A stretch of 63,521 bases of DNA, the filler included, from Octopus bimaculoides (Eukaryota), in the NCBI RefSeq assembly GCF_001194135.2. It is 5 parts of 5 records of this genome, joined end to end, with 100 filler letters (N's around TTAATTAATTAA, not from the genome) between each part and the next. Parts side by side here need not be neighbours in the genome. Positions count along the whole stretch, not along the records: positions 1 to 27,483 come from NC_068996.1; 4 more parts are not named here. The stretch is one strand, 5' to 3'. A program made the position numbers and the translations under genes. Position 1 is the first letter of the stretch. Every line of letters starts with the position of its first letter. Below, in pieces: positions 1 through 63,521 of the stretch. Below the pieces are notes generated by a model. That model saw nothing but the letters and a program-made list of their open reading frames with translations, was not told the DNA's origin and ran no database searches.

Positions 1-23843: not shown

Positions 23844-25430
23844 TGACAAGATTCAAGAAATTCCAGTAGTGCTTATGAACGTCCATCCCGAACTTTATCT
23901 GGATACCAATTGGTATTCTTTTCAATCCAATTATGCCAGATTCGATCATCATTTTTATTTTCAGTAAGCATAGGGTTTTCTGACTCCTTGTTACCATTTT
24001 TTTCAAAAAATATTCCTCGTAACGGCGGACGAAATGAAATAGCCCTTGAGCTAGTTTATTCTTGTCGAAATTCTTAGTCCAAGCTCCAAGACTGAGACAT
24101 CATTGGGTGAAAGTTTTAGTTTAGATAAATTTATGACCGACATTATTCTCTAGTCTGATGGATTTTCTCGGGCAAGTGGTTTTTAGAGCCTTACTCTCAT
24201 TAGATTCCTGACTACTTTTTGGGCTTTGCTCGAAATCTTCACTTAAAACATGGAACCTATTGGGTGATAAAATTTGTTCTGAATGTTCATGTGAGAAGTT
24301 ATAATTTTTAGTCGTCTTTCTAGGGTTAATCCATTTCTGGGTGGGAGACAGAAAGTGAGCAACTACTGTGGTTTTTGTAGACATTTGAAAAACCTTTACT
24401 TTCGGGAAACGAACAAATTTATTGTTTTCGAAGCAAAATCTTAAATGTGCTCGTATTTTTGGTTGATCAAATAGAAACTTCTCTGGAGCGTTTCCAATGA
24501 CCAGTTCAAATGCTTACTTCAGGGGAAAAAGGCCACAGTCAGATGCGCCAACTTGAGGATTAGTTATATGAACTTGTTGAACTGTAGGAATAATGTTTGT
24601 GGTGAGTATAATATTGTTTTTTGGGCTATTAGTTCCTGTGAAACTGCGAAGTTCAAACTGTGATAAATATAAACATCTCCGAATAAATTGGTGGACAAAA
24701 TAAAATGATTGTTCCTGGTGTGATGAATGAACAGTGTGTGATGTGGACTGTATGTTAGAAATTCCGTGTGAGAAAAAATGGGTTGGTTGTATTGGAATTT
24801 CAGGAAAATTTTCCCCTACGATTTTCAATCCGGCGTTAATAAGTTTATCACATAACATTTGTCCCAAAAGTAAAATCGACTTCTCATATTACAAAGCAAA
24901 TATTCTGAACCAAAATGTTCTCTTGCCCACTGGCTCAGGGGAATGGTAAATCAGCTTTTTCAGCTTCTTTTCTTTTTTTTTTTTTTTGTCTTCAGGGCCG
25001 AAATTTCCTTTTTTTACAAAGTTCATCAAGCAGTTACACAAATAGTTCAANNNNNNNNNNCAAGCAGTTACACAAATAGTTCAAACGATTTTTAGAAAAA
25101 GATACCTTTTCAAGGACACTCAACATTTCCTTAATGTCTGCATCAGGCAATATTAATTTTGAACGATAGTGTTCAATAATAGCTTCCATGATGTTAAATG
25201 AATTGTTCTCACCAATTAATTTAAACTTTTGAAGCAATGAATCGTCAGGCTTTGATGCACATATTGGTACATTTGATGTAAGACCGTCCGGTATAACTTT
25301 TTCTTGTTTGCATCTTTCCAGAAATGGTAAATGACTTTTGATTTTAGCACGAAAACGATTCAGTTTTTTAACTGATAGAGATGTCTATTTTTCAATTTTG
25401 ATTCGTATTTGAATGGTGCAAAATCCATTG
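23844..25430 (-). mobile_element. Penelope-like retroelement 5' ORF remnant carrying a Ulp1/SENP (C48-like) cysteine protease domain; RT and EN missing
   Basis: Hand-spliced frames: SHLPFLERCKQEKVIPDGL (PLE N-terminal HxxFLxxCxxxxxxPxGL); LCDKLINAG...IHHTRNNHFILST...VYIYHSL...QVGASDCGLF...FDQPKIRAHLRFCF (C48-like); VINLSKLKLSPNDVSVLELGL...LFHFVRR..EYF (PLE pre-RT). Confidence 0.75.
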
Positions 25431-25566
25431 GCTCAGGATTGGGCTCAACACTGGGGTCTAGCGAAAGTAACAAGAATAAAACGCAAAGCTATAATTTACA
25501 TTACGTTTTTCCTTAGACACCCGGCTGTTTTTGTAACTTCCAGAATTTCTATATGTTCCAATTCTT

Positions 25567-25860
25567 GCTCATGGGAACTGCCCATATCCTACGTAAAATA
25601 CTGTCTATGTGATCTCAAATTTTAAAACAAACACATAATTTTCTTATGGTTTCTTAAACATTCTCTAGAACAACACTATGTGTTGTTCTAAATATATGTG
25701 TTGTTCTAAATATAAATCCAAATATATGGTACCCTAGGCATAACACCTACATGAACTTCTAACTTGTTGCCTGTTGAGGTCTTTGGGTGAGACTTGAATC
25801 CAACTTGTACAAATGCAAAGCAAAAGTGAAGCATAAAATAATAATAATAGTAATAATAAT
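25567..25860 (+). mobile_element. 3' end of R4/Dong-like element with (AAT)n tail
   Basis: LMGTAHILRKILSM*, with UTR nearly identical to the minus-strand copy at 40540-40897. Confidence 0.88.
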
Positions 25861-26070
25861 CCTTTCTATTATAGGCACAGTGCCTGAAATTTGGTAGGAG
25901 GTGCTAAGTCGATTACATCGACCTCAGCATTCAACCGGTATTTATTTTATGGACTCGAAAAGATGAAAGGTAAAATCGGCTCCGGCGGCATTTAACTCAG
26001 AACGTAGAGACGGACGAAATGCAACTAAGCATTTTGCTTTGTGTGCTAACGATTCTGCCGGCTTGCCGCC
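25861..26070 (-). mobile_element. SINE family B
   Basis: Reverse complement GGCGGCAAGCCGGCAGAATCGTTAGCAC...TTCTGAGTTAAATGCCGCC matches family B. Confidence 0.85.
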
Positions 26071-26639
26071 CTATATTTCCAAGGTAATAATACCAAGCTA
26101 TCACTGTTCCTTACTACATGATCCTCCTTCAAAACAACTAGGACTAAGAATTTCCGCTCGGAATTCATAACTAGAAACTCTTTTGAAAGAAGAATGGAGG
26201 GAACCATTAGGATTTGATAATATCGATCTCAGGCCGTAACTGGTACTGTATTATATTGAAAATGGAAGGATAACAGTAAAGTTGGCAAGAGTGACGCTTA
26301 AATTGCAATTATAGTGTGTGCCATGCGAATCCGTGTACGGTTTCGAAAAAAATTTCATTAAATCGGCTTACGTGGATCCAGCACTACAACAGACGACAGA
26401 ATCTCAGTGTGCCGTGCAGTCGTTTCGTACCAGGAGCCATATTATGGCTCCAAATCTAACTTCTCAATCAGATGTGCCTGTACATGTGCATGTACGAACG
26501 TCGAATGTATGTATACATACCTGTGTGAATTTGAGTGTGCTCATACATTATAGCACGCGCGCGCGCGTAAACATAGTATGTACATACGTACGCATACACA
26601 TACAAATAATAGTACAAATATCATTTAGATAATTATGAA

Positions 26640-26675
<36 letters not shown>

Positions 26676-26969
26676 AAGGAACATACAGTTAGAACGCATT
26701 TACAGCTTGGCCCACCAGAGCCGTGCATCCACCTACGAGTGTTCAACCGACCAGCATGGTTCTTCCTCAGTGCTATTCACCAAGTGTTTGAGGATGCAAT
26801 GTATTAGAGTGTCCAGAGCAAGTCCCGTCAATTTCTTTACAACAATTATGGAATGATGTATAACTATAACGGAAAATTTTACAAAAACGTAACAAACAGA
26901 AAATTCGTAGCTTATTCCTCATCAGTCAACATCCAAAAGGTCATTACAGTATATATACATACATATATA

Positions 26970-27115
26970 CAGGCTGTGTGGTAAGTAGCTCGCTTACCAA
27001 CCACATGGTTCCGGGTTCAGTCCCACTGCGTGGCACCTTGTGCAAGTGTAGCCTCAGGCCGATCAAAGCCTTGTGAGTGGATTTGGTAGACGGAAACTGA
27101 AAGGAGACCGTCGTA

Positions 27116-27183
<68 letters not shown>

Positions 27184-27420
27184 TGTATGTATGTATGTAT
27201 GTATGTATGTGTGTGTGTGTATGTTTCTGTGTCTGTGTTTGTCCCCCAACATCGCTTGACGACCGATGGTGGTGTGTTTACGTCTTCGTAACGTAGCGGT
27301 TCGGCAAAAGAGAACGATAGAATAAGTACTAGGCTTACAAAGATTAAGTCCTGGGGTCGATTTGATTCGACTAAAGGCTGTGCTCCAGCAGTCAAATGAC
27401 TGAAACAAGTAAAAGAATAT
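26970..27420 (+). mobile_element. SINE family A, complete, with expanded internal (TATATG)/(TATG) microsatellite
   Basis: Full motif set, as in 9431-9818. Confidence 0.9.
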
Positions 27421-27527
27421 AGCATGACCGCAGCCACTTGGCTGAAACACATAAATAAATATATATATATATATATATATATANNNNNNNNNNNNNNNNN
27501 NNNNNNNNNNNNNNNNNNNNNNNNNNN

Positions 27528-27539
27528 TTAATTAATTAA
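27528..27539. other. Artificial scaffold spacer TTAATTAATTAA (also 29750-29761, 40942-40953, 62163-62174)
   Basis: An identical 12-mer with stops in all six frames sits in the middle of ~100-N gaps four times. Confidence 0.95.
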
Positions 27540-27720
27540 NNNNNNNNNNNNNNNNNNNNNNNNNNNNNNNNNNNNNNNNNNNNACAGAATATAGATTGGT
27601 AAAAGTTTTTATTTTTCATTTTCCTTTCGAAATTATCCCTAATTTTTGTGGTATGTAGTCTTTTGCTGCTATTTCTAGCGAGTAGATGTCCTATTATAGG
27701 CATCTCTGCATTTTAAATGA

Positions 27721-27759
<39 letters not shown>

Positions 27760-27910
27760 TATAGATAGATATATAGATACATATACATGTTGGCTTGGCG
27801 ATAACTATTAATTTCCAGTACCGCTACCGTAGTCTCCTTTAGAGAGACTTAGAAATATTAATAACTCTATTTCTGAAAACCAGTGGATAGATTCCACTGA
27901 AATTAGATAA

Positions 27911-28052
27911 ATAACCTTCGAACAGATAGTCAGCAGCGCCGCCTGGCTGGGGCTTGGCTGCTCTGCATTGACAAGGGGCAACACCCTGAAACTAGTCTGC
28001 AGATGCCAAACCAGCAGGGGGACACTGCTGACCTCCCCTGTTCGAAGGTTAT
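27911..28052. other. GC-rich 142-nt rod-like hairpin / possible MITE with perfect 15-bp terminal inverted repeat
   Basis: ATAACCTTCGAACAG / CTGTTCGAAGGTTAT plus inner pairs GTCAGCAG/CTGCTGAC, TTGGC/GCCAA, TCTGCA/TGCAGA. Confidence 0.7.
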
Positions 28053-28130
28053 AAAGGACACAGGTTTCGTGTGTCACATAGCTAGCTAGAGGCGATGGCT
28101 TCTTGGAGCTAATTCAGTATGTCTTTTATG

Positions 28131-28561
28131 AAACAGTAGTAGTGAGACATGGTTATAGTTGCAGAAAAGAAAGCTGAAGAGGACAGAAAGTTTCTTAGTA
28201 GCTGCATAAGGCCAAGCATTAAATACTAATTGGATAGAAGCCAAGATAGACAAAAACCAAGTAGATTCCCGATGTATGTTATGCAAATCAAAAAGCGTTG
28301 CTCATATAGTAAGTGAATGTAGCATGCTGGCACAAAAAGAATACAAGAAAAGACATGACAATCTAGGGAGAGCAATCCACTAGGAGTTATGTAGAAAACT
28401 AGGATTTGAACATACTGATAAGTGGTATGAAGACGAACCTAGTAAAGTATAAGAAAGTAAGAAATATTGGATGCTGTGAGACTTTAACATTCAGACTGAC
28501 CGAGTAATAGAAGCTAGAAGGCCTGATTTGGTAATAGTAGATAAAGAGAATAGAAAGTGCC
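28131..28561 (+). mobile_element. R4/Dong-like zinc knuckle and RLE start, degraded
   Basis: Paralogous to 23380-23790; SECSMLAQKEYKKRHDNLGRAIH, TDRVIEARRPDLVIVDKENRKC. Confidence 0.92.
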
Positions 28562-28875
28562 CCGAAAGGATGAAATTTCTGTCGAGAAAAAATACCACAG
28601 AGGGCACCGCAAGGTGTACATTCCCCAACTGTCTCATCAACGACATCAAAACATGCTCGAGGGCACATGTGGTATACAAAATTGTCTGCAATAAATGTGA
28701 GGATTCCTACATAGGGAGCACAACCAGGAAAGTGCACATCCGTATAAAGGAGCACGTGCACACAGATACTTCAATAAGGAAACACCTCAAGAAGTACCAA
28801 ACCCAGGATTTTAAAGTTACCATCAGGGCAACCCAATGCAACAGGTGCAGTCTCAGAATCATGGACACGCCTTAA
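28562..28875 (+). mobile_element. Penelope-type GIY-YIG endonuclease fragment
   Basis: VVYKIVCNKCEDSYIGSTTRKVHIRIKEH matches the PLE GIY-YIG pattern VYxIxCxxCxxxYIGxTxRxxxxRxxEH. Confidence 0.9.
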
Positions 28876-29020
28876 ATAAATTGAGATCAGCCATGCAAAA
28901 CAGGACGGCACTACAGGAAGCAAACTGGTTGTATTAGCAACACTAGTCTGCATATGTCACCTTCCTCCTTCCTCCACATACATCCAAGCAACGACTTTTC
29001 TCAACCATTGCCTTTTCCAA

Positions 29021-29063
29021 ATGTCCTGAAGAAGTGGGGGTCTTCATCCCGAAATATAGAAAT
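29021..29063 (+). ncRNA. Degenerate type I hammerhead motif 3' of the GIY-YIG (pseudo-LTR)
   Basis: ATGTC-CTGAAGA-AGTGGGGGTCTTCATCCC-GAAA-TATA-GAAAT; stem I 4/5 paired, palindromic ATAT stem III. Confidence 0.55.
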
Positions 29064-29668
29064 ACAAGGTTAAGCTATAATTGTTTTTTTTTTCGTAATT
29101 TACTTTGTAACTTCTCGCATTGTTCCGGTCTTACACAATTACATTATTTAAAGTTATACCTCGCAATGCTTCAGCAAAAACTGCCTCATATACATACATA
29201 CATACATACATACATACATACATACATACATGCCCTGATGCAGTACTAGGCAGTGGCTCTCATGGCTTCTCAGCTTAACTGATTGGAAGTGTTATCATGT
29301 ACATTGTTTTTTTTTTTACAAAACGCTTTTTTTCAGTGTAGAGAACTTTTTTTTCCTTCTTTTTGCCCTTGTTCGTTTGTCATGTCTTTTCATTCATTCC
29401 TCAACAACTTACTTTGCTGACGCCAATAAATTGAACGATATCATCGGAAGATGTCGAAATTGTGATGGCATTTGGACAAGTGATGGAGGTATGAGCGATT
29501 TTGTATCAGCAGTCTTTTTTCTGTTTTCTTTTTATTCCCGTTAATCCCGTAAATTCTTTTATATTCCTTCTGTACAACGTTTATACATAAATACACACAC
29601 AGGCGCATGCACAAATACATACATATATCCGTATTTCTGAACGCTGTATACATACATACATACATATA

Positions 29669-29705
<37 letters not shown>

Positions 29706-30030
29706 NNNNNNNNNNNNNNNNNNNNNNNNNNNNNNNNNNNNNNNNNNNNTTAATTAATTAANNNNNNNNNNNNNNNNNNNNNNNNNNNNNNNNNNNNNNN
29801 NNNNNTTTTACACGAGAACATTACTGTGTGATACACGATCCCTATTGATCGGGCTTTTTTATTTTTTTTTTTTATCCCTTTTGATCGAACTACCCCCTTT
29901 TCCTTCCTACGATCCCTTTTGATCGACCCCCCTTTTTTTTCTTTTTTTTTCTTCCTCCTCCCAAAAAGAAAAGCTCTACATTGTATTTGTCCCATCTTCG
30001 TTGAGCCCTGTGTGGCTAATAAAAGAAATG

Positions 30031-30063
<33 letters not shown>

Positions 30064-30148
30064 GTCTGTCTGTCTGTCTGTCATTTATCTATTTATGTAT
30101 CTATCTAAAATAATAAATAATATATATATATATATGATAATATATACA

Positions 30149-30182
<34 letters not shown>

Positions 30183-30231
30183 CATACACACACACACAGA
30201 CACATATATATACATATATATATGCATATAT

Positions 30232-30760
30232 GGGTACAGGACGTCACCAACCGTGCAAACAACATGAAATACATAAACAAACGAGTTAAATACATAAACA
30301 ACGAGAGAAAAAGTGGCAAACAGGACAAGCAAACACAGAGAAAGGACCCTTCATCAGTTATTGGCTGTCTATCTACTCTTCATTTCGTGTATTCAGCGGC
30401 AACATGAGTCTTCAAAGACAGTTGCTCCCATAAATTCTAAAATTAAATTCCGGATTTATGGAGGGTCAAAGTTGAGAACAAAAGCAGGACAGTGGAGACA
30501 TACAAGGAAACCAATGAAAACAAACATGGAGAGTCGTTAGACCAGAAGGAGAGGAAAATAGCGAACTTTGGGTGAAATATTTCTTTGAAAAGGGAAGAAA
30601 TAGATCAGAGGGAGAAAAACATGTCCAGTCTTTTGAACGTCCGTAAGGAAAAGAAAGATGGACGATGGTCACATGTGAGCAACGAGAGAGGGAAAAAGAG
30701 AAAGAGGGGAGAGAAACAGATAGAAAACGGTGAAGGAGGGAGGGGAAAACAAGGGAACTA
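30232..30760. repeat. Unclassified interspersed repeat family C (possibly Penelope-related)
   Basis: Collinear landmarks shared with 61066-61620: GGGTACAGGACGT, CCTTCATCAG, TTTCG, GGTCACRTGTGAKCAACGAG. Confidence 0.65.
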
Positions 30761-30851
30761 GAGAAGGATGGAGGAAGAAAATAGTATAGAGTCGCATCAA
30801 AAGGGTGAAGATAAACTTACTTGGGAATGGATGCATCGCGTTCAGTTGAAT

Positions 30852-30916
<65 letters not shown>

Positions 30917-31175
30917 NNNNNNNNNNNNNNNNNNNNNNNNNNNNNNNNNNNNNNNNNNNNNNNNNNNNNNNNNNNNNNNNNNNNNNNNNNNNNNNNNNNN
31001 NNNNNNNNNNNNNNNNNNNNNNNNNNNNNNNNNNNNNNNNNNNNNNNNNNNNNNNNNNNNNNNNNNNNNNNNNNNNNNNNNNNNNNNNNNNNNNNNNNNN
31101 NNNNNNNNNNNNNNNNNNNNNNNNNNNNNNNNNNNNNNNNNNNNNNNNNNNNNNNNNNNNNNNNNNNNNNNNNNN

Positions 31176-31235
<60 letters not shown>

Positions 31236-31903
31236 AGAAAAATTCATGCATACATATGATTACTTCTACATAATCCTGACAATCTCCACCATGTCTTGGA
31301 TCACTGAGTCATCGCTACAGGACTTTAATACAGGGACAAGATGAACCAAATGGAATAAAATATCTGTACATTCTTGGATTAAAGTGACGTGCTTTTACAA
31401 CACGTATTCCACTCTTCAAGTAACTGGCATTCAATGACAAGCATCTTAAGATGACTGGCAGTTACATCTATTGCAAGTTTAATTTCAAAAAGCCTTCACA
31501 AAGACTTTTGCTACCAAAGGCTACCTAAAAGTCACAGGGATTTGAAAGAAGCATATCTGCATACAATTGGATGACCGTTGACTCATGTATTTTCTTCCAC
31601 CCTCTAACGGGTTTTAGTTTCCATCTCAGAAGGTGTCCAAAGATTATTTCCTCATCTAGCATGCTTGCTGGTGTTGCCAGTTTAGTCACCGACGACCCAG
31701 CCAAACAGCAGGTTGAACTGGATAACAAGTTACAAGTAGCACACTAAAGTGGTCCTGACATAAATACATGCGTATACATATCTCCATATATCCATATATT
31801 CGTATATACATGCATATATACATATCACACACACACATACATGTACGTATGAATGTATGCGTGCATGTATGTGTGTATGTATGTACGAGTGTGTGCATGT
31901 GTG

Positions 31904-31934
<31 letters not shown>

Positions 31935-33539
31935 GTGTGTGTGTGTGTGTGTGTGTTGTGTGTGTGTAATCAGATATTTTAATGTAACACTGAATTCGGA
32001 AGATAGTACATAATGAATAATTAATATTGTTGATTTATAGAAATTTATAGAAATTTTGATTTTGATTCTCTTGGAAATCGAGTTTCATGCTACTACAGTC
32101 TTCAGCCGAAAACTGTTTTTTCTCTTGGCATTCATAATCCTTTTATATATTTCTTTTATAAACGAAAGGATGAACATACCTTAATGTATATAAAATGATC
32201 AGAAATTTGTTGTTGCTAAGCAGAGGAAATTAAGTTTTTTTCTCTTTTCCGCCTATCTTTTTGAAACCATCTAGTATAATGTACATGATATATGATTGGC
32301 GTGTATATTCCTAGTTGTTTTGGAAAGATCTCTGTGAAGAGGGTATTCATACATGAATGACGTCAGCAGTTTTATAGACAATGAAGAGGAAACCCTGCAT
32401 CTGGATGCAATCTTGCCAATAATGAAATGTTTGCTGTTTTACTGTAGATGTGTAGCCTCAAGTCTGCTCTGAATAAACAGATCTAAGACACTCCACGACC
32501 ATCACATTGTTATTTCAGACATTCCTAAGATGGTAGCATCTGATTGAGGGGTATTTAGCTGATATCTCTAGCTGGTCAAGCGACCACATACAGGCTACTC
32601 CATTGACTTGGAATAATAGAGCAAGCATTATAACCTCAGCCATCAATATTGACTTTAAAATACCGTTCTCAAGGCCTTAATAGGACCACATTATCTGTGT
32701 CCGTCCTTTTTCTTCTGCCAAACGGTAGGATGTAATTTGAGGGAGGTTTGGGTGCTATTTTTAGTGGATAGTGTGATCACGTAGAGGTTCCTTTCAAAAT
32801 TTCTGATTTTAACTTAGTATTGATTGATGGGGGGGGGGGGGTAAGGTGTATTTGTTGTTGTTGTTTTTGCTGTTGTTGTGTAGCATTCCTATGATCTATG
32901 GTTACGATCCTGTTTTTATTCGATATACTTAGGACTATACTTTCAAATTTTGAAGACAGTGGGTATGGTTTAGTTGACATTCGGTTGGTTGCTTGCTATT
33001 TCTAGCAGGTCAAGCAACCACTTAGATGTCTTTCTCATTAGCTGATTGGCTTTCATTAAATTAGTCCATCGGTTTTCTTTCCATGAAAGCTGTTGTTGCT
33101 ACTGAATGAAACAGGATTGTCAGTTTGGATCTGACATGCCTGTACATGCCGCGTGGTGGTGTGTGGAGAGAGATGGTGTTGTTGTTAGTGTGGTTGTTGT
33201 CATGGTCGTGGTCGTGGTAAGTCGATGAGATATATGTAAAGTAAGATGGGAGGTGTGGAAGCGGGGGTAGATTTTAGCTGTGCAGGTGCGTCATTTATAT
33301 ACAGTAATAAAGATGGTAAAAGGTGACTAATGTAGAGAAGGAAGCGTGCATTAGAGAGGTAACTAATCTTTGTTTATAAACATGTGTTCGTATGTAGAAG
33401 TAGTATGAGTATGTATGTGTGTATGTATGTATGTATGTGTGTGTGTATGTATGTATACGTGTATGTATGTATGTGTGTGTGTATGTGTGTATGTATGTAT
33501 GTATGTGTATGTGTGTGTGTTTGTGTGTGTATGCATGTT

Positions 33540-35745
33540 AGTTATATTTCTAAGTTTCTTGTCAAATGGAGAAAGAGCTGGTTTCTTAGATCCAAAGCTA
33601 CCTCATTGGAATTTCAACGACACCAGCGAGGTAGTTGTGCATTTATGTGTGTATATGTGCAAGTAGTTGAAGTCAATACATATGCAGATCTCTATGTTTT
33701 GTTTTCTGTATGTTATACTCATACATATAGTTGTATGTCCAGACACGTGCTTATGAACTTATATGCTAAACTTTTGCAAAGTTTCATATATTTTGACAGT
33801 TCCATTGAAGGCTTGTATATGCAATCTTCTCATTAACTTTCCCCTTCCTGGTTTTGAGAACCTTAGTTTCTCAAGATTGATGCTGAGGCAGTTTGTTACA
33901 CATCCTTGTGTCACAATACTTACGGGTATAAATCTAAACTTGTAATCCGGATGCTGTAGCTGTAAATTCCTCAATAGTTCAGTGTTGGTATTGTTTTTTC
34001 GCTATCTTTTGCATTATATTAACATCCGCTAAACAACTAATTCTTTCACTACTGTACATAGTTTCTCTTCTCTGTCTGAAATTATTGTCAGATCTTTTTA
34101 TGTTTACACTGGATTGAAGTATATTTAGAGACTTTCCACTAGTAATCTTTCATGTTATTTGTTATGATCTCTACCACACAATGGGGTCTTAGATCTTTAA
34201 TCTCAGGAGTATCCTTCTGGCAGATCTTATTGTACTGTGTTTTGGCCACGATATCACGTTTCATCGGTAGATAATAATGCGATGACATTTTCAGACAACT
34301 GCTCATGATGTGAGTGATATCTTTGGTGTTAACTCCTCAAAGTCTACATAGATTAACATATCTCAATATTTTCCTGCGCCTCTGTTCCCTTTGTGCACCA
34401 GGAATTTGATAGCCATTTCCTGTTTCTGGATTGCAAATGCACATCCTTCAAAGTATAAGTTGGTGGTCTGGTTGTTGATCCTCGAGAGACTGCATTGATT
34501 ATCAATGTTACGGTCATCTGCTAAAATACGCATGAATGGCCTTCTGCTGATCTGCACTCATACTTTCATCTGACGATACGCTGCGGTAGAGTCGCGCAAT
34601 TTCTTGAGTATGTATTCAAGGGTATCAGACAAGGAATGTTACTCGAGTAGCTGCTTTCCAAGTCCCGTGATATTATCTGCCTAGTGTATGCAAACTTGGT
34701 CAATAGATGCACTTCGACTCCTGGTGGTTAAAAGATGTCGCCGAATGGATATGACGTGACATAAAAAACTGCCTGAATCGATGTGAAACTTCTCTCATTT
34801 TGTTTTCGTTTTAGGTGGAAACTGTCTTCACCACTGTTGATGTGAAAATTATTTGTGCAAGCCAGTACTTTTCGGGTTTTCACATCAATGATTCGTATGT
34901 TTCATCAAACCTTCAGTCAAGTAGCCCAAACTTTGGTGCTGCAAATTCGTTGTGAGCCACTATTTTATTGCATGTAGGGTGTTCTGAGGACCACATTTTT
35001 CTTATCTAGATGTTATATTTCTTAGTAATGCATTCTTTGTTACTAGTACCATCATCAGATATGTTTTCCCTTAAACCTAGGCACTTGTAACATTCCTCAT
35101 TGAATACAGAAGAAACAGTCACCTCAAGTAGATATGTTTTTCTCTCTTTTCACAATCATATAGGAATATTTATCCGGACCAAACTCCAACCATATATATT
35201 CGTAAGAATGTTTTAACCAGATTATGGCTTTGATTATGCTCTCTGGAATTTTTGCAAGTCGAAAGGCTTCTAGTTTCCATGAGTAGCCACATTGAAACCA
35301 GGTTCCTCCTTTTCTGCCGCACCACTGACGTTAAAGCTTTGCTGATGAGCAACTGCTCAGCACATACCCCAAATCCCTTTTTCCCAGTTGTATTTTCTGC
35401 TATGGTGATATTATTTTCACAGTTGCGGAAGAATAAGTTTAAACAGGCTGTACATATTCTATACAATAAATTGGGCGGTAGCTCCTTGCCATGTGAGTGG
35501 TTCGGAATTGGTGATAAGTTTTGTTTCTGCTAGTGGTGACAAGAGTGGTATACTAATATCACTATTGAGAGCTTGGTAGTACGTGTTAATAATATTCGAT
35601 CATTAGAAGGTCAGCTCCAACGAACAAATCTCTTCCTGACGTTTTTCCATCTTGAAGATTCTGAAGTTCAGTCGCAATGGTATCACCATCGATACTCTAT
35701 ATCTTAAGTGCAATTGTTTGGTAATTTTTCTTCTAGTTATTCATC
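33540..35745 (-). mobile_element. R4/Dong-like RLE retrotransposon (RT, zinc knuckle, RLE), degraded, flanked by (TATG)n on both sides
   Basis: SYRPI, KKGFGVCAEQLLISKA..RNLVSMW, FEGCAFAIQKQE, CRL*GVNTKDITHIMSSC..YYLPMKRDIVAKT, NLQLQHPDYKFRFIP..GTVKI. Confidence 0.9.
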
Positions 35746-35969
35746 GTATGTATGTACGTATGTATGTACGTATGCATGTATGTATGTATGTATGTATGTA
35801 TGTATGTATGTATGTATGTGTGTGTATGTACGTATGTATGTATGTATGCATGTATGTATGTATGTATGTATGTATGTATGTGTGTGTGTATGCATGTATG
35901 TATGTATGTATGTATGCATGTATGTATGTATGTGTGTGTGTGTGTATGCATGTATGTATGTATGTCATT

Positions 35970-36288
35970 GTTCAGCTTTATTTCAAGATTTCTTGCCAAA
36001 AGAAAAAGAGCCGGTTTCTAACCTAGATTTAAGGCTCCTTCATGGGAATTTCAACATCATCAACAGGGTATGTATGTATGTATGTATGTATGTATATTGT
36101 GCAGGTTTGTATGTTTTGCTTTATGTGTGTATTTTCGTGCATATAGTTGCATATCTAGACATGCTCATGTATATTTTAATGATATATTCTGGAAAGTTTT
36201 ACAGAATTTTAGAGTGATGGATTGGATCTGTAGTCTTCGAATTAGCTTTCTCCTTTCTGGTTTTGAGAAGCCTAATTTCTCAATATTG
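35970..36288 (-). mobile_element. 5'-truncated second copy of the same R4-like family, flanked by (TATG)n
   Basis: NIEKLGFSKPERRKLIRRLQIQSI..FCKTF; UTR homologous to 33545-33760. Confidence 0.85.
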
Positions 36289-36456
36289 GTATGTACGTAT
36301 GTATGTATGATTTTTCTTTGAGTTTAATTTGAGAGTTCAAGCTGGTTGCTCACAAAGCAACAAGACTTTTTGAGATAAGAGAGTTCCCGGTGTTTGTAAA
36401 TATGTAGTTGAGTCGGTGTATTGGTTGCACTGTCGATGCACACCCAAGTGTGAGCA

Positions 36457-38640
36457 TTAAGGTGGAGCGAAAAATGCATCTTCCGAAATTGGTAACCAAG
36501 AATCGATATTTTGTTAAGAATTACGGTTAAAAAAAGGTGTGTAAAGATCTTTGCGGTTGAATATTTTTCAGGCTCCGCAACGCAATTGAAATTTTTTTAA
36601 AAATCGCTATTTTTGGTCGAAGTTTGGATTTCATGTCTTATAAATCGTACAGAGTACATATTTCTACATAGCAGAATTCAAAACAGTAAATATAGTAACC
36701 TTGAAAGGTTGTATACCAAGTTTCAGTACAATTTACAAATATTTTAAGGTTCCGCATTGACTATAAAGAAAAGAGGTGTGTGAACTTCTCTCCAGTGCCG
36801 CTGCAACGGTTGTTGCGTGTGGACGTACGTCGTACTTGTGTGAAGTTTTCTGCTTTGTACCTTGACTTTAGACCATTGTGTTAAAATTAATGATCGTGTT
36901 AAATTTAGTGTTGTTTACATTTAGTGATGACTCAAAAGCTAATAACGCGTCATGATATTGACCTTAGCGAGCGAGTTTTGCCACCTTACAAAGACGTACT
37001 AAAATGTGTTTTATTTGAACGAGAAAAAGAAAAGAATGTAGTTAAGAAAGATCCTTCAATTAAACAAATTGTCAAGATTGTAACAAACAGAAAAGATAAT
37101 TCTTCTTTGGCAAAAGACATCCATCCCTTGCGTTACCGAAAACATACTTTTATCTAAAGTAACAAGTATTACTAAAATCTGTGAAAAATTGAAAAAAAAT
37201 GTACCATCGTTTTACACAAAGTGTATTGTGTTTAAAAATAATGCAACAAAAGAGTTATTTGACATTTCCTGTTGCAAGTGCAACTCCTCTAAAAACTGCA
37301 GTTGTAGTAGAGACAAAAAAGTACCACAGTGAGAACAAGATCTTTTACAGGATCAACGGACAAATCGAAAAATGATCATTGGCGGAATAGATCAAACAGT
37401 ATCTAAACAGAACGTTCAAAGGTTGATTAGAAAGAATCGACCAGATCACTGTCGTCCTTCTACGTTAGCAAAGGATTCTGAATTGATAGCGTTTTCATCA
37501 AGGAGTGAATCTGGAAATGGTGAAGATGAACATTTTCCAATTCCATTTTCCATGAAACGAAAAGACGTCAACAAAAACGTAAGTTCAAAAACACTAATAA
37601 AACGAATGCAATTCCTAGAACTAGCTTTTGGCTGTGACCGCACCGGTGTGTCAGACAGTGCTGCTGCTTTTCTTACAAGTTCGGTCATCAGCGACATAAC
37701 GGCAAGTACATCTGGTGAGTGTTCTTTCGCTATAGACAGATCGAAAGTTAGGCGGGAACGATTCAGAAAACGTAAATCCGTGCATCTGGAAGGTAGGTCT
37801 CATAAACTACCAGGCCTCGTGGAATTCTTGGGCCGATTGTTAAGAGACTGGAACGATGTGAAATTTGTTGTGAAATTTAATCAGATTCCAACGGACTTAC
37901 TATCAGTAGACAAAACCGATCTCAGCACAGATCAAAAATACTTCTTGATATCCACCATTCTATTTCTGAAGGGAAATGTTCAAATGAAATGGCATTAAGG
38001 AATACCAGTAAAACAGAACATTCTCGATGGCTTATATCTGCAAATTGTATACTACAGTTGTATGTTGCTACCGAGAATCCTTCTAACACGATGATATTAA
38101 TTGTTGCTTACTTAATGAAAGTTTATGTGCCAATATGGTTCACAATTAAACGCAACTCTTCCTCGAAAAAATGGGGTTCTAAATGTGTTCAAGACGATTG
38201 AGTCTTCGAGAGAAAGGGATCAAGCGGTACAAGACATTGTATTTCCAGTTATATAACGGAATGCTTTCTTCGCGCACCCAGAAAATATTTCACTGGCCAT
38301 GATAAACGATGAAGGGAGCCACATTCGAGAACTAGCATGGAGGCGCATAAAGTAAGTTTGAACACATTATAAAGGGAAATTTGTGCGACCTTTCAAAATT
38401 CTTACCCTAAACTTTGCTGTCTCAAACTACATGGACATAATTTACTGGCAGGACATTATTGTTACTGAACCACCTTTACCACAGGCATTTTCCGATGAAG
38501 AAATCGATACCTTCATTCAACAGTAGCATTTGATGCAACTGGAAAAATTACCGTGCCACACCCAAGCTGTGGAGATTTTGTGTAAAACTCGTGACTGTTC
38601 TCGTGGTGAGAACAGTCACGACGGTTTCATTACGAACGTC
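36457..38640 (+). mobile_element. DDE DNA transposon remnant, hAT-like (probably hATm-type), internally deleted
   Basis: MIIGGID, CDRTGVSDSAAA, IDRSKVRRER, DLSTDQKY, HSRWLISANCILQLY, RNAFFAHPENI, TEPPL, PCHTQAVE; superfamily assignment from recalled motifs. Confidence 0.7.
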
Positions 38641-39475
38641 TTGAAATCAGCACAGATTGATATAATATTATTTTAGTTGTAGTTGATCACTAAGATCGTT
38701 CTCCTACAACGTGTGTTGCTTTCACTTCAAGTATTTGTCTTCACAGCAAACTCAAAACGTAGTTTAAATAAACATTGGCCTTTTACAGCTGAGCTTTTGC
38801 TGTCTGTTCAATCCAATCAGCACAAAAGAAAACAACTAACTATTGCTGATTCAAGTCTATATTGCCTCTTCAAACAAAACACGACGCATCAACTTTACCA
38901 TCAACTATAGCAACAAAAAACAGCATCCATTGCTACTATTGTTGCTAGCACTGCTACTTCTAATATCGGAAACCAAGTAGAATATAAGAGTATATTATAG
39001 TATAATTTAGAAACCATTAATCTGTCACGAAACAAATAAAAAACAAGATATGACAATCGTCAGGCGAAAATCCAGCTTAAATGGAAATCAAGCTGTGAGA
39101 AAATTTCCATTTTGTTTTCTAAATGTGGTAAATAATAATTGTTATGTAGACACAAGTTGAATTACGATAGTGAAGCAGTATTGTTGATTAAATTGACACA
39201 ATGTCTTACTGATACTAGGGTCGACAGGATTTGAATACAGAACACAGGAACTAAAATGGTGCATTATCAGAAGTCTTCTTTCTCACTTTCTGTGTGTCTC
39301 TCATTCGTTACAACCACCTTCACGATAATTTCATTAAGATATACCTAAAGTTAATAGAAGTGCAAGTGCTTAATTTGTCTTCCAATCAGTACTGTTCACT
39401 TAGTAATGGACAACTGAGTATCAAAGTTTGTGATATTCACTGTTTTCACGAATGATTTAGCTACGTCAATTAAAC

Positions 39476-39631
39476 CAGTCTTGGACAACCACTGGGGCAC
39501 ATGCAGCCACGAGATTTTCTGAATGTAACGTCTAAAGAAAAATTATCTTCAGTATTTTTAGTAGTGCGGTCTGCCGATTGATGGTTCATGTTTCATGCGG
39601 CCCTCTTCCCGATAAAGGTTGCCGATACCTG
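39476..39631. mobile_element. Degenerate hAT (Charlie-like) MITE
   Basis: CAGTCTTGGACAACC ... GCGGCCCTC ... AAAGGTTGCCGATACCTG resembles CAGGGGTCGGCAACC-type termini. Confidence 0.45.
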
Positions 39632-39967
39632 AGTTAAAATACTTATTTAATGATTTCTTTTTCATTGAGTACATAGCTATACTAATATATCTTCATAATG
39701 GAATGGGGTAAAGTCGCTGGTCGTTTGAATTAATACCAGTATATTACTGATACTCATTTCATAGAATCTGGACACACACACATGTTAAGTGGGACATAAT
39801 GAGATTTGGACTCAAAACCGAAATGACTGAAACTAAATACCATACTCTTCTGTCCCGACCTCGATTGTCCATAATTTAAAAATCATATTAATTACCAAAC
39901 TATGGAGCTATTAACCAAAATATAGCTTAGCTTATAAGACTTAACTGAATATTATTATAACTATCAT

Positions 39968-40005
39968 TATTTCTTCTTCTTCTTCTTCTTCTTCTTCTTC
40001 TTCTT

Positions 40006-40092
<87 letters not shown>
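39968..40092. repeat. Compound (TTC)n(TTA)n microsatellite
   Basis: Seen directly. Confidence 0.97.
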
Positions 40093-40094
40093 TA

Positions 40095-40515
40095 GCAGCG
40101 AGCTGGTAGAATCGTTACCGTGCCGGACAAAATGTTTAGCGGCATTTCTTCGGATTTATGTTCTGAGTTCAAACGCCGCCGAAGTCGTGCCTGTCATCCT
40201 TCCGGATCGATAAGATAAGTGCCAGTTGAGCACTGGGGTCGATAATCGATTAACCCCACTCCCAAATTTCAGCCCTAGTATCTATAGTAGAAAAGATTAT
40301 TATCATTATGTCAAGGCGGCGAACAGGCAGAGCCGTTAGCACACCGGGCAAAGTGCTTAGCAGTATTTCGTCTGTCCTTATATTCTGAGTTCAAATACCG
40401 CTGAGGTGGACTTTGCCTTTCAGCCTTTTAGAGTCAATAGAATAAGTACCAGTTGAAAACAGAAGTTGATGTGATCGACTTACCCTCTACACCGAAATTG
40501 CTGACTTTGTGCCAA
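40095..40515 (+). mobile_element. Two tandem SINE family B copies (40095-40300, 40314-40515)
   Basis: Each has a GCGAGCTGG/GCGAACAGG head, TTCTGAGTTCAAA B-box and the family B body. Confidence 0.85.
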
Positions 40516-40539
40516 AATTATTATTATTATTATTATTAT

Positions 40540-40897
40540 TTTATGTTTGACTTTCATGTAGGTGTTATGCCTAGGGTACCATATATTTGAATTTGTACAG
40601 TGTTGTTCTCGAGAATGTTTTAAAATTTGAGATCACATAGGCAGTATTTTACGTAGGATATGGGCAGTTCCCATGAGCACTATCTTTTGAATTTCAGCCA
40701 TTTTGGGGTTTCCTGGTATCTGAGCTAGGTAGTAATCAGCCTGTTTCGCTGTCATTCCCAGGGCACCTATGACAATAGGTATTGTTTTCGTCTTCAGATT
40801 CCACATTTTGCTAATTTCTATTTCAAGATCTTTATATTTGCTCAGTTTTTGGTAGGTCTTGACAGATACGTTTATATCAATTGGGACAGTCATACCA
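40540..40897 (-). mobile_element. R4/Dong-like RLE C-terminus and 3'UTR with (TAA)n tail
   Basis: TVPIDINVSVKTYQKLSKYKDLEIEISKMWNLKTKTIPIVIGALG...GTAHILRKIL. Confidence 0.93.
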
Positions 40898-41280
40898 NNN
40901 NNNNNNNNNNNNNNNNNNNNNNNNNNNNNNNNNNNNNNNNNTTAATTAATTAANNNNNNNNNNNNNNNNNNNNNNNNNNNNNNNNNNNNNNNNNNNNGTG
41001 GCAAAAATAGTAGTGGAATACCGAAGGTAGAATAATATGCTTTATTAATAAAGTGTAAATATAAATGGTGGTTTCCCAGCATGTTCACAGCTCATGAGCT
41101 GAAACTAGATCAAATCAAATCAAATCATGTGCGTGTGTGTGTGTACAAAGTATGGGGGCTTAGTTCACAGGTGATCTAAACGATTAGGTACCCTAGGTAA
41201 GTTCTGTAACGGGTTACTAGGGCTCCAAGGTTATAGATGAGACGGTAGTTATGGAGCCATTGCAGATTTCTGATGCAGCG

Positions 41281-41795
41281 GATATATAATTGTTAAGCAG
41301 GACGGGCAAGGCAAATTTCTCAAGTCGTATACAATATTATTATAGGAAGAAATTCAAAATCTTACAGCTGTTTCTGGGATATCCCCGAGTAAGAGAAAGA
41401 ATGAAGAAAAAGGAGCATAAATATGGGTATACGCAGGATTGCCCCTTAGGACTAACGCTCATGGATCTACGTAGGATTACACCTAAGGACTCATGGTCTG
41501 GTTTCAATAGCTTTGGAAAGTTGAACTATGAACTTTTATGCTTCTTTTTTCTTCTTTCTTTCCAATTCCTTATTCTTTTACTCCCTTCCTCTATGTTGTC
41601 ATCTCATTAATATATGCCATTTTCATTTTCCCTATTTTTCCCTATTTGTCTCTGATGACGGAATATCCCATACTCGGGGATATCCCAAAGACAGCTGTAA
41701 GACTTTGAATTTCTTCCTATAATGATATTGTATACGACTAGAGATGTTTATCTTGTCTTAATGTTTGCTGTCTTGTTTAACAATTATATGTATCT
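41281..41795 (+). mobile_element. Hammerhead-bearing mini-element with ~110-bp inverted arms (Penelope-like)
   Basis: Arms 41281-41391 and 41671-41795; motif 41648-41703 GTCT-CTGATGA-stem II(ATATCCC/GGGATAT)-AAGA-CAGCTGT-A-AGAC; the left arm keeps the intact GAAA. Confidence 0.75.
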
Positions 41796-41869
41796 ATGTA
41801 AATGAACAGAGAGTGAGAGAGATTTGTGTGTGTGTGCGTGTGCGTGTGTACGTGTGTGTGTGTGTGTGT

Positions 41870-41902
<33 letters not shown>

Positions 41903-42477
41903 ATCCGATGCAAGCAATTATATATGCATGCATATATATATAATATGCATGTATATATGCGTATATATATGTTCCTATACATACGCATATATGAAACATA
42001 TACACGCGCGCATACATATGCATACGCACAGAAAGAGAGAATAGTTACATAACAATATCTCACACATGCACGCACACATACACACAACACACACGCACGT
42101 ACGCACAGAGATATGTATGTATACACAGCGCCAAAAATAAGTCTCTGCGTTCTTAAAATTGGTTACATCGTTCCAGACGAAAGTTTGGCGTCTGCCGTTC
42201 CGTTGCCATCGCGTAAGTCATGATGGTTTGGGTCTTAGTTGTTGTTGCTCTCGTTCTTGTTCTTGTCACTGTTGTTGTCGTTGTTGTTGTTATTGTTGCT
42301 CCTGCTGTTATTGTCCATTGTTTGTGTTAATCCAATGAAGAAGGTCAGTTCTTTGTAACCTTGACTACAATTCTGCTTTGGTTGGCTAAGATCCGAAAGT
42401 TTAATGTTTACTCAAAAATCTCTTTGTGGGTTAACGTTGCAATCAGAAAGCAAGAGTTTTATATAATCGATTTGTTC

Positions 42478-42542
<65 letters not shown>

Positions 42543-44699
42543 CATCACATACACAGATATACATCACATATACATCACATACACATACACACACGCACAT
42601 ATACATCACATACATACAAACATCGCAGTAAAAAAAGAAAATTCCGGAACCAATATTAGGTATTTCTAATGAAGGTTTTCTTTAAAACCATTAGTTATAA
42701 ATCTATTTCAGTAAATTTGACTCATTATGGAGTAACAGCACCAACGTTACCATCACCATCGCCAATAAAACGTACTGGTTTGTGTCGCAATCAACCAACA
42801 AATGTTCCGTATTCATGTTATATACATACACATATGCATCGTTTTTAAAAAGATACTTGAAAGTTACTTTGAACAACAACTGAATTTCTGGAGGACAAGT
42901 TCTCAGGATGGCGTCATTTGTTTGAAGTTTAAGTCGTTTGGAGAACCCTAACAGAGCCAAAAATAAAGAGAAAAGTCGTGAGCTTGAAACAGTCTTTTTG
43001 CACAGAGCTATAAAATAAGAAACACAAAGATAAAGATAAGTGTTTTCCTTTTAACTTTTATATATTTCAAAATATATTCCAACAGCAGATAATTCAAGAG
43101 GATATACAGGTTCGGATTACCAGCAGAATTATCGGAAAAGTGTGTGCGTGTGTATATATATATATATATATATATATGATGATCGCTCCCGTCGGTCTCG
43201 GCGTATGAGTTTTTGAAGAAGAGGGCTTAAAGAGAGCAATAGAAAGAAAGTAAGAAAAAAACTGAGACGCTGCATCTGTTTGCGATGGATGCGTGAATGT
43301 AATTTGAGTCCAGATATGGATTTTGCTATGAAGTCGCAATGGGGAAATTTATGATTTTGGTTTTTGCCTGGGATTGGACAAGTATGTCTGTTGATTGCGA
43401 AATATAGTTCTATTGTTCTTTTTCTTCAACTCAAATTTTATATACAGAAAAGAATGACTTTTCTGCAGGTTTTTCTTTTCTTCATTAATAACCAAATGTT
43501 TATAAATTGTAACTAATTTGTGAGTGTGTGTGTTTGTGTGTGTGTGTGTGTGTGATATCAAAATTTTAAAACAAAACACTGTGATTCGAGGGCTTTAAGC
43601 CATTTCTGACAGGTTTTATTTCATAACAGATTCCCTTTAATATAGGTTTGTTTTTTGTCTTTTTTTACCTAAGGTAAACTTTCTCACCAAACCCGCAGAC
43701 AAATAAATATGAGCTGTTTAGAAAGTGCTTTAAGCAGGAAACTTTAGAGCTTATTAACAGAGGGTTTTTTTTAAAGTTTTGATCACAAAATATAGCTACG
43801 ATTTGTAAAATTGACCTCGGCAAAGAGTCGAAACGAAAACCGCAAAGCATCTGGTCCGACATTCAAATAGGTTCGCTAATCCACATCCCTGGACTGGTTC
43901 ATTTTTAATCGACTCTAAAAAAGATAAAATGCAAAACTAACGCCGATGGGATCGGAACTCGGAGGCTTGAAACAAATAGTGTGAGTATTTTAGTTCGATA
44001 ATCTAACAACTCTGCCAATTCGTAACCTTTATGTGTGAGCCAGACACATAACCTAAGCATTAATTTAACAGCTCCTGTTTACTGTGAAGACTTCAGTCAT
44101 GATCGCTGTTATAGTAAATGTATTTGTCCACAACTTCAAAGGCAATAAAATAATGCCAACCGCCTTACGATATTTACATATGTAAGTTTGGTCTAATTTA
44201 ATATACATTTTGTTGCATTATTCCATTACGACCTCAAACTTTGCCATGTTGCTGTTTTTACTGTTGTTGCTTGTCTTCATTTTATTGTTAGCATAGTTGT
44301 CGTTGTGGTTGGCGTTGTTGCAAAACACATTTATTTCCCGAGTTAATGAAAATCTAGTCAGATACGGTGTTAGATTCAACGAAACAGCCGAAATATTATC
44401 TACAGGGACCAACAGTAATGTTAAGTGCACAACATCTCTTAAATTGTGATCTACGCCTTACGACAACAGTGCACTTTGCCGGTGATATCATTGCATAGCC
44501 GCAGGCCAGCAGTGCTGGGGCAGACTTGTGATCAAATTTATATCGCAGTATTCGTAGTAAAATTAAGAGTTCCACAAAGATTTCCTTGTTTTATCATTAT
44601 TTATCAACATGTTAAAATTGTTCCTAATTGTCCTTCTTAGAATTTAAAGCTAACGTTTTACTCCCACTCTGTTTCATTTTAGTTCTCTCACTCATGGCC

Positions 44700-46440
44700 T
44701 CCAGAAGATTTCCAAGTACAAGCAACGTACTTGGACCAGGACGGTAAGGTGATGGTCCTGGACATGAATGGCAGCGAAGGTGGCCGTTTATCCCCTAGTA
44801 AGGGCCGGAAGGACAAATTTCTTCAGGCGTCTAGAAACATTCCTGGGAACGTCTTGCACTTTGATACAAATGGGAGACTGGAATAGTATTTCTGATATAG
44901 AGAAGGACTGTGCGGGGCTAGTACATGGCAGAGACGACGAAAAAGCTTCGAAAGCCTGCTCAGAAACTTCCAGCTATCTGACAGGTATCGACTGGATTTC
45001 CATCATGTGCCTGTGTAGACATGAATGGAGCATAACAGGTCAATAAATCGTATTTAAATATAGTTTTTGTTTGGTCAACGGATAGGGATACTCTAGATTG
45101 TCCACAATTCAAATTGGTCGGCTACACAGACCACAAACTTGGGATCTGCACAGTAGATTTAGATAGGGCCCGTAGGCAGGATCTGGTTACTGGAAGTTGA
45201 ACATGTCCTTTTCGGCACGCAAAGACTACAGGGACAAGATTATTGAACTAGTTCAGTGGTAGTTGACGGAAGCAATCGTCAACGGCCAGTGGTAGATCGC
45301 CCTGAAAAGGGCGATTAGAGTGGAATCAACAGCGTTCAGCAAAGTGTGAGCAATAGAAAGAAATAGATTAGAGTGCGAACTAGTTAGCAAACTAGAAGAG
45401 GCGATTAACAAAGGCATCGCGACTGATATGTTAGCGGGAGAATGGCTCTTAGCCATTACTTTGAGGCGAAACACCAAGGCTACGTTGTCAGAGTTAGGGG
45501 CCGTGCACTCAAACAGGAAGGAACTAAAGTCGTTCGATGAGAACGGTGGATACGCGCCATGGTAACAAGACCACGATCAGGTTTTTTACGGATCGGGACG
45601 GGCGTGTGCTACTCGGTTCCGAGCAGATGTGTGTGACCTTCGAGTACTACTTTTTTCGGCTGTTTTAGGAGAGTGATGGGTCGATGACGGTAGCGTCCAG
45701 TTTGTACCTGGGCGGCTTATCGCTGTTCTCGCCAGCGGAAGCGAGGTTCTGCGAAGACCGATAAAGGCTGCTGAAATACGAGAGGCGATGGGCTATTGCA
45801 CAAGTCGCAAATCGCTTCGTTTGGATGGTCTGATCTATGAATTCTATGAGTTTATGCCAGATTTGTTTAACGGCCTCTTGACAGACGTCTACTGTAATTG
45901 ACAGCCGAACGATAGAATTGTTTTAGTTCTGTTAGCCAGGATGTGGTGGCGCTGCTGAGAAAGGACGCCGACAATGAGGACATGCTACGAAATTTTCGGC
46001 TCATAACTCTACTAAACACGGAGTTTAAGATTTTGGTTGTCAGACGGGTTTGTCAGACGGGTTTGTCAGATGTGCACGCAGAGCGACGAAACTATCCTGC
46101 ATGCATTCGTTCAGTGTCCGAGCATTGCTGACTTGTGGAGTTATGTCGAACAACTGCTGTCACGTTAGGGATGGATCTGTCTGAGGCCGAGTCCATAATG
46201 AGGATTACCAAGCCTCCTTCCTTTAGGAAAGGCAGGTCCTGTCTTCAAGTGAATTTATTGAAAGGTGGGTGAAAGTACGAAAATGACAAGAGTGGATGGT
46301 ACCTCTCTAAGTGTAAACCTGTGAGTCGAAGAGCAAGAACTGGAGAAAGTACTTGAACTAGGTGTGCAGGGATATTGTGAACGGTGGGGTTCCTCGAGCT
46401 TCCACCTTTTATATCTACTTCTTTCTCACCTTTTATCGCT
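44700..46440 (+). mobile_element. Tx1/L1-clade LINE ORF2 remnant (APE endonuclease, RT start, C-terminal Cys region), internally deleted
   Basis: FFRRLETFLG..MGDWNS, FRLITLLNTEFKIL, then SDETILHAFVQCPSIADLWSYVEQ; paralogous to 56930-59120. Confidence 0.85.
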
Positions 46441-46938
46441 TTTTTCCTCATCCCATCGCCCCATTTTTAGTTTGTTATGCCATGTGGGCAGTGCCTGAAG
46501 ATTATGCTGAGACATCAGACGTGTTAAAATATACTGTCTGATATGCTTTCATCACATGAAACTGATAGTAACACACAAAAATATATATTATTTATTAAAT
46601 AATATCTATCTCTCGCCATCACGGTACAGTACACACACACACGCACACGCACACACGCACATACATACACACATTATAATGTGCATATATGCTAATTGCT
46701 TTCCGAGGCTATTACACATTTTTGATTCGTTAACACATGGTGTAGATTTTTCGACTATTTTCCACTTTATCGTATGTGGATAAAGTGAAAAATAGTCAAA
46801 AAACATAGAGAGGAGTTGAAGGGTAAAAAAAATAGCTTAATGAACTAAGAGGAGGTGTAGGAGTTGACGGGAAAACGTTCATTAAAATCCGTAGGTGACA
46901 TGATACCAAATGTGAATATGAAACGCTTCTTCTTTTAC

Positions 46939-47184
46939 GCGTGGTTCTCAACCATTTTTTTTTTATGGATCCCTTTAGTTTCTATTTTACTCGGTTGAAC
47001 CCCTTTTGATGTTTAAAAATCCTATTATATTTTTATAATTAGATATTATTAAGAATTGTATAAAAGAATTGTTAAAATATTTTGTGTATTGTAGAAGTAT
47101 AATCAATTTATCGCAGATAAATTTTAACAACAAAATCGTAAATGGACCCCCAAGGGTCATGTGAAGTCCGGTTGAGAACCACTG
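46939..47184. mobile_element. hAT (Charlie-type) MITE
   Basis: TIRs GCGTGGTTCTCAACC / GGTTGAGAACCACTG; a second copy lies at 63081-63350 in opposite orientation. Confidence 0.85.
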
Positions 47185-47678
47185 GTTTATACACATGTTT
47201 GTATAGATTGTAAATGAACCAAATAGAATATCAGAAAATGGATATAGTAAATCTACGTGTGAGAGCGAGGGAGAAAGAGGGAGAGAGAAGCACAAAGTGA
47301 TAAGAGAAAATCCTGCGTAGAGAAACTCGAGACAGGTGTGGATTTTAAGAGACAGTCATAAATGACATAACTTGAGAAGGAAGACGTAGAAGTAATTATA
47401 TATATATAAAAAAACAAATAGTAAGTTTGAAAAATGGTAAATATAGCTTAATAGAATAAAAGTCGTTAGGATTATCAGGATTATAGGAATTACAGACCAC
47501 CAGATGTACATTGTAATAAAGAATCAGTGTTGTTGATGTCACAAAGCTGGTGGTCATTCAATATAGATGTCACAGTTTGCCAATATTTCTAATAACGTAA
47601 TTAGTTTCGATTGTTTATACCCATAAACACGAGCATCTACAAAGACATCACATACATTCATAAACATAAACATATATA

Positions 47679-48540
47679 CAGACATGACAGAAGTAAATAT
47701 ACACCCATAAGACATCGTTTTATATTTTTTCCTAACTTGTAACGGTTTATATCTTTAATAATTGATATTTTTATGTTTCAGGTCCTATACGTGTCAGTTT
47801 AATCATACCATATACAAAAGAATCCTTAGAACTGTCTGAATTTCAAAGAGCCCGTATTATGGGTCATTCTGAAGGTGGAAACAGTCAGCGTAAAATCGCA
47901 GAAAGCCTTGGGACCCCGCTTTCTACAGTTAATAGAGTGATTGTGCAATTCACCAAAGAGGGGAAGGAGTCCACATCGCCTCACCCAGATCAACCAGGGC
48001 CCTCTGACAGGACCCTTCTCTTTACTAAGAGAAGTGTAGAGGGTAATCCTCGTTGCAAGGCCTCTGGCATAGCAGAGTAAGTCTATGTCAGTCCCAGAAC
48101 AGCTGCCAGGTATCTCCACAAACTTGGTTACTATGGTAGAGCAGCCAGAAGGAAGATATTTCTTCGACCAGCTAACATCAAGCGGAGAAAATATTGGGCC
48201 AGTGAGATGGTGGAGAGGTCACTAGCATTTTGGGACACTGCTATGTTCTCTAATGCATCCAGGTTTGCTGTATTTCCTGACAGTAGTCGATTGTAAGTTT
48301 GGAGACTCTGTGATCAAGAATTTGATGTGAAAAGATTAAAACCAACAATGAAACATGGCAGCTATTCTGTGATGGTCTGGGGGAGCAATTTGGAGAATGG
48401 TTGATCGAACTGGTGGAGTGTGAGAGAAACATAAACTCAGATAAATATGTGTCTATATTGCAGAAAGGACTTCTTTCAATCTTCTCCGGTGGTGAAATGA
48501 TTAAAGAAGACTTTGGATCTTTTCCTTTTGGCCAGCACAT
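47679..48540 (+). mobile_element. Tc1/mariner transposon, left end plus truncated transposase
   Basis: TA|CAGACATGACAG left end; [27 protein letters not shown] (HTH), GRAARRK, FSNASRF (SDESRF), [22 protein letters not shown]. Confidence 0.92.
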
Positions 48541-49699
48541 AGAAAAAATAATTTTTTGTAACTAAACACTTTCAAATTTAGTATAGTGGTAGAATGTGTC
48601 ATTTAAACATCATTTACTCTTGGCGTTTTTAAGAAAATTCTTTATTTTCGAAGTTATTTCGTGTTAAAGTTGTCGTATTTCGGTAATTTCAACCAATCAA
48701 TGACGCCCCAACTTTCTCTCACTATTTCTTCCTGTTTCTTGAGTAAAGCTGGCGTCCCGTCCAGCTGGGGGGAACATATACGCCATAGAAACCGGGAAAC
48801 CGTGCCCAAGAGCCTGCCTAGACTTTAAAAGGGNNNNNNNNNNNNNNNNNNNNNNNNNNNNNNNNNNNNNNNNNNNNNNNNNNNNNNNNNNNNNNNNNNN
48901 NNNNNNNNNNNNNNNNNNNNNNNNNNNNNNNNNNNNNNNNNNNNNNNNNNNNNNNNNNNNNNNNNNNNNNNNNNNNNNNNNNNNNNNNNNNNNNNNNNNN
49001 NNNNNNNNNNNNNNNNNTATATGTGTATGTGTGTGTGTGTGCGTTTGTGTGTGTGCGTGTGTGTGTGTGTGTGTGTGAAACCTTAACCTTCACCGTAACC
49101 CGAGGTATCTTCTTCCGCCCTATCATTGATATGCATAATGAATGTCACCTTTTTCTATTAATACTTGATTACATTCAAGTCTAGTCACTTGACATGAATA
49201 TCCTTCACTGATGCCCACCAGTTTCACTAGTTGGTGTTAAAAGAGAAGATCATTTTCTAACTGCATTGTCTTTATTTTCCAAAATGATATTGCTGATGTC
49301 TTCTTTTCTAGCTGTTTCTTTAGCGGGAGTTTTTGTCTACTACCTGTAACGATAATATCGATTAATCTAAGTTTTTCAGGTCAGTTTATTAAATATCGAA
49401 CTTCACTTTATATCGGTAATCCGCGAATCAAAGAACAATATAAACTAGAATTTAAGAACAGGGCCAAACTAAATGCTGCGTACTATTTTTCTACTGATCT
49501 CACTTCCCTTCTCTTTCATCTACCCACCTTTCTAACTAATCTCTTACATTCATTAACCGTATCACTTCAACATATTTTACGGTATCTAACAGTTTAGCAC
49601 AACCGAACAATTTAAACAAAGAACTTGTCAAAGTACCTACAAACGAAGCAAACTTGTAAGTTCGGCTGTTGTTTAGTAACCTTGTTCACCACACCTCGG

Positions 49700-49970
49700 A
49701 CACAACACCTCAGTCACAACATTACAGATGCAACAGCAGAGTCACAACACCATTCGCAACACTACAGTCACAACTCCTCAGTCACAATACCACAGTACAA
49801 CCCAGTCACAACCTCACCACAGCTACAACATCAAAGTCATAATATCACCATCACAACGTCTCACTTCCAAGAACATTGTCCCAACACAACAATCACAGCA
49901 CTTCAGTCACAGCACCACGGTCACAACACCACAGTCAGAACAAAACACAATACCAAAGTTACTACAGCAC
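49700..49970. repeat. Degenerate ~12-14 bp minisatellite (CACAACACCACAGT-like)
   Basis: Recurrent GTCACAAC(A)CC(A)CA units. Confidence 0.75.
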
Positions 49971-50354
49971 ATCCCCAAGTTTACAAAGACTCCACGTTAT
50001 TTTCACCGCTTCTTCCTTACATCAACCGATACTGCCCTAATTAAACAACTTCATGACTACCTATTCCTTCATCCCAAGATTAGCACAAACCCAAAACATT
50101 GCAACTGCTATTCCATTACGCGCAGTTTTAACAATCCAGTCAACTTCTCATAATATGGCATCCCTCCAACAACATTCCATTGTATGACTACTGTAACGAA
50201 CTTGCAATGTAGCCTCAACACGGTCACTGGACATGCCAGAAATAGCAGCAAGATCTCCATCATATTACACTCCTCCACAAAAAACGAGAGAGAAGAATAT
50301 ATATGGATAAGGCAATGTTTGATAGACTATACCAGAAAAAAATGTAGATACGCA

Positions 50355-50720
50355 CAAGCGTAGCTGTGTGATTAGAAGCTTGCTTCTCAACCACATGGTT
50401 CTGAGTTCAGTCCAACTCCGTGGCACCTTGGGCAAGTGTACTCTACTAAAGCCACGGACCAACCAAACTGGAAGAAGACCATCGTATATATATGTATATA
50501 TCTGTGTGTGTCTTTGTGCCTGTATTTGTTCCCCTTCACCATTTGACAACCGGTGTTGGTGTATTTGCAGCTAGCGGTTCGGCAAAAGAGACCCGATAGA
50601 ATAAGTACCAGGCTTAAAAAATAAGCCCTGGAGTCGATTTGCTCGACTAAAATCTTTCAAGGCGGTGCTCCAGTATGGCCGCAGTCAAATGAGTGAAACA
50701 AATAAAAGAATAAAAGAATA
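50355..50720 (+). mobile_element. SINE family A
   Basis: Full motif set, including GGCACCTTGGGCAAGTG. Confidence 0.88.
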
Positions 50721-50814
50721 CTTACGGCTGGAATGTATTTGATCATAGTCATTGATTTACTTCATCGAAGAATAGTTGGGTACTAAACATCAGTAACTAT
50801 CATTAACCACAACC

Positions 50815-51008
50815 AAGGCGGCGAGCTGGCAGAATCGTTAGCGACATTTTGTCCGGCTTTACGTTCAGAGTTCAAATTCCATCGAGGTCGACTTTGCCTT
50901 TCATCCCTTCAGGGTTGATAAATTAAGTACCAGTTGAGTATTGGGGTCGATGTAATCGATTTAGCTCTTCCCCCGAAATTGCTTGTCTTGAGTCAAAGTT
51001 TGAAACCA
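50815..51008 (+). mobile_element. SINE family B
   Basis: GGCGAGCTGGCAGAATCGTTAG...GAGTTCAAATTCC...GGTCGACTTTGCCTTTCATCC. Confidence 0.88.
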
Positions 51009-53726
51009 TTACTTACAACAAACAACCTAATGCGCAGATTCATACCACAACTGCCGACTCACAACACAAACTTAGACCACAACGCCTAACCCCTAATTTA
51101 AACCCTTTTACACCACATCCTCTAACTCGTAACACAGCCTAGCACCACAATCCCTAACTCACAACACAAGCTTACACTATAACATTACCACCCGACCCAC
51201 AACTCAGGCAGCTTATCACTTCATATTTTCTCGCTGGCAATGATTACTGTGGAGACTGCCAAATTACCAATATAACGAGGTATCTACTTGAATCTCCAAG
51301 AACCCATTATGACAAGAATTCAACTGTACATCGACAAATACTTTAAGAGCGCGAAAATTAGCTGACAGCAATTGTTTTCTGTTTGACTTAACAATTTCTT
51401 CTCCCCATACTCTCTATTTCTTTCTCTTATTCTCTCTTTTTGCCCGCTTTCTCTCCGTATATATATATTATCCTCTATCATTGGAATATCAACGCGCGCG
51501 TGCGCACATACACACACACACACACACCTTTTAATTCGCATTTTTTTATATTTATATATAGATTTTGTTTGAAAGGATGAATATTGAGGTCGTTGCTGCT
51601 GCTGCTACTGCTGCTGTCTTTCATTTTGTCTTTTCCTTTTTTTATTGATGTTGTAATTGTAACTGCTATAACTGGTGTAGATGTTGGTGTAATTATCCCT
51701 GTTTCCATCAGACCAAAGCCAGTGAAATGATGTAGTAAATCTACCCTAAGTTTATAATTCCAATTACTTCAATTCACATACATATTCAGAAATGTGTACA
51801 CACACACACACATGCAGAGACAGAAGGGGCGCCAGCACACACGCATTCACAATGAAACGCGAAAAACATCGATATACACATATTAGCAAATATATTTGAG
51901 TTCGTTCTCAGTCAAAGTAGCTACCGGTATTCATTACACAATTGATATCACTTGATAAAAATGCGTATCAATATCACCAACTCGAATAACTTTCTTTTCA
52001 CAGAGCTATCTTGCTATCATTGTTCTCGATATGGAGAATTTTTCACTGTGATTCAAGTTTTCTTTCAGCGAACGGCTCCATCTCACAATATCAAACCTTC
52101 ACTTCTCCACATTATTTCTGATTTATTCTGAAATAATGTCTAATTCTTACGTTTATATTAATGATAAAATACAATCAGACAAAATTTTTTGAATGAAATC
52201 ACATACTTTGCTAAAATCCCCGATGAATGTTGTCAGGCATTGAAATACTTCATCAAAAGAGATAATCAACTTTTGATTATTATAAACAATGTCTGGAAGG
52301 TGGTTCGGGTTATTTTGTTGGTATTTAGTTTGCTTGCTGTTGTTCATTATTTTTTTTTTTTCGTTTACCTATGTTCAAGGGTTTTTCAGTCATATAAATT
52401 CTGTTTGGATTTCTTTACACTCTCAAAAATGTGATCAAAGTCGAAGCCATAATATGTCGTCTGGTTTCTCTTCACTTTTAAAGAGGTAACGTTAATCACA
52501 TAAATTATAAATCGTAAATGGCTGAATCAAAATCTAGGAATGACAAAACCAGTAAGAAACTGCTTATAAAACTATCAGCTACATTTACTTTCACAAGATT
52601 ACTGATAAATATTTCATCAAATCTAGAAAAAGACGCTAATCGGCTTCAACTGTAATGGCAAGGATTCACTTCTCGCTAGCTAGAGATTTAACGTATCGAG
52701 TTCGCAAACTATAACTTTATAAAAGAGTGCATTGAGGTCAGTTTTGAACAGAAATTTCCGCCACTAAAATTGTCATTTAAATTTTTAATGACTTTTAGAA
52801 GCCCATCTCGGTGAGATTAATATCAGAAAAAACAACAGACGGATAATGAGCCACACAAATATGTAAGCATTGATATATTTACATGAACAAGCACAATAAT
52901 AGCAATGTATATGGTGATCTCATATCAAAGCCAACAGCGCATGACCTTGCAGGTGGGGCCCAGTTAGAATTTTCTTCATGTTGTGTAGCCCATCCCGCAC
53001 AAAAGGTCCCTGAATAAAGTTGTTTAAGGATGTTGAAAGAAACATCCATGTTTCCACAGGTGAATTACTCAAACCCCAAAAAATTCTCCTCGACACATGG
53101 CCATGATGCTTTCCCGTTACTTCTGCTCGTGATCAGAGATATACATATCGTCAGCCAATAAGGGACATGCTCAACTGGCGAAGGTCAAGCAACTGACAAA
53201 CAAATCTGTGATATTGAGCAGAATATTTGCTGTAGCCCATCTTTTATACCAAGACAAAACATTATTATTATTAAATGTTTGTTAACCTTGGATAGCATTC
53301 TGTATTTCATAAAGACAAAAACAAAAAGACCTGTTCTTGATATCTCACTACTCGATCAATAAACTCTCAACTACTTGACTTCATAAGAATTTTCCCGAGA
53401 ACTAGATCTCGAAGCACACTTAAAGCTAAACTAGCATGTAAACATTGAGTTAAAAACCCTTTTGGATAGAAAATGTCGAAGTCTGTCCGTAGTAGAATGT
53501 CCAGTGGAAGAACGCCTGTCATGTCTACAAGAGATGTAGAATCGTGTCTCACGGCCACCTTCATTATTTTTTTTCTATCCAACAGAGTTTTTCAGCACAA
53601 CATTTACATGCTATTTCTCTCATTATGTGTGTTTCAGGGTCCACTGTTCCAAAACAGAATTATCTCAAATACTTGTTTTAATACTCTCCTTGCTATTCAG
53701 GCCATACAATGTTAAGAAATGTAAAA

Positions 53727-54280
53727 GCACAACTGATCAAACCTCTCCCACCCTTTCTTCTGGACAAGTACAGCCTATGGGTGTCACTCTGAGAGTGGAA
53801 GGCTCCGTGTACCGTCAACATTTTTCTGGTTTTGGTATCCATTTTCCTCATTTCTCTCTTTTGCCATTTTGTAATTTCCGCTCCATACCGAAGTGATGCT
53901 ATCGCCCACGTATTAACTGCTTGGATTTTATTCCATCCCGTCAATTTTGAGTGCAGTACCAACCTCAGTCTTCGGAAATACCCCATCCTTAGTCGCTCTT
54001 TCATTTCGTTTTCTATTATCTCGTTGCACTCTAGTACACCAAGGTATTTGTATCCTTCAATTTCAAATTGCTTAATCATGTCTCTATTCTTTAATTCTAT
54101 CCCTGCTACGGATTGTACCTTGCCTCTTTTTAGGTAGATTACTCCGCACTTCTCGAGTCCAAATTCCATTCTAATATCAGTACTACAACAGTGAACCGTG
54201 TTCACCAAGGAACTCACTTGTGTCTCATCTTTGCCATACAGTTTCGAATCATCCATGAAGAGGAAGTAGTTGATTGTTTG
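53727..54280 (-). mobile_element. R4/Dong-like reverse transcriptase C-terminal half
   Basis: LFMDDSKLYG, MEFGLEKC, GYKYLGVLE, NKIQAVNTWA..LRYGA, RLYLSRRKGGRGLIS. Confidence 0.95.
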
Positions 54281-54324
54281 NNNNNNNNNNAAATATCGTT
54301 CACCAGATAACAAATGGCACTCTT

Positions 54325-54735
54325 CTATTATTATTATTATTATTATTATTATGGAAACAAAGCTCAGGTTTGGTCATATTCCTGCTATGATTCATGAGGG
54401 TAGCGGGTTACTACCTGTAACCTTAAGTATCCACACGATTTCGGCTGTCTTTCAAGTGCATAGAATTCTCCTGATAATCTCCTTGCTGTCCCTAAGAAGC
54501 AAACTTTCTGTAGGAGCTCTACCGGGCATGCCATTTCAATCTCCTTCAGTCATTTGTCTATATCTTGACTTACTGTTCCCAACGTACTAATTATTATAAG
54601 CAAAACCTTTACTTTTCGCATGCTCCAAATTGTTTCTATTTCAAATTTTTTAAGGATTATATTTTCTTTGTTTTTCTTTCTCTTTACGATCCTGAAATCA
54701 AACGGGCATAATGGGTCGATAAGCAAACATTATTA
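54325..54735 (-). mobile_element. R4/Dong-like RLE 3' end, flanked by (TTA)n and (TTC)n(TTA)n
   Basis: IDPLCPFD...IETIWSMRKVKV..IISTLGTV...LLQKVCFLGTAR. Confidence 0.85.
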
Positions 54736-54767
54736 CTATTCTTTTTCTTCTTCTTCTTCTTCTTCTT

Positions 54768-54871
<104 letters not shown>

Positions 54872-55335
54872 GTCTATTATTATTAGGATTATCATTATTG
54901 TTATAGAGGACTCTGCTCGTGGATTTCAAAGAGCTGTAAGTTTTTGTGCAATTTTTACAGATAATATTGTTATATCTGAAAATTATTACGACATTATTTC
55001 TGTGGTCAGGCCGACTGGGCTCTTGCTGAGCTGAGCGATTAGGCGGGACTTTTCCCCCTTTTGGGGCGAATTTTCAATTTAAAATCTCCATTTTTTACAG
55101 TTATTAAACTTTTAAGATTTGTAAAAATGTCCTTGGAGAAGAGTGTCAGCTCATCCTTTCTTTTTGACTTCGGAAGACAGCCAAAAAATTGTAAAAATTA
55201 ATTGTCTCCGCCCACTCGGCGCCTTAAAAGGCAGAGGGAGGGACAACCTAAGTCTTGCTATCACGTGCAACGCTGAGCAACAGAAGGAAAAAGAAACGAG
55301 AGAAATAAGAGGAAAAGAGTAAAGAAATTCAGCTA

Positions 55336-56900
55336 ATGGATGCTGCTAGCGTCGCAACACCTGTGAATCCAAACCCTCCCACTACTACCACTAACACTAA
55401 CACAATGAACACCCAACAACAACGAAACCCCAATGCATTAAACAGCCGAGGTTTTGCTTCAATAGCAAAACCAAACAATGTATTTATAAACGTTTCTGTA
55501 GAGTCTCTCAAAGACTGTAGAAACATTTTAAAAAGAAAAAGCGAAAGATGTGTTTCGAAAAGCACACCACCAGATATTATAAAGAAAACAAACAAACGTA
55601 CCATAGTATAAAAAAAACTATATCAAATGTATAGAAACTACCACAAAGCAAGCAGTTGAAAAATGCATGCAACCCATTTGGAAAGACCTAACTTATCTTG
55701 CGAGGGATAAGAAATATGGCACAATTGAAGTTATATTTGCGCAACTGTCCTTCTCGACTTGGAGGACAAAATCAAAATCATCCAAGTCGAAAGACAAGGA
55801 AAAAACAACTGGACTGTTCACGAATTGCAAATAATGGTCCAAATAAACCAAGGCGTTGTGGAACAAATTCCTGACCAACTCAGCCTTCCAGATGGCACTA
55901 TGCTGAACGTCACTGTTGAGGGCAGAAGGCCAAGGTGCTTTCAATGCGGACAGAATAACCATCTGAAAACCTTCTGCTCACAACTAAAACAGGAGGGCAC
56001 TACCCCCTTGATACAATCACCGCCTACACCACAACAACTGAAATAACCCCAACTACAGAAGCAACCCCAACAATACAAGCAACCCCAAGAAGAGAAGAAA
56101 TCCCAAGAAAGTAAAGCAGAGAGAGCTCCAGCAAAAACATCACTACCATCAACAGCTACATGAGAGACAACAACGCCACCACCACCACCACAGCGTCTAC
56201 AAATACACCAACAACACAGCTCTTGCCAGAGGAATAAAAAAACATCAGCAAATTTTGACCCATTGGAACTACTCCTTCCTGACTGACCACTCAGACATGT
56301 TGTGCGGAGAGGCCGACAGAATTGAGTAGAGAGACGTCACACCTAAAAGACTAAGAAAAAGGCATATCAGTACACCAACAAATAAACAAGCAGTACCCCC
56401 CAAAAAAACAATCAAAATCACCCGAAAACAACAACANNNNNNNNNNAACAAGCAGTACCCCCCAAAAAAACAATCAAAATCACCCGAAAACAACAACAAC
56501 ACACCAACACCCACGCTTCCAACACCTTCACCAACACCACAGACACAGCCAACAGTACAAGGCACAAGGTCAACGCAAAAAGTAAACGAAAATAAAAAAA
56601 ACACCACAAAACTCACCACCATAAACGCAGACAACAGGAACTTACTATGATACGTAAAGAAAAATGCAGACATCAAAATGACTGACTTTGTTTTCCCCAC
56701 GGATAACACACCGCCACCACACATACAGATACTTCGAATATCGCAACATATATACAGCAACATAAAATCCAAATTTCCACTGGTGGTTGGAGGCTTCAAC
56801 ACGAAAGTGTCCTTAGTCTCTATAAATCCTTCTTCATGGAGATCACCACACTCTACTTGAGGAGTGGGACATCTGCCCCACTCCCACCCCAGAGTGCTAA
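55336..56900 (+). mobile_element. Tx1/L1-clade LINE ORF1 (gag-like) with CCHC zinc knuckle and long P/T/Q/K-rich tail, degraded
   Basis: VTVEGRRPRCFQCGQNNHLKTFC (CX2CX4HX4C), directly upstream of an APE-RT ORF2. Confidence 0.85.
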
Positions 56901-56929
56901 CGGTAAGTAGTCCTCTCCTTTTTTCTCCT

Positions 56930-59120
56930 TACCAGCCACTCAAATGCTCATACTCAAAATACTCAATGACCTCAGGTCACGAGGAATAGATGCAATAACC
57001 ATTACTGAATCCAAACTAACCGAGCCGTGAGCTTTCATGCCCAATTTCGATAACTACGAGATTTACGCAACTCCGTGTCGGCGGGAAATGGGCGGTAGGG
57101 TACCTCAGTATTGTTTCGGAACAGTCTGGATCTCAAAATAAGGTCAATCTTCTTGGACCCAGAAGGTAAGCTGGTGGTCTTCGACGTGAAAGGCAGTAAC
57201 GGTGGGGGCCTTCAGACTAGTGGCTATTTATGTACCGACAGGTGCAGGACAGCCGGAATACTTCTGGCACCTGGAGGTCTTCTTGGGTACGTCCCTACCT
57301 TTAGTGTTAGTAGGCGATTTCAACGCCATTTAGATGCACAATTTGATGATTGTATGGAGCTAGCCGATAGGAAAGTGAGTTGCAAAAGCCTCGCAAACCT
57401 GCTCAGACACTTTCAACTGTCTGACAGGTACCGACTGGATTTCCTGAATGTGCCAATGTGGACATGGGCAAACTGCATCGGAACATCTAGATCGTATCTA
57501 GATAGAGTATTTTGCATGTCTGTAGATAGGGATAGATTTAGTTGTCCACAATTTCAAATTGTCGGCTACATAGATAACAGATTAATGACCTGTAATGTTG
57601 ACTTAGCATATGTAGACAGGGACCCAGCTGCTGGAAGCTGAACACGTCACTCCCCGCATGCTACGCTTACAGAGACCAGATTAAAAAGCTAGTTCAGAAA
57701 GCTTTGACGAGGGCAATTGTCAACAATAAATGGTGGTATAACCTAAAAATAGGCCATCAAAATAGAATCTATTAGATTTAGCAAAGTCTTAGCTGTAGAA
57801 AGAAATAGAATAGAAGAGGCGCTTAGGAAAGGCATTGCAACTGACGTGCTGGCAGTGAAGTTGACCCGCGATCGACACTTCAACGCCAAGCACGAAGGTT
57901 TGCATTGTCAAAGCAGAGGCAGTGCTCTGAGACAAGAGGAAAGCAAAGCTGCTCGATGGGCCCGGGTGGCCGAGGTGCAAAATGGCAACAAAAACACCAT
58001 TCGGTCTTTTGTGGACCAAAATGGGCGCACAGTGAACGTGCTGGAGCAGATGTATGCGGCTTTTCAACAACATTTTGCCGAGTTGTTTGTGACGAACGGT
58101 GGGCCAGATCGCAGAATGGATTTCACTGCCTACCTCGATGGCCAGCCACAACTCTCAGCAAGAGGTGCGTAGTGTTGCGAAAAGCCGATAACAATTTAGG
58201 AAATACGGGACGAGATAATGGGCTGCGCGGGGTGCAAATCGCCGGGCTTGGATGGTCTGCCCTACGAGCTTTATTCTAGTATGCTAGACTTGTTTGCAGT
58301 CCTCTTGGCAGATATCTACTGCAACTGGAAACAGAATGAGAGAATTCCCAAATCTGTGAGTCGAGGATCAGAGCTACACATGAGAAAGGATACAAACGGT
58401 CGGGGGGGGNNNNNNNNNNNNNNNNNNNNNNNNNNNNNNNNGGGGGGGGGGGGTATTAGATAATTTCAGGCCCATCACTCTGCTTAATGCAGACATGAAA
58501 ATTTTGGCCAAGATATTAGTGAAGACACTGGCGCCAGTCGTCGAGAAACTGGTTGGAGACGCACAAAGATACGCCGTCCCAAAAAGGTCCATCCACTTCA
58601 ACCTCCACCTCATGCGCTACATTGTGGATAGTTAAGAAACCTGGCATCAATTTAGATCAGTCAAAAGCCTCTGATAAAGTTTACCATCAATATCTGACTG
58701 CTGTTCTCACAGCAGCCGGTTTCAGTCCGGTTTTCCGTGGATGGATCGCTGCCATGTACAGCGACATCTGCTCGGTAGTCCGAGTGAATGGTCACCTATC
58801 CGAACTATTCAACATCGTTCGTTCGATCCGTCAAGGGTACCCACTCTCGTCTTTTCTATATGTACTGACTCTCGAGTCATTACTTCTGAAACTGGAGACG
58901 TTGAGAGGCATCTCGCGTGAACTAGGACATGGGAAAGTTGTGTCGGCATATGCAGATGATATCACCGTCATAGTGTCGGACGACAAGCCCATAGACCTGG
59001 TCAGCACTACTGTGAAAGAATAGGAAGAAGAATACAGCTCGACAGCTGCAAAGGCAGATCCATGCCGACCGACAACGTTGTAGGACGTTGGACGGTCGGG
59101 CCCAGAAAATTGATACCTAT
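56930..59120 (+). mobile_element. Tx1/L1-clade LINE ORF2 (APE endonuclease and RT), frameshifted, 3'-truncated
   Basis: IFLDPEGKLVVFDV, SRSYLDRVF, KSPGLDGLPYE, FRPITLLNADMKILAK, LDQSKASDKV, SIRQGYPLS, SAYADDITV. Confidence 0.95.
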
Positions 59121-59454
59121 GTGTGGGGGGTATATTCATATCTATACTTCCACACACATCCGCATACATACACAAACAAACAAACAAACGATATATATAT
59201 ATATATATATATATATANNNNNNNNNNNNNNNNNNNNNNNNNNNNNNNNNNNNNNNNNNNNNNNNNNNNNNNNNNNNNNNNNNNNNNNNNNNNNNNNNNN
59301 NNNNNNNNNNNNNNNNNNNNNNNNNNNNNNNNNNNNNNNNNNNNNNNNNNNNNNNNNNNNNNNNNNNNNNNNNNNNNNNNNNNNNNNNNNNNNNNNAGCG
59401 TATTTTACATTGTATCATATATTTGTGTAACATATATACATAAGTATACATATA

Positions 59455-60535
59455 GAATGTAGTAATTAAGAATGGAGCAGAAAGGTCTTCGCATCTGATA
59501 TGGAGTAGCTGAAATATTTGCAAATTCCATAGTCCGATAGTATTCACGACCATCATGTGCTAAACCCAGTTTCATGGCAGCCTCTGGCAAACTACTGCAT
59601 CAAATGATATAGCTCATATCTTCAAATGATGTAACTCCGGGAATATGATATAGTGAAGCTCTCAGATAGAATCGCTCTTGTTCCTTTGGTGAAACAAAGT
59701 AGATATGCCCAATTGAGTGTGTATTATTCTTTCTGAGATGCCAGATCTTTTCACTATTATTCCCTGTGTAAAATTCAGGGAAATCAGTATAGTGTAATGT
59801 ACGTGCAAATGAGTAAGCTAGTAATTCCCGGTTAACTCACATCTATTCAGTGAGAGTGAGCCTGTCATGTGTATGGATAACATGTTCAATATCATCATCG
59901 TCATTAAAGTAAATGTATTGCTGTTGGGGTAAATGAACTGTAAGCTGTCGGACTGCAGGATATGAACCTGTAATTTGAACCCTAGAATCCTCTAGACTGC
60001 ATCTGATGAGGATACATAGCGGCCATTGATATAATTTCATCTTTGTATGTTTGTTGTGCATTGTTTTGTCCATTAACATTGACTGTCACCCGATCATGAC
60101 TTTTATGAATATATTTGCTAATATATTTAACTGATTTTACAGATGCACATATCTCTACATTACAATTACCTTCATATTTGACTAAAAAGAAGGAGGAATA
60201 TGGTACAACTGAACGTTTGCTAATTCAACATTAGACTTTGTCGACGTCAGTAAAGTGAATAGCCATTATAACTGTGTAATGTATTTTCCCGGAAACCTTT
60301 AGGGAAATGTTTTTACATTTCCCATCAACCATACATGTTGCATTTGGCTTATCTCTTCCACATGGATTATGTAGCATGCTTTTGGTTACATGTTGAAACA
60401 GAATTGGTTGTGTTTGTTGATTTGGAAGTTCTGGATAAACAAATTTATCATAATGTTCTGGATCTTTTTTTAATATGAACAACATATGACAATGAGGTAG
60501 TCCACGCTTTTGATACTCTATAGTCCACATGTACC
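59455..60535 (-). mobile_element. Helitron Rep (HUH endonuclease) fragment
   Basis: WTIEYQKRGLPHCHML (HUH motif 2), MLHNPCG, CMVDGKC, YPAVRQLTVHLPQQQ, EAAMKLGLAHDG. Confidence 0.95.
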
Positions 60536-60571
60536 CTGTAACCTCTCTCAAAACATTCTTCTCCATAATAT

Positions 60572-60878
60572 CAGCGTGGAAGATGATTGTAAGCCATTTA
60601 AGAACACGCTAAAAACCGTTAGATTCACTTCAACATTTAAATTTAATTTGTGTCGAAATATTTTCGTCGCTTTACAATCGCGACTTGTTCACTGAGAAAA
60701 CTTTGAGCTGTGTCTGCATCTGCAGATGCAGATGCAGCACGAAGTGTTGTCAGTGAACAGGTCGCCATTGCAGAGCGACGAAAATATTTTGACACAAATT
60801 AAATTTAAATGTTGAAGCGAATCTAATGTTTTGTTTTTTTGCGTGTTCTTACATAACTTACAAACATCTTCCACGCTG
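60572..60878. mobile_element. Almost fully palindromic 307-bp MITE / foldback element
   Basis: ~120-bp arms (CAGCGTGGAAGATG...CATCTTCCACGCTG) and a central perfect 20-bp palindrome at 60713-60732. Confidence 0.85.
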
Positions 60879-61065
60879 TAATTATCTTTGAAAATTAAAT
60901 ATTGAAGTGAATCTAACGCTTTTTGTTTTCCTTGAATGGCTAACAAATATCTTCAAAGCTGAAATTGCTATATATATATATAATACAAATGATATGTGAG
61001 CATATGCATATATACATACATATATGTACATACCTACATCTACATGTATATATAGATGTATATCC

Positions 61066-61620
61066 GGGTACAGGACGTTAAAAAACGTGGAAAAAAAGGA
61101 CCGGAAACATAAACAATACACAAAAAACAAACTGTTTTTACATACAACAGAATGAACACATAAGAAAACAGACAAGCCACATATGGAACTTTTCCTTCAT
61201 CAGCTGCCTCTATTCTAAACTAGGCGTTTCGAAGATGAGGCAGAACGCGCTCTTAGAATAGCTCTTCCCGCAAAGCAAATTAAATAAAACCTGCTATGCG
61301 GAGGATTCCAAAATGGCAAACAGAAACCAAGACAAGGAAAACAAACATTGAGGGCCGTTAAGCCGAACGAGATGAGATACTGAACGTTGTGATGTGACGA
61401 ACTTGAGTAGAGAGAGATAGCAGTTCGTGTTGCTTTTATGCTGGCTGAATGGAGAAAGGAAGAGGTGACCACAGGTCACGTGTGATCAACGAGGATTGGT
61501 AGAGAGAGGAAAAGGGAGGAAGTTGAACATAGGTGAGCGACGAGAGACAGGGAGGAAGAGTAAGAGAGTGATATAGCAGTGAAGGGGAGAAGCAAGGACA
61601 ACAGAAGGAAGCAGAACGAG
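61066..61620. repeat. Interspersed repeat family C, second copy
   Basis: Collinear with 30232-30760. Confidence 0.65.
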
Positions 61621-61637
61621 AGGGGAATGTAGTTAAG

Positions 61638-61676
<39 letters not shown>

Positions 61677-62268
61677 GTAGATAGATAGATAGATAGATAG
61701 AGTGCGCGTCAGTAATATATAAAGTTAAAACTTACTTGCAAATGGACGCGTGGCGTTCGATAATATAATAATACAAATGATATGTGAGCATATGCATATA
61801 TACATACATATATGTACATACCTACATCTACATGTATATATAGATGCATATCCGGGTACAGGACGTCCCAAAAACGTGGACAAAAAATGAACGGGAACAT
61901 AAACAAAACACAAAAAACGAACTTCTTTTTTTTTTTTTCACACACACACATAATGTAAAGAAACCACAAAAACCTTTGTGAAAAATAGCAACCCAGGGTT
62001 TCGTGGATGAAATACATATCAGATCAACTTCAACATTAAAAAAACTGTTGTCTTATGTATATCAAAAAATTGGGGCTAATGCAGAATCGCACTTTTCCTG
62101 GAAAAATGCATTTAAAAANNNNNNNNNNNNNNNNNNNNNNNNNNNNNNNNNNNNNNNNNNNNTTAATTAATTAANNNNNNNNNNNNNNNNNNNNNNNNNN
62201 NNNNNNNNNNNNNNNNNNAACGATCTTACTTGGCTTGCCGGGTCTTCTCACGCACATATATATATATA

Positions 62269-62439
62269 GGGAGAATTCACAAAAAAAGAAGCAACAAAAG
62301 ACGAAGACAGGTGGTGTAGACAACAAACAGATGTATTAATTTAACGCTCGGGAAGTGAAAAAGTCTTTAACGTTTCGAGCCTACGCTCTTCCACAGAAAG
62401 GAACAGGGAGAGAAAATAAGAATGTGTAGTGTGGCTAGC
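62269..62439 (-). mobile_element. Short repeat with variant hammerhead motif (62365-62400), probable Penelope pseudo-LTR
   Basis: CTTT-CTGTGGA-A-GAGC-GTAG-GCTC-GAAA-CGT-T-AAAG; homologous to 10645-10802. Confidence 0.65.
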
Positions 62440-62463
62440 AATAGCAATCAAAGGCGGTCCATA

Positions 62464-62525
<62 letters not shown>

Positions 62526-62699
62526 GCTGAGTGCCACTGGTTTTGTTGATCAAATAGACCCCGGTAATTATTTTTGAAAGCCTGCTACGTATTCTTTCGA
62601 TCTGTTTCGCTGAACCTCCAACTTATGGGGACGTAACCAAACAAACACCGATTGTGGAGAGGTGGTGGGGGACATATATATATATATATATATATTTAT

Positions 62700-62935
62700 G
62701 TGTGTATCTTTGTGTCTGTGTTTGTCCCCCAGCTCCCACAATCACTTGACAACCAATGCTGGTGTGTTTACGTCCTCGTTAACTAGTGGTTCAGCAGAAA
62801 GATACCGATAGAATAAGGACTAGGCTTACAAAGAATAAGTCCCGGGGTGGATTGCTTAGACTAAAAACCCTCGGAGGCGGTGCTCCAGCATGGCCGCAGT
62901 CTAATGACTGAAACAAGTACAAGAATAAAAGAATA
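62700..62935 (+). mobile_element. SINE family A, 3' half
   Basis: GTGTTTGTCCCC...CTTGACAACC...GGCTTACAAAGAATAAGTCC...GGCGGTGCTCCAGCATGGCCGCAGTC. Confidence 0.88.
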
Positions 62936-63029
62936 TATATATGTATGAGTGCTTGCGTGTACGAGTGTGTGTGTGTGTGCGTGCGTGTATGTGTGTGTGC
63001 GTGTATGTATTCTTGTGTATGTTCTGAAG

Positions 63030-63477
63030 TGTTGAAATGTTTTAGTTATTAGACTGTGGCCATACTTGGGCTCCACTTCATGTGGTTCTCCACATGGCCT
63101 CTAGGGAGCCATTTAAGATTTTGTTGTTACAATTGATGTGCAATAAGCTGGTTATACTTCTACAATACATAAAATATTTTAACAATTTTTTGAAAAATAC
63201 AATTCCTAATAATATTTAATTATATAAAATGTAATAGGATTTTTTTCAAAAATATCGACTGACTTGGACGGTCCACCTGAATAAAATACCAACCAAAGGG
63301 GGTCCATAAGCAAAGAAAAAAAAAAAAGAAAAAATAGCTGAGTGCCACTGGTTTTGTTGATCAAATAGAACCCGGTACTTATTTTTAAAAGCCTGCTATG
63401 TATTCTTTCGATCTGTTTTGTCGAACCGCCAACATACGGGGACGTAACCAAACAAACACCGATTGTCGAGAGGTGGT

Positions 63478-63482
<5 letters not shown>
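63030..63482 (-). mobile_element. SINE family A 3' half interrupted by a hAT MITE (63081-63350)
   Basis: SINE motifs on both sides of an insert homologous to 46939-47184. Confidence 0.8.

Positions 63483-63521
<39 letters not shown>

Follow-up and report, generated by a model that had tools for sequence, protein, structure and literature searches.

To our knowledge, Penelope-like elements (PLEs) are usually described as encoding an N-terminal nucleic-acid-binding region, a reverse transcriptase (RT), and a GIY-YIG endonuclease (EN), without a protease. Fusions of a cysteine protease to a retroelement ORF are nonetheless found in several described systems. NeSL-1 and Utopia-1_TSP, nematode non-LTR elements with a restriction-like endonuclease, carry a Ulp1-like cysteine protease N-terminal to the RT (Kojima and Jurka 2015, PMC4640811). 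The PLE Chlamys-1_cBra and the non-LTR element Dualen have ORFs that include a cysteine protease of the deubiquitinase type; this protease belongs to a Josephin-like clan, not to CE/C48, and in Chlamys-1_cBra it forms a C-terminal extension of a PLE of the N-terminal EN type, found in green-lineage hosts (PMC8557442). N-terminal 2A-like sequences are known from APE-type non-LTR retrotransposons, whose one long ORF has NPGP 40–80 aa past its N-terminus (Odon et al. 2013, PMC3708506), and from sea-urchin NLR signal sequences, where a hydrophobic tract lies directly upstream, as in dual signal/2A sequences (Roulston et al. 2016, PMC4981915). Canonical C-terminal EN+ PLEs (Penelope/Poseidon, Neptune, Nematis, PMC8557442; the PAc element, PMC11167929) have a tandem, pseudo-LTR organisation, and hammerhead ribozyme motifs are a feature of this group (Craig et al. 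2021, PMC8557442).

The window analysed here is a stretch of 63,521 nucleotides from Octopus bimaculoides. On its minus strand, a degenerate reading frame extends from ~25585 to 23849, and this very probably represents the 5' third of a Penelope-like retrotransposon of the canonical type (C-terminal GIY-YIG), in a copy that is dead and lacks the 3' portion. We are similarly confident that the fragment belongs to a lineage whose one protein bears a SUMO-protease-like enzyme and a 2A-like leader. The reconstructed window protein is 78% identical to P0001 (E 1e-154), its closest intact relative, and in alignment A3 the window sequence spans 400 columns beside 11 intact N-termini. In tblastn searches with P0003, P0004, P0005, P0013, and P0046, homology is confined to 25488–23849 and occurs in protein order. 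A sequence-only reading of this locus had assembled five pieces into a Penelope-like ORF with an internal Ulp1/SENP-type protease; all five are present on the minus strand where it had placed them, and the proposed architecture is supported by colinearity of the window frame with uninterrupted ORFs of 1,187–1,461 aa in relatives and by a predicted CE-clan fold in which H, D, Q, and C are correctly ordered. The copy contains at least five in-frame stops (25571–25569, 25362–25360, 24891–24889, 24516–24514, and 24123–24121) and seven frame changes (near 25490, 25365, 24735, 24596, 24135, 24073, and 24005).

A conserved leader, a hydrophobic helix, and a 2A-like [IV]ExNPGP motif precede the Met of the ATG at 25428, at which the sequence-only reading had started the ORF. 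That start has to be moved, as the frame runs further upstream through the 2A-like motif and a leader remnant to an ATG at 25585. The leader remnant (25497..25585, minus strand) begins with this ATG (25585–25583), one frame off ARIGTYRNSGSYKNSRVSKEKRNV (25568–25497, reading ARIGTYRNS...), and contains a TGA at 25571–25569; its counterpart in intact relatives is a short MDDLQxYRxRIGxF leader. Next are a hydrophobic helix, LCVLFLLLSL, and a degenerate 2A/StopGo-like motif, DPSVEPNPEP (25429..25488, minus strand), so placed that the frame upstream of ATG 25428 reads ...LCVLFLLLSLDPSVEPNPEP (25488–25429) followed by MDF, with the ATG (25428–25426) encoding the first residue after the motif. Where intact relatives have NPGP, the window reads NPEP (25440–25429, minus strand), and the 2A-like motif is therefore broken in this copy.

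NPGP occurs in 23 of the 259 proteins collected, against 0.45 expected, and always near the N-terminus, within the first 17–153 residues. A hydrophobic 15-mer (Kyte-Doolittle 2.0–3.5) ends 2–13 aa before NPGP in 15/16 complete N-termini examined, and in P0005 a helix is predicted, with low confidence, at residues 29–53, ahead of NPGP. Across the relatives [IV]ExNPGP is invariant, with Ser or Gly replacing the Asp of canonical D(V/I)ExNPGP (DPS[IV]ExNPGP). The location of the motif in a single long ORF is like that in APE-type non-LTR elements, and the adjoining hydrophobic tract is like that of the sea-urchin signal sequences; the lineage differs from both in being a PLE and in the sequence of its putative 2A motif, DPS[IV]ExNPGP versus GD[VI]ExNPGP.

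The helical N-domain (24889..25428, minus strand) includes the SHLPFLERCKQEKVIPDGL motif (25336–25280), IIEHY (25180–25166), and a Lys-rich KKKKKEKKLKKL stretch (24993–24952), and is damaged by a TGA with a frameshift (25362–25360) and a TAA (24891–24889). The same region of an intact relative was modelled as three long alpha-helices. Within it lies an assembly artefact (25051..25084) made up of 10 N and a 24-nt duplicate of 25027–25050. Because the 24 nt to the left of the gap (25027–25050) are identical to the 24 nt to its right (25061–25084), the gap represents an unmerged contig overlap. Deleting the 10 N and 24 nt (34 nt, 1 mod 3) fuses ...SKNRLNYLCNCL with MNFVKK... in one frame, and the reading frame is continuous across the gap.

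The helical N-domain is followed, ahead of the PLE pre-RT motif, by an inactivated Ulp1/SENP-like CE-clan cysteine protease domain of ~170 aa (24400..24888, minus strand). The stretch FWFRIFAL-stop-YEK... begins at 24924, and the lesions of the domain itself are a double frameshift, ~24735 to 24596, and a stop at 24516–24514. The window copy retains the catalytic His (24707–24705, NNHF), the oxyanion Gln (24555–24553), and the Cys (24537–24535, QVGASDCG), while the Asp position (24662–24660) reads His (YIYHSLN). Both this Asp-to-His mutation and the H-D-Q-C layout of Ulp1/C48 had been noted in the sequence-only reading; the mutation is seen here, and the layout recurs in the same order in the family, where His, Ser, Gln, and Cys are invariant, Asp is found in at least 90% of sequences, and the spacing is of the C48 type (HF/HW-x14-DSL...Q-x5-C).

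An HMM of 58 relatives, from which the two closest sequences were left out, matches the reconstructed window protease segment with 112 bits (E 3e-34), compared to 7 bits for the best of 200 shuffles. Pfam gave zero matches for the reconstructed window protein, the window protease segment, and P0001, whereas 14/25 family members match Peptidase_C48 (E<=1; best E 3.5e-7). The C48 signal anticipated for this region is thus found at the level of the family and not directly in the window copy or P0001, so membership in C48 rests on the family profile and the predicted fold. Among the PLE members, P0261 matches Pfam PF02902 exactly at the gathering threshold (20.7 bits, E 4e-4) and P0005 under it (18.9 bits, E 1.5e-3). 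Many relatives carry a precomputed PF02902 match, and P0002, from Octopus bimaculoides, is named in UniRef 'Ubiquitin-like protease family profile domain-containing protein'. The same family also includes stand-alone C48+PHD proteins that occur in transposon-rich DNA; the surroundings of one of these (L005) consist of transposon debris only.

Searched against the PDB, the family profile finds the Ulp1-like 6dg4 (E 3.4e-5), then SENP5, SENP1, SENP2, and SENP8. An AF2 model of the P0001 protease domain (78% identity with the window copy) reaches a pLDDT of 90.5, and Foldseek places SENP5, SENP2, and Ulp1 as its best matches (E 2e-7 to 3e-6, TM ~0.70, probability 1.00), with SENP1 among the top. 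In this structure ranking, proteases of the ubiquitin-like-protein (UBL) type stand far above ASFV S273R (E 3e-3) and adenain (E 2e-2). These results support a Ulp1-like fold of the CE clan for the domain, as modelled, in which H, D, Q, and C follow one another as in such enzymes. With Ulp1/SENP/NEDP1 (PDB: 1euv, 2io1, 9gnx, 2bkq) it shares the CE-clan fold (TM ~0.70), the His-Asp-Cys triad with an oxyanion Gln, and the H[WF]...DS[LM]...Q....DCG spacing, but it is only 14–17% identical to them, more compact (~166 aa), and located in a transposon polyprotein. The Trp of the WLND motif, present in non-PLE relatives, is replaced in the PLE subgroup, so specificity may differ from that of Ulp1.

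Downstream of the protease, a variable Ser/Glu/Lys-rich linker (24141..24399, minus strand) contains two short conserved motifs, KWxxPxK (24342–24316) and NRFxxL (24264–24235). The PLE pre-RT region (23849..24140, minus strand) follows, with VINLSKLKLSPNDVSVLELGL, an N1-type motif (24140–24051), then FDKNKLAQGLFHFVRR, and then ...NTNWYPDKVRDGRS, a stop, and ALLEFLES; the segment WYP...RS-stop-ALLEFLES ends at ~23850. The N1-type motif, together with homology to P0003, P0004, P0005, and P0013, bears out the earlier designation of this piece as pre-RT, and the loss of RT and EN proposed in the same reading is likewise evident. Homology to PLE proteins ends at ~23849 (~residue 601–608 of P0003 and P0004), and tblastn with six PLE proteins revealed no RT or EN remnants anywhere in the window, nothing past residue ~608, and no GIY-YIG endonuclease. 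Abutting this break point tail to tail is the 3' end of a separate element, a C-terminal fragment of a non-LTR (LINE) ORF (23250..23845, plus strand) with CRxC...HIxxEC and an RKPNLVVVD-type motif; its zf-RVT match is weak (E 0.0028), and nothing in the PDB matches it. Self-comparison found no second copy of the PLE in the window, where one truncated copy stands and the pseudo-LTR/tandem arrangement is not visible. A contig search for loci encoding P0001 or P0002 was empty, and no second cephalopod copy was seen in it.

The complete architecture is found in intact relatives, drawn from metagenome or SRA assemblies, in which one long ORF encodes the leader, the helix and 2A-like motif, the N-domain, the protease, the linker, the PLE N-motifs and RT, and GIY-YIG. 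Among these relatives are full-length ORFs with N-domain, protease, RT, and GIY-YIG, the combination that the sequence-only reading had proposed to look for. RVT_1 and/or GIY-YIG matches are present in P0003, P0004, P0007, P0009, P0012, P0013, and P0017, with GIY-YIG in P0004, P0007, P0009, P0013, and P0017, where the alignment of C-termini shows it too; DKG and YxDD were found as well. As the window lacks an RT and its colinear relatives have RVT_1, DKG, and YxDD, it contains a fragment of a PLE member and not a complete member. A homology search with the N-terminal profile returned only 9 proteins. Linker-like CxxC occurs only in P0046 and P0003, and most members lack CX2-5CxxC, the linker that, with CCHH in the EN, marks the Neptune clade. 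The relatives' uninterrupted ORFs contradict both a local chimera of two elements and a host SENP pseudogene.

Four contigs (L001–L004) each contain a single, unbroken ORF, and the 3' end of the element recurs, either directly ahead of the ATG or as an overlap of the termini. This tandem (pseudo-LTR-like) layout is shared with canonical EN+ PLEs, as is insertion beside (TA)n, in which L001 terminates. Unlike those elements, the lineage adds a Ulp1-like protease after the helical N-domain and ahead of the pre-RT motifs, begins with a leader that includes a 2A-like motif, and shows no Rfam hammerhead match (E<=1) in these four full-length loci or in the window, although minimal PLE hammerheads may escape the models. 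The CUGANGA...GAAA pattern had zero sense-strand matches in L001 and only chance matches in antisense. Matches of the window to Rfam miRNA families are microsatellite artefacts. The lineage resembles NeSL-1 and Utopia-1_TSP in the position of its protease and differs in having a PLE RT and GIY-YIG; the colinear relatives end in GIY-YIG and not in the restriction-like endonuclease of NeSL/Utopia. Chlamys-1_cBra is alike in that the host element is also a PLE, and differs in the clan and location of its protease, the EN type, and the hosts.

One could suppose that a protease fragment, from a host Ulp/SENP pseudogene or another transposon, was inserted in the PLE copy at this locus, since the region is rich in frameshifts and adjoins another retroelement, and stand-alone C48+PHD proteins of the same family sit in transposon-rich DNA. 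We give this almost no credence. The same motif order recurs in one unbroken ORF in each of many divergent relatives (30–48% mutual identity), and no repeats or breaks were found at the domain borders within the window; at least 13 full-length PLE ORFs, divergent from one another, read through the protease in frame, so it is not the separate insertion that the sequence-only reading had named as grounds for rejecting its proposal. It is also very improbable that the CE-clan domain is a YopJ-type acetyltransferase and not a protease. Weak matches to Pfam Acetyltransf_14 (YopJ) occur in 6/25 members, and PopP2 is among the fold matches, but with a TM of ~0.44 versus ~0.70 for SENP and Ulp1; C48 matches are both commoner and stronger, and, as among Ulp1-type proteases, the oxyanion Gln never varies.

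A less remote alternative, which we consider possible though doubtful, is that the protease cuts the element's own polyprotein in cis or trans, separating the N-domain, RT, and/or EN, and does not strip host proteins of SUMO or ubiquitin. Adenovirus and ASFV process their own polyproteins with CE-clan maturation enzymes, and a conserved [IV]xGG that precedes the GIY-YIG core by ~10 aa in 7/8 full-length proteins resembles what we take to be the (M/I/L)XGG/X sites of such enzymes. The single very long ORF, the poorly conserved linker past the protease, and the 2A-like motif, by which the lineage already has one polyprotein-splitting device, point the same way. However, the closest structural neighbours are UBL-specific enzymes and not S273R or adenain, no conserved Gly-Gly is found beside the protease or at the N-domain/RT boundary, and the GG near the EN may be a mere structural turn.

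We therefore favour, for active relatives, a model in which the protease acts on host conjugates. Skipping at NPG/P would free a leader peptide of ~60 aa, and the working protein would therefore begin at Pro. The protease would be catalytically active and would most likely hydrolyse UBL conjugates of the host (SUMO, ubiquitin, or NEDD8 type), so helping the element protein to persist or to gain access to chromatin; countering SUMO-dependent host silencing, as raised in the sequence-only reading, would be a speculative extension of this role. Integration of a copy by the RT and EN, through target-primed reverse transcription, would follow. The window copy, dead and without function, can take none of these steps, given NPEP at the 2A position, the Asp-to-His change, its stops and frame changes, and the missing RT and EN.

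In the literature searched, no link between PLEs and Ulp1, C48, peptidase, or 2A was found. We consider the chances about even that a diverse canonical PLE lineage with intact ORFs carries a StopGo/2A leader and an apparently catalytically intact Ulp1/SENP-like protease, neither described for the class. Intact ORFs (e.g. P0004, P0013, P0046) are direct material for enzymology and reporter assays. Some gene-set entries, in Octopus bimaculoides for example, bear no other name than 'ubiquitin-like protease domain protein' and are fragments of such elements; these are transposon debris and not host SUMO-pathway genes. If the lineage does carry both modules, some PLEs would use translational recoding plus UBL deconjugation or self-processing, much as non-LTR elements have gained such modules independently (NeSL/Utopia; 2A in CR1, L2, and Ingi). 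Through the conserved 2A-like leader, ribosome skipping would reach a third class of retroelement, beyond the APE-type non-LTR elements. With its conserved and apparently active Ulp1-like domain, the PLE lineage joins the UBL-protease-recruiting retroelements NeSL/Utopia, Dualen, and Chlamys, which supports the view that retrotransposons have repeatedly turned to meddling in UBL pathways of the host or to polyprotein processing.

The Penelope-like element (PLE) copy in the window lies on the minus strand, from ~25585 to 23849. All peptide segments described in the sequence-only reading were recovered there in place: SHLPFLERCKQEKVIPDGL in the translated frame at 25336–25280, a Lys-rich stretch at 24993–24952, FWFRIFAL followed by a stop and YEKSILLLGQMLCDKLINAG from 24924, a His codon in NNHF at 24707–24705, a His in YIYHSLN where Asp is expected (24662–24660), a Cys codon in QVGASDCG at 24537–24535, VINLSKLKLSPNDVSVLELGL within 24140–24051, and a final stretch (WYP...RS, stop, ALLEFLES) that ends near 23850. 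The proposed Asp-to-His change at 24662–24660 is likewise confirmed in this copy. The copy is dead, with at least five stops and seven frame changes in its reading frame. At 25027–25084, a gap of 10 N is flanked by exact 24-nt duplicates, CAAGCAGTTACACAAATAGTTCAA, at 25027–25050 and 25061–25084. Because these flanks are identical, the gap represents an unmerged contig overlap with no sequence missing, which accounts for the apparent frame change across it; once the 10 N and one duplicate copy (34 nt) are taken out, ...SKNRLNYLCNCL and MNFVKK... share one frame.

When PLE relatives were searched against the window with tblastn, homology ran, in protein order, from 25488 to 23849 only, and no match to the reverse transcriptase (RT) or endonuclease (EN) was found anywhere in 27.5 kb; of such an element, the window thus retains no more than the first ~600 codons. 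The Ser/Thr/Pro-rich linker that follows the protease is hypervariable except for two short conserved motifs, KWxxPxK (24342–24316) and NRFxxL (24264–24235), which occupy the same positions in relatives.

At the break (~23849) the PLE meets a LINE (non-LTR) fragment tail to tail, as had been proposed. Translated motifs place the C-terminal part of the LINE ORF at ~23250 to 23806 on the plus strand, followed by a short 3' tail to ~23845. The fragment reads ...QDQALRANWIKAKI...CRxCKSKEESVTHIVCECS...WYEHEPGKVLES...HTDRVIEARKPNLVVVDKENRKC and gives a weak zf-RVT match (E 0.0028); this 3'-terminal piece (23250–23845) has CCHC-type and RKPNLVVVD-type motifs. No PLE sequence resumes beyond it. Long trinucleotide AAT/ATT-type microsatellites at 22700–22870 and 23040–23150 appear as poly-Asn, poly-Ile or poly-Leu in ORF lists. 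Elsewhere, e.g. at 27080–27290, repeats of the (TA)n, (CA)n and (TATG)n types produce dozens of spurious sub-threshold Rfam miRNA matches.

In a collection of 5.8 billion proteins, the reconstructed protein has one close relative, P0001 (370 aa; E 1e-154, 78% identity). With P0001 as query, an exhaustive HMMER search returned 2,998 proteins at E<=1e-3, 31 of them at E<=1e-30. The reconstructed protease segment of the window scored 112 bits (E 3e-34) against a family HMM built from 58 relatives with the two closest sequences excluded, while the best of 200 shuffles reached 7 bits; at the sequence level, the match is not due to chance. P0002, a fragment of 183 aa from Octopus bimaculoides, shares 51% identity with the window copy and 77% with P0001, which makes a cephalopod the probable source of the window. 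Compared with window positions 25205–24868, P0001 is without ~110 codons between ...KFKLIG and GQMLCDK..., comprising the IIEHY region, the Lys-rich patch and a WLPDL-like motif. This segment is present in the window and in all full-length relatives; P0001 is an internally deleted variant, with its deletion junction in a short GG microhomology.

The best long matches (P0003, P0004, P0007, P0009, P0012, P0013, P0017 and P0046; 1,187–1,461 aa) align to P0001 at about residues 190–540 and continue for ~700 further residues. A Pfam scan found RVT_1 and/or a C-terminal GIY-YIG in seven of these eight; P0046 was outside that scan, and its record carries precomputed RVT_1 and faint GIY-YIG matches. 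DKG and YxDD motifs are found in the long relatives, and the GIY-YIG core is visible in their C-terminal alignment. This layout is that of canonical C-terminal-EN PLEs (Craig et al. 2021, PMC8557442; PMC11167929). An [IV]-x-G-G motif upstream of GIY-YIG, resembling CE-protease and UBL cleavage sites, occurs in the C-termini of P0003, P0004, P0007, P0012, P0013, P0017 and P0046. Precomputed Pfam matches on P0003, P0004, P0005, P0006, P0013 and P0046 include HTH_animal (PF26215) and DUF8422 (PF28514, a recent family); through DUF8422, part of the region is already catalogued, without function.

Four long relatives could be placed on contigs (L001–L004), each with one uninterrupted ORF. Each contig spans roughly one element (units of 4.2–5.1 kb), and the 3' end of the element is found a second time, either shortly before the ATG or in a terminal overlap, which looks like a tandem or pseudo-LTR arrangement. 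In L001 (1–501 and 4825–4924), the element's final 58 nt occur again 13 nt ahead of the ATG, and a terminal (TA)n closes the element; the terminal overlaps measure 141 nt in L002, 300 nt in L003 and 30 nt in L004. Rfam scans of the window and L001–L004 detected no hammerhead ribozyme, although minimal PLE hammerheads may escape Rfam, and a search of L001 with a hammerhead core pattern found none on the element's sense strand.

The ORF start at the ATG at 25428 was not borne out, as a conserved 2A-like motif and a leader lie upstream. P0001 reads ...LVSLDPSVEPNPGP followed by MDF..., and the window reads ...LLLSLDPSVEPNPEP followed by MDF. Every relative that has its N-terminus carries NPGP within the first 17–153 residues; these make up 23 of the 259 stored proteins, where composition alone predicts 0.45. 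It is directly preceded by DPS[IV]Ex, and a hydrophobic 15-mer ends 2–13 residues before the motif in 15 of 16 complete N-termini. In an alignment of the window sequence with 11 intact PLE N-termini, the motif does not vary at its E, N, P and P. Judged from these residues, the motif is 2A/StopGo-like. Motifs of this kind have been described N-terminally in APE-type non-LTR ORFs (PMC3708506) and, in sea-urchin NLR proteins, as dual signal/recoding sequences (PMC4981915). Relatives start with MDDLQxYRxRIGxF upstream of the motif; the window retains ARIGTYRNS... at 25568–25497 and, shifted by one frame, an ATG at 25585, so the feature reaches ~25585. A model of residues 1–441 of the relative P0005 (pLDDT 73, lower confidence) has three parts: a helix directly ahead of the 2A motif; long helices at 67–102, 122–168 and 171–210, which span the N-terminal motif of the sequence-only reading, the IIxHY region and the Lys-rich patch; and the protease fold.

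The protease does belong to the PLE ORF, since the same protease is present in uninterrupted PLE ORFs of relatives. No protease-free PLE with the N-terminal motif of the sequence-only reading was found: every N-terminal match that could be read runs on into the protease. Pfam gave no protease match for the window copy or P0001, but 14 of 25 family members match Peptidase_C48 (best E 3.5e-7), and the PLE-borne P0261 (E 4e-4) and P0005 (E 1.5e-3) match it as well; the C48 signal is seen at family level. P0002 is named 'Ubiquitin-like protease family profile domain-containing protein' in UniRef. The 25-sequence domain alignment has His, Ser, Gln and Cys at invariant positions, while a second His, two Asp and a Gly reach at least 90% conservation, giving the pattern HHxGxxH[FW]-x14-YDSLN...QxGxxDCGLFAIAYA. 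His, Gln, Cys and Asp are all invariant across the 11 intact PLE N-termini, which argues that the domain is under selection in the element.

Against solved structures, the family profile matched Ulp1-like 6dg4 (E 3.4e-5), SENP5, SENP1, SENP2, SENP8, OtDUB and RickCE, with the catalytic positions lined up. AlphaFold2 modeled the P0001 domain with confidence (pLDDT 90.5, pTM 0.87), and the PDB structures closest to the model are without exception CE-clan enzymes: SENP5, OtDUB, SENP2, Ulp1, SENP3, SENP1, SseL, XopD and NEDP1 (E from 2e-7 upward, TM ~0.70). The leading matches in a viral structure library are Ulp1-like proteins from large DNA viruses; ASFV S273R (E 3e-3) and adenain (E 2e-2), both maturation proteases, rank much lower. 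The top viral neighbor, an unnamed 410-aa protein (BFVD Q6R2R7; E 1.3e-10, TM 0.82, 22% identity), is closer to the model than any solved SENP or Ulp1, and Phaeovirus Ulp-like proteins come next. Small stand-alone family members of 200–430 aa that carry fused PHD fingers or HIRAN domains (P0152–P0259) occur across many animals, among them Xenopus tropicalis, Paramuricea clavata and Paralvinella palmiformis, and one (locus L005) lies amid integrase and RT debris. The Trp of WLND is kept in the stand-alone proteins and lost in the PLE subgroup.

NeSL and Utopia-1_TSP likewise carry a Ulp1-like domain N-terminal to the RT, but they are non-LTR elements with a restriction-like endonuclease (PMC4640811), whereas the relatives here are PLEs with GIY-YIG. 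Some Cryptons also bear C48 peptidases (PMC3212892). A full-text search of published papers found no study that connects PLEs to Ulp1, C48, a peptidase or 2A; the only PLE cysteine protease report found concerns Chlamys-1_cBra, which has a weak Josephin-like motif (PMC8557442). Recent surveys of 2A-like peptides in eukaryotes list non-LTR elements and one Ty3-like element, and no PLE or GIY-YIG. The element class is known, and the combination of modules appears to be undescribed.

Domain order, fold, conserved catalytic residues, the 2A motif and tandem organization are established for the intact relatives. In active copies, skipping at NPG/P would release a hydrophobic leader about 60 aa long, the remainder would begin at Pro, and the protease would be catalytically active. 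As its nearest structural neighbors are UBL-specific enzymes, we propose, at somewhat less than even odds, that it takes a ubiquitin-like modifier off host or element proteins. The main alternative, that the protease self-processes the element polyprotein, we regard as rather unlikely; the single long ORF would suit it, as would the [IV]xGG conserved ~10 residues before the GIY-YIG core in seven of eight proteins, although the latter may equally be a structural turn. Removal of a ubiquitin-like modifier, tentative as it is, would be compatible with the earlier speculation that the protease counters SUMO-dependent silencing.
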